Origin: a virus
Taxonomy: Duplodnaviria > Caudoviricetes
IMG/VR virus record: IMGVR_UViG_3300049210_000044
Location: 1-42,426 of that record
Direction: 5' to 3' (one strand)
Length of the DNA: 42,426 bases
A model generated the notes under the pieces. The model did no database searches. It was not told the origin of the DNA and saw only the letters and a list, made by a program, of their open reading frames with translations. Of this stretch, positions 1 through 42,426 are shown one piece after another; the stretch's first letter is position 1; each line of letters starts with the position of its first letter. A program made the translations under genes and the position numbers.

Positions 1-20
1 GGGTCCGGGGCGCCCGGGGT
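1..20. repeat. 20-bp direct repeat identical to 42407-42426 (circular overlap)
   Basis: gggtccggggcgcccggggt at both ends; TerL continues in frame across the junction. Confidence 0.95.
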
Positions 21-165
21 GGGGCTTGCCGTTGCAGTCGGGCAGGTCGCAGAGCCAGGGGACCTTACCTGCCTCCTGGTCCGCGATGACCTGCTCTAGG
101 ACTACTTCAAGGCGTGACAGAGCAGCAGGGCTCATCTTCTCAAGGTCGGCCCTGCTGAGGGTCAC
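1..165 (-). CDS. terL: Terminase large subunit, N-terminal part (joins 42406..41150)
   Basis: GTG at 165 overlaps the TerS stop (GTGA); translates [16 protein letters not shown]...PWLCDLPDCNGKPHPGRPGP and continues in frame into HARQAQRPPEGEWDVWMALAGRGWGKT. Confidence 0.9.
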   Translation of the reverse strand, partial: MTLSRADLEKMSPAALSRLEVVLEQVIADQEAGKVPWLCDLPDCNGKPHPGRPGP

Positions 166-650
166 TCGGTCAGCCGCCCCACGGAAGCGGTGATCGCCTT
201 TTCCACCAGGGCTTCGACGCGATCGATCTGCTCACTGGTCTTGTCGGTGTCCTTGCCCATGAGCAGGGCGTTTTGCTCGACCTTTGCCATAGCGGTAAGG
301 GCTTGGGTCCATCGGATGGTGGGGTCCTGGCGCTTCTCCATGAAGTCGTCCAGCCGCTGATCGAGCAGTGCCCTCAGCTTGTCGATGAGGGCTAGGTTCT
401 TGTCCCGCGATTCGGCCAGCGCGTGGACCATGCCGTCGGTGGGCGCTTCGATGGCGTACCGGTCGAACGCCCGGACGCGTTCACGCCAGTTGTTCTTGCG
501 GGACCAGTCTGTGATCAGGGACCAGGACTTGTTCTGGTGCTTGCACAGACGGTCCAGGGACCGCCGGGAGCCCCACATGAGGTACACCCGGAACGCCTCA
601 TACGAGGGGTCGGATTCGTAGTCCTGTCGTAGCCAGATCTGTTCGGTCAT
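162..650 (-). CDS. terS: Terminase small subunit (probable)
   Basis: Directly upstream of TerL; HTH-like N-terminus (YEAFRVYL...[15 protein letters not shown]) and helical C-terminus. Confidence 0.75.
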
Positions 651-1174
651 GTCCGCTCCTCATCGTTCTTCCCGCAGAGGAAGTACGTCCTGCCATTCAG
701 CTCGACCAGCTCGCCCGTGTAGCCCTCGGGGCAGGCTTCTGCGGCGGGGCCCCGGTCACCTTGTGGCCCGACGGGGCCTGGGGCACCCGTCGGACCCACC
801 GGGCCCTGCTCGCCCGGGAGACCTCTCTCCCCGGTCGAGCCTTGTGGCCCGGTCTCGCCCACGGGTCCCGTAGCCCCATCGGGACCGCGCGCTCCGGGTT
901 CGCCTTGAACGCCCTGAGCCCCTTGCGGTCCCGGAGCGCCCGTAGGCCCTGGTTTACCATCCCTGCCGTCCCTGCCGTCCTCGCCGTTAGATCCGTTGCT
1001 GCCACGGGGACCCGCTACGGGGGTGCCGCCGAGGTCGCGTACCTGCTGCGCAAGGGCTTTGCGGTCTGACTCCGCCGCGTCCAGCCGTTCGGCGATGCTC
1101 TGCCCGTAGGCGATGGCGTAGGCGATAGCGACAGAGAGTGCCACCACCACAGCCCACCAGCGCAGTGCCTTCAC
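647..1174 (-). CDS. Membrane-anchored collagen-like protein in lysis cassette
   Basis: GTG start overlapping the upstream stop; N-terminal TM, short coiled coil, G-X-Y triplet run, C-terminal Cys pair (ACPEGY...YFLC). Confidence 0.8.
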
Positions 1175-1434
1175 GGTGCCTTCCCTAGCAGTAAATACAG
1201 GAATAGCCCCACGATGACAGGTGCCACTACGCCGGACCATAGCCACCGGCTGATCGAGGCGATGCGGGCACGGTCCTCGGCGAGGGCTTCGGCGAGGGCT
1301 TCCTGATCTTTGGCGAGCGCTTCCAGCTTCAGGGCCAAGATCTCTTTGGTGACGTACTGCTGCTGCGCTTCGATCAGTGCGTGTACGTCGCGGCGGAGGA
1401 GGCGTACCTCCTCCGCCAACGTCGGCTCATCCAT
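1171..1434 (-). CDS. Coiled-coil protein with C-terminal TM (holin-like or lysis accessory)
   Basis: 87 aa, immediately after the endolysin; C-terminal hydrophobic helix [20 protein letters not shown]. Confidence 0.7.
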
Positions 1435-1440
1435 AGGGGA

Positions 1441-2568
1441 CTAGTTGGGCCACGACTGTACGGAGATCCGCGCGTCGCTCATGGTGACCGGGGCGGAGCC
1501 GGTGGACTTCACCACGAACACGAGACGGTTGTAAGTGGTCTCGATGAACGGCACAGCGGCCCTGACGGGCTCGGTGCCGTAACCGCGTCCGAAAACCTGG
1601 ACTTCGGGCCCCGCCCAGATGAGCTCGCCGAGGCTGTTCTCCTCGGCCTGCCAGACCTCCACGGTCTCGCCGTCCGCGAGCCCGGTGAAGGTGGCGTTGA
1701 AGACCGCGCTGTAGCGACCGTTGACGATGACTGTCTTGCCGCCCTGACCGTGCTGGTTGCCGTCGTCGGCGTGCTCCACGTTCCAGTAGATCGTCTGGGG
1801 GATGTTGTCGAGGAGGGTGACCGTGGTGGAGAGGGAGAGGATGGTGCGGGCGGGGGCGGTCACGGTGGCTCCTGGAATCGGGGTGGGGTATTCGGCGGTC
1901 GGGTCCTCGGGGACGTGACCGGCGTTGTCGCCCCATCCGGCGGGCTGTGCGAGACGGGCCTGAATGCGTTCTCGCATGGTCGGCATGCTGGGCATGCCGG
2001 GTCCGGCGGGGTCGGGCTTCCAGTCCGACCACTCACGATGGGCGATGGTGGACTTGGCACTCCAGCCGTGGAAGCGGCAGATGGCGGCGGACCAGCGGAC
2101 CATGGCCTCCACCTGGACATCAGGCCAGGGGTCGCCGTCCTCGCCCTTGTTGACGCACTCGGCGCCGTAGAAGTGGGCGTTGCCGTCCACCCCGCCGCTC
2201 ATGCCCTCGTGGTAGTGCGTGGCCGGGGGCGAGAGGGTGTAGCGCTCGTCTATGACTGCCTGGAACACGTTGGGGTCGCCTGTGCCCGCGTGGTTGGCTC
2301 GTCCGTTGCCTACCAGGTAGACGGTCCCGCTCTTCCCGATCACCGCGTGGCACAGCGGTCCGGGGAGTTCGGCGTATCCGTCCTCGCACAGCTCGACCGA
2401 GGCCAGTTCGCCCGAGCTGGCGGTGTGGTGAAGCATCACTCCGTTGACGGGGCCCCAGGCGCCCTTGTGGTTGCGGTTGTGGGTGCGCCACCCGTCGCGC
2501 TCCACCACGTGGAGGCCTTCCGCTTTGAGAGCGGCCACCATTTGGTCTGCTGTCATGGGCTCTGACAT
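1441..2568 (-). CDS. Endolysin, N-acetylmuramoyl-L-alanine amidase (Amidase_2 type)
   Basis: Motifs GVMLHHTA, GPLCH, GRANHAG, YGAE, IAHREW, KPDP; Pro/Thr linker and C-terminal beta domain; start MSEPMTADQ. Confidence 0.92.
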   Translation of the reverse strand: MSEPMTADQMVAALKAEGLHVVERDGWRTHNRNHKGAWGPVNGVMLHHTASSGELASVELCEDGYAELPGPLCHAVIGKSGTVYLVGNGRANHAGTGDPNVFQAVIDERYTLSPPATHYHEGMSGGVDGNAHFYGAECVNKGEDGDPWPDVQVEAMVRWSAAICRFHGWSAKSTIAHREWSDWKPDPAGPGMPSMPTMRERIQARLAQPAGWGDNAGHVPEDPTAEYPTPIPGATVTAPARTILSLSTTVTLLDNIPQTIYWNVEHADDGNQHGQGGKTVIVNGRYSAVFNATFTGLADGETVEVWQAEENSLGELIWAGPEVQVFGRGYGTEPVRAAVPFIETTYNRLVFVVKSTGSAPVTMSDARISVQSWPN

Positions 2569-2607
2569 GTTCACGTCCCTCTGTCGTCGTCCTGTACAGC
2601 ATAAACA

Positions 2608-2641
2608 GCAAAGCCCCACCACGATCGTGGTGGGGCTTTGC
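2608..2641. terminator. Perfect 34-bp palindrome, terminator-like
   Basis: gcaaagccccaccacga|tcgtggtggggctttgc, intergenic, just 3' of ORF 2664-2960. Confidence 0.75.
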
Positions 2642-2663
2642 CAACCCTCGGAGGGAAGGAGGG

Positions 2664-2960
2664 TTACGCCGGGCGAGCCGGAGCGACCGCGACCGCGTTG
2701 ACGCGCACGGACTGCGGGGCCGGGGCGGTGTCGAACCGCACGGTGGCCCGGTTGTCACCGTTGAACGTCAGGTCGGTGTCCGAGCGAACGGCGCCTGTGT
2801 TGACGTCATAGGCCTGGATGAGGACGACGCGCTGACCGAGGTTGTGATCGATCGGGAAGTCCACCTGGGTGCCGTCACCGATCGTGGTCTCGTAGGTCTT
2901 GACGATCGGAACGGATCCGTTGCCGTTGTCCGGGTCGATGTCGATGCATACTCGGGTCAT
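2664..2960 (-). CDS. Small beta-rich protein (HNLG-type), paralog of 31848-32186
   Basis: FPIDHNLGQRVVLIQAYDVNTG...ATVRF aligns with FAVTHGFNTLDVIVQVFDNATG...VTVGF. Confidence 0.75.
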   Translation of the reverse strand: MTRVCIDIDPDNGNGSVPIVKTYETTIGDGTQVDFPIDHNLGQRVVLIQAYDVNTGAVRSDTDLTFNGDNRATVRFDTAPAPQSVRVNAVAVAPARPA

Positions 2961-3007
2961 CACTGGCTCCTGCTGTGGTCGGGTCCCCAACTCCCCACGG
3001 TAGCGAG

Positions 3008-3045
3008 ATGACCGGGCATCTGCATTCGAACAGATGCCCGGTCAT
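3008..3045. terminator. 15-bp stem-loop terminator
   Basis: atgaccgggcatctg-cattcgaa-cagatgcccggtcat, at the end of the minus-strand accessory operon. Confidence 0.75.
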
Positions 3046-3064
3046 TGGTTTTCGGCCTGCTACC

Positions 3065-3238
3065 TCAGTCTTCTTCCCGCAACTCCTCCGGGCACGGGGC
3101 GCCCAGCTCCTCCATGACCCCCGCGAGATCCATGGCATCGAGTCCGTGGCCGTTGTTGACCGAGATGATCCAGTCCCACACCGCCGCTGTGACGAGCTCC
3201 AGCGTCCGGGACGGGCCGGGGGTCGAGAACTCCATCAC
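3065..3238 (-). CDS. Hypothetical protein (57 aa, not in ORF track)
   Basis: GTGA-coupled start; MMEFSTPGPSRTLELVTAAVWDWIISVNNGHGLDAMDLAGVMEELGAPCPEELREED. Confidence 0.7.
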   Translation of the reverse strand: MMEFSTPGPSRTLELVTAAVWDWIISVNNGHGLDAMDLAGVMEELGAPCPEELREED

Positions 3239-3369
3239 TTCCCCTTAGGAGTGCCCGGAACGGGCTTGTCGGGTGCCGGGAACCAACCGCCCCTAGAAGC
3301 CTGGTAGGTGGTTTTCTGGGACTCCCTGCGGGGGTCGTCCTCGGCCAGCTTGGGCTGCTTGAGAGTCAT
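3235..3369 (-). CDS. Hypothetical protein (44 aa)
   Basis: ATGA-coupled in the operon; MTLKQPKLAEDD... Confidence 0.6.
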   Translation of the reverse strand: MTLKQPKLAEDDPRRESQKTTYQASRGGWFPAPDKPVPGTPKGK

Positions 3370-3704
3370 GTCGTCCCTGCTTCCTTGGTGATCTCTTCTG
3401 TCATCCAGACGCTGTTGCGCAGGACGAGCCATCGGTTGGTGTGGCTCTGATCCCGCACCACGCCGACCTGCGGTTCTTCCTTAGAGCCCCTCTCGGGGAC
3501 CGGTGGGGGAGCGGGGTTAGCTTCACGGGGCATCCTTTTCGCAGCCCAGATCAGCGAGCCCCACCCGGTTACCCACAGGAGACCTACTCCGAGGTCGGGG
3601 GCCTTGGTGAACAGAACGACGAGGACCACGGTGGCCGGGACTGCGAGGACGCACCCGCATCCTCGGCGGTCCAGGCCACCATCTTCCTCAGGCTCCTCGC
3701 TCAC
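3366..3704 (-). CDS. Two-TM membrane protein
   Basis: GTGA-coupled; two hydrophobic segments followed by a Pro-rich tail. Confidence 0.7.
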   Translation of the reverse strand: MSEEPEEDGGLDRRGCGCVLAVPATVVLVVLFTKAPDLGVGLLWVTGWGSLIWAAKRMPREANPAPPPVPERGSKEEPQVGVVRDQSHTNRWLVLRNSVWMTEEITKEAGTT

Positions 3705-3904
3705 CGCTTCCACTTGCGGTAGTGGACCCGCTGATCGCCCCACGGAATCCACCGGTTCGAGTCCCGTTGGCGGACCATCATCCGGGCCTGGATGGTGATC
3801 GGTGTGGGGGTTGTCCACGCGTGGTCACCGCACCCGTGGAACCTCTGCGGAGTCCCGCACCGGCTACAGCTGTAGGGCTCTCGGCTGTCCCAGTAGACAG
3901 TCAT
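3701..3904 (-). CDS. Small Zn-finger-like protein
   Basis: CSRCG...H...H pattern; ATGA-coupled. Confidence 0.65.
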   Translation of the reverse strand: MTVYWDSREPYSCSRCGTPQRFHGCGDHAWTTPTPITIQARMMVRQRDSNRWIPWGDQRVHYRKWKR

Positions 3905-4407
3905 GCGATCGCTCCGAACAGCAGGGCCCCGACCTCGTTGGCGCCCTGGGCGAGAGGTACCGCCGCAAGACCAGCCACCCCGGATGAGGTGCCGAGACAC
4001 AGCCCGCAGATCATGCCCCGGGTGACGACGGTCTTCCAGGGCTTCTTACGGCGTATCGCGAACACGACCACGGTGAGCAGGACTACCAGGGCGGACCCGG
4101 TGGTGGTGAGGGGCAGGTACGCCCCGTGAGAGACCTGCCCCGGCTTGACTCCTACTCCGAGCCACAGGGCCGCGTCCCCGAGCCAGTTGAGGGCCCACAG
4201 GGCCGTATCGAACCCCCACCCGATAAGTCCCATCACCGAGAGGATCCCGAGGGCCCCGTACGCCCACGCAAGGAGGAACGGGGCGAGATCCAGGGCGAAC
4301 GGAACGGGCTTCTTCTGGAGTTGCTTCCACCCCGGATACCACTCGATCAGGTGGTTGAGGAGAACGCCGAGGCCGACAGTGACCCCGCCGAGGGTCGCCC
4401 AGATCAT
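3901..4407 (-). CDS. Multi-pass membrane protein
   Basis: Start MIWATLGG; about 4 hydrophobic segments; ATGA-coupled. Confidence 0.75.
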   Translation of the reverse strand: MIWATLGGVTVGLGVLLNHLIEWYPGWKQLQKKPVPFALDLAPFLLAWAYGALGILSVMGLIGWGFDTALWALNWLGDAALWLGVGVKPGQVSHGAYLPLTTTGSALVVLLTVVVFAIRRKKPWKTVVTRGMICGLCLGTSSGVAGLAAVPLAQGANEVGALLFGAIA

Positions 4408-4664
4408 CGCCGCCCCCGGATGCTCAGCACCTTGTTGTAGATGGTTCGCCAGTCGGCACGCTGCTGCCAGTAAGGCTTCTCGCCCTCCGGTCGCTTCGCC
4501 CCGCCAGTCAGAAAGAGGAAGACCGATCCGGGCTGTACCCGCTGTAGGACCTTGACGCTGCAGACGTACTTGACGTTGGGCAGCTCCCCGTTGGGGTCCT
4601 GCTTCCAGCACCACTTTTCGAAGTGCAGCTGGTCCTTGGCGATGACGTACACGGTGGGGCTCAT
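4404..4664 (-). CDS. Hypothetical protein
   Basis: Start MSPTVYVIAK; ATGA-coupled at both ends. Confidence 0.65.
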   Translation of the reverse strand: MSPTVYVIAKDQLHFEKWCWKQDPNGELPNVKYVCSVKVLQRVQPGSVFLFLTGGAKRPEGEKPYWQQRADWRTIYNKVLSIRGRR

Positions 4665-5374
4665 GACGTCTCCCCGAGGTAGGTGAGCAGCCGACCGGCC
4701 CGGTCCTGACCGATACCGGCGTACTTCTTGAGACCCCGGACGCTCGGGCGCGTACTCGCCACGTCGCACTCAGCCAAGTACGCCTGGGCGCTGGGCAGGT
4801 GCACCGCGTCCTCCGCACTCAGCGGGATGGACCCGGCGGGTACAGGTGCGGGTGCGTGCACCCGCTCGATGTACTCGCCCAGGTACGCGGGCGGCAGGGG
4901 CGGGAGTGCGGGTGCACTCGGCACAGGTGCAGCGGGTGCGGGTGCACTCGGGTGCACCTGCTCCGCCAGGAACTCCGGCAGCCACTCGGCATCGGCGCCA
5001 GGTACGTCAGGTACGTGTACCTCGGGGTGCTTCACCGCACCCGAGTGCGACCTGAGTACGTGGCCCCGCCAGACCAGGATGGGTACGAGTGCACCCACGG
5101 CCGAGTACAGGCCCCAGTGGAGGGGAAGTACGCCCGCCGTGACCAGGATGGAGGCGACGTTGGCCGCGACCATGACGAACACGGCGGGAAGTACGTCCTT
5201 GTGCTTCTGGAGTGCACGGATGACGTAGAGGTCGAGTGCGCCGGGTACCGCACTCGCCACAGCCCAATTGAGGCCGGTGGCGAGTGCGAGGGTGTACTCG
5301 GCGTGCGCTGTGGCTACGAGTGCGCACCCGAGCTGCGCCCACAGGATCCAGTCCTGTCGAGTACGCGTATTCAC
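4661..5374 (-). CDS. DUF2637/SpdA-like membrane protein with C-terminal winged helix
   Basis: About 4 N-terminal TMs (TAHAEYTLA..G...AVPGALD), Pro/Ala linker, C-terminal PSVRGLKKYAGIGQDRAGRLL resembling the FtsK-gamma wHTH. Confidence 0.75.
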   Translation of the reverse strand: MNTRTRQDWILWAQLGCALVATAHAEYTLALATGLNWAVASAVPGALDLYVIRALQKHKDVLPAVFVMVAANVASILVTAGVLPLHWGLYSAVGALVPILVWRGHVLRSHSGAVKHPEVHVPDVPGADAEWLPEFLAEQVHPSAPAPAAPVPSAPALPPLPPAYLGEYIERVHAPAPVPAGSIPLSAEDAVHLPSAQAYLAECDVASTRPSVRGLKKYAGIGQDRAGRLLTYLGETS

Positions 5375-5818
5375 GGCCGCACCACGGTGAAGGTGCAGGT
5401 GCACTCGGAGTAGGTGCACCCGTCCTTACCGTGCGAGTACACGAGCCGGTGGGTGCAGGTGCACTCGGCAGTGGGTGCGGGCTTGGGGCTGGACTCCACC
5501 AGCGGAGGAGCGATGTACTCGGGTGCACGCCAGGTACGGGGACAGGTGCACCCGTCGGCAGCGGTGCACCCCTGGTGCTTACGCTCCGACCAGAGCAGGT
5601 GCAGCGCCATCGGATGCCCGCAATCGGGGCACGGCGAGTACGGTCCGAGTTCAGTCGGCTGGCACGGGTCACCGGGCTGCCCGTGGCTGTCGGACCAGGG
5701 ACCCCCACAGACACCGCACTCAGGTGCGGTCGGGGGCTCCTCTGCGGCAGCTACAGGTGCGTCCGCCCCGTGGGCGAAGTGCACCCGCCCGTTGAACTTG
5801 GCACAGGTGCAGTACTCG
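4752..5818. repeat. Dense dispersed (C)RRGTRC / GTGCAC motif field
   Basis: About 65 hand-counted RRGTRC hits on both strands in 1.07 kb, versus about 5 expected from base composition. Confidence 0.9.
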
Positions 5819-6081
5819 GGTCCCTCCGGAGCGATGGGGTGAGCGTCGGCAGCGGTGATGGGGTTGGATGCGGGCTGAGGCTGGAGCCACTCACCCAGGG
5901 CGGTGCGCAGCTTCGCGACCGCGTCCCTGTTGAGGCAGCCCACGTAGCGCCGCGCGCTCGGGAGAGAGTCGACCTCCACGTAGAGGTGGAGGTGTTGGTG
6001 GTGGCCCTGCCGGATCTCTGTCAGGTCCCCATCAGCATCGACATGACTGAAGATCACTCCACCGGGATTGCTGCTCATCAT
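5371..6081 (-). CDS. Cys/His-rich hypothetical protein
   Basis: Repeated CTC, CxxC and H motifs; coupled to both neighbours. Confidence 0.7.
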   Translation of the reverse strand: MMSSNPGGVIFSHVDADGDLTEIRQGHHQHLHLYVEVDSLPSARRYVGCLNRDAVAKLRTALGEWLQPQPASNPITAADAHPIAPEGPEYCTCAKFNGRVHFAHGADAPVAAAEEPPTAPECGVCGGPWSDSHGQPGDPCQPTELGPYSPCPDCGHPMALHLLWSERKHQGCTAADGCTCPRTWRAPEYIAPPLVESSPKPAPTAECTCTHRLVYSHGKDGCTYSECTCTFTVVRP

Positions 6082-6467
6082 TCATCTCCTTCCGGCTCCC
6101 AGGGGAGCCATTCTTTGGGCCCGGGGCCCGTCAACTGGCGGAAGTGCACGGCCATGAGGCCGGTAGTCGCGTGCTTGGCCTTGAAGGCGACCAGCGGAAG
6201 CGCACGGGCCCTGAGGGCCAGCTCGCTTACCTTGCGACGCTCAGCGGGGGAAATCACCGGGTTGGTGATCTTGCACTGGATGAACAGGACGTCCGGGTGG
6301 AGGCCGTAGTTCTCGCGAAGCCCGTTGCCGGTCTCGGGTCCTACCGCCACGACGTCCACGGCGCCACGGGAACCGGAGGAGCGCAGGCACGTGTACCCGT
6401 ACTTCTCAAGTTCGTGCATGACGTCCAGTTCGAAGTTGGCGCCCTGCCGAGTGGTGTTACGCGCCAT
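6078..6467 (-). CDS. Holliday junction resolvase (Hjc-like PD-(D/E)XK nuclease)
   Basis: GANFE...GY...RSSGSRGAVDVVA...LFIQCK signature. Confidence 0.85.
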   Translation of the reverse strand: MARNTTRQGANFELDVMHELEKYGYTCLRSSGSRGAVDVVAVGPETGNGLRENYGLHPDVLFIQCKITNPVISPAERRKVSELALRARALPLVAFKAKHATTGLMAVHFRQLTGPGPKEWLPWEPEGDE

Positions 6468-6594
6468 CCCGCTCGTTCTCCTTGTCCCACCGGCGTGCCC
6501 GGTAACGGTCAAGGAGGGTGCCGATCGTGAGGACGATGCCGCCTACGATCAGCCCCAGTCCTCCGGCCGCGTACATCTGCATGCCCCAGTTCAT
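6457..6594 (-). CDS. Small single-TM protein (45 aa)
   Basis: RBS AAAGGA; MNWGMQMYAAGGLGLIVGGIVLTIGTLLDRYRARRW... Confidence 0.7.
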   Translation of the reverse strand: MNWGMQMYAAGGLGLIVGGIVLTIGTLLDRYRARRWDKENERDGA

Positions 6595-6600
6595 GGGGTG

Positions 6601-6664
6601 TCCTTTCTTCGGTTGTGGGATGCCTCCGGGCGGGAGTCGAACTCGCCCTGCGACCATCGGAGGC
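6601..6664 (-). ncRNA. Mini tRNA-like leader element, copy 1, with RBS
   Basis: Minus strand GCCTCCG-ATGGTCGCAG-GGCGAGTTCGACTCCCGCC-CGGAGGC-ATCCCACAACCGAAGAAAGGA; near-identical to 7623-7685. Confidence 0.7.
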
Positions 6665-6671
6665 GGAAATA

Positions 6672-7460
6672 CTAGACGGGCATGACCATCGGCTCTTCGG
6701 CCGTGTGGGCGATGGTTGCCAGGTAGCGGCCCTCACGCAGCGCGTTCCAGGCCCGGAAGTAGAGGCCGACGTGCTGGTGGAAGGGAACGTTCTTCGCGTT
6801 CACCTTGTCGCGCAGGAGGCGGTTGCGCAGGGTGAGGATGGGGTGACCGTCGTACAGCTCGACCCCGGTACCCAGCTGGGCGAAGAACTCGGAACACGCA
6901 CCCTCATCGAGCTGGAGCAGGATGTGGTGAGTGGTGCCGACCACGGTGGCGACAGCGGGCCGGTAGCTGCGGTTGGTGCGGGTACCGATCTCGGCTGAGC
7001 GCCGCAGGCTCGGGTACTTCTCCAACACGGTGAGGAGCTCCGTGGAACTGGGACGGTCCGTGTTGGTGAACTTGCGGTTACCCAGGTCCCACAGCCAGAC
7101 GCGGCGGGCGACGGAAGCGAGAACGTTGCTATTGGTCTCGCCGTGAATGGCCATGACGTCGCCGGTGGTGCGCTTGCGGCCGGAGTCCATGGTGTCCTGG
7201 GCTGCGTAGGGCAGCCCCTCCACCACGAGGATTTCTACGGCCGTGTCTGAGGCGACGATGGCTGCCAAACGGTGCTGTCCGTCCAGGAGCACTCCGTCGT
7301 GAGCGCGCTTGACGGTCTCGCCGTTGCTGAGCCAGAGACCGGCGCGCATCTCCCGGGCGTAGTCGGCTACGAGCTTTGCGTTCAGGTTGCGGTTGTTCGG
7401 GTTGTCCTTGAGCCACTCGGCAGCGATCTGCGGGGTGACGAGAACGAGGTTGATCCTCAC
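6672..7460 (-). CDS. ParB/Srx-fold (DGQHR-motif) protein
   Basis: TPQIAAEWL..N.NNR...V..YA..M..G.W..NGE...LLDGQHRLAAIV. Confidence 0.8.
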   Translation of the reverse strand: MRINLVLVTPQIAAEWLKDNPNNRNLNAKLVADYAREMRAGLWLSNGETVKRAHDGVLLDGQHRLAAIVASDTAVEILVVEGLPYAAQDTMDSGRKRTTGDVMAIHGETNSNVLASVARRVWLWDLGNRKFTNTDRPSSTELLTVLEKYPSLRRSAEIGTRTNRSYRPAVATVVGTTHHILLQLDEGACSEFFAQLGTGVELYDGHPILTLRNRLLRDKVNAKNVPFHQHVGLYFRAWNALREGRYLATIAHTAEEPMVMPV

Positions 7461-7482
7461 TGGTTCTCCTGAGAGATCTGGA

Positions 7483-7509
7483 GAACGGACCCCTTCACCG
7501 GGTCCGTTC
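7483..7509. terminator. 10-bp stem-loop
   Basis: gaacggaccc-cttcacc-gggtccgttc, intergenic. Confidence 0.6.
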
Positions 7510-7516
7510 GGGGTGG

Positions 7517-7615
7517 TTACTTACCGGCGGACTTGAAGATCGCCATGATGAACAGGACGAGTGCCCAGAACGCCGTGGCACCGAGCGCCCCGATGATGAG
7601 CGGGCTGACGTACAT
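7517..7615 (-). CDS. Small single-TM peptide (32 aa, not in ORF track)
   Basis: RBS AAAGGAG; MYVSPLIIGALGATAFWALVLFIMAIFKSAGK. Confidence 0.7.
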   Translation of the reverse strand: MYVSPLIIGALGATAFWALVLFIMAIFKSAGK

Positions 7616-7622
7616 GACTTGC

Positions 7623-7685
7623 TCCTTTCTTCAGTTGTGGGAGTGCCCCGGGCGGGAGTCGAACCCGCCCTGCGACCATCGGGGC
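7623..7685 (-). ncRNA. Mini tRNA-like leader element, copy 2, with RBS
   Basis: Minus strand GCCCCG-ATGGTCGCAG-GGCGGGTTCGACTCCCGCC-CGGGGC-ACTCCCACAACTGAAGAAAGGA; canonical T-arm GCGGG-TTCGACT-CCCGC. Confidence 0.7.
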
Positions 7686-7691
7686 TGTGTT

Positions 7692-7835
7692 TCAGGAGGA
7701 GAGCAGACCGTCCAGGTAGGCGTTCATCCGCTTCTCAGCGGCCAGGGCCTGGCGACCGGTGCCGGTGTTGCAGGCCTTGGTGTAAGCCGCGCACAGCTTG
7801 TGGAGCTGGTTCTTCTGGGCGGGGGTGAGATTCAT
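7692..7835 (-). CDS. Hypothetical protein (47 aa)
   Basis: RBS GAAGGA; first gene after a conserved promoter; MNLTPAQKNQLH... Confidence 0.65.
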   Translation of the reverse strand: MNLTPAQKNQLHKLCAAYTKACNTGTGRQALAAEKRMNAYLDGLLSS

Positions 7836-7846
7836 TTCGTTTCCTT

Positions 7847-7908
7847 CCGACCGGGCTTTGGTGTCTTGAGTAAAGCAAGCCGGACCCATCACTGTCAACC
7901 GTTGCCAA
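7847..7908 (-). promoter_or_regulatory. Conserved phage promoter, copy 1
   Basis: TTGGCA-ACGG-TTGACA...TTGCTTTACTCAAGACA-CCAAAGCCCGGTCGG. Confidence 0.8.
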
Positions 7909-9550
7909 CGAAGCGATCAAAGAGGCGGCCCCCCATCGCCACACCGATGGCTGCTGACAGCTCGCCCTTGGTCATCGCGTCGGCCCCCTGGATCCCCAGG
8001 CGCTCGGCGAACAAGATCTGCTTGTCAGAGGCTTTCTGCTTGCGCCATGACGCGCTGCGGGCCACGGAGAAGTCGGTGTGGTCCTCCGAGACGGCCTCGC
8101 CCCAAGCCATGGCCGTACCGACATCCAGGGCCGTGTAAGCGGTCCTCTGCCACCTCTGCCCCTCCTCGGCCACGCAGACGTCCCACAAGCCGTTCTGGTC
8201 CGGCGTGGGCCACAGGAACACCCTCGCCTTTCCACAGTCGATGAACATGACCCCGGCGGGGGTGCGCAGCCACGCGACCGAGGAGGCACCAAAGGTGTCC
8301 ACGTCGCGCATCTTCAGGTCGAAAGCGAGGGAGCCGCCCTTCAGGACCTGCTTCTGCCTCTGCTCGTCCTGCTCCGCCTCACGAACCACAGCCTCGGCCA
8401 GGGACTCGTCAGTCTCGATCGAGTGGACCGCCCCCGGCTCCAGATCGATCAGGGTCCGGAGCTTGTTGGAGGACGCGCCCACCAGGTCGAGTACCAACGC
8501 CTCTTTCTTGCCCGGCCACGGCCGCAGCACCCGCCCCACCATCTGGGTGTACAGCGGCGCCGACTGAGTGGGGCGTGCGATCACGGCGACCTCGGCCTGA
8601 GGCATGTCAAAGCCCTCGGTGAGGACCATGCAGTTGACCAGGACTTGGCACTTGCCTGTGCGGAAAGCTTCGTAGGTCTTCTGTCGGTGTTCCCGATCGG
8701 TCTCCCCGTCGACAACCCCGGACATGATCCCTGCTTCACGAAGAGCCCATGCGGCCGCGTGCGCTGTCTCCACGGTGGGCGTGAACACGATGCCCTGCCG
8801 GTCTCCTGCGTGCTCCTTGTAGGCCCGTGCAATGGCTGTGTCGGCCTCGGACTCCATGAGGGCCCGACCGAGGTCTCCAGCCTGCCAGTCCTTCATGGAC
8901 GTCTTCACCGCGCCCAGGTCGAAGCCTTTCAGATCGATCTGCTTGGTGCGGACGTCGGTCAGGTAGCCCTTAGAGATCATCCAGAGAATCGACCTCTTGT
9001 AGACCACGTCCTCCCAGACAGCCCCCAGTCCCACCTTGTCGCCCCGCGCCATCGTCGCTGTGACACCGAGCTGGAGCGCATCGGGGAACGCGGCGTAGAT
9101 CTTCTTGTACGACGCAGCTGCGGCGTGGTGGCATTCGTCCGTGATGATGAGGCCGATCGGGCCCACATCTTGCGCCCAATCCTTCATCTCCCGGAGTGCT
9201 TTGTCTCTGCTCAGAGTCTGCACGGAGCAGACCATCACATCGGCAGCTGTCTGCCGATCCTGCGCCTTGACCTTGCCCACGTTCAGCTCCGGTGCGATGG
9301 CCCGGATCTTGGCCATGGCCTGGTCAACCAGTTCGTCCCGGTGGGCGAGGATGATGACGCGCAGGCCCTTGTGCTGGAGCGGCGCATCGTAGTGACGCTC
9401 TCGGAACTCCTTGACCAGCGAGGCGAACACCACGGTCTTGCCCGCCCCGGTGGGGAGCACGATGGCCGGTCGGGTCAAGCCTTCGGACCAGGACTTGAAA
9501 ACCGCATCGATCGCTTCGCGCTGATAGCCGCGCAGCTTGATCTCAGTCAT
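7895..9550 (-). CDS. SF2 DEAD/DEAH-box helicase
   Basis: LRGYQ, LPTGAGKT, DECHH, TAT, LTEGFD, QMVGR motifs. Confidence 0.95.
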   Translation of the reverse strand: MTEIKLRGYQREAIDAVFKSWSEGLTRPAIVLPTGAGKTVVFASLVKEFRERHYDAPLQHKGLRVIILAHRDELVDQAMAKIRAIAPELNVGKVKAQDRQTAADVMVCSVQTLSRDKALREMKDWAQDVGPIGLIITDECHHAAAASYKKIYAAFPDALQLGVTATMARGDKVGLGAVWEDVVYKRSILWMISKGYLTDVRTKQIDLKGFDLGAVKTSMKDWQAGDLGRALMESEADTAIARAYKEHAGDRQGIVFTPTVETAHAAAWALREAGIMSGVVDGETDREHRQKTYEAFRTGKCQVLVNCMVLTEGFDMPQAEVAVIARPTQSAPLYTQMVGRVLRPWPGKKEALVLDLVGASSNKLRTLIDLEPGAVHSIETDESLAEAVVREAEQDEQRQKQVLKGGSLAFDLKMRDVDTFGASSVAWLRTPAGVMFIDCGKARVFLWPTPDQNGLWDVCVAEEGQRWQRTAYTALDVGTAMAWGEAVSEDHTDFSVARSASWRKQKASDKQILFAERLGIQGADAMTKGELSAAIGVAMGGRLFDRFVGNG

Positions 9551-9726
9551 CGCCGTACCTCCCACGGTTCGCCCTCGCACGGCGGTTCTGCGAGGTAGAC
9601 GTCACCCCCACCCACTGCGAGGTGATAGCTGCCGTCCCAACCGGGCATGATCTGTACGGCGTGCCCGGCCGCCTCGATCTCGTTCAGCAGCGCGCACAAC
9701 CGGCCTGCTGCTTCAAGCTCAGTCAT
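9547..9726 (-). CDS. Hypothetical protein (59 aa, not in ORF track)
   Basis: MTELEAAGRLCALLNEIEAAGH...WEVRR; ATGA-coupled to the helicase. Confidence 0.7.
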   Translation of the reverse strand: MTELEAAGRLCALLNEIEAAGHAVQIMPGWDGSYHLAVGGGDVYLAEPPCEGEPWEVRR

Positions 9727-9946
9727 CGCCCATCACCCTGATTTCCTGTCGGCACCAGCCGCTGTCGCAGACCGGGTGGCCCGGGTAGTCGTGCTCGTAG
9801 AGCATGCGGGCCGCGTCCTCTACGCCGTCCCGCAGGGCGGGGCGGGAGTGGACCGTCTCGGAGGCGGTGCGCTGTACGTAGGGGGTGCCGTGTTCGCCGG
9901 TGAGCGGGTCGCCCAGCATGAAGAACACCCAGATACTGACGATCAT
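9719..9946 (-). CDS. Hypothetical protein
   Basis: ATGA-coupled in the operon. Confidence 0.6.
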   Translation of the reverse strand: MIVSIWVFFMLGDPLTGEHGTPYVQRTASETVHSRPALRDGVEDAARMLYEHDYPGHPVCDSGWCRQEIRVMGDD

Positions 9947-10119
9947 GACTTCCTGCCTTTCGGTTTGGCGGGCTTGGGAACCGGCTTCGTGCGGGGCTTG
10001 CTGCGGTCAATGTCCACGCTGATGCCACTGGGCTCCTGCGGCGGAACGTCGGGCCCGCAGGCAGCAGCCAGAGCCAGAGCGAGGACAATGACCAGTAGGG
10101 CTACGATCAGGTACTTCAC
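9943..10119 (-). CDS. Small putative lipoprotein
   Basis: MKYLIVALLVIVLALALAAA-CG signal peptide with lipobox-like Cys; Lys/Pro-rich tail. Confidence 0.65.
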   Translation of the reverse strand: MKYLIVALLVIVLALALAAACGPDVPPQEPSGISVDIDRSKPRTKPVPKPAKPKGRKS

Positions 10120-10310
10120 GCTCGGTTCCTTCGGTCTCGTTCCCGGTACTCCTTGGTGCGTGCTGCCAGCTCCCACCGCTCCCGGTCGTAGGAGCGGCGC
10201 CACTCACAGCACTCCTCGCACCGGCACCGATAGTGGTTGTAGGCCCGAGCCCTGTGGATCGGCCGAGGCCGGATCCACAGGGTGGGGCACCCTGCCGGAG
10301 GCGTGGTCAC
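10116..10310 (-). CDS. Small Zn-binding protein
   Basis: H...AYNHYRCRCEEC motif. Confidence 0.65.
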   Translation of the reverse strand: MTTPPAGCPTLWIRPRPIHRARAYNHYRCRCEECCEWRRSYDRERWELAARTKEYRERDRRNRA

Positions 10311-11383
10311 TCGGGGATCGTCTGGTAGGCCCGGGTCCGGAGCTCCTGGGCGAGATCTTCCAGCACGTGGTTGATGTGCTCTTCCACGTCGCCGTTCGGG
10401 TTAGCGATCAGTCCCTCTTGCAGGAGCCGTGCGGCGCCCTTGTAGGCGATGTGCCGTCCGTAGACCATGACTGCCTCGGCGGAGTTCTTGACCTTGAGCT
10501 TGGCCACAACCACCCGCATGTCTTCCGCGACCGCCGTACGGGACAGGGAGAGCCCCTCCCCGATCTCCGCGTGCTGATGACCCCTAGCGACCTGAGACAG
10601 GATGTACTTCTGGCGGGGCGTAAGCGGGCCGGTAGTGACGCGCTTGTCGAGCGTCGGCATGGTGTTCCCTCTCTGGTTGTAGATCTCGGTGCACCCGAAG
10701 CACTTCCGGGTGAGCTTGTTGGCCACCAACTTGCTGTCCGACTCCCGGTCGGTCAGCCTGACCGAGGACACGGGGCGTTCGCACAGAGCCTTGCCGTGGC
10801 GGACGATGTGCAAGTCCCAGCCCTTGGTGGCCACAGCCCAGACGCGGGGCTCGGGGGTGTTGTTCTCCTGGACCTCAGCCAGCGTCCAGCGGTAGGACTG
10901 CGCAGCGTCTACGTGCACGGTTTCGCCACTGTCGCTGGTACCGGTGACGCGCATCCCGGACTCGGTCACGTTCGCACCTACGGAGTGAAAGCCCAGGTGC
11001 ACCTTCAATTCCTGGGGTACCTCCTTGACCGTGAAGCACTCCATGTCGTAGGGGTGCCACACGCGGTTGCCCGGGCGCAGGTCCTCCGTAAGGACCTGAA
11101 CGGGGGTGGTGGCGTTGATCTCCAGAGCCTCGGCGTGGGCCGCCTCGAACCGCTCCGCTTCCCATTCGCTCTGCCGGATGTTGTGAGCGAAACGGGCCTC
11201 GCAGTTCTCGCAGGTCGTGAGGCCGAAGCTCCGGCGCTTCTCCAGAGCGACCGCGTCACGGGAGCGGAGCTCGCCCACCGTGTGACGGATGTTGGTGCGG
11301 CAGAGCGCGGTGCCGTCCTCGTTGAAGGCGTGGATGATGGTTCCGGTCCTGGTAGTGGCCCAGATCTTCGATTCGTCGTCCAT
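10307..11383 (-). CDS. Multidomain regulator: two H..ALC..CxxC modules plus C-terminal LuxR-type HTH
   Basis: LTPRQKYILSQVARGHQHAEIGEGLSLSRTAV...VVAKLKVKN; N-terminal IIHAF..ALC..CENC and LHIV..ALC..CFGC. Confidence 0.8.
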   Translation of the reverse strand: MDDESKIWATTRTGTIIHAFNEDGTALCRTNIRHTVGELRSRDAVALEKRRSFGLTTCENCEARFAHNIRQSEWEAERFEAAHAEALEINATTPVQVLTEDLRPGNRVWHPYDMECFTVKEVPQELKVHLGFHSVGANVTESGMRVTGTSDSGETVHVDAAQSYRWTLAEVQENNTPEPRVWAVATKGWDLHIVRHGKALCERPVSSVRLTDRESDSKLVANKLTRKCFGCTEIYNQRGNTMPTLDKRVTTGPLTPRQKYILSQVARGHQHAEIGEGLSLSRTAVAEDMRVVVAKLKVKNSAEAVMVYGRHIAYKGAARLLQEGLIANPNGDVEEHINHVLEDLAQELRTRAYQTIPE

Positions 11384-11405
11384 TGCTGCTCCCTCTATCC
11401 GAGGC

Positions 11406-11466
11406 CCGACCGGCCTTTAGTGTCTTGAGTAAAGCAAGAACACCCGCACGTGTCAACCCTTGTCAG
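11406..11466 (-). promoter_or_regulatory. Conserved phage promoter, copy 2
   Basis: CTGACA-AGGG-TTGACA...TTGCTTTACTCAAGACA-CTAAAGGCCGGTCGGG. Confidence 0.8.
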
Positions 11467-11485
11467 AGAGCCTATGCTGACCAGC

Positions 11486-11695
11486 ATGGATACCGAAAAC
11501 ACACGCGTCACGCGCGCGCAGGCAGCTGAGCTCGCAGGGGTCTCGCAGCGCACGATCAACCGGTGGAGCGCCGATGGACTGTTGCGCGTCAGGTACGACC
11601 CCAAGTTCCGGCGGCCCGCCGAGTACGACCGTGAGGAGGTACTGCGGGTAGCTGCCCGGATGAAGGGGATCCGGGACTTGTCGCTGCCCGAGTGA
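11486..11695 (+). CDS. Excisionase/MerR-like HTH DNA-binding protein
   Basis: VTRAQAAELAGVSQRTINRWSADGLL; TATGCT 7 nt before the ATG suggests a leaderless transcript. Confidence 0.85.
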   Translation: MDTENTRVTRAQAAELAGVSQRTINRWSADGLLRVRYDPKFRRPAEYDREEVLRVAARMKGIRDLSLPE

Positions 11696-11708
11696 CTGTA
11701 TTACAGTC
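11678..11708 (+). promoter_or_regulatory. Sigma70/HrdB-type promoter with palindromic operator
   Basis: TTGTCG-N18-TACAGT with ATG 7 nt downstream; palindrome GACTGTA-T-TACAGTC (11694-11708) overlaps the -10. Confidence 0.65.
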
Positions 11709-11714
11709 CCCGCC

Positions 11715-11885
11715 ATGCACTCACTGAACCAGGGCGAAAGCCCGGTCCTCACGGTGCGCGTACCGCAAGACCTCATGGAAGACCTTGACCGGGAGTGCCG
11801 TTCGTTCGGCATGTCCCGGTCCGCAGTCATCCGTCAGATCTTGCGATCCGCTCTGGATCGCGCCCAGTTGGAGGACGCTAAATGA
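11715..11885 (+). CDS. CopG-like ribbon-helix-helix repressor (56 aa, not in ORF track)
   Basis: MHSLNQGESPVLTVRVPQDLMEDLDRECRSFGMSRSAVIRQILRSAL...; ATGA-coupled to the replicase. Confidence 0.85.
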   Translation: MHSLNQGESPVLTVRVPQDLMEDLDRECRSFGMSRSAVIRQILRSALDRAQLEDAK

Positions 11886-14800
11886 CGCTTTCGCACGACC
11901 ACAGGGACTACCTACTAGCTCACGCCATCACGGCCGAGACGATCGAAGAACAGGGCATCCACTCCGAGGGCGACGAGATCTTCTTCCCTTGGCGGGACGG
12001 AGATCTCCTGACGGAGCAGCGCCGTCCGTGGCCGGGAGAGTCGGGCCTCTACTTCTGGGAAACCGACAAGGACCTCCACTTCTGGCTCCTGCGTGACGCG
12101 GGGGTCACATCCCCGATCCTCCTGGTGGAGGGAACCAAGCAGGCTCTGGCCGCTACCTCCTACGCTCCCTCCAACTACACGGTCATGGGAATGCCGGGTT
12201 GCTGGGGTTGGTCAAAGACCAAGCTCGCGCGCTTCAAGGGACGTGAGGTCTTCCTCTGTCTCGATGCGGACGCGGCCAGCAACCTGGACGTGTATGAAGC
12301 GGGGGACAAGCTCGGGGAGAAACTGAAGCGGTACGGGGTCAGCCTCCGGTACCTGCGCATCCCCGGGTCGGGATCCCAGGGGCTGGACGACTACTTGGCC
12401 TCGCTGGATGAGGAGGAGCGGGCCGAGGTTCTGGCGTACGAAATCGCCAACGCTCAGAACAAGCCCGCTGAGCGGCGCCCCACAACCCGCAAGCGCAAGA
12501 TGGAGTCGGATCTCCCCGAGGTGGGCGACCGCGTGCCGGTAGCCATCAACCTGGACCGCAAGATGGTGATCGATAAGATCACAGACGCGTTGAAGGACAA
12601 GCACGACGGGCGAGACCTGTTCAACTACGGCGAAGTTCTGACCCGGGTGAAGGGGCACGAGACACAGCCGCTGGACCGGGACCGCTTCTACTCGATGCTG
12701 GCCGACGCGGTCGCCTGCTTCCGCTATACCGAGGCCACTGACAAGCGGCCCGCCATCTTCGAACCCGCGTGGCCGGACCCCCCGTCCATCGGAGCGGTGA
12801 TGAGCAAGGCGGAGGAGTTCTCCACTCTCTCCCGTGTCGTGCGGGTGCCGTTCCTGCGGCCGGACGGATCGATCTGTACCACCCCGGGTTACGACCGGGA
12901 GACCCACACCGTGCTGGTGGGCTCGGGCCTCGGTGACCTGACCGTGCCGGAAGAGCCCACCCAGGAACAGACACGTCTCGCGGCCAAGTACCTGATGTCC
13001 GAGTGGCTCGGAGACCTGCCGTTCAAGACCGAGGCCGACCGGGCCAACGCGTTGGCCCTGGCCCTGACCCCGTTCATGCGGGGCCTGGTGCCCCTGGTAC
13101 CTCTGGCGGTCGTCAGCGGTCTCCAGATGGGCGTGGGCAAGAACCTCCTGGCCGACTGCCTCCACATCCTGTGCACGGGCGACGCGGCGATGCCGCTGCC
13201 GTACGTCAACAGCGAGGAGGAGATGCGGAAGCAACTCACCGCCGCGTTCGCGGGCGGGGCCGAGATGTTCGTCTTCGATGAGGCACACGTGGTGGAGGGA
13301 GCCCAGCTGGCCCGCGCCGTTACCTCCCTGACGTACGGAGACCGGGTCCTGGGCGTGAGCCGGATCGCAAAGTTCCCCAACCAGGTGACCTGGGTGAGCC
13401 TCGGTAATCAGGTCCAGGTCAATGGAGACATGTCCCGGAGGGTCTACTTCATTTACCTCCATCCCTCCGGCATGAACGTCATCGACCGTGAGGCCAAGGA
13501 GTTCCGGCACCCGGACCTGAAGTCCTGGACCAGCGAGAACCGCACCGACCTCGTGAGCGCCGCTCTGACAGTGCTGCGGGGATGGGTAGCTGCCGACCGC
13601 CCCGGCTTCTCCCGTGGCGCCTGCATGGGCTCCTTCGAACCCTGGGACCGCATGATGTCCGGCGTCCTCGCCTACGCGGGATACGGCGCCTTCCTGACGG
13701 ACATGAAGGAGCGCAGGTCAGAGAGCGATTTCACCCACTCCTACTGGGAGTCGCACGTGCACTGGCTTCACAGCCTGTTCAAGGGCGACGACTTCACCAC
13801 GCGCCAGGTACAGGAGGCGGCTCTGAGAGACCCGCAGGGCTATGAGGCCCCGCCGGGGATGGAGGACGCGAGTGGGAAGGCGTTCACCCGCCAGCTCGGT
13901 CAGGGGTACTCAAAGCATCGCGATCGTAACTACAACGGCGTGAGGTTGGTGAAAGCGGGCATGGGTCACAAGTCCACCATTAAGTGGCGAACCGTCTCTG
14001 AAAATGGAGGTATGGAGGGAGGTGGAGGTAACGCTACTACCCCCCCTGTTACGGGAGAACGTGTCGTAGATACGTATGGAGCACGCATGCGTGTAGAGGA
14101 GGAGGGGGGTAGCTATACCTCCACTCACCTCCTTACCTCCAAAGGCTCAGCCGCTGCTGAGCGAAACCTCGTCGCCCTGGGCTTCGACCTTGAGACCGCC
14201 GACGCGGACCAGCTCTTCACCGGTGGGCACGAGGGTCCGTTCGTCCGGCTGGTCGGTGGGATCTCCGAGGTGGGTGGCTCGGTCATCGCCTCAGAACCCT
14301 CAGCTCTGGTGGATGACCTCAACCGGGCCGACGTCATCTACGGCCACAACATCCTGGGCTTCGATCTCCTGGCCCTCGCCCACCACCACGGCGCCGACTA
14401 CGACGCACTCGCGGCCAAGGCCGTAGACACCCTCGCCCTCGCCCGGCTTATCGATCCGCCCCGCAGCAAGGGCATGCCGAACGGCTACTACGGACTGGAT
14501 CAGGTGGCGCAGCGGTTGGGCCACCAGGGCAAGACCGACGACCTGAAGGGTCTGGCCAAGCGCCACGGGGGTTACGACAAGATCCCCGTGGACTCCCGGG
14601 ACTACCAGGAGTACCTGAAGGGCGACCTGGCCGCGACCAAGGCCGTGTACGGGGGTCTGAGGATGCTGCGCATGGGCGACGAGGGATCCAGCCCCTCCAA
14701 CGCAACGATCGCCTACGCCGAACGTGAGATGAAGATCGTTGCGCTCCAGAACCGCATGACCCTCAACGGGTGGGCTGTGGACACCGAGCTCCTCGCAGCC

Positions 14801-16090
14801 CGCGTGGAGGGGGAGGACGCGCAGCGGGCGGCGGCCGTGCGGGAACTGCACGAGCGGTACGGGGTGCCCCTGGCCCGTCCGGACCGGTTCAAGCTCAAGA
14901 ACAAGGCCGACTGGCCGGTGCTCTGGCAAGGACACACGGCCGCAGAACTGCGTGAGCGCATGGCCGATGATCCGGAGGAGGCTGTGTACGAAGGGTTCGC
15001 AGAGCGGATCCCCGGAGAGGTCTACGCCAGCCCGTGGGCGACCGACGGCGGACGGCAAGCCATCATCAACGCCTTCGTAGCAGCGGGTGCCGACTCCTGG
15101 CCTACGTCGCTCAAGTCGGGCCAGCTGATGCTGTCTGCGGACGCGATGGGGGACAAGAAGTGGTTCGACCCCGACCGCCGTGAGGCTCTGCCCGGGATGC
15201 TTCAGATCCACGGCGACAAGCCGGGCGTGAGGGCCGTTGTGGAGACCTTGAGTCTGGCGACGGGGGCTCGGTCCAAGTACGCGGAGATCGCTCGTTACGT
15301 GACCTCTCAGGGCCGCGTGCACGGGTGGGTGTCGGATGCTCAGGGATCCGGGCGCTGGGGCACGAGCAAGCCCGCCCTGGCCAACATGGGCAAGCGAGGA
15401 GCTGCGGGCCAGGAGCGGGCGGTGATGGTGGCCGACCCGGGTCATGTCCTGCTCACCTGCGACCTCTCCCAGGTTGACCTGAGGGCCATGGCGGCCCTCT
15501 CCCAGGACTCCGCGTACATGGAGCTGCTCCAACCGGGACGAGACGCACACATGGAGATGGCCCTCGTTTACTTCGGCGTGCAGAACGCCGAGACGCGACA
15601 GCAGACCAAAGCGTTCAACCACGCTGGCAACTACGGTCAAGGGCCCGCTGCGGTCTCGGAGCGCACGGGGATCCCCCTGGAGAAGTGCTACGAGATCGCG
15701 GAGGCCAAGCGGACGGCTTACCCCCGGTTGGCGGAGTACATCGAAGAAGTGCGGGCCATGGCTGCGACGGGTCAGTTGCTGGACAACGGGTTCGGCCGCC
15801 TGATGCGACCCGACCCGGAGAGGGCATACACCCAGGGTCCGGCCCTGATGGGTCAGGGAGCCGCCCGGGACATCATGTGCGAATCGCTGCTTCGGCTGGT
15901 GGAGCGGGCGCCGGACGTCCGGCCGCTCCTGCGGGGCGTGGTGCACGACGAGGTCATTCTGTCGGTTCCTGAGGATGAGGTCGCGTCCTGGGCAGCGACT
16001 TTGGAGGCTGCCTTCACGTGGGAGTGGAAGGGTGTGCCCATCCTGTGTGAGGTCAGCAAGCCCTCTTTCCGCTGGTCAGAGTGCAAGTGA
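11882..16090 (+). CDS. Primase (TOPRIM)-helicase-DNA polymerase A fusion
   Basis: TOPRIM LLVEG/CLDAD; Walker A GVGKN and Walker B FVFDE; exo motifs FDLET, GHNILGFD, YLKGD; PolA motifs CDLSQVDLR, RQQTKAFNHAGNYG, VHDE. Confidence 0.92.
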   Translation: MTLSHDHRDYLLAHAITAETIEEQGIHSEGDEIFFPWRDGDLLTEQRRPWPGESGLYFWETDKDLHFWLLRDAGVTSPILLVEGTKQALAATSYAPSNYTVMGMPGCWGWSKTKLARFKGREVFLCLDADAASNLDVYEAGDKLGEKLKRYGVSLRYLRIPGSGSQGLDDYLASLDEEERAEVLAYEIANAQNKPAERRPTTRKRKMESDLPEVGDRVPVAINLDRKMVIDKITDALKDKHDGRDLFNYGEVLTRVKGHETQPLDRDRFYSMLADAVACFRYTEATDKRPAIFEPAWPDPPSIGAVMSKAEEFSTLSRVVRVPFLRPDGSICTTPGYDRETHTVLVGSGLGDLTVPEEPTQEQTRLAAKYLMSEWLGDLPFKTEADRANALALALTPFMRGLVPLVPLAVVSGLQMGVGKNLLADCLHILCTGDAAMPLPYVNSEEEMRKQLTAAFAGGAEMFVFDEAHVVEGAQLARAVTSLTYGDRVLGVSRIAKFPNQVTWVSLGNQVQVNGDMSRRVYFIYLHPSGMNVIDREAKEFRHPDLKSWTSENRTDLVSAALTVLRGWVAADRPGFSRGACMGSFEPWDRMMSGVLAYAGYGAFLTDMKERRSESDFTHSYWESHVHWLHSLFKGDDFTTRQVQEAALRDPQGYEAPPGMEDASGKAFTRQLGQGYSKHRDRNYNGVRLVKAGMGHKSTIKWRTVSENGGMEGGGGNATTPPVTGERVVDTYGARMRVEEEGGSYTSTHLLTSKGSAAAERNLVALGFDLETADADQLFTGGHEGPFVRLVGGISEVGGSVIASEPSALVDDLNRADVIYGHNILGFDLLALAHHHGADYDALAAKAVDTLALARLIDPPRSKGMPNGYYGLDQVAQRLGHQGKTDDLKGLAKRHGGYDKIPVDSRDYQEYLKGDLAATKAVYGGLRMLRMGDEGSSPSNATIAYAEREMKIVALQNRMTLNGWAVDTELLAARVEGEDAQRAAAVRELHERYGVPLARPDRFKLKNKADWPVLWQGHTAAELRERMADDPEEAVYEGFAERIPGEVYASPWATDGGRQAIINAFVAAGADSWPTSLKSGQLMLSADAMGDKKWFDPDRREALPGMLQIHGDKPGVRAVVETLSLATGARSKYAEIARYVTSQGRVHGWVSDAQGSGRWGTSKPALANMGKRGAAGQERAVMVADPGHVLLTCDLSQVDLRAMAALSQDSAYMELLQPGRDAHMEMALVYFGVQNAETRQQTKAFNHAGNYGQGPAAVSERTGIPLEKCYEIAEAKRTAYPRLAEYIEEVRAMAATGQLLDNGFGRLMRPDPERAYTQGPALMGQGAARDIMCESLLRLVERAPDVRPLLRGVVHDEVILSVPEDEVASWAATLEAAFTWEWKGVPILCEVSKPSFRWSECK
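14004..14144. repeat. Inverted-repeat iteron element A (origin-like), inside the replicase gene
   Basis: Arms TGGAGGTATGGAGGGAGGTGGAGGTAACGCTAC and GTAGCTATACCTCCACTCACCTCCTTACCTCCA; 37 nt identical (reverse complement) to 36514-36550. Confidence 0.85.
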
Positions 16091-16152
16091 CTGGCAGGGG
16101 TTGACACAAGCGGGTCGGGTTGCTTTACTCAAGACATCAAGGGCCGGTCGGG
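16091..16152 (+). promoter_or_regulatory. Conserved phage promoter, copy 3
   Basis: CTGGCA-GGGG-TTGACA...TTGCTTTACTCAAGACA-TCAAGGGCCGGTCGGG. Confidence 0.8.
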
Positions 16153-16175
16153 CCCAAGAGACAAGGGAGCCAGAG

Positions 16176-16937
16176 ATGAACTTCGACAGCATCAAGACCG
16201 AGCGGGTCTGGGCGAACACCAACTCCAACACCACCACAGTCCACGCCTTCCTCACCAACAAGTCGGCGGGCGCCCTCTGCAACAGTGGAATCCGCCCCAA
16301 CGACTCGGTTCGCAGCGGTGACACGAACCTGATGACCACGGTGGAGCGCGACCGCACCACAGTCCCCACCAACTACTGCGGGCGCTGCCTCACCCGACTG
16401 GTGAACCTGGTTGACCGTCAGGCCGCGTCCATGATGCCGAGCACCGGCGAGGGTGACTACCTGCCCCCCGCCCAGGAGACGCTGGCTCAGACCGAAGAGA
16501 CCTCGGTGACCGTCACCGAAGAAAAGGAGAACAGCATGACCAACCCGAACATCACGCCCGAGGTCATCAAGGCGCTTCAGGTCCTGCGGAACCGATCCGC
16601 CGTAGGTCCGGTCCCGCAGGACCTGATGTCCGCCATCAATACGCTCGACAACGCGGGCATCTTCTCCGCCATCGATGAGGCCACCGGCTACGACATCGAC
16701 CCGGCGCCGGAGCGGGTCAGCAAGTGCACCTGCCCCGCCAGTCGGGTCGCCTTCCCCACCAAGCTGGGGAACGACATGCACGCGGCCAACTGCCCCGGGG
16801 ACCCCGCTGTCTGGGGTGACCTGGCCTTTACGACCGCCGAGGCTCTGGAAAACGAGCGCCTGACGGCTCAGCACAACGCCCGGTTGGCCATGCTCCGCCG
16901 GGGAACCCACCAGAGCGGAGGAACCGACCGTGGATGA
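16176..16937 (+). CDS. Hypothetical protein with H..ALC..CxxC module
   Basis: Start MNFDSIK after GGGAG; VWA...VHAF...ALC...YCGRC; possible internal start MTNPNIT after AAGGAG. Confidence 0.7.
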   Translation: MNFDSIKTERVWANTNSNTTTVHAFLTNKSAGALCNSGIRPNDSVRSGDTNLMTTVERDRTTVPTNYCGRCLTRLVNLVDRQAASMMPSTGEGDYLPPAQETLAQTEETSVTVTEEKENSMTNPNITPEVIKALQVLRNRSAVGPVPQDLMSAINTLDNAGIFSAIDEATGYDIDPAPERVSKCTCPASRVAFPTKLGNDMHAANCPGDPAVWGDLAFTTAEALENERLTAQHNARLAMLRRGTHQSGGTDRG

Positions 16938-17049
16938 GCAGTCCATCAGGGCCGAGAACGAAGCCAGGCTCGCTGAGCTCCGGCGTCAGACGGACGAAGC
17001 GATCGCAGCGGCCAAGCGGGCGCTGGAGCAGGCCGGAGGCGGAGAGTGA
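16930..17049 (+). CDS. Small coiled-coil protein (39 aa)
   Basis: RBS GGAGG; MDEQSIRAENEARLAELRRQTDEAIAAAKRALEQAGGGE. Confidence 0.6.
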   Translation: MDEQSIRAENEARLAELRRQTDEAIAAAKRALEQAGGGE

Positions 17050-17210
17050 TGGCTGACACCGAGGCACCCAAGTACCCGGTCATCGTCGTCACCGACGCGG
17101 GCGCCATGAACGGCACGGTCAACATCCACGACCAGTCCAGCGGCCAGACCGTGAGCAACGTCCCGGTCTCGGACTACCTGGACACGATCCGCCAGATGAA
17201 CCAGAAGTAG
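17049..17210 (+). CDS. Hypothetical protein (53 aa)
   Basis: TGATG-coupled; MADTEAPKYPVIVVTDAG...IRQMNQK; high GC3. Confidence 0.65.
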   Translation: MADTEAPKYPVIVVTDAGAMNGTVNIHDQSSGQTVSNVPVSDYLDTIRQMNQK

Positions 17211-17217
17211 AAACCCT

Positions 17218-17256
17218 GAGAGGGACCGCCCCCGGTGAAGTGGGGCGGTCCCTCTC
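17218..17256 (+). terminator. 15-bp stem-loop terminator
   Basis: gagagggaccgcccc-cggtgaagt-ggggcggtccctctc. Confidence 0.75.
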
Positions 17257-17278
17257 CCGTCAGAGTAGAGGAGAGATC

Positions 17279-18862
17279 GTGGAAAAGAAGAGCTGCCCCG
17301 AGTGCGGCGAGATGTTCGTTCCGCTCACCGGTGGCGGTCTGCGGGCGCACGGACCCGTGAACGCGCGCTGTGCTCAGGACCCCGCCAACCGCAAGGGGAC
17401 CCGGGCGTGCGCAGGCTGTGACAAGGCGTTCATCCTGACGGACGCCAACGAGATCCCGGCCCACGAATCGGCCCCCGGGGTGATGTGCTCGCAGGCGGCG
17501 GAGGAGTTCACCACGGTTCCGCTCCCGAGCATCAAGGGGCCGTGGTTCGGAGCTAACTACGCGGGCGAGTGCAGCGGTTGCGGAGATGGGATCTACGAAG
17601 GCGACCGCATCCGTTCCGACGGGATGGGCGGGTACGAGGGCGAGTGCTGCGAGCACGTTGACGACGAGCCCCGGCCGGTATCCGGCCCTGCCGTTCAGGA
17701 GCTGTGCGGGATCGAGCCGGTCGCGGCCCCGGAGGAAGACGAGTTCGCTGACCCCACCACCTCCCAGCCCAAGCTGAACGTCTCTGGACAGCCCGAGGCC
17801 CCCAGGGACTATCTGGGCAGGTACGCCATCCGGGACGCGGGTACGGGCGAGTTCAGGTTCTTCAAGAACGGCAATGTCCAGGGGATCACCCGGGTCACCA
17901 CGTTCAACAAGGCCGCGTCCGACTCCAAAGCCATCAACGACTGGAACCGGCGCAACATCGTCATCGGCGCCGCTCTGCGGGGCGACCTGGTCATCAAGGC
18001 CCGGGGTCTGACGCACGACGCTCACCGTGAGGAGCTGGACCGCCTGGCCAACGAGTTCGAGACCGCTGCTGGTTCCAAGGTGGCGTCCTCTATCGGGACC
18101 GACGTGCACGAGATCACCGAGCGCATCGACGCCGGAATCTTGTGGGTGGAGGACGCTCCGGTTCAGTACCGGGATCAGCTGCGGCTGTACGAAACCGTCC
18201 TTCAGGAGGCAGGGTTCGAACCGGTGCCCGGGATGATCGAGCGAGTCACCATGGTCACCGAGTACGGCGGAGTGGCGGGGACGTTCGACCGGGTCTACTA
18301 CCACCGGCCCTCGGGGACGTACGTGGTAGGGGACGTCAAGACCGGCAAGACCATGAAGTTCGCGATGGACGAGACGCAGTGCCAGGAGTGGCTGTACGCC
18401 CACGGGATCAATCAGAACGGCGTGTACGACATCAACACGAAGCAGTGGGAAGAGCCACACACACTGGCCGACGTGAACGAGCGGCTGGTGGTTCGGGAAG
18501 ACGTCGGCCTCATCATCCACATGCCGGTCCAGGGGCCCGACGCAGGCAAGGTGATTCTTCTGAAGACCGACCTGGTGGCGGGGAAGGCCTACGCGGAGCT
18601 GTGCGGCTCTGTGAGGGACTGGCCCAAGGGGAAGGTGGTGCCGTGGACCTGGGAGCCTGAGGCGGCCGTGGAAGCCCCGCAGGAGCCGGTGGCCGAGCGT
18701 GCCTGGTACCTGGAATTCGCCGCTGTCACGAACTCCGAGGAAGCACGACAGCTCTGGTACGAGATGACCGCAGCCCACCCGGATGCCACTCAGGACTTCC
18801 TGGACACGATGGCTGAGATCGGGCGGGCGGCTCTTGAAGTTGCCTCCGTTGACAGGGGTTGA
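17279..18862 (+). CDS. PD-(D/E)XK exonuclease with N-terminal Zn-binding modules
   Basis: RVTTF, GTDVHEITE, VAGTFDRV, VGDVKTGK; several N-terminal CxxC. Confidence 0.85.
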   Translation: MEKKSCPECGEMFVPLTGGGLRAHGPVNARCAQDPANRKGTRACAGCDKAFILTDANEIPAHESAPGVMCSQAAEEFTTVPLPSIKGPWFGANYAGECSGCGDGIYEGDRIRSDGMGGYEGECCEHVDDEPRPVSGPAVQELCGIEPVAAPEEDEFADPTTSQPKLNVSGQPEAPRDYLGRYAIRDAGTGEFRFFKNGNVQGITRVTTFNKAASDSKAINDWNRRNIVIGAALRGDLVIKARGLTHDAHREELDRLANEFETAAGSKVASSIGTDVHEITERIDAGILWVEDAPVQYRDQLRLYETVLQEAGFEPVPGMIERVTMVTEYGGVAGTFDRVYYHRPSGTYVVGDVKTGKTMKFAMDETQCQEWLYAHGINQNGVYDINTKQWEEPHTLADVNERLVVREDVGLIIHMPVQGPDAGKVILLKTDLVAGKAYAELCGSVRDWPKGKVVPWTWEPEAAVEAPQEPVAERAWYLEFAAVTNSEEARQLWYEMTAAHPDATQDFLDTMAEIGRAALEVASVDRG

Positions 18863-18886
18863 CACAGGGCCCCGAGCCACTAGAGT
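18849..18886 (+). promoter_or_regulatory. Promoter upstream of the structured non-coding region
   Basis: TTGACA-GGGG-TTGACA-N16-TAGAGT. Confidence 0.65.
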
Positions 18887-18960
18887 TCTCGGTGTCAGGG
18901 GCAGAGTGAGAGCGCGGTAACCCTGACTGGGTGAACGACCTCGGCGGAGGCTAAACGTGG

Positions 18961-19027
18961 AGAGTGGGGTATGGCATTGCCTTAACCGGGTGCACCCGGG
19001 GATGCGGGTTCGAATCCCGTCCACTCA
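18961..19027 (+). tRNA. Degenerate tRNA-like structure (no canonical anticodon loop)
   Basis: Acceptor GAGTGG/CCACTC; T-arm GCGGG-TTCGAAT-CCCGT; central hairpin CCGGG-TGCA-CCCGG; about 5 nt short; no CCA. Confidence 0.5.
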
Positions 19028-19139
19028 CTGCCCGCAGCTGCGATAGGGACTCGCCATTCGAGCCTCTATCAAAGGACTGCCAACCGTTGGGGTTGGGCAC
19101 CCAGCAGAGAGGCTGGCCCGGTCGCACTCCAATGGGCGC

Positions 19140-19174
19140 CCGTCCCCTGCCGACTGAATTCCGGCAGGGGACGG
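19140..19174 (+). terminator. 13-bp stem-loop
   Basis: ccgtcccctgccg-actgaattc-cggcaggggacgg. Confidence 0.65.
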
Positions 19175-19208
19175 TAACCGGAATCGAAACAGGAAACAGG
19201 AGAACACT

Positions 19209-19733
19209 GTGGCTGACTTTGAAGACCCGTTCGCGGACCCGACTCCCAGGGTCTCGGACTTCGCCTCCGCCGACTCGTTCCGGGGACGGCTCATCCTCAT
19301 CGAGCCGGTCAAGGTCGAGCGGAACGTGCCCAAGCAGGCCAACGTTCCGAACGGCCCCACCGGTGACCGGGTCACCGCCACGGTCACCGTGGTGGACGGA
19401 CTCGGCCCGGTCCAGATCTACAGCCAGCGAATCCCCACGGGGAAGTACCTGGAAGGTCCGGAGCACGTCGGTGTCTGGTTCAATCAGGACCAGCTGGCGA
19501 ACGGTCTCCAGACCCTGAAAAAGGACGCGCTCCTGAAGATGGTTCTGTGCCGGATTGACACTCTCAAGCCGGGCACTCCGGCGGGGCAGGGAAACCCCTG
19601 GATCATGAACGCCGCGTCCCCCGAGGACAAGCAGATGGCCCGGGACTTCCTCGCCGGTCGCAGGCTCGCCCAGGCAGCCGCTCCGACCCCCGCGTCCAAC
19701 CCGTTCGGCGGCAGCCCTAAGGCCCCGTTCTAG
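19209..19733 (+). CDS. Putative ssDNA-binding/recombination protein
   Basis: Follows the exonuclease; beta-rich core and flexible C-terminus ending in PF (inference). Confidence 0.5.
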   Translation: MADFEDPFADPTPRVSDFASADSFRGRLILIEPVKVERNVPKQANVPNGPTGDRVTATVTVVDGLGPVQIYSQRIPTGKYLEGPEHVGVWFNQDQLANGLQTLKKDALLKMVLCRIDTLKPGTPAGQGNPWIMNAASPEDKQMARDFLAGRRLAQAAAPTPASNPFGGSPKAPF

Positions 19734-19780
19734 GCTCCCTCTGCGGCGCTCCCCCGACCGGCCGCCGTAGAGGTTGAGAA

Positions 19781-19818
19781 GAGAAGCCCCACCCTTTCCT
19801 GAGGGGGTGGGGCTTCTC
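19781..19818. terminator. Bidirectional terminator between convergent arms
   Basis: gagaagccccaccc...gggtggggcttctc. Confidence 0.85.
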
Positions 19819-19823
19819 GGTGT

Positions 19824-20039
19824 TCACCGCAGGATGCGGGGTTCGTTCCGGTCGCCGGTGAAGCGACCGGCCAGCCCCTCTAGCAGCGCTAGGGCCGCCA
19901 CAGAGCCACTCACGGTCAGGGCGGGTACCCAGTTGAAGGTCAGAACGTTGAACGGCTGTGAGGCGACCGCCAGAGCCGTCAGGGTACCGAGGAACGCACC
20001 GGTTACCTTGGCCGCGAGTCTTCGCAGGTACAGCTTCAC
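19824..20039 (-). CDS. Holin (r1t-like, 2 TM)
   Basis: 71 aa, two TMs, F...NW..AL..S pattern; last gene of the tail operon. Confidence 0.75.
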   Translation of the reverse strand: MKLYLRRLAAKVTGAFLGTLTALAVASQPFNVLTFNWVPALTVSGSVAALALLEGLAGRFTGDRNEPRILR

Positions 20040-20048
20040 GGATCCTCC

Positions 20049-20693
20049 TCAGAACGCGTTGGTCATCTTGAGCAGCAGGATCTTGCGCAGGCCTAGCGCC
20101 CAGTTCGCCACATCCGGCGTGGTGTTGCCCCGCCACTCCAGACTGAAGCAGTCCGTGGTGCCGTTCATGAAGACCGAGGTCAGTCCGGTCTGCATCATGC
20201 GCACGTTGGCGTCCTCAGGGCCGACACCCACGGTGTGGGACATGGCCGCGATCTTCGGCCCGACCGTTCCCGGGGTCGAGGAGTCGTTCTTGTGGATCTC
20301 CAGATCCATGAAGACCAGCGACGCGCTGTGGGTCAGCGTCGGCACCTGAAGGATCCCCACAACCGCGTACACCCCCACCTCGGTCGGCCTGATCAGACGG
20401 ACCCCCGCAGCCTGTGACATCAGCTCCACGTTGCAGGTGTTGAAGTCCGTGGTGTCGAACGGGAGACGGAAGCGGGTCGCACCGAACGGGATGGACAGAT
20501 CGTTGGCCGGGGCCGGAGAGAGGTAGACCCCGGCGCCACGGAACTGAGCGGCCGGTCGCCCCGTGGCGCCCTCGGTCAGCGCGCAGACGTCTGCGTCGAT
20601 GGCCTCGGCGGTCGCCTGAAGCGAGGCCGGAATGTCGGCGGGGTCCGTAGGGACCGCGTACGGGTACGCGCGGTTGGGAGTGGAGCCGGGCAT
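20049..20693 (-). CDS. Minor tail/fiber protein
   Basis: N-terminus TPNRAYPY..DPADIP, beta-rich C-terminal domain; tail module context. Confidence 0.7.
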   Translation of the reverse strand: MPGSTPNRAYPYAVPTDPADIPASLQATAEAIDADVCALTEGATGRPAAQFRGAGVYLSPAPANDLSIPFGATRFRLPFDTTDFNTCNVELMSQAAGVRLIRPTEVGVYAVVGILQVPTLTHSASLVFMDLEIHKNDSSTPGTVGPKIAAMSHTVGVGPEDANVRMMQTGLTSVFMNGTTDCFSLEWRGNTTPDVANWALGLRKILLLKMTNAF

Positions 20694-21244
20694 CAGTCAG
20701 CCACCTTTGTTGCCGTCAGACCTCGGTTCTGGGCGTTCACCGAACCCACGGTGGTTTGCTCTACCACCGCCCGGATAAAGGTGCCTGCGGTCGCGTACAC
20801 CCCGCTCGTGATGGAGATCTCCACGATCTCCGTGGTGGAGCCGATGCGGGAATCCCACGCGATGTCACCCGTAGTTGAGGAGGTGATGACCATGCGTCGT
20901 CCGCCGCTCGACCCGTTCGTAGCGAACAGGACCCATGCGGATACCAGGTAGAAGCCGGTCTCGGTGATGGTCAGCCGCTCGTTGTTCACACCGAGGTTGG
21001 CCATGGCCGCGTTGTCATAGTCCTCGGTCGCAAAGGTGAGCAGGGTGGCTGTGGCGGATCCGATGGCCTGGTTCGCGGAGGCGGATACCCAGGCTGAGGG
21101 GGAGTACAGCGCGTCGGCGGTTGAGGCGACCTGCGCTTGGACGTCCGTGTCTACAGCCGTGGCGAACGCCTGCGACTGAGCCGGGAAGTCGGCGGGGTCC
21201 GTGTAGAGCGGATACGGGTAGCCCCGGGGAGTGTTGGCGGGCAC
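20693..21244 (-). CDS. Minor tail/fiber protein
   Basis: N-terminus TPRGYPYP..DPADFP, paralogous to the neighbour; ITETGFYLV motif. Confidence 0.7.
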   Translation of the reverse strand: MPANTPRGYPYPLYTDPADFPAQSQAFATAVDTDVQAQVASTADALYSPSAWVSASANQAIGSATATLLTFATEDYDNAAMANLGVNNERLTITETGFYLVSAWVLFATNGSSGGRRMVITSSTTGDIAWDSRIGSTTEIVEISITSGVYATAGTFIRAVVEQTTVGSVNAQNRGLTATKVAD

Positions 21245-21252
21245 GATTCCTC

Positions 21253-21996
21253 CTAAACGGGGCGGGCCACTACAGAGTCCCAGACCAGTGCCTGATCAGC
21301 GGCAAGGGTGGACCGCAGAGCGAGCCTCAGGAAGCCCGTCACAGGAGCCGTCACGCTGCCGGAGAGGGACTGGAACGGCGGGTACTGGGGGACGTCCGTG
21401 GACGTCACGACCACGATGTCAGCTGATGATGTGGTCGGGTACAGGTCCGTGTCCGTGGCGAACCAGAGGGCCACCAGAGCCGCGTCGGCGGTCGCGGCCA
21501 CACCGCCCGGGTAGTCCCCGCCGACGAACGCCGACACGGACCAGATCTGCCCCGAGGTCACCGCGATGGGCGCGGAGTACAGGTAGTGCACTGAGGCCTG
21601 CGCGCTGGAGACGCGGGCCGCCAGGTCACCGCCCGGTGCGTCAGGGATGTCCTCGGTCAGCGCCGTGGAAGTTCCCGAGATGTCGTAGCTCTCCCAGAAA
21701 GCTGGCTGGATGCCCGCCGCAGAGTCTTCGAAGCTGGGATTGAGGATCGAGTTCGACCCGGCCCCGATGACCCGTCCTACGGCCACCCAGGAAGTGTCCT
21801 GCCGAACCAGCTGAACCACAGTCCCCGGCGCCGGAGCAGCCACGGCGGCCGTGGTGAAAGGCTGGATGAACGCGACCTCTTGTACGTTCCCGCCGACGTC
21901 CACGAAGAGACTGTTGACCGTGGCCACGGTGACGATGCCGATACGGGACTCGGTGAACGGACCCTCCGGCCGGTTCACCTGCATCGGGCTAGTCAT
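21253..21996 (-). CDS. Minor tail protein with carbohydrate-binding-like domain
   Basis: Start MTSPMQVN; N-terminal spike-like segment then NSILNPSFE. Confidence 0.7.
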   Translation of the reverse strand: MTSPMQVNRPEGPFTESRIGIVTVATVNSLFVDVGGNVQEVAFIQPFTTAAVAAPAPGTVVQLVRQDTSWVAVGRVIGAGSNSILNPSFEDSAAGIQPAFWESYDISGTSTALTEDIPDAPGGDLAARVSSAQASVHYLYSAPIAVTSGQIWSVSAFVGGDYPGGVAATADAALVALWFATDTDLYPTTSSADIVVVTSTDVPQYPPFQSLSGSVTAPVTGFLRLALRSTLAADQALVWDSVVARPV

Positions 21997-22567
21997 TGGC
22001 CTGCACCAGAAGCGCCCACAGCCGAGACAGGTACTGCACGTTGGTCGCGGAGCTGATCGCGTGGTGCGTACGAGCCACGACGATGTCCCCGGCGCGCAGG
22101 AACAGGGTCTCCTGCCAGGAGACCAGCTCCAGCGTTCCTCCGAGACCGTTGGCGGGCTTGCCGGGACCGTACCTGCCGGATACCGCGTCCCCGTTGACCA
22201 GGGGCTGGATGTGAAGCTCCATGCTGGCAACCTGCGCAGCGTCACCCTGGACGCAGCCTCCGAGGAGGTACTCGCCATCCTCCTGGATGACGATCCCGCC
22301 GATGGCTGTGTTGGTCATGCCCGCGTTGTCGTAGACAGAGACCGAGTAGTTCATGATCACGTCGTTGCCGGTCGCGTTCATCAACCCGGTAGTCATGTAG
22401 CAGACATCGGGACTGCGCAGACGCTCCACAACCCGGTCGGCGTAGATCTGAACCGCCGCATCCGTGGCCTCGGCCAGATCCTGGAACTGCTGAATATCGC
22501 TGAGATCTTTTACGAGCGGCGGGGCGCACTCCGGATAGGGGAGCGCAAGACACTCGGTTTCTTTCAT
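21989..22567 (-). CDS. Minor tail protein
   Basis: LPYPE N-terminus and IQEDGEYLL motif like the neighbouring fibers. Confidence 0.65.
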   Translation of the reverse strand: MKETECLALPYPECAPPLVKDLSDIQQFQDLAEATDAAVQIYADRVVERLRSPDVCYMTTGLMNATGNDVIMNYSVSVYDNAGMTNTAIGGIVIQEDGEYLLGGCVQGDAAQVASMELHIQPLVNGDAVSGRYGPGKPANGLGGTLELVSWQETLFLRAGDIVVARTHHAISSATNVQYLSRLWALLVQAND

Positions 22568-22577
22568 CGTCCCTCCT

Positions 22578-23672
22578 TCAGGTCAGTGTCGCCTGCGCGC
22601 GTACGTACGCGCGCGTACCTAGGGACATCAACCCAGGTCCCAGAGGGTAAGTGATTGAGTCGATGAGCTGGACCTCGGAAACCCCCCGAGAGGTGAGGCG
22701 GACCGTATCTCCCGGCTCCAGGGTGTAGTCGGGGATGACGTCGGCCTGCCATTGCGATGCCAGTGCTGTGGACGCGTTCAGCTGCGCCCGCGCGTACTGA
22801 GTCGCCTGTCCCATGGTCAAAGGGGTCTGAAGCTTGATGACCTGGGAGACTCGGCCGAACGGCCCGTCAAAGCGCGTGGGCGACGTAGGTGAGCCATCCC
22901 GGGCGGTCACTCGGAACGGCTCGCCCCCATCGAAGCGTTCCACCACCACGGTGATCGAGTTGGCGGCCCCGTCACGGGTGAGGGTCGGCGTACCGGACAC
23001 CAACAGACCCTCCTCGCCATCCTCAAACGCCTGGACTACGGTCCCCACGTCGTAGGGGTAGGCGCGTACAACGAAGTCTCCGTTGCCCAGGGCGTACCAG
23101 CGGCCCCCGAGGGCCTCGGCGAGCTTGTCAAGCGCCTGACCCCGGTCCTCATCCCACGTCAGCTTGGGTGTCGGCGCGTCCACCACCGTGTCGGTGCCGA
23201 AGGCGGCGGAGGGCAGCGCCCGCTGAATCAGGCGGTGAATCTGCTCGATGATCGTGACGTTCTCTGAGTTCGTCGGCTGCTCAAAGCGCGCCCCGATCAC
23301 GTCCGCAGCCAGATCATCCACGCGGGCTGTCACGCTGCCGTCGCTGTTGCGGGACATCGACCCCACACGGCCCGTGATGATGTCGAAGAGCTCCTGGGAG
23401 CCGTCGCCGTACTGGATGCCCGCCCGGATGTTCGCCACTGTCTGGAACGGCGTGAGAGACGACGTGGCGGACGTGGGCCAGAACTCCGAGCCCAGGGTGA
23501 ACGTCCCGCTACGGGTCACCCGGTGCGTCAGGTTGGCAGCGATGGATCCGCCGAAGATCGGCACGTTGTTCTCAAGCAGCGCGCCACCGGGCCCCGCGTA
23601 GAGGTCAACCTCGAATGCGAGACGATGGGGGGCGTGAATGGCCTGCTTGTACTGCGCCGAGGAGGAGAGCAT
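22578..23672 (-). CDS. Baseplate hub/tail protein (DUF5047-like)
   Basis: Start MLSSSAQY; TPF...RAGIQY, WDEDR..A...LA, LEPGD motifs. Confidence 0.75.
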   Translation of the reverse strand: MLSSSAQYKQAIHAPHRLAFEVDLYAGPGGALLENNVPIFGGSIAANLTHRVTRSGTFTLGSEFWPTSATSSLTPFQTVANIRAGIQYGDGSQELFDIITGRVGSMSRNSDGSVTARVDDLAADVIGARFEQPTNSENVTIIEQIHRLIQRALPSAAFGTDTVVDAPTPKLTWDEDRGQALDKLAEALGGRWYALGNGDFVVRAYPYDVGTVVQAFEDGEEGLLVSGTPTLTRDGAANSITVVVERFDGGEPFRVTARDGSPTSPTRFDGPFGRVSQVIKLQTPLTMGQATQYARAQLNASTALASQWQADVIPDYTLEPGDTVRLTSRGVSEVQLIDSITYPLGPGLMSLGTRAYVRAQATLT

Positions 23673-24280
23673 CAGGACACTGCCACCCACTGGGACTGAG
23701 ACGAGAAAGTGCGGGACGCCATCGTGACCGATGCGGGCAGCGTGGTCTGGGCGGTCGGCCCGAGGGTGAACCGAGCGGTGGAGGTTGTCAGGTTGGTGTT
23801 GAACATGTCCGCGAATCCGCCGACGGAGCCCACAGCTCCGAACCCCAACGACGTTCCGTTGAAGAGCAACGCCACCCACATAGGCGCGTTGGCCGTGACG
23901 ATGTACGGGGCTGTGAGCGCCATTACCTTGGGGCTGGAACTGTTCCAGCTGGCCGATTGATCAGCTGTCACGCCCACGCGCGTACCGGCCGCGTCGTAGA
24001 GGCCCGCAAAGCACTGTCCGGCTACCAGGCCGACCCCGGCGGTCGCGACGTAGCAGTGCAGCGTGGTGATCGTGTACTGGAGCGGCAGCAGCGGCAGCTT
24101 CACCATACGGACGGATCCGGAGGCGGGGCCCGCCGAGGTCACTACCGTCTGCGGATCGGCACTCCAGTTCAGGTAGCCGTGGTCGTTGGGGGTGAAGCGG
24201 CCCGAGGCCAGCGTGTCCAGAACCGTGTTCAGCGGGGTAGACCACGGGGTCAGACCGTGGGTGGGAACCGTAACGCCCAT
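23672..24280 (-). CDS. Minor tail protein
   Basis: Tail module context; beta-rich. Confidence 0.6.
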   Translation of the reverse strand: MGVTVPTHGLTPWSTPLNTVLDTLASGRFTPNDHGYLNWSADPQTVVTSAGPASGSVRMVKLPLLPLQYTITTLHCYVATAGVGLVAGQCFAGLYDAAGTRVGVTADQSASWNSSSPKVMALTAPYIVTANAPMWVALLFNGTSLGFGAVGSVGGFADMFNTNLTTSTARFTLGPTAQTTLPASVTMASRTFSSQSQWVAVS

Positions 24281-24291
24281 GATGTTTCTCC

Positions 24292-25164
24292 TTAGGCCCC
24301 GTAGGGTCCCTCGCCGTATCCGCCCTCGCCGTACCCGTCCAGGTTGCCCTGCGTCGCCTCACCGGTGCCAACCTCGGACCAGTTCAGCCCGGTGGCTGTC
24401 AGATCCGCGAACGTCGGATAGGCCTCTGCCAGAGCGCACCAGTTCGCGTCCGCCGTGCCCTGGATGGGTCCCAGAGGTCGGCGCACCACCGTGAAGGGCA
24501 CCTCCCAGATGCGGAAGGGGCGCCGCTGATCCCGGGAGATGTAGGCCTCGGACAGGTTGCCTGGCTGCACGATGATGTCAGGCTGCCCGTAAACCGCCGG
24601 GGACTGGATCTGGAGCGGGCCACCCGCCGCGAAGAGCGTGATGACGTCTTCCTTGGCAGTCAGTGTCTTGGACAGGATCCGGAACGATCCGTCGAACCGC
24701 TTGCGAACCCCGTAGATGTCGGCGGGGATCCAGTCGTTGTACACGTCGAACAGGTTGGCGTCAGAGCGGTACGTCTGCTCCCCAAAGCCCACCCATACCA
24801 GCTCGGGTCCCTGAACCTCACAGAGGGCTGCCAGGCCTTGCTGAGCGGTCGTACAGAAGAACAGTTCGAGGTTCGCCCACGGGCGTAGCGGATCCTTCAG
24901 GAGGATCGTGTCCCCCGCGACCTCGGTGAAGGGCCCCTGCACCACGATCTCGTCACCCGGTTGACCCGTCCAGCGGTACCAGACGGGGGTGTCCAGGGGG
25001 ACGGTCGTGTCGTAGGTGAATCCGAGCTCTGCCAGGAGGGGGACGTCCCGGATGAACTCCCAGGGCCCCGTGGCCGACAGGCCCCGCTCCAGCGTGGCAG
25101 TGGTCTGCGTTCCGGGCAGCACCGTGAAGTCCACGGCCACATACAGAACTCCGTCATCGGCCAT
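24292..25164 (-). CDS. Distal tail (Dit-like) protein
   Basis: Immediately after the tape measure; D.T.PLDTPVWYR and LKDPLRPW motifs. Confidence 0.7.
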   Translation of the reverse strand: MADDGVLYVAVDFTVLPGTQTTATLERGLSATGPWEFIRDVPLLAELGFTYDTTVPLDTPVWYRWTGQPGDEIVVQGPFTEVAGDTILLKDPLRPWANLELFFCTTAQQGLAALCEVQGPELVWVGFGEQTYRSDANLFDVYNDWIPADIYGVRKRFDGSFRILSKTLTAKEDVITLFAAGGPLQIQSPAVYGQPDIIVQPGNLSEAYISRDQRRPFRIWEVPFTVVRRPLGPIQGTADANWCALAEAYPTFADLTATGLNWSEVGTGEATQGNLDGYGEGGYGEGPYGA

Positions 25165-27905
25165 TAGCGGCGCACTCCTTGGACGAACAGCCGGTCACGG
25201 GTCTCATTGGCCTGGACGATACGGGAGTCCACGTGCTGGTTGAGGAGCTGGTTCCCCAGGAACACCTGGACCGTGGGCGTGCCGACCTCGGCGCCCGGGA
25301 GGGACAGTTTCTCAGTCCCTGGCAGAGCGAATGAAGGCGCGAGCCCCGCAATCCCCTGGAGCTCGGAGCGCAGGTCCGGCACCGAGTCCCGCAGGCCGAG
25401 ACGGAAGCCCTCCATGGTGTCGGCGCCGACGTCCATCATGACCTTGGACGGGGACTGGATTCCGAGGGTGGACTTCACGGCGCTCTCCACCACGGATCCG
25501 ATGTTGGACGCGATCTCGCGAAGCCTGCTGAGGCGACTGTTGAGACCGCTGATCAGGCCGTTCACAACGTCCTGTCCAGCGGATACGAGGAGGTTGCGCA
25601 GGTCGCCCAGTGCGCTTCTGATCTGATCGTCCAACCCTCCGGCCAGAGTGGTCAGCCTGCTGACCATGTTGTTGAACGCTTCGACAGCTCCGTCCCGGGC
25701 CTCTCTCAGGCGCGCGACGATGGCTCGCCCGGCCTCAGCCAGGTTGCGTGAGATCGCGTCCTTCATGACGTTGACCTGACGCTGAATCTCCTGAGTGATG
25801 TTGCTGACCAGCTCCCCGGCCCGGTTCCAGGCAGAACTGAAGTCCCCTTGTAGCAGGTCAACCAGAATGCGCAACGCCGGTACGACGATGCCTGTTAGGA
25901 ACTGAGCGAGGATGGACAGGGCGCCGGTCGCCAAAGACAGGATCAGGCTGATCAGCGGCCCGAGGATCGGCATCAGCCCCTCCACCAGCTCGATGGTCAG
26001 GTTGACGATCTCCACGATGACCGGGGTCAGCTCGACCAGAACCTCAGCGAACGCCTGTCCGAGCTCCGCCAGCGCGGGGGCCAGCTTCACGAGGATGTCT
26101 GCCAGGACGGGGAGGAGCTTGGTAGTGAGCTCCACGAACGGGGGCAGGACCTGCGGCAGGACCTCGGTTGCCAGCGTGGTGAGGGCGGGCATGAGCTGCG
26201 CTGACAGGTTCTTTACGAATTGTTCGACCACGGGGAGCAACGCGACGAACGTCTGTCCGAGCGCGTCGAACAAGGGGATGAGTGCGGGGAGGATGGCTGC
26301 AATCAAATCGGCCGCAAGGGTGACGAAAGGAATGATCAGCTCTACCAGGTGGCCTACCGCGACCGCTGCTGAGACCAGCACGGGACCTAGGGCCGTAAAG
26401 ACCTTGGTCAGGCCGGAACCAAGGGTCTGGATCAGGGCCTGTACGGGGCCCGCCAGCTCCACGAACACCGGGCCAAGGGCTTCTAGCGCCTGAGTGATCA
26501 GAGGCAGCACGGTATCGACCAGCACCCCGGCGGTCTGTACCAGGGCCGCCAGCGCCTGCTGAAAGCCCTTAGAGGCAGTGACGTCCTTAAAGGCCTTGGT
26601 CACCTTTTCGAGGATGAAGAACAGCCCGTCACCTTGCTCGGTGACCGTGCCGATGATGTTCCCCAGGCCTCCGAACACGTTGCTGACGATGCGGCCCAAC
26701 TGTTTCAGCACGTCGATTGAGCCGGAGATTGCTTTCTCCAGAGCCCCCGACTCGAAAGAAGCAGTCAGCTTTTCGCTGATCCGGTCACCGGCTGCTCCGG
26801 CAGCGGTCGCGAGCCGCTCCAGAGCAGGGCCCGCCGCTGCACCGATCTGGCCGAGACTGGTAACGATCTGGCCGGGCAGATTCCCCAGCTGCCCGAGGGC
26901 GACGACGGATGAATCGAGTGCCTTACCGAGGGTGCCGTTCTTAGCGAGATCCTGTGCGGCCCGGGACGCGCCGATCGCCATCTGATTGAACTGGACCGAG
27001 GTGCGAGACAGGGCACCTGCCACGACCGGGAGAACGGTGCTTCCCAGGGCTTTCAGCTCCCTGTCGAAGCCCCGGAAGAAGTTCTGCTGTACGTCCTGCT
27101 GCACGGCTTTGAGGTTCTTGCGCATGGAGCTCAGCTCGACCACGAACTTACGAGCGCTCGGGGCCAGTGCTTCCAGCTGCTTGGCCAGCTCCTCCGGCTT
27201 CACCTCAGGGTCGAACGCAGACTTAACCGCGTCGCCCACGCCGTTCATGGCGAGCTTGACAGTGCCCGCCGCCAGGCCGAGTGTGATCATGCCCGAGACT
27301 GCCAGCGCCGACGCGGGCGCGATGGCCTCCAAAGAGATCGCCGTGGCTGCCAGGAGCGGTGGCAGCGAGCCGATGGCTTGAAGGCTGCCCACCGCAATCG
27401 CTGCGGCCTTCAGGCTGGGGGTGAGGGCTGAGAGGGCGGAACCCAGGCGCCCCGCAGCGCGTGTCCCCCGACCGTCACGGTCCACGTCCACCTGAAGATC
27501 GATTTCAGGGGCCGCCTCCTCCAACTCGCGCACCAGGCCAGCCAGCTCAGCGTTCAAGGATGCGATGTCGGCATCAATGGCCGCTTCTAGTTCGATCTCC
27601 TGAGCCCGAACCTCGGCCGTGTGAATGACCTCGGCCAGATCACTCTGAAGATTCGAAAGGGACGTCAACTGGTCGAGAGCCGCGTCCACGGCGATCTCGT
27701 CCCCAGCGGCGGAGGCAGCGGCCACCACGTCGTCCAGCTGGCTGACCAGGTTGGAGATGGATGCGTCGGTGTCGAGCAGCGCTTCAAGCTCGATGTCGTC
27801 GGCGTTGGCCTCAGCAGCACGCACGATCGCCGTAAGGTCCCGCTCCAGCTGCGGAAGCGTGTCGTCTGTGGAGATGACCAAATCGACCTCAGCTTGTGAC
27901 GCCAC
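25164..27905 (-). CDS. Tape measure protein
   Basis: 913 aa; Ala/Leu-rich helical repeats with periodic Pro; LGIQSPSKVM motif. Confidence 0.92.
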   Translation of the reverse strand: MASQAEVDLVISTDDTLPQLERDLTAIVRAAEANADDIELEALLDTDASISNLVSQLDDVVAAASAAGDEIAVDAALDQLTSLSNLQSDLAEVIHTAEVRAQEIELEAAIDADIASLNAELAGLVRELEEAAPEIDLQVDVDRDGRGTRAAGRLGSALSALTPSLKAAAIAVGSLQAIGSLPPLLAATAISLEAIAPASALAVSGMITLGLAAGTVKLAMNGVGDAVKSAFDPEVKPEELAKQLEALAPSARKFVVELSSMRKNLKAVQQDVQQNFFRGFDRELKALGSTVLPVVAGALSRTSVQFNQMAIGASRAAQDLAKNGTLGKALDSSVVALGQLGNLPGQIVTSLGQIGAAAGPALERLATAAGAAGDRISEKLTASFESGALEKAISGSIDVLKQLGRIVSNVFGGLGNIIGTVTEQGDGLFFILEKVTKAFKDVTASKGFQQALAALVQTAGVLVDTVLPLITQALEALGPVFVELAGPVQALIQTLGSGLTKVFTALGPVLVSAAVAVGHLVELIIPFVTLAADLIAAILPALIPLFDALGQTFVALLPVVEQFVKNLSAQLMPALTTLATEVLPQVLPPFVELTTKLLPVLADILVKLAPALAELGQAFAEVLVELTPVIVEIVNLTIELVEGLMPILGPLISLILSLATGALSILAQFLTGIVVPALRILVDLLQGDFSSAWNRAGELVSNITQEIQRQVNVMKDAISRNLAEAGRAIVARLREARDGAVEAFNNMVSRLTTLAGGLDDQIRSALGDLRNLLVSAGQDVVNGLISGLNSRLSRLREIASNIGSVVESAVKSTLGIQSPSKVMMDVGADTMEGFRLGLRDSVPDLRSELQGIAGLAPSFALPGTEKLSLPGAEVGTPTVQVFLGNQLLNQHVDSRIVQANETRDRLFVQGVRR

Positions 27906-27915
27906 GCCGATCCCC

Positions 27916-28443
27916 TTACTTCTTACCGGTCATAGCCGCTACAGCTGCCATCGCTGCTTCCGGATCATCCCCATCATCCCATTCATCTGTGAAGTCGGCG
28001 GGCGGGATGGACAGCGAGAAATCGAACCGCAGGCGGCCCTTTTCATCCAGCCCCTTCACGCACAGCGCGTATACCGCCGACGTCCACTCACCCAGCGACC
28101 GCTGCCACGGGTCCGCCCCCGCAAGCACGAGACGACCCAAGACCTCGGTCGCCACGGATGTCTTCAGGAGGGAGACCACTTCCCACCACTTACGCCCACC
28201 TGCCTCGGTCAGGATCCGCAGCGTCTCCCGTTTCAAGTCGTCCACAGCTTGTGGATAACTCAGCACCAGTTCCGCTAGAGCATCCCGTTCCGCCGGGCGG
28301 GCCAGGTAGGGGATCAGCATGCGCCCCCGTTCCAAGCCCGCCGCCCAGACTGCGGCGGGCTGATAGGGCAGCGTGACCTGCTGCCCAGCCACCGTCACGG
28401 TCAGGGGCTCCCGAAGGATCAGCGCGTAGTCACTCGGCATCAT
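27916..28443 (-). CDS. Tail assembly chaperone 2
   Basis: Directly upstream of the tape measure; GGRKWW motif. Confidence 0.6.
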   Translation of the reverse strand: MMPSDYALILREPLTVTVAGQQVTLPYQPAAVWAAGLERGRMLIPYLARPAERDALAELVLSYPQAVDDLKRETLRILTEAGGRKWWEVVSLLKTSVATEVLGRLVLAGADPWQRSLGEWTSAVYALCVKGLDEKGRLRFDFSLSIPPADFTDEWDDGDDPEAAMAAVAAMTGKK

Positions 28444-28735
28444 CGTCCGAGACAGGCTGCGCGTCCTTGTTCTGCCGGTCAATCAGCTTCTTGAGAAGTG
28501 ATGTCGTCACGTCCTTCACTTCAAGCTCACCGGTGATCAGCCGGTCAGTGATCTCGTCCCACTGTTCCTCACCCGCCGACTTTGCGAGGAGGTGGGTGAG
28601 GCCCTTGATCGATTTCTGTGGTGACGCGCCCATGTTCAGCACCACAGAGACGCGCACAACGTCCTCGGGGTCCAGTGGCCGGAACCGGTAAGCAGTCCCC
28701 TTGATCTGGATGGTGTAGTACTTTTCGTCGCCCAT
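28430..28735 (-). CDS. Tail assembly chaperone 1
   Basis: Position and size (101 aa). Confidence 0.6.
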   Translation of the reverse strand: MGDEKYYTIQIKGTAYRFRPLDPEDVVRVSVVLNMGASPQKSIKGLTHLLAKSAGEEQWDEITDRLITGELEVKDVTTSLLKKLIDRQNKDAQPVSDDDAE

Positions 28736-28744
28736 GACGCGAGT

Positions 28745-29152
28745 CTAACGCTGGCGGAAGCTGTAGCCACGTTGAGCTGCGACCTCACGCAGCGCCCGGT
28801 CCAGGAACGGGCGAGCCCGGGTACCGGGGTGACGAACCATCTTCGCGAACACGGTGCGGCCCCCTACGGTGAACTTCAGCACCCGTTTCGTTCGCGGCCG
28901 GATGATATGAGGCCGGGTGCCGTCGTTGACCATGGCCGCGTACTCCAGATCCGAGCCGACCGTGACGCTGCCTCGCAGCGAGAAGATCCTCGGGGGTTCA
29001 GCCCTGATCGAACTCCTCAGACGACCCGTACGCACCGGTGCCAAAACCCTGGCCCGGTTCACCACCTGTCGCGACGCTTCCCGAAGCTCCGTACGCGTCG
29101 CGTTCGTGATGGTCCGGTTCAGCGCCGCTCGGTCCAGCCGGATCCTCGCCAT
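28745..29152 (-). CDS. HK97 gp10-like tail completion protein
   Basis: APVRTGRLRSSI, YAAMVNDGTRPH, HPGTRARPFL. Confidence 0.85.
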   Translation of the reverse strand: MARIRLDRAALNRTITNATRTELREASRQVVNRARVLAPVRTGRLRSSIRAEPPRIFSLRGSVTVGSDLEYAAMVNDGTRPHIIRPRTKRVLKFTVGGRTVFAKMVRHPGTRARPFLDRALREVAAQRGYSFRQR

Positions 29153-29300
29153 GCAGCACCTCCATGAGACCGGCATCCACCCAGGCCCGGATACGGTCGT
29201 TCAGTTCGACGGTCGCTTCACTGCCCTTGTGCATCCCGTTGAACGAGACGCGCACGCGTACGCGCACGGGCGCCTGCGATGCTTTCTTCCTCGGTGTCAT
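28998..29300 (-). CDS. Small hypothetical virion protein, overlapping the gp10-like gene
   Basis: RBS GGGAG; fills the 29153-29300 gap; 155-nt overlap. Confidence 0.5.
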   Translation of the reverse strand: MTPRKKASQAPVRVRVRVSFNGMHKGSEATVELNDRIRAWVDAGLMEVLHGEDPAGPSGAEPDHHERDAYGASGSVATGGEPGQGFGTGAYGSSEEFDQG

Positions 29301-29309
29301 GATCGCTCC

Positions 29310-29828
29310 CTAGCAGCAGGCCGACATGCGGATACGTACCGTCATCCTGCCACCCACACAGTTCCCATCAGGCCCGAAAGGTTCGTAGTCGCCCACGGCC
29401 ACCTCCTCGGCCACCTGGTCATCCACGTCACCGAAGGCGCAGCACACCGCCGCCTCCATGGCGCCGTTGTCGGCATCGAGCTGGAGAGCCACAGCGGTCC
29501 ACTGGTCCTCAGAAACCAGGCCTGAGGGACCCGGGGTGGGGATGCATCGGGCAACGCCCAGTTCAAGCGTCAGAGTCCGCTCCTGGGAGAAGCAGGAGAC
29601 GTTGTCCAGCTCGCCCAGCTGGCGGACACCGGAGATGCTGACGATCCGCACCCACCCGAGGCCGGAGCAGCACTCGTCATCCATCGTGGAGATCATGGGG
29701 GTGACCTCGGATCCGGCGCGCAGCATGATGCGGTTGGCGGCGGGTGGATTGGGGCCCGCCGCCAACGACGTCTCCAGACAAGCCAGCAACGTCTGAGCGA
29801 GCGTCATAGCGGCTGTCACAGCCCCCAC
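29310..29828 (-). CDS. Head-tail joining/tail terminator-like protein
   Basis: Context; Cys-rich, ELGVARC and GPDGNCVG motifs. Confidence 0.6.
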   Translation of the reverse strand: MGAVTAAMTLAQTLLACLETSLAAGPNPPAANRIMLRAGSEVTPMISTMDDECCSGLGWVRIVSISGVRQLGELDNVSCFSQERTLTLELGVARCIPTPGPSGLVSEDQWTAVALQLDADNGAMEAAVCCAFGDVDDQVAEEVAVGDYEPFGPDGNCVGGRMTVRIRMSACC

Positions 29829-30655
29829 CTCGGACCGACGAGGTCGGGTGAATACACCCTGGATCGCTGTGCCTTACGCGCCGGGTTCACCGCCCTGATC
29901 CAGAGATCCACCAGCGTAAGGCCCGTAAGGCCGTTTTCCAGGAACGACGTCGGGTCAACCACCTGTACATCAACGCCGTTGCGAGTGAGGGAAGCGAGTT
30001 GCTGCGGAAGGGCGCACTCGGCCCCGGCACAAGCTTTGGCGAACTCCCCCGCCAGCATGCCCGCAGCGATCCGGCCGGTGACGGGGACCGGGTTACCCCG
30101 CAGGTAGGTGATCGCGAACGACCCGACCTCGGTGACACCCACGTTCATGTCCTGGCACTCCGGCCAGCACCCGCCGTCGGTGCGCACCAGAACCGGGACA
30201 GTCTTCACGTAATCGAGACGGTAGGCGGACGGGTCGATAACCACTCCATCCACAGTCACCTGCTCAATAGCCGCTACGGGACCGAGCAACCGCACTTCAC
30301 AGTCAGCTGCGCAGGAGCAACCGCCTGCACAGCCGCAGTTGCGCCATACACCCCCGTCAATCCAGGGGATCATCCAGGGCATGCCCCCGCCATTGGCCGA
30401 CGCCTGCACCGGCCACGTGAGGTAGCCTCCGGCGCCCTGACACTTAGGACCGCAAGGGCGCACCGTGACTGGGCAGGGGCCGAAACGGCGCCCCGTAAGA
30501 GCCCAGAGGATGTACCTGGCCCACTCCTGGGCGGTGGACTGCACGATGGGGCTGTAGTCAGCCCAGTTGGGTACGCACGTGACGTCCACGATCCAGTCAC
30601 ATGGACCGTCAACGGGGGGCTCACCGCTTTGGAGGATCGGGTTGATGACGGGCAT
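29816..30655 (-). CDS. Head-to-tail adaptor
   Basis: LWALTGRRFGPC, TVRPC, WPECQD, TRNGV, TGL..VDLWI..VNP motifs. Confidence 0.75.
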   Translation of the reverse strand: MPVINPILQSGEPPVDGPCDWIVDVTCVPNWADYSPIVQSTAQEWARYILWALTGRRFGPCPVTVRPCGPKCQGAGGYLTWPVQASANGGGMPWMIPWIDGGVWRNCGCAGGCSCAADCEVRLLGPVAAIEQVTVDGVVIDPSAYRLDYVKTVPVLVRTDGGCWPECQDMNVGVTEVGSFAITYLRGNPVPVTGRIAAGMLAGEFAKACAGAECALPQQLASLTRNGVDVQVVDPTSFLENGLTGLTLVDLWIRAVNPARKAQRSRVYSPDLVGPRWGL

Positions 30656-30663
30656 GACACCTC

Positions 30664-31839
30664 CTACGGTCGGGCGAACTTAGCCGTTGCCGGTACGAAC
30701 ACGGCTTGCGCCGGGTCGGACAGATTGGTGGCAGTCTTAGTCATACAGACCCAACCCACCAGCGCCCCCACGAATGCCGGGTTGACCACGTAGGGCTGTA
30801 CGCCGATTCCCGCCACGGCCGCAGTCAGGTTCGCATAGGTCCTCTGGCCGTACTGAATCACTAGCTGATCAGTCGCGTTGTCCTGGGCGAATACGAAGAT
30901 CCGCTGGATCGTAGACGTTCCCGACCCACCCGGAACCGGAGTGATCACCCCTCCAACGTCATAGTTGGCGGGGTCAAGGTTGGTGACCGGTGGCGGGAAG
31001 ACCGTAGTGGTCTGCGTCGCCCGCCTGTACAGCGCTGGCGTCTGCGCAAGGATGGGCGCGACGTTGGGGTTGTTGGGCGTGTTGGAGTAATTGAAGCTGC
31101 GGGAAAACATCTCCCCTGCCGTGATATTCCATGTCAGGTTCACGCCATTGGGAGACGGCAGCGCCCCCGAGATGATGAACGGCCCCAGGTAGTCCACCAG
31201 GTCGGCGTACTGATTAGCGGGCTGGGACAGGAGGAGCGGGGCGGGGCGGGTAATGGCAACGACCCCGCCGAACACGATGGAGAACCCCAGTGTGATACGC
31301 GTGCGCCGCTCTAGCGCCGTAGGCTCATCGATCAGCTCTATGAGCGCGCCCGTGGAGTCCATCTGCCACCACGTGAGCGTACGAGCGAGGGCGGCGGGGC
31401 TGAGCGCGCGCGTCTGAGCGGGCACGTGCACGCGCGTGAGGGTGGGTCTGAAGGTATCCGTCGCGTAGTTCACGACGTAGCCCACGGTCTCCTGCACGTC
31501 GATGGACGTGCCATTGGCGGTGAAGCCGCCGCCGGACATGAGCCCCGTGGACAGGGCTACCGAGGCCCCGTCCCACGCATCGAGCTGCACCGGGTTACCC
31601 ACACTGATCCGGAAGGACTGCGAGTCGATGCGAACCCAGTACTGCCCCTCCTCAGCCCAGAACGTCAGCATCCCGGCCCCGTCCGTGAAGATCGGGTTGG
31701 GGAGGGGCACCGTGCCCGTGATGTCCGTGAACAGGGGCGCCAGCACGTTGGAGGACATGGGGAAGACCCGGGCCTCCGTGTTAGCGGCGATCGTGCCGTC
31801 CGGGAACCAGTACAGATCGCTGTACAGCGCGAACGCCAT
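30664..31839 (-). CDS. Virion accessory/fiber protein
   Basis: N-terminal Ig-like segment shared with 32191-32652 (PLPNPIFTDGAGMLTFWA). Confidence 0.6.
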   Translation of the reverse strand: MAFALYSDLYWFPDGTIAANTEARVFPMSSNVLAPLFTDITGTVPLPNPIFTDGAGMLTFWAEEGQYWVRIDSQSFRISVGNPVQLDAWDGASVALSTGLMSGGGFTANGTSIDVQETVGYVVNYATDTFRPTLTRVHVPAQTRALSPAALARTLTWWQMDSTGALIELIDEPTALERRTRITLGFSIVFGGVVAITRPAPLLLSQPANQYADLVDYLGPFIISGALPSPNGVNLTWNITAGEMFSRSFNYSNTPNNPNVAPILAQTPALYRRATQTTTVFPPPVTNLDPANYDVGGVITPVPGGSGTSTIQRIFVFAQDNATDQLVIQYGQRTYANLTAAVAGIGVQPYVVNPAFVGALVGWVCMTKTATNLSDPAQAVFVPATAKFARP

Positions 31840-31847
31840 TAGCCCTC

Positions 31848-32186
31848 CTAAGGCACGGGCACCACAACTACGCGGTACTGGTTAGTGGTCGGCGGCAGTA
31901 CGAAACCCACCGTGACCACGTTCACGCTGGTGCGGACAACGGTCGCGATGGACTCGGCGCCCGTAGCGTTGTCGAATACCTGAACGATGACGTCCAGGGT
32001 GTTGAAGCCGTGGGTGACAGCGAAGCTGGTCCCCAGACCGTTGCCAACGCTGGCAGCGAAGCCCTGCGGTCCCGCTGCGGCGAGCTGGTCAACGTTGACG
32101 GCATCGGTGCCCGCCACGCCAGTCGCCAGCTCGGTGATCTTGTTGCCGTTCAGGTCGAGTTGCTGTACGAACTGCACACCTGCCAT
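31848..32186 (-). CDS. Virion accessory protein
   Basis: LNGNKITELA...DAVNVDQL stalk motif plus HNLG-type beta domain. Confidence 0.65.
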   Translation of the reverse strand: MAGVQFVQQLDLNGNKITELATGVAGTDAVNVDQLAAAGPQGFAASVGNGLGTSFAVTHGFNTLDVIVQVFDNATGAESIATVVRTSVNVVTVGFVLPPTTNQYRVVVVPVP

Positions 32187-32190
32187 GGAG

Positions 32191-32652
32191 CTATCTCCTC
32201 AGGTACGCGGTGCCCGTGCTCGGAGCGCCGAAAGTGATCACTGTGGTCTCACCATCAGTGTGACTGACTCCGGCCTCCACCACGTCACCCTCCACGATGA
32301 CGTTCACGGACGGCTCCACCCCGAAGTGATGCGCCACTGTCCAGGTAGCCGCAGCTGATGCCTGCGCGTGGATGAACAGGCCCGGCCACGCATCATCGGT
32401 CTCTCCGGCGTCCACGGGGTAGTTGAAGACCGTCCCCGCCACGTCCGTGAAGTAGTTCCCGGGAGCCGCGTAGAACGTAAGGAAGCCATCCACATCAGTC
32501 ATCACGGGGTTGGCGAGAGGTGTCGTCCCCGCCTTGCTGGTGAAGGTAGGAACCAGGACGTTCCCGCCCCACAGATGGACAGGCAGCTCTACTTCGGAGG
32601 CGGGCGAGCCGTCGGGGTAGAAGAGATACTGCGCGTACTTGATGAGCGGCAT
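32191..32652 (-). CDS. Virion accessory protein
   Basis: PLANPVMTDVDGFLTFYA plus HAQASAAATWTVAHHFG domain. Confidence 0.65.
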   Translation of the reverse strand: MPLIKYAQYLFYPDGSPASEVELPVHLWGGNVLVPTFTSKAGTTPLANPVMTDVDGFLTFYAAPGNYFTDVAGTVFNYPVDAGETDDAWPGLFIHAQASAAATWTVAHHFGVEPSVNVIVEGDVVEAGVSHTDGETTVITFGAPSTGTAYLRR

Positions 32653-32665
32653 AACGACCCCCGGG

Positions 32666-32745
32666 GACCGTCACCCCCACCAGGAGGGGGTGACGGTCCG
32701 GTCTCGATGCTGGGAGCTGGACCTGCGTAATACAGGTCCAGCTCC
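32666..32745 (-). terminator. Two stem-loops after the major tail gene
   Basis: gaccgtcaccccc...gggggtgacggtc and ggagctggacctg...caggtccagctcc. Confidence 0.7.
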
Positions 32746-32756
32746 TTGACCTGCTG

Positions 32757-33455
32757 CTACGGGATGACGAGCTCCACAGCCCCACACGCGGGGGTGGGAA
32801 GCGGTGCCGAGGTGACTTCGAAGTGCACGAAGTCATCGTCATCGATCGCGGTGAGGAGGGGCTCCAGCGTGGCCGGTACGACCGCGTCACGACGGATGTT
32901 GTACGGCCCGACACCCCAGGGGGAGTCGTTGACGGCACGCGCGGTGAAGGTGAGCGTGAGAGCCCCGTTCTGGTGCACCCACTCACCCCACTGAGCGTCC
33001 TTGACCCACGGGTAGAGCCAGTACCCGTAGTTGGTGAAGCCGCCGACCGTACAGGCCTGCCCGGTGATGCCGGTCCAGATCTCCAGAGCGAAGTTGGCCG
33101 TGCCGGTCAGGGCCGCGTTGATCCGGAAGCCCACCGTGTTGGGGGCGACCGCGTCGTCCACCACCAGCGGGTCACCCGTGATCAGGTTGATCATCGAGGG
33201 GTCTGTGACACAGACGATGATCGAGAGGTCAATCCACCGCAGCGCCGGATCCGACCGGTCATCGATGCAGAGATCACCGTTGGCGTCGGCCTGCGAGATC
33301 TCCTCCGCCTCTAGGTAGTTCGGCGTGGCCGTGACCGAGACGAACGCCTTCGACACCACGGTGGACGCGGCGCCCTCAACCGGCGCGCCACACTCGTTGA
33401 GGAGCGTCACCCGCATCATCTTGCCGCGTGCTTGGTTGGCGCAGATGACTGCCAT
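32757..33455 (-). CDS. Major tail protein
   Basis: RVTLLNECG, NGDLC, FALEIW, WGVGPY motifs; followed by terminators. Confidence 0.75.
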   Translation of the reverse strand: MAVICANQARGKMMRVTLLNECGAPVEGAASTVVSKAFVSVTATPNYLEAEEISQADANGDLCIDDRSDPALRWIDLSIIVCVTDPSMINLITGDPLVVDDAVAPNTVGFRINAALTGTANFALEIWTGITGQACTVGGFTNYGYWLYPWVKDAQWGEWVHQNGALTLTFTARAVNDSPWGVGPYNIRRDAVVPATLEPLLTAIDDDDFVHFEVTSAPLPTPACGAVELVIP

Positions 33456-33655
33456 TACTCTTCACCCTCTCCCTTTTTAGTGCGGCGCCGTCGGGGCGCG
33501 TTGTACAGGTCGGCCACATACGGCGCGACCAAGAATTCAGTGCCCGTGCCTCGGGTCCGCACGTCGTGGGGGTCACGCGCGAACCCGAGCAGGGCCTGTG
33601 CCGTGGACTTGACGTCTCCGGCAGCGGGAATGATGGTCACCCAGTCACTGACCAC
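33455..33655 (-). CDS. Small virion-associated protein
   Basis: Coupled between the pentamer and major tail genes; AQALLGFA..P.DVRT. Confidence 0.55.
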   Translation of the reverse strand: MVSDWVTIIPAAGDVKSTAQALLGFARDPHDVRTRGTGTEFLVAPYVADLYNAPRRRRTKKGEGEE

Positions 33656-34521
33656 TACGGCACCGCCGGAGCTGTGGCGACCGCCGGGGCCGCCACCGGG
33701 ACCTGCACGGCGAAAACCTCGGGGCAGTCCCAGGTGAGACCGAAGATCTCTTCGGCGATGACGTCCCACTGGTTCAGGGACCGGTCCAGCGTCTGACGCG
33801 GGTCAGGCTGGGGGAGGACGCCGGAGCGCCACATGTGGACTGCCCCGGTCATGAACGCCCATACGAACCCGGCGGCGGGCGCGACCCCGGCGGGCCCCGT
33901 GATGCCGTACCCGGCGCCGAACGACCACGCCGATCCCATCGGGGTGCGCAGCACTCCAGCACCGCCCTGCCGGACGATCAGCTGAGAGTACGCGGCGGCC
34001 CCGTACGCGGCCATGTTGACGTGGATGGTGCCCGTGTAGCCATAGACGCTGTAGAACGCTTCTTCCAGAGCAGCGATGGCTGCTCCGAAGCCGGGAGCCG
34101 CAGGGGTGACGACCGTGGTACCCGCGTTACCGATCAGGTTCGGGTCAACGGGTACGACCGTCCCGCCCCAGAAGCCCCCCTCCACCAGCGTCTGCTGAGA
34201 GGTGAGGAGCTGTGTCCGGACCGCTGCGAGCATCTCTCCGGCGGTGCGACCCACAGCACCGCAGCGCTTGCGCGCCACAGTCCAGAACGGGTCGAAGTCC
34301 ATGATGTCCGAGCCCTCAACGAACGTCTTCTCGGGGCTCTCAAGACACGTCTGGTTGTACAGCTGACCGTCACCGCAGTGATCGGCGAAGAACTGCCCAC
34401 CTGAGGCGATCAGGCGCCGATCCATGGTCTGGACGCTCGACACGGCTGTGAAGAGCCCATAATGCAGCGGGGTTGTCGGCGGTGCATCGATCAGCTGCGG
34501 ATTGGTGATGATCTTTCCCAT
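33655..34521 (-). CDS. Second capsid protein (pentamer-type)
   Basis: 288 aa directly after the major capsid gene; YGLF, GTIH, TPMG..W.FGAGY motifs. Confidence 0.65.
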   Translation of the reverse strand: MGKIITNPQLIDAPPTTPLHYGLFTAVSSVQTMDRRLIASGGQFFADHCGDGQLYNQTCLESPEKTFVEGSDIMDFDPFWTVARKRCGAVGRTAGEMLAAVRTQLLTSQQTLVEGGFWGGTVVPVDPNLIGNAGTTVVTPAAPGFGAAIAALEEAFYSVYGYTGTIHVNMAAYGAAAYSQLIVRQGGAGVLRTPMGSAWSFGAGYGITGPAGVAPAAGFVWAFMTGAVHMWRSGVLPQPDPRQTLDRSLNQWDVIAEEIFGLTWDCPEVFAVQVPVAAPAVATAPAVP

Positions 34522-34545
34522 AGTCCCTCCTTCCTAGATCTGAGG

Positions 34546-34583
34546 GCCCCCGCCCGCCACAGGGACGACGAGCGGGCGGGGGC
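34546..34583 (-). terminator. 12-bp stem-loop between the capsid genes
   Basis: gcccccgcccgc...gcgggcgggggc. Confidence 0.7.
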
Positions 34584-34601
34584 TGTTCAGGGGGGAGGGT
34601 G

Positions 34602-36362
34602 CTACGGAGTGTCGTCGGTGCAGTTGATGTTGGCAGCACCGGTGATACCCGCGACACAGCCGGTCACCGTGTACAGGCGCTGACCCGGGCACGGGAAGAG
34701 CGGCGCGTAGCCCTCCTCCGTGAACAGAGCCGTGAACTCGTTGACCGCCAGCGAGGCCGCGTCGTAGACGTTGGTCAGGGTGACCACGTCCTGACGGGCG
34801 AGGACGACCGCACCCGCAGGCCATGCGAGGAACGACACCGTGGACGGCAGAGCCGTCATGAACGGGGTCGCAGCGTCACCGCCCGGGAACGTCGGGTCGA
34901 TTGCGCCACCGGTGATCAGGCCGTCCTGCCAGCCACGCACGAACTGAACGCGCGCTCCACGCATGGAGAACATCGAGCCGATCGCCGCGTCCGAGACGTT
35001 CAGGAGGCTGCCGGTGTCGCCGGTACGGCGGGACAGGTCGGCACGGATCTGCGCCAGCACCCAGTACGGGAACACCACCTCGATGGTCGAGTTGCGAGGC
35101 AGCATGAACCGGTACATCAGGTCTTCACGCGCGAGCTCCACCGCAGAGAGCACTGCCGACGTGAACGAGTCGCGCGTAGCGCCATCCGGGTCGGGCGAGG
35201 CGAACACGGTGGCCGCTCCGGCTCGCGTGAGGATCTGCGCGATGATGTTGCGGTTGATCTCCTGGTCATGAGCGGCCATGAGACCGTCAATCCAGGCATT
35301 GACGACCTCGGGGTATCCGGCCGCCTGAAGGAAGCTGGCACGGATACACAGGGCCGCCACGTCCAGGCGGCGGTCTTCAAAGGTGGGGCAGGGGATCTCG
35401 GAACACGTCTTGGCCGTGTCTGCGATGACCTGTGCCTCGGTCAGCAGGTTGGAGCCGCCGCCGACCGCGATGGCGTTCGCGTAGATCGTCGGGAAGTCGG
35501 GCTCGTCCGTGTAGTTGATGCCGCCCCGGGGCGCCGTGACGGTCGGCAGGTCCAGGAGACCGACACCGGCGGACCAGTTGAGGCAGAGGCTGTAGTCGTT
35601 CTGGGAGGGCGCGCACCAACCGGCCGCCGCCGTGAGAGAGCCACGCTTCTTGTCCAGGCTGTCCTGCCATGCCGTGGCCAGGTTGCCACCGGGGAGCGAG
35701 AACTCGTTGCGCGCCTGACGGATCTTGCGCATGACCTCGTTGCCGTGCTCACGCGGCCCGATGGTCAGTTCAGCGTCGCGCTCGCGCTGGAACTGGGCGA
35801 TGCCGTACTTGCCGGAGCTGTTGCGACCGACCGAGCGGGCCGAGTTGATGAGCGTCTCAGAGATCTCGTTGATGCCTGAGAACTCCTCGCCCACTCCTCG
35901 CTGGAGCAGGCCCGCCGTGTGGGGCATGAGGCGGCCCACCCAGCCTTCACGGCGGGTCACACCGGCCGGGGGCGCCACGTGGGTCTGTACGGCCATCTCA
36001 GCGACTGAGGGGACCTGGGGGACCACGACGGGCTCCGAGGCCACCACAGGGGCGCTGGAGACGCTTGCCGGGGCCGGGATGGGGTTGACCGCCGGAATGA
36101 CCGGGACATCACCGAGGGACGCGAACGCGTCGCGCTGCGCCTGAGCGGCGTTGGCACGCTCGATGCGGGCGGCGGTCTCGGCCTGGATGAGCGGAAGGCG
36201 TTCGGCCAGCGCGCCGAACTCGGCCTGCTCCTCGGCGGTGTGTTCGGCCTTGGAAGCAAGCTCGGTGCCCCGCTCCCGGACCCGGGCGAACTCTGCGGCG
36301 AGGGCCGCATCGTCAAGGGCGGTGGGATTGAAGGTGGGTTCCGGAGTGATGTCATCTGCCAT
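34602..36362 (-). CDS. Major capsid (hexamer) protein with N-terminal scaffold-like region
   Basis: Start MADDIT; coiled-coil N-terminus, LTAAAGWCAPS, LLDLP...RGGI, ALFTEEG. Confidence 0.85.
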   Translation of the reverse strand: MADDITPEPTFNPTALDDAALAAEFARVRERGTELASKAEHTAEEQAEFGALAERLPLIQAETAARIERANAAQAQRDAFASLGDVPVIPAVNPIPAPASVSSAPVVASEPVVVPQVPSVAEMAVQTHVAPPAGVTRREGWVGRLMPHTAGLLQRGVGEEFSGINEISETLINSARSVGRNSSGKYGIAQFQRERDAELTIGPREHGNEVMRKIRQARNEFSLPGGNLATAWQDSLDKKRGSLTAAAGWCAPSQNDYSLCLNWSAGVGLLDLPTVTAPRGGINYTDEPDFPTIYANAIAVGGGSNLLTEAQVIADTAKTCSEIPCPTFEDRRLDVAALCIRASFLQAAGYPEVVNAWIDGLMAAHDQEINRNIIAQILTRAGAATVFASPDPDGATRDSFTSAVLSAVELAREDLMYRFMLPRNSTIEVVFPYWVLAQIRADLSRRTGDTGSLLNVSDAAIGSMFSMRGARVQFVRGWQDGLITGGAIDPTFPGGDAATPFMTALPSTVSFLAWPAGAVVLARQDVVTLTNVYDAASLAVNEFTALFTEEGYAPLFPCPGQRLYTVTGCVAGITGAANINCTDDTP

Positions 36363-36513
36363 GGCGAGCCCCTTCCAGGTCGGCAGAAACGGAGTGGTCA
36401 CGTCTTCTACCGCCGATTCGGTTCTCGACTCAGCAATCAGCAGCGCCCCCAGAGTACGTCAACGTCCCGGCAAGCGCTGGGGGCGCTCCGGGGGCATGCC
36501 GCCGAATGTAAGG

Positions 36514-36650
36514 CTTTGGAGGTAAGGAGGTGAGTGGAGGTATAGCTACCACCCCCTCTTATTGGGGAACACGTCACACACCTATAGACAAGGTCTCCCG
36601 CACGTGGGGGGGGTGTAGCTATACCTCCTCTTACCTCCTTACCTCCAAAA
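36514..36650. repeat. Inverted-repeat iteron element B (origin-like), intergenic
   Basis: TTTGGAGGTAAGGAGGTGAGTGGAGGTATAGCTAC...GTAGCTATACCTCCTCTTACCTCCTTACCTCCAAA. Confidence 0.85.
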
Positions 36651-36713
36651 CCAAGGGTGTTAAGGCATGGAAAAGCCCCGGCCAACCGCTCCGGGGCCTA
36701 TGTCCGACTCTGT

Positions 36714-36896
36714 CTACTTCTGCTTGGGGACGACCCGTATTGAGTACGCGCGCCGCTGCCCCGCCGGATCCACGGAGGAGTCCTGCGCCCCCACGATCCT
36801 CGCCTCCTGGACCGTGGCCACCCTCGTCGTGGTCCCGTCCCGGAATGTGACCTCGTACTCCGTATTAGCCGATTTGCGATTCCCGCAGCAGCCCAT
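36714..36896 (-). CDS. Small protein (MGCCG...)
   Basis: RBS GGAGG; follows the protease gene. Confidence 0.65.
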   Translation of the reverse strand: MGCCGNRKSANTEYEVTFRDGTTTRVATVQEARIVGAQDSSVDPAGQRRAYSIRVVPKQK

Positions 36897-36898
36897 GA

Positions 36899-38035
36899 TC
36901 AGCCCTCCATCCCTGTCTGTGCCTCGGCCCACGCCCAGAGCGTCCGAGCGTCGGTCCTCGCCTTGATCACTTTGTCGGCCCCGCCATACTCACCCACCAC
37001 CGGCTTGATGCCGAAGGAGCCGATCAGCGTCTGCTGATGGCCTGCGCTGAAAGCCACCCTCGCCCGGGGCACCGGGAACCCCGGAGCGTTCACGGAGCAC
37101 ACCGCGATCAGCTCCAGATTTCCTCCCACCCGCCGCCAGTCACCCGAAACCGGGGATGCCCTGAAGGTGGCCCTGGCTGCCTCCGTAGCGCCCGGAAGCA
37201 CCCAGCCTGCCACCCAGATGCCGTACTCGTCCTCCCCGGCCATTACACGGGCGACAGCGGCTTTCGGGTCGTCGTAGTGTGCCTGGGCTCCCCGGAACGC
37301 CAACGACACGTCCGCGTGCCGGGGACCGGCCACCAGCGTCCCCACCGGGATCACAGCGCCCTCAGCGGTCGCCTGCTCCCCCACATGGAAGTAGGAGTAA
37401 CCCGATGTGCTGGACGGAGGCGTGACGCACCCGGGCAGCCCGATGTGGCAGGTCTCCCAACCGGCGATGTGCCCGAACACGCGGCCCGAGTCAGAGATGG
37501 TGATCGGGGTCAGCCGGTCCAGGTCGGGCTGACGGAACCAGTCCAGCGGAGGGAGGGTGGAGGTAGCGGCGGAGGCAGACAGCCAGTCCGGCACGCTTAC
37601 CTCCAACCCTCCCTCCATTGGCTCCACGGGCGCGGGATCCAGGGTCAGGGACACGTCCGCGAACGCGGGGATCGCCACCAGGGTGGCACCCGCGATACGC
37701 CACTTGGTGATCACCAACCGCTCCTGGTCATCCATCGTGTACTCGATGTCGTCCAGGTCCACCGAGGGACCGAGGAGCCCAGCCTCCAACTGCTCGATCA
37801 CCGCGTAGGGGGCCGAGTCCAGCATCGACCCCGTGGCGGTCACCATGCCGTCCCCGATGTGCAGGGACTCGATGCGCGCCACGACCATCGATCCGCCGTG
37901 CCCGTCCCCGCTCAGCTCCTGCCATGCCAGAGGCAGAGGCAGGTCCCGGCTCGACCCGGCGCCCGGGGCGATGATCCGTCCGTCACCCGTGGGCACGCCC
38001 AGGCGGGCCAGTACCGCGCTCCACGTCCTAGCCAT
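36899..38035 (-). CDS. Capsid maturation protease-like protein
   Basis: PTGDGR, LPL.WQ, H, PSVDLD, GATLVAIPAF; C-terminal GRVFGH..SGDWR domain. Confidence 0.75.
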   Translation of the reverse strand: MARTWSAVLARLGVPTGDGRIIAPGAGSSRDLPLPLAWQELSGDGHGGSMVVARIESLHIGDGMVTATGSMLDSAPYAVIEQLEAGLLGPSVDLDDIEYTMDDQERLVITKWRIAGATLVAIPAFADVSLTLDPAPVEPMEGGLEVSVPDWLSASAATSTLPPLDWFRQPDLDRLTPITISDSGRVFGHIAGWETCHIGLPGCVTPPSSTSGYSYFHVGEQATAEGAVIPVGTLVAGPRHADVSLAFRGAQAHYDDPKAAVARVMAGEDEYGIWVAGWVLPGATEAARATFRASPVSGDWRRVGGNLELIAVCSVNAPGFPVPRARVAFSAGHQQTLIGSFGIKPVVGEYGGADKVIKARTDARTLWAWAEAQTGMEG

Positions 38036-38255
38036 CAGTCGGCTCCTCTCGTGCGATCCCCGCGTTCGCCCAGAAGACCGCCTCCTCAATCTTGGTGAGG
38101 GCTAGAGCCCGCTCCCGTCCCTCCGGTGCCATCTGAGCGACGGTCACGGCCAAGGCCCTCCCCGCCGCGCGTACCGCGTCCAGACGGGTTACCGCGTCCT
38201 GGCTCACGCAGTGGCCGTGAAACCGCCGGTCAAGGTCGTCGTAGTCCACGCTCAT
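38028..38255 (-). CDS. Acb2/Tad1-like helical-hairpin protein (putative signal sponge)
   Basis: RF.GH...P.GRERALALTKIEEAVFWANAGIAR. Confidence 0.6.
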   Translation of the reverse strand: MSVDYDDLDRRFHGHCVSQDAVTRLDAVRAAGRALAVTVAQMAPEGRERALALTKIEEAVFWANAGIAREEPTDG

Positions 38256-39046
38256 GGGTTCTGCCTCTCAGTCCAATCGATCGTCTCACCGAGCACTACA
38301 GGCAGGATCGAACACCGGCAGTTGATGACCTCAGCTGCGGCGCCCCGGGGATCGCCCGGGAACAGGAGCAGCGCCCCGCCGACCCGGAACGACTCGGTGA
38401 GCAGGGTGCGCTGCTTGTCCGCTGCCACGTGGGTCGGCCTGGTCCGCTTGTCCTCGGTGCTGATCCACTGCTTGAACGGCGCCGGATCCCCGCGCTGCTC
38501 CGCCTCTAGCTGGGCTCCTCGCAGCACGCCCGCGTTCACCGCCCCGATCGTCTCGGTGCGCGCCACGGTCATGGCCCGGTTGGGCCACCGGTCGGTGCCA
38601 CTGGCGGTCAGCAGGAGCTGGATGTCGTCCCTGACCCGGTCCAGGCTGCGGCCCTCGGTGATGCCCCGCTCGACCTCGGCCACGATGAGGGCGTACACCT
38701 CGTCCGGGACGTTCTTGAGACGGTTGCCAGCCTGGTTGAGGTAGCCGCTCACCCACGGATCCGTAGGGGGGTCGCCCGCCCGCGTCACCCGGCGCCACGC
38801 GTCTCCGAGCACGCCCCGGATCTCGGGCAGGATCTCCGCGTCCACCTGTTCGGTCCAGAACCCTTGATGGTCGCTGACACGTCCGGGGTCCACGCGGTCG
38901 GGTGGTACGACAGCAGGCCGCACCCGGTCCAGGAAGCGGGTCATGGACCGGAACCAGGTCCGTCCGATGCGCCGCTCCCCGTCCCGGATGAATGCCTGGG
39001 CGCGCAGCCTCTGGGGCAGGTGCGGATCCTCGGGAGGGGTGCTCAC
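38252..39046 (-). CDS. MuF-like minor head protein
   Basis: RA..VARTET, KQWIS..D.RTRPTH, FPGDP, INCRC. Confidence 0.9.
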   Translation of the reverse strand: MSTPPEDPHLPQRLRAQAFIRDGERRIGRTWFRSMTRFLDRVRPAVVPPDRVDPGRVSDHQGFWTEQVDAEILPEIRGVLGDAWRRVTRAGDPPTDPWVSGYLNQAGNRLKNVPDEVYALIVAEVERGITEGRSLDRVRDDIQLLLTASGTDRWPNRAMTVARTETIGAVNAGVLRGAQLEAEQRGDPAPFKQWISTEDKRTRPTHVAADKQRTLLTESFRVGGALLLFPGDPRGAAAEVINCRCSILPVVLGETIDWTERQNP

Positions 39047-40851
39047 CTCAGGTACCAGCGAAGCTCGTCACGGTCATGGGCCGCCCCCGTCAGCAAGAGC
39101 TTGGTCACGTACATCTCCAGCGCCACTCGCAGCGCGCCGGGGCGTACCGCGAACGCCTGGGCGAGATCGTCCGAGAACTTGATCTCCACGTGAGCGGCGG
39201 GGTCCTCGGGCCGGATGTGCCGGTAGAGCTCATGACGCGGCGTGGTCTTGAACTGACCCCGGTTCTGGTTGGTGAGCAGGCGCCCGCCCGCCCGGTCCAG
39301 AGCCTGCATGACGAGCACCTCAGCCGCAGCTACCAGGCCCTCGGGCATCTCTTCGGGCTCGGGCTCCTCATCCTGGGTGCCGGGCAGAGCGTTCTGCGGG
39401 GCGGCCGGAGGCTCGGGTACCTCCAACTCACCTCCCGAACCCACCTCGGCATCGACCCCAGCCGCGACCGGGGCGATCTCGATACCGATGTCGAGTGCGG
39501 CTGCTACCTGGGGATCGGACAGCAGGGTGGGCGCCACAGAGACGAGCCTCTCCAGGATGCGCCGTGCCCGCTCCTCCTGGTCCGGCATGGCGTCGATGGG
39601 CACGCCGTTCTCGGTGAGGAAGTACTCGTCCGAGATGAGCACCTTTTCGTACAGCGACTCCAGCGTCTCCCGGTCATCGGGGCGCGCCACGATGGCGGTG
39701 GTGTCCCACCCGATCTCAAAGAGCTCGGCCTGTTCCCGGGTCTTGCCCATGGCGATGAGGGCGGGGCGGAACCAGAACTCGGTGATGACGTCGCCAACGG
39801 CCTTCAGGAGAGGCTCAATGAAGATCTTGTAAGTGCTCTCTTCGACCTGCCAGGCACTCCAGTGGTTGGACTCGCCCTGGGTACCCTCAGCCACGTCCTT
39901 GGGCATATCGAGAGCCGCTGCCAGACGACGCAACGCATCCTGTCGCAGCTCCACCACGGATGCGTCAAAGGTGGAGGCGAAGTCCTGCCAGAACGCCTGA
40001 CTGATCTGCTCACCGGGGACTGTGAGGACGATCGGGACTGTGGCAGCGGCCTGTCCGGGGTTCTTGATGCCTTGCTCGGCCACGCTGAGGAAGAGATCCA
40101 TGATGGCTTCGCCCACGGTGTCGTGGTCGCCCCGGGGGAAGTCGATTTCCTCGGGTACCAGCCACACGCCGTTCATGGCGAGACGGGAGTCAAGACGTGC
40201 GGCGATGGACTGCGTGGCTTTCTCGACCTCTCGGCAGACGGGCAGTGCCGGGCGCACAGAGCTGTCGGCCTTGGCCTGGTCATTGGGGTGGGGTGACCAG
40301 ACACGGATGAGACGGTCCCGGGGGCTGAGGGTTACCAGCACGCCCGTGAAGGGATCCGTGTACTGCCAGCTCTCCCCCTTGGCCTTGACCTTGTCGCCGG
40401 ACAGCACAAGCCACGTGTCCGGCTTGCGCCGGTCGGTCGAGGGTCGGACGATGACCCATGCTTCACCGGGGATCTGCCAGCACAGGGCAATCAGACGCAG
40501 TAGGCCCGCGCGCTGTGCGGGACCGCCCAGGACAAGGGCCGCCGCCGCTTTGGCTACAGAGTCCTCGCTCGGGCCTGTGGGCTTGCCCGTGTCCGCGTCC
40601 AGCTCGGTGGCGTGAAGATCGGCCTGGGAGACCGCGTTGGCGATCCAGACTGTGGGGCCCCGCAGCTCGCCGATGGCGTCGTAGTAGTACCACGCCTCCT
40701 GCTGCCACTGCTCCGTGGTGGCGTGCTGACGGGAGCGGTTGATGGTGAGGACGCCGGGGCCGTTCATGGGCATGCCCGCCGCGACGATGGCTTTGGGCGG
40801 CTGCTTGTCCTCAGACTGTGTCGTACCTCGGAACCTGTCAAAGACACCCAT
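39043..40851 (-). CDS. Portal protein
   Basis: Start MGVFDRF; WQQEAW.YYD.IGEL, RVW.PHP...ADS, NHWSAW; position after TerL. Confidence 0.85.
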   Translation of the reverse strand: MGVFDRFRGTTQSEDKQPPKAIVAAGMPMNGPGVLTINRSRQHATTEQWQQEAWYYYDAIGELRGPTVWIANAVSQADLHATELDADTGKPTGPSEDSVAKAAAALVLGGPAQRAGLLRLIALCWQIPGEAWVIVRPSTDRRKPDTWLVLSGDKVKAKGESWQYTDPFTGVLVTLSPRDRLIRVWSPHPNDQAKADSSVRPALPVCREVEKATQSIAARLDSRLAMNGVWLVPEEIDFPRGDHDTVGEAIMDLFLSVAEQGIKNPGQAAATVPIVLTVPGEQISQAFWQDFASTFDASVVELRQDALRRLAAALDMPKDVAEGTQGESNHWSAWQVEESTYKIFIEPLLKAVGDVITEFWFRPALIAMGKTREQAELFEIGWDTTAIVARPDDRETLESLYEKVLISDEYFLTENGVPIDAMPDQEERARRILERLVSVAPTLLSDPQVAAALDIGIEIAPVAAGVDAEVGSGGELEVPEPPAAPQNALPGTQDEEPEPEEMPEGLVAAAEVLVMQALDRAGGRLLTNQNRGQFKTTPRHELYRHIRPEDPAAHVEIKFSDDLAQAFAVRPGALRVALEMYVTKLLLTGAAHDRDELRWYLR

Positions 40852-41141
40852 CAGTCCACCTCTCCCCGGGCCAGGTATCCGGCCACGTAGCTGAACATAA
40901 GTCCCAGGGGGACGATCCATGGCCACGACCACTGCCCGGTCAGGGTGCCCGCCGCCGCAACGCCGAGGCCGACGTAGAACGAGACGCACCAGTCGCAGAC
41001 GATCAGGTATGCGGCGAGCGAGCCGGAGGGCAGACGACGCAGCATCCAGGACCTGGGAGCGTCCGTGATGCGGTCCGTGGTGACCAGACGGGTGACGCGG
41101 GCGGTGACGAGAGCTGCCACGAGCAGCGTGATCGGTTCCAT
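40851..41141 (-). CDS. DUF1360-like membrane protein
   Basis: RVTRLVTTDRIT..PR...YLIVCDWCVS. Confidence 0.75.
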   Translation of the reverse strand: MEPITLLVAALVTARVTRLVTTDRITDAPRSWMLRRLPSGSLAAYLIVCDWCVSFYVGLGVAAAGTLTGQWSWPWIVPLGLMFSYVAGYLARGEVD

Positions 41142-41149
41142 TTCAGCTC

Positions 41150-42406
41150 CTATGATGCCCGTCCACGCGGGGTAAGACCTGGGCGGTTCACACTCTGCAA
41201 CCGTCTCGCGCCATACGGGTTGGCCGCGACCGCGCTTCCACTCTCGCGCCTCATGTGGTGAGCAGCCGCGTGCACCATGGCGTCGATGCGGTCGGGGCTG
41301 TCCGGGTCTTCCTCGGGGATCCAGGTGGTGAGCTGGTCCTCTAGATCGGGGAAGGACCCGACGTGGTGGACGCGTCCCTGTTCGTAACGCATGGCGACGG
41401 GTTGGGCGCGCAGCTTCTTGCCCTGAGAGGCGTTAACTCGGCGCAGCGGTGGCGGTCCCTCGTGACCGAGGTCTCTCCACGCCCGCTTCATGACGGTCTC
41501 GATCCAGTCCTTGCCGCCGTTGTCCTCCACTACGACCACGCTGGCGTTGTGGCGTGTGAGCAGGTTCCAGGCTCGTTCGGCGGCCCGCAGCGGAGTGAGT
41601 TTCTCTGAGTCGTCCGCAAGGACGTACAGGTGGCCGTTCTGTGCGGCGCCGACCACGGACAGGCCGGTCTCATCTCCGGTACCGGTTCCGGCGGGGTCCA
41701 TGCCGACCACGATGCGTACCAGCTCGGGTACCTGGTCAGAGCCCACCCGGGCTTCATCGATGTGGCGCCTGGCGACCAGCGCGCCGGGCAGGTCTTCCAG
41801 TACCTCGGCATCGAGTTCCTGCCGTCCCAGGGTGGTGCCCTCGTACTTGGCCACCACGGCCCGCCGGAAGGTGGGGGCCAAGTTGTCGAGGTTGTCGTAG
41901 GTCGAGCCGCGCACGGTGACCGTGGCGGGGTCCTTCAACAGCTGCTTGATGAGTCGCAGCGGCCGGGGCGTGGTGGTGACGCAGATCTGCGGGTGCTCGC
42001 CCAGGCGCATACCCAGCTGCGCCATGTCCCAGGACTCTTGCAGGTACCTCCACGCGGCCAGCTCATCGAACCAGCCGTACCCGTGTTGCGGCCCGCGCAG
42101 GCGGTTGGGCTCGTCGGCGGAGTAGCAGGTCTGGATGGAGCCGTTGGGGTAGACCAGTCGTCGCTTGGACGGCTCGTACACGGGCCGGAAGGTGGCCGGT
42201 GCGCACGCCAGGATGCCTGACTCGCCCTCCACCAGGACGTCACGGGTGTCGGCGGCGGTCGGCCCGATGAGAGCGCCCCGAGGGTGTGTGCGGGCTTTCT
42301 CAATGGCCCACTCGGCGCCGACGCGCGTCTTGCCCCAGCCTCGGCCCGCCAGTGCCATCCACACGTCCCACTCGCCCTCGGGGGGCCGCTGCGCCTGACG
42401 GGCGTG
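41150..42406 (-). CDS. terL: Terminase large subunit, main part
   Basis: Walker A AGRGWGKT, LRG, WFDE, TTTP, VGMDPA, SPDRIDA. Confidence 0.95.
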   Translation of the reverse strand, partial: HARQAQRPPEGEWDVWMALAGRGWGKTRVGAEWAIEKARTHPRGALIGPTAADTRDVLVEGESGILACAPATFRPVYEPSKRRLVYPNGSIQTCYSADEPNRLRGPQHGYGWFDELAAWRYLQESWDMAQLGMRLGEHPQICVTTTPRPLRLIKQLLKDPATVTVRGSTYDNLDNLAPTFRRAVVAKYEGTTLGRQELDAEVLEDLPGALVARRHIDEARVGSDQVPELVRIVVGMDPAGTGTGDETGLSVVGAAQNGHLYVLADDSEKLTPLRAAERAWNLLTRHNASVVVVEDNGGKDWIETVMKRAWRDLGHEGPPPLRRVNASQGKKLRAQPVAMRYEQGRVHHVGSFPDLEDQLTTWIPEEDPDSPDRIDAMVHAAAHHMRRESGSAVAANPYGARRLQSVNRPGLTPRGRAS

Positions 42407-42426
42407 GGGTCCGGGGCGCCCGGGGT
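42407..42426. repeat. Duplicate of bases 1-20
   Basis: Exact 20-nt match. Confidence 0.95.

Follow-up and report, generated by a model that had tools for sequence, protein, structure and literature searches.

The gene at 4661..5374 (minus strand) of a 42.4-kb virus record, which is 100% complete (42,426 nucleotides, hereafter the window), encodes a 237-aa protein made up of a predicted membrane domain, a linker and a C-terminal helix-turn-helix (HTH), and the gene is overlaid, together with the 3' part of its upstream neighbour, by a cloud of 68 short (C)RRGTRCR sites on both strands (4721..5817) that we take to be a binding array. The cloud is real and family-wide, and selection acts on the DNA over the locus. 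Because related genes change their word when helix 3 of the HTH changes, it is likely that the protein grips its own gene; most simply, these sequence comparisons would mean that the word is read by the HTH, with one base being picked by position 2 of helix 3. We consider binding of the cloud by the HTH to be likely; what such binding achieves does not follow from the covariation of word and helix. The best reading, which we hold with modest confidence, is that a protein with its HTH on a cloud over its own gene would act as a membrane tether that moves phage DNA in hyphae, in a design like that of SpdB2.

The initial annotation of this DNA had estimated some 65 copies of (C)RRGTRC within 4752-5818 where about 5 are expected, and this estimate was borne out: the interval contains 67 copies of RRGTRC (44 on the plus strand and 23 on the minus strand), with an expectation of about 5. 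The word itself proved right but incomplete, as a C does precede it in 49 of the 68 sites (position -1), while position +6 is a purine in 65 of the 68, so that (C)RRGTRCR is the better description. In the remainder of the window RRGTRC occurs at 4.7 per kb, and the second-densest stretch of 1067 bp holds 16 copies (38900-39970, head morphogenesis and portal genes). When degenerate 6-letter patterns were ranked with a look-elsewhere correction covering all 81,920 of them, RGTRCR came out best (67 observed against 5 expected, score 111), and the top pattern scores among controls were 12 in 72 other windows of the same genome and 16 in 74 windows of phiC31.

Synonymous shuffling of the cloud gene, the check proposed along with the original claim of selection on DNA, left the enrichment in place (43 sites versus 15.8 +/- 2.6, at most 27 in 2000 shuffles), also after correction for motif choice (score 66 versus at most 34 in 500 shuffles). 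The excess extends over the membrane-coding part (15 sites versus 4.3, maximum 10), the linker-coding part (21 versus 9.9) and, in agreement with the annotated crossing of a gene boundary, the upstream ORF (5371..6081, minus strand; 236 aa, with a Cys/His-rich tail), which holds 25 sites in its 3' 450 nt (16.8 in shuffles, maximum 23) and none in its first 258 nt. The HTH-coding part shows no enrichment over the synonymous shuffle (5 versus 4.4). As the excess extends to the neighbouring ORF and the conserved membrane-coding part but is missing from the HTH part, protein sequence does not explain the cloud. This case also shows a protein sequence that is shaped by its own putative DNA-binding sites. 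Two finer statements of the initial annotation hold in part. The field was said to ignore reading frame, and sites do occur in all six frame/strand combinations, but 20 of the 43 gene sites share a single one; the sites were said to be often fused into palindromes, and nine such pairs exist, but these involve only 18 of the 68 sites. In one strain, a 12-nt in-frame duplication at position 4835 adds motif copies to the linker.

The gene starts with a GTG at 5374 that overlaps the upstream stop. Its product consists of a conserved N-terminal domain (5036..5350) with 3-4 predicted membrane helices, a PGALDLY motif and about 15 sites, many of them at synonymous positions, followed by a variable Pro/Ala linker (4817..5035) whose composition (VH, EY, EC, SAP) mirrors the DNA word and by a three-helix HTH (4664..4816) whose helix 3 starts with GQDRA, all on the minus strand. 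The annotated architecture (about four transmembrane segments, a Pro/Ala linker and a C-terminal HTH) thus stands as to linker and HTH, with three or four as the predicted number of membrane helices. In the structure model there are four N-terminal helical segments (hydropathy peaks of 1.2-2.3), a linker modelled at low confidence and, at pLDDT >90, a C-terminal domain of three helices, and the protein ends after helix 3, with neither a beta wing nor an ATPase. It has no Pfam and no PHROG match. The proposed likeness to the FtsK-gamma winged helix is retained as a weak profile likeness, the wing itself being absent from the model: a profile built from the HTHs of 41 homologues has FtsK as its sole natural PDB match (gamma domain, E 0.013), 5 of 44 family members match the Pfam FtsK-gamma model (best E 0.0055), and structurally the HTH aligns with FtsK-gamma over 44 residues (Z 5.8, rmsd 1.6), tied with other HTH domains. 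Two matches of the profile to designer PPR proteins were set aside as repeat artefacts. Foldseek yielded no match at E <= 0.001, and structure searches with the membrane domain gave generic helical matches only. Homologues number 260 members in one search and 482 clusters in another, and the family occurs on phages and, at weak similarity, on 51 actinomycete plasmids.

Starting from 105 homologous loci, 11 that were short, truncated or lacked upstream DNA were dropped, and removal of 29 redundant ones from the remaining 94 left 65. A cloud over the gene (score >= 20; 12 control segments reach 16) is present in 51 of these 65 non-redundant loci, and 14 show no clear cloud. The words differ between lineages and, as the initial annotation had anticipated for homologues, follow helix 3 across the 65 loci, the matching having been done with the last 55 codons (i.e. 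the HTH-coding DNA) excluded. Helices of the type SDxYGRR go with CGGWAC (CGGAAC) in 13 of 13 loci at 7-fold or more (one outsider reaches 6.9); [GS]TxxA helices (GTxRA, the T class) go with GCACR in 8 of 8 loci at 4.5-8.3-fold, none of the other 57 loci exceeding 1.8-fold; S[RE]ATA goes with TGAGA (3/3), SRR with GGTSAC (2/2) and GWPRA (W) with GGAGC (1/1). For GQxRA (Q) helices the word is GTRCR or ATRCR (cf. RGTRCR) in 27 of 33 loci, and two non-Q loci pass as well. The words of the T and Q classes left an imprint on the linkers, in which EH/GH outnumber EY/EC in 44 of 45 T-class and 7 of 146 Q-class proteins. At L021 the CGGAAC cloud predicted an SDSYGRR helix, which was then found in another frame. 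Identical-scoring gene copies lie 49 kb apart on one contig (L059/L060) and 40 kb apart on another (L087/L088); these pairs may be tandem prophages or assembly repeats.

The match between word and helix is partly ancestry. The partial correlation of word with helix 3, given the tree of the membrane domain, is 0.36 (p 0.001) and that of word with ancestry in the same tree 0.41, both values including one mis-anchored locus (L044); independent-pair tests gave p 0.25 and are, at 3-5 pairs, underpowered. Four tested helix classes are scattered over the membrane-domain tree, as approximately unbiased (AU) tests reject a single clade for T (p-AU 0.018), YGRR (1e-107), SRR (0.001) and ATA (0.034), in an alignment of 59 rows from which 6 long branches had been removed. 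For YGRR and ATA, whose clouds lie for the most part in linker and HTH, some of the match could be explained by block exchange of these parts. Such exchange is unable to give two further cases. At L081, which has a T helix within the Q clade, the upstream flank holds 19 GCACR versus 2 RRGTRCR, and the switched word is also found in the membrane-coding DNA; at L008, which has the W helix, three glycine codons aligned with copies of the word in L004 show synonymous GGT -> GGA changes.

The virus carries terminase, portal, capsid, tail, lysin, helicase and primase-polymerase genes, and the region was found in at least 20 soil or rhizosphere runs from 14 studies, with no RNA runs among the matches listed. 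Eight of nine genome matches for the gene are in Streptomyces, from which we infer the host. No FtsK/TraB, ParA or integrase is present among the window proteins scanned; hence no motor is identified, and the lack of an integrase, next to a MerR-like HTH gene and a small repressor-like gene (11474-11885, plus strand) that precede a 1402-aa primase-polymerase fusion, makes a plasmid-like state possible.

The initial annotation had spoken of a one-gene system, a description that does not fit the company in which the gene travels. Coupled downstream is an 86-aa ORF (4404..4664; relatives in 12 of 66 loci), followed by a 168-aa hydrophobic protein of phrog_16379, a group of unknown function (3901..4407), and by a membrane protein of about 115 aa (3366..3713; family in 38/66 loci), all on the minus strand. 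The 168-aa gene is a partner in 47 of 66 loci, and a second membrane gene follows in 45; in 8 of 66 loci a FtsK/TraB-like gene of about 700 aa follows instead, and the two partners never occur together. For the 168-aa protein no named family and no match to the TraB N-terminus was found. Longer forms of the second membrane protein have a weak profile likeness to a TraB-like C-terminal domain (probability 62%), which would make the phage module a possible derivative without a pump. On the traB-like genes themselves there is a second lobe of the cloud: the first 300 nt hold 8-10 RRGTRC in all five Q-helix loci (p <= 0.004) and one site in each of the three loci with non-Q helices. Elsewhere in the window, the 262-aa product of 6672-7460 (minus strand; phrog_5931, unknown function), with relatives near the cloud gene in 8 of 66 loci, has no Pfam match and carries a DGQHRL motif, which we take to be ParB-like.

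With SpdB2 (of pSVH1 and pJV1) and DUF2637 proteins (PF10935, e.g. phiC31 gp25), which occur on Streptomyces plasmids and phages and often upstream of traB, the window protein shares a membrane domain followed by a C-terminal HTH-like tail; unlike SpdB2, its model contains no coiled coil, and its phage no TraB. SpdB2 is described as a pore-forming, DNA-binding and TraB-interacting protein with four predicted membrane helices that is needed for spreading (PMC4447253). The DUF2637 label given initially could not be upheld, since at the curated cut-off neither the window protein nor any of 44 family members matches PF10935 directly; one plasmid homologue reaches 18.9 bits (cut-off 22.8), the membrane domain aligns to pJV1-type SpdB2 with an hhalign probability of 0.2-0.6, and in the Atlas 23 of 30 matches fall in the DUF2637 set (best 0.90), with the family on 23% of members. 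These values do not establish homology to SpdB2, and the claim is therefore that the protein works like SpdB2, not that it is one; the spd-traB setting, too, is seen in the 8 of 66 loci with a traB-like gene and not in the window.

Clouds are nevertheless present over spdB2 genes of laboratory plasmids that encode an HTH-like tail: pJV1 (16 GTGAGC versus 3.7 in shuffles), pSN22 (9 GTGAGC versus 2.3) and pWTY27 (16 CGCGAA versus 5.1). The name spdB2 was assigned in this analysis to the ORFs of pJV1, pSN22 and pSG5, which the records call hypothetical; relatives of the pJV1 ORF are named DUF2637 or SpdB. In the pSN22 record (L074:5361-6460) the spdB2-like ORF ends early, and what remains of the cloud, along with the HTH-like tail, continues in another frame. 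There is no cloud over the SpdB2-type genes of pSVH1, pSG5 and four relatives, over pIJ101 spdB, over gp25 of phiC31, phiBT1 and TG1, or over OnionKnight gp57; at L114:4909-5906, a weak cluster of GTGCGC (score 18) directly precedes an SpdB2-like gene without covering it. As pSVH1 SpdB2 and phiC31 gp25 lack a cloud, spreading does not need one and the cloud is optional. That pSVH1 has none is in line with the report of non-specific DNA binding by its SpdB2 (PMC4447253).

Among known systems, FtsK-gamma/KOPS and TraB/clt likewise involve short words. KOPS sites are oriented. The window sites lie on both strands within coding DNA, unlike the oriented KOPS or the 150-200 bp intergenic clt array, and, unlike FtsK, the window protein has neither a RecA-type motor nor a wing. 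TraB is described as reading short words through helix 3 (PMC3583192, citing Vogelmann et al.), yet its C-termini showed no similarity to the window HTH in comparisons with HTH profiles. At L120:8998-9154 (NZ_CP022546), a repeat array that directly follows traB is built from CGGAACA, which has the core of the SDxYGRR-class clouds; the C-terminus of the L120 TraB has no similarity to the HTH of that class. SpdA2/sps of pIJ101 resembles the window locus in that sites inside the protein's own gene shape its amino-acid sequence (PMC4170104). It differs in having an N-terminal DNA-binding region with zinc-finger matches and 2-3 twelve-bp palindromes with one word across plasmids (PMC4170104), whereas in the window the membrane domain comes first and the HTH last and 68 seven-bp sites use lineage-specific words; the initial label SpdA-like is accordingly dropped. 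RepAM of pMEA300 is a replication initiator with a hairpin origin (as given in PMC2440964), and no similarity is implied. With regard to ParABS partition, no ParA was found among the window proteins scanned.

In the tether that we favour, the predicted membrane protein would insert and oligomerise in the membrane, as SpdB2 does, and its C-terminal HTH would bind the 68 copies of the 7-bp word at its own locus. As numerous HTH tails, each on a flexible linker, would then meet numerous short sites, avidity would make up for the shortness of the word. With the sites inside the gene, address and reader would be inherited together, and different words would let each element grip its own DNA. The phage genome would thus be held at the hyphal membrane by what is probably the DNA-gripping part of an Spd-type spreading module, which, in elements that encode a TraB-like pump, may present the DNA to it; in the pump-less window phage, genomes may be held or handed on at cross-walls or tips with the help of the neighbouring membrane proteins.

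Alternatively, the membrane-bound HTH might act as a roadblock: by coating its own gene, as well as the traB 5' end, it would keep down the expression of membrane or transfer genes that are toxic. The observed sites do cover the gene and the beginning of traB, and unregulated traB is described as toxic and SpdB2 as pore-forming (PMC4447253). We nevertheless think regulation unlikely, since 68 sites over 1.1 kb, at the cost of two protein sequences, exceed what an operator needs, the gene lies mid-operon with overlapping start and stop codons, and a sigma-70 scan of 3200-8000, a weak test for this host, gave no promoter-like site. A stand-alone, centromere-like anchor that serves replication or segregation, and not spread across cross-walls, would suit a complete genome in which neither integrase nor translocase was found among the proteins scanned, and the in-gene site system SpdA2/sps is reported to affect segregational stability and not spread (PMC4170104). 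Against such an anchor, which we likewise doubt, relatives adjoin traB-like genes that bear the same word, and the cloud-bearing spdB2 of pJV1 is one of the spdB123 genes, to which a role in spread is ascribed (PMC3218068).

It is still less probable that the array has another reader (a host nucleoid protein, the TraB C-terminal domain or a neighbour) or is a mutational by-product inherited with the linker. The duplication that adds sites in one strain and the correlation of word with ancestry would fit this, as would the weak sparing of sites by strain SNPs, of which 2 among at least 24 listed destroy a site versus 5.4 expected (p 0.07, SNPs in the contigs of a divergent relative being left out of the count). 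However, the sites occur on either strand and in every frame, they reach synonymous positions of the conserved domain, and a change of single helix residues goes along with a switch of the word in place; no TraB was found among the window proteins scanned.

Beyond the window, we put forward more tentatively that the membrane tether represents a widespread class of self-addressed tethers in actinomycete phages, plasmids and integrative elements, pJV1 SpdB2 included, each of which would read a private word through an exchangeable HTH in which one residue sets the code (Q reads T, T reads C, W reads A), the genes, and sometimes translocase genes, having been rewritten into word arrays. We found no description of such clouds in the literature on SpdB2, DUF2637, SpdA and TraB/clt that was covered; an earlier notice, for instance in the original SpdB2/pJV1 papers, is possible. 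In the question of how the DNA of plasmids and phages passes the cross-walls of hyphae, the one SpdB2 that has been studied is a non-specific DNA binder. The proposed class would supply a missing specificity step of intramycelial spread and may let an integrase-free phage move between hyphal compartments. With a cloud on the spdB2 genes of pJV1, pSN22 and pWTY27 but not on that of pSVH1, the question is directly testable on laboratory plasmids, and the pairs of helix and word would constitute a natural recognition code.

Follow-up and report, generated by a model that had tools for sequence, protein, structure and literature searches.

Between two genes of a soil phage lies an unannotated gap occupied by an RNA array, which, as the comparison of relatives indicates, exemplifies a larger system. 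The array is made up of separable modules in a row, with tRNA look-alikes behind a conserved leader motif and small structured cargos mixed among them. The full motif comprises a covarying GRCG-loop hairpin, AAACGUGG, a 6-base pair (bp) acceptor, a T-arm and AC, and occurs 24 times in 20 contigs, including the unit analysed here. Judged by its covariation, this motif is real and conserved, and it was unmatched to any family with which it was compared. The initial annotation had read the region as a single ncRNA of ~285 nucleotides (nt), which the relatives instead break up into modules; it had noted neither the leader motif nor the organisation into a cassette array, and had overlooked that the cargo modules have homologues. 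While phage accessory cargo has been studied almost wholly as proteins, here a covarying RNA motif without an Rfam family, together with recurring RNA modules, is invisible to gene and tRNA callers.

Genomic context

The window, meaning the whole 42.4-kb stretch of DNA that was analysed (IMG/VR record IMGVR_UViG_3300049210_000044; estimated complete, ~65% G+C), encodes a primase-polymerase, a helicase, an exonuclease, siphovirus-type structural genes and an endolysin; an integrase was not found among the window ORFs scanned (30 in one scan, 48 in another). The left border of the array is a PD-(D/E)XK-type exonuclease gene (17240..18862, + strand; phrog_466, E 1e-52), with tblastn matches to annotated exonucleases in Streptomyces and Mycobacterium phages. 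Because the closest cultured relatives of this protein come from actinobacteriophages (Streptomyces, Mycobacterium and Gordonia phages, identity ~31% or less), we infer an actinobacterial host for this soil phage. Inside the exonuclease gene, at 18449-18499 of the window, four strains share a replaced segment with nearly identical flanks.

The array occupies the gap between the end of the exonuclease gene (18862) and the start of a 174-aa SSB-like gene (19209..19733, +; phrog_870). The product of the latter is likely an SSB, based on weak OB-fold matches of its structure model (pLDDT 76; best Z 4.7; Foldseek E 0.07, with nothing at E 0.001 in the Foldseek search against the PDB) and on the gene in the corresponding slot of relative L060, which matches phage proteins annotated as SSB. 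A search of the genome collection for relatives of the 174-aa protein found none.

Ahead of the array is a sigma-70-type promoter (TTGACA-16-TAGAGT, 18859-18886, +), present as first described and, in a promoter scan, the sole promoter-like site in 16500-20200 against 0.2 expected; most relatives and the cultured phages Mischief19 and phiSAJS1 have a matching site at the corresponding place. It is followed by a 5' hairpin region (18894..18935, +) containing the previously described GTCAGGG/CCCTGAC stem (18894-18900/18921-18927), in the loop of which six of the seven strains compared carry G18914A. An alternative short CCC-N5-GGG hairpin in this region resembles the first module of relatives. 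At the far end are a 13-bp terminal hairpin (19140..19174, +) and an A-rich unstructured leader with a ribosome-binding site (19175..19208, +), similar to the leaders of relatives. The terminal hairpin has no U-tract, no + strand terminator was called, and it is likely a stabiliser rather than a terminator; strains X2 and X5 carry the compensatory changes C19150T and G19164A in it, and L019, which has no array, still has a hairpin at this place.

A conserved leader motif and a tRNA-like unit

Module A (18939..18960, +) is a 4-bp hairpin with a GRCG loop (CCTC/GAGG, 18939-18942/18947-18950, a stem also seen initially) followed by UAAACGUGG. Its search pattern gave 26 matches, from which one duplicate and one copy without a unit behind it (L025) were removed to leave 24 units. 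Twelve of the 33 columns of module A are invariant, partly by construction of the search pattern, and three of the four stem pairs show double-sided changes across the 24 units. In bacterial genomes, a pattern search gave 36 matches, 35 of them lacking a T-arm and the remaining one being an ordinary tRNA; in viral contigs, eight of ten matches were true and two were chance occurrences in coding DNA.

The invariant unpaired bases gather at one junction, and a possible 3-bp pseudoknot (RCG:CGU) is compatible with all 24 copies, its pairs being invariant or changed on one side only. This arrangement could reflect a new self-cleaving ribozyme, formed by module A and the acceptor end or by small cargo pseudoknots, which would dispense with host nucleases, and ribozymes that process phage tRNA trailers are known (PMC10879173). 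We regard a ribozyme as improbable, however, as the core would be very small, none of the pseudoknot pairs has changed on both sides and Rfam scans of the window and 22 related phage loci found no ribozyme family.

The tRNA-like unit (18961..19028, +) has the 6-bp acceptor (18962-18967/19021-19026) and T-arm (19004-19020; 5 bp, with a canonical-tRNA-like TTCRANY loop) that were recognised from the start, as well as small D-like and anticodon-like hairpins, and ends in A19027 C19028. The anticodon-like arm (18986-18999) has 5 bp and a 4-nt loop in place of the 7-nt anticodon loop, so that the unit fails a canonical anticodon-loop test (7-nt loop, U33, 5-bp stem) passed by 2 of the 24 units. In every unit, six paired acceptor positions are followed by a mismatch (23 CxA, 1 AxA), a few have an extra junction base and none shows the canonical 7/5 branch of acceptor and T-arm, while the middle ranges from 24 to 117 nt. 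Across an alignment of 20 units, with the four long ones left out, 94.4% of cells are paired and 11 of 17 pairs have double-sided changes; the covariation score was reached by 0 of 500 shuffles and the pair count by 22 of 500, in a shuffle that ignores relatedness. Conservation is confined to the upper half of the tRNA shape, with a freely varying middle. The case stands on this comparative evidence and not on folding energy, since the z-score of the unit with its own leader is weak (-0.74), compared with -4.25 for the whole element and -2.57 without the terminal hairpin.

That weak z-score, and the fact that some units still score as tRNA, would also fit a phage tRNA cluster that is in decay and whose structure is incidental. 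We consider decay very improbable and largely refuted by the covariation, which takes the form of compensatory changes in module A, the acceptor, the T-arm, the anticodon-like arm of L060, module I and the terminal hairpin; the systematic 6-bp acceptor and the identical modules in distant phages also speak against it. Relatives show something other than a normal tRNA decaying without covariation, and the original view of the unit as a non-decoding tRNA mimic finds support, with an acceptor and T-arm that covary and an anticodon loop that is rarely canonical.

The L060 unit is nearly identical to that of the window and differs by a compensatory G-C to A-U change in the anticodon-like arm. Its homologous arm, CCGGA-TGCA-TCCGG, keeps the stem, so that a link proposed initially between the palindrome GGGTGCACCC in this arm and a 'motif cloud' elsewhere in the genome comes down to chance; GGGTGCACCC occurs once in the window, and the cloud consists of GTGCAC in coding DNA at 4-6 kb. 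The 4-6 kb bins (window 4700-5600) hold 14 of the window's 30 GTGCAC sites, in coding DNA with repeated CTC-type peptide motifs.

Covariance model R1 scores the window unit at 82.7 bits by construction, recovers the units of the set of 24 plus a few variant leaders and reaches at most 25 bits on the 35 included bacterial pattern-match loci. Its strong matches in five complete relatives are confined to the exonuclease/SSB gap; it found nothing below E 0.07 in five cultured phages and no match at E 0.001 in two actinobacterial genomes (150 candidates scored per genome). ARAGORN, expected from the outset to return a pseudogene or nothing, made no call on the window element and gave noise only under relaxed settings. 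Rfam likewise gave no gathering-level match for the element (best sub-threshold match, tRNA-Sec at 26 bits), and blastn of the element and of the arrays of two relatives against cultured phages gave short matches the size of a tRNA arm only.

Further tRNA-like structures were observed in relatives and elsewhere in the window. The units of L024 (2139-2303) and L057 (1630-1807, -) exceed 100 nt and hold two extra T-loop-like hairpins in their middle. Near-canonical units are found in some relatives: L055 has a unit with a CUU loop, and L005 has an ARAGORN tRNA-Gly(UCC) in the corresponding slot (2712-2783), although its base 33 is A. RemusLoopin (L001, 2456-2541) and phiSAJS1 (L107, ~3880-4030), both cultured Streptomyces phages and hence an accessible test system, each have an unannotated tRNA-like gene before a gene start, and the anticodon arm of these genes is swollen. 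The three T-loop elements counted initially in the window correspond to three well-formed T-arm elements, and a fourth T-arm match, with 4/5 pairs, is antisense in a coding region. Two near-identical minihelices (7644-7685 and 6621-6664, both -) consist of an acceptor and a T-arm with a 10-nt linker containing GGUCGCA; they sit just before ribosome-binding sites in a leftward operon, do not match model R1 and are candidate RNase P or 3'-processing sites.

The acceptor end and its register

All 24 units have AC after the acceptor, two bases that had no part in finding them, and none has CCA. The absence of CCA, first pointed out as a special feature, is confirmed, but it is not special: in a control of 36 tRNA genes (30 loci, from 30 of 54 matches) of actinomycete genome G006, position 74 is C in 36 of 36 and CCA is encoded in 9, leaving 27 without it, and 53 of 65 tRNA genes of S. 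coelicolor lack CCA (PMC4681348). AC can therefore be read as the usual way for a tRNA gene to end (A73-C74), with an acceptor that is one pair short. According to the same source, CCA is added post-transcriptionally to most Streptomyces tRNAs and RNase J is present (PMC4681348).

In the A73-C74 register, leader bases U-4 G-3 G-2 face A76 C75 C74, and pairing of the leader with 3' ACCA is reported to be an anti-determinant of RNase P (PMC10731613). G-3 G-2 are kept in 9 of 17 units without module A versus 1 of 36 host tRNA leaders (Fisher p 5e-5, which is inflated because the 17 units were hand-picked and partly related). Counting from the T-arm gives an alternative register with C1xA72 and C73, which shifts the predicted pairing; sequence alone cannot choose between the two. 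The C1xA72 mismatch is reminiscent of initiator tRNA. A 'GU..AC clamp with bulge' model was discarded as not distinctive, its loose version fitting 18 of 36 host tRNA genes.

In the T-arm register, C1xA72 is present in 23/24 units and G2-C71 in 22/24. These positions and the invariant core round the acceptor end would suit module A and the tRNA-like RNA being themselves the effector: an uncharged mimic titrating a host reader of the acceptor and T-arm, which could be RNase P, an initiator-tRNA binder, or a toxin or defence effector directed at tRNA. Arrays with up to three units, and the phenotype that a single viral tRNA-like RNA has of its own in the TMER system (PMC4337559), point the same way. 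Such a role is nevertheless unlikely in our judgement, as it leaves the strict alternation with cargo modules unexplained and no host defence system could be tied to the array. The version put forward initially, in which the unit is a decoy for anticodon nucleases, is disfavoured, since no other part is as poorly conserved as the anticodon arm and the loop is canonical in two units only.

Cargo modules

Cargo module I (19029..19105, +), predicted to be pseudoknotted, begins directly past AC and has homologues in L054, L026 and L021. Comparison of these four sequences by eye yielded four helices (19029-32/19096-99, 19034-37/19077-80, 19042-46/19066-70 and 19086-91/19100-05), in which 88% of cells are paired and 6 of 19 pairs are changed on both sides. 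Of the stems first drawn downstream of the unit, GATAG/CTATC and the 13-bp terminal hairpin are present in the sequence; in place of CCAACC/GGTTGG and CCAGC/GCTGG, the homologues favour a pseudoknot of 19086-19091/19100-19105 with 19029-19032/19096-19099. Module I is adjoined by module D (19107..19137, +), which consists of GAGAGGCUG and a 4-bp stem around GGUCGCA-YUCCAAY and is nearly unchanged in five contigs (L013, L021, L025, L033 (=L100) and L101). Further modules (B, C, E, F, G and H) recur in relatives in varied orders, by an approximate pattern tally, and cargo stems begin at or beside the first base past AC. Rfam scans of 5 and 18 loci matched no module and returned only tRNA-clan matches and one weak plastid match.

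Two of the modules found in relatives have distinctive features. In module F (L021 ~2160-2215; also L006, L023, L025, L033, L054, L057, L101 and L105), a Shine-Dalgarno-like AGGAG and, 7 nt on, an AUG are locked in a stem with their complement; as the reading frame is not conserved, the module may imitate the start of translation or fold into a kink-turn. Of 27 matches to the module F pattern, six were true, all in contigs already in the set. Module H, which immediately precedes the terminal hairpin in L015 and L016, includes a hairpin whose loop contains CUUGUAA and resembles an isolated Thr(UGU) anticodon loop; it is a better candidate for anticodon-nuclease bait than the tRNA-like units.

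Distribution of the array among relatives

Downstream-protein searches gave 4, 7 and 26 loci; once repeats of a contig, identical or nearly so, had been dropped, 21 relatives with a whole gap were compared (L011, L013, L023 and L036, cut by contig ends, and L038 were left out). A promoter-like site matches the pattern in 18 of the 21 gaps, and TTGACA is visible in the other three. Behind the promoter, 17 gaps contain one or more tRNA-like units, interspersed with small structured modules that recur, and 10 contain module A. The other four (L019, L032, L034 and L035) keep the promoter and gene with a short leader only, and the array is thus accessory. Among gene-anchored loci, the distance from promoter to start varies from ~110 to 680 nt. 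More arrays emerged from pattern scans and from another protein search, several of them before a different SSB family (L054, L059, L060 and L063), and in L101 the array is followed by hairpins, with no SSB-like gene nearby.

This distribution bears on whether the region serves as a leader that regulates the SSB-like gene in cis, comparable to the T4 gene 32 operator, with the units as passengers. The array does sit between the promoter and that gene, the layout of a small module (D, C3 or E) before the terminal hairpin and A-rich leader is compatible, and in T4 the pseudoknot to which gp32 binds precedes an unstructured leader (PMC3014915). We give this explanation little chance, however, given the four gaps with gene and promoter but no array, the arrays before a different SSB family, the L101 array and the freely varying module content.

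A cassette difference between near-identical strains

Contigs from seven soil runs were compared with the region. Among 20 runs listed for this DNA there was no RNA run, a result without bearing on its expression. The boundary between module A and the unit is unbroken in six of the seven strains; in the near-identical strain X5, on one 9.2-kb contig, 242 other letters replace base 18961, after which the sequence resumes, so that one cassette differs between near-identical strains. The insert, of which the first 30 letters were seen, starts with C and an acceptor-type strand, continues with sequence resembling unit 2 of L026 and, we infer, ends in a second module A. Two reverse-strand ORFs cross 18960, where X5 has this net 241-base insertion, and coding use of them is unlikely.

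The gap could be an RNA-only counter-defence island, in which a library of small, exchangeable aptamer-like RNAs, acting as decoys or sponges against immune proteins or signals of the host, would ride on purpose-built uncharged tRNA-mimic carriers and be reshuffled between phages. We see this account of the gap as conceivable but doubtful.

A model of processing and end-capping

The reading that we tentatively adopt, and credit with somewhat less than an even chance, is that the tRNA look-alikes act as processing and end-capping signals in a modular ncRNA array that would release structured cargo RNAs; a processing signal was also among the functions suggested in the initial annotation. Transcription of the array would yield a single precursor that extends into the SSB-like gene, and host tRNA 3' maturation would cut after AC, either by RNase Z or by RNase E and exonucleases, followed by CCA completion. 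Leader UGG, in register with the completed CCA, would pair with it and hinder RNase P and charging, and the product would be a stable cargo-plus-mimic RNA and no working tRNA; given RNase J in Streptomyces, structured 5' ends would be useful. Cassettes would be gained and lost via recombination between module A repeats, with the cargos as payload that would most likely bind host factors. If the model is true, it supplies a short list of individually testable candidate RNA effectors.

The conserved place of the promoter, the covarying motif with its free middle, the cargos recurring right after the unit and the X5 boundary insertion are the basis of this array reading. Several observations count against processing. 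A cut signal would not require as many invariant bases as module A has, several units have a degenerate T-loop, 9 of 20 have lost the innermost acceptor pair and cargo stems abutting AC could hinder RNase Z. In addition, some cargo has no flanking unit (I and D in the window), the L025 copy of module A has no unit, near-canonical tRNAs occur in relatives (L005 and L055) and the alternative register would alter the predicted pairing.

Comparison with known systems

YrlA Y RNAs are, like the array, non-decoding, contain a tRNA-like domain and are present in phages (PMC4201824). The array differs in its ordinary open-acceptor topology and in having neither a Ro60 gene nor the GNCGAAN(0-1)G motif: Ro60/TROVE was detected in 0 of 48 window ORFs and 0 of 5 complete relatives (the control matched in 2 of 14), the motif given in that source is absent from 18891-19175 and Rfam scans gave no Y RNA match. 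T4 RNAC and RNAD are likewise small RNAs that a phage encodes in a tRNA region and whose role is unknown, but are fixed genes among working tRNAs, with no cassette exchange described in the available part of the source (PMC3014915). Theta ribozymes resemble the array as structured RNAs directly 3' of a phage tRNA, with a proposed role in trailer processing (PMC10879173); in contrast, the helices of cargo I are not in the HDV order and its partner is not a decoding tRNA. A descriptor of the nested double pseudoknot of theta or HDV-like ribozymes, in which a J4/2 cytosine lies at the tRNA 3' end, matched 1 of 34 regions when run without a positive control, which is chance level.

Irregular-tRNA polycistrons and allo-tRNAs (Mukai et al. 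2017) are also soil-derived clusters of non-canonical tRNA-like sequences, some of which are thought to be non-translational (PMC5389517). They have a 12-bp branch arranged as 8/4 or 9/3, carry anticodons and lie near toxin-antitoxin genes (PMC5389517), whereas the array has a 6/5 branch (6-bp acceptor and 5-bp T-stem, not a long acceptor with a short T-stem), an anticodon arm free to vary and interleaved cargo RNAs. A literature search, with most subscription journals outside its reach, found no description of the motif or of exchangeable actinophage ncRNA arrays. In Fremin et al. 2023 (PMC10690425), the motif and four sample ids are absent from three supplements, and the motif may be among the 10,006 candidates there.

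While the swappable array itself was not found described, its likely mechanism has precedent in the TMERs of gammaherpesvirus 68, in which variable cargo hairpins come after an uncharged tRNA-like element and RNase Z carries out the processing (PMC4337559). The order of tRNA-like element and downstream cargo is matched by the array, in which the two would be co-transcribed. TMERs belong to a eukaryotic virus and are separate Pol III genes with miRNA cargo, whereas the array belongs to a bacteriophage, has one sigma-70-type promoter and a conserved leader motif, and consists of swappable cassettes in tandem whose cargos are of the pseudoknot type. If the processing model is true, the array would be a natural bacterial counterpart both of TMERs and of engineered tRNA-spacer arrays.
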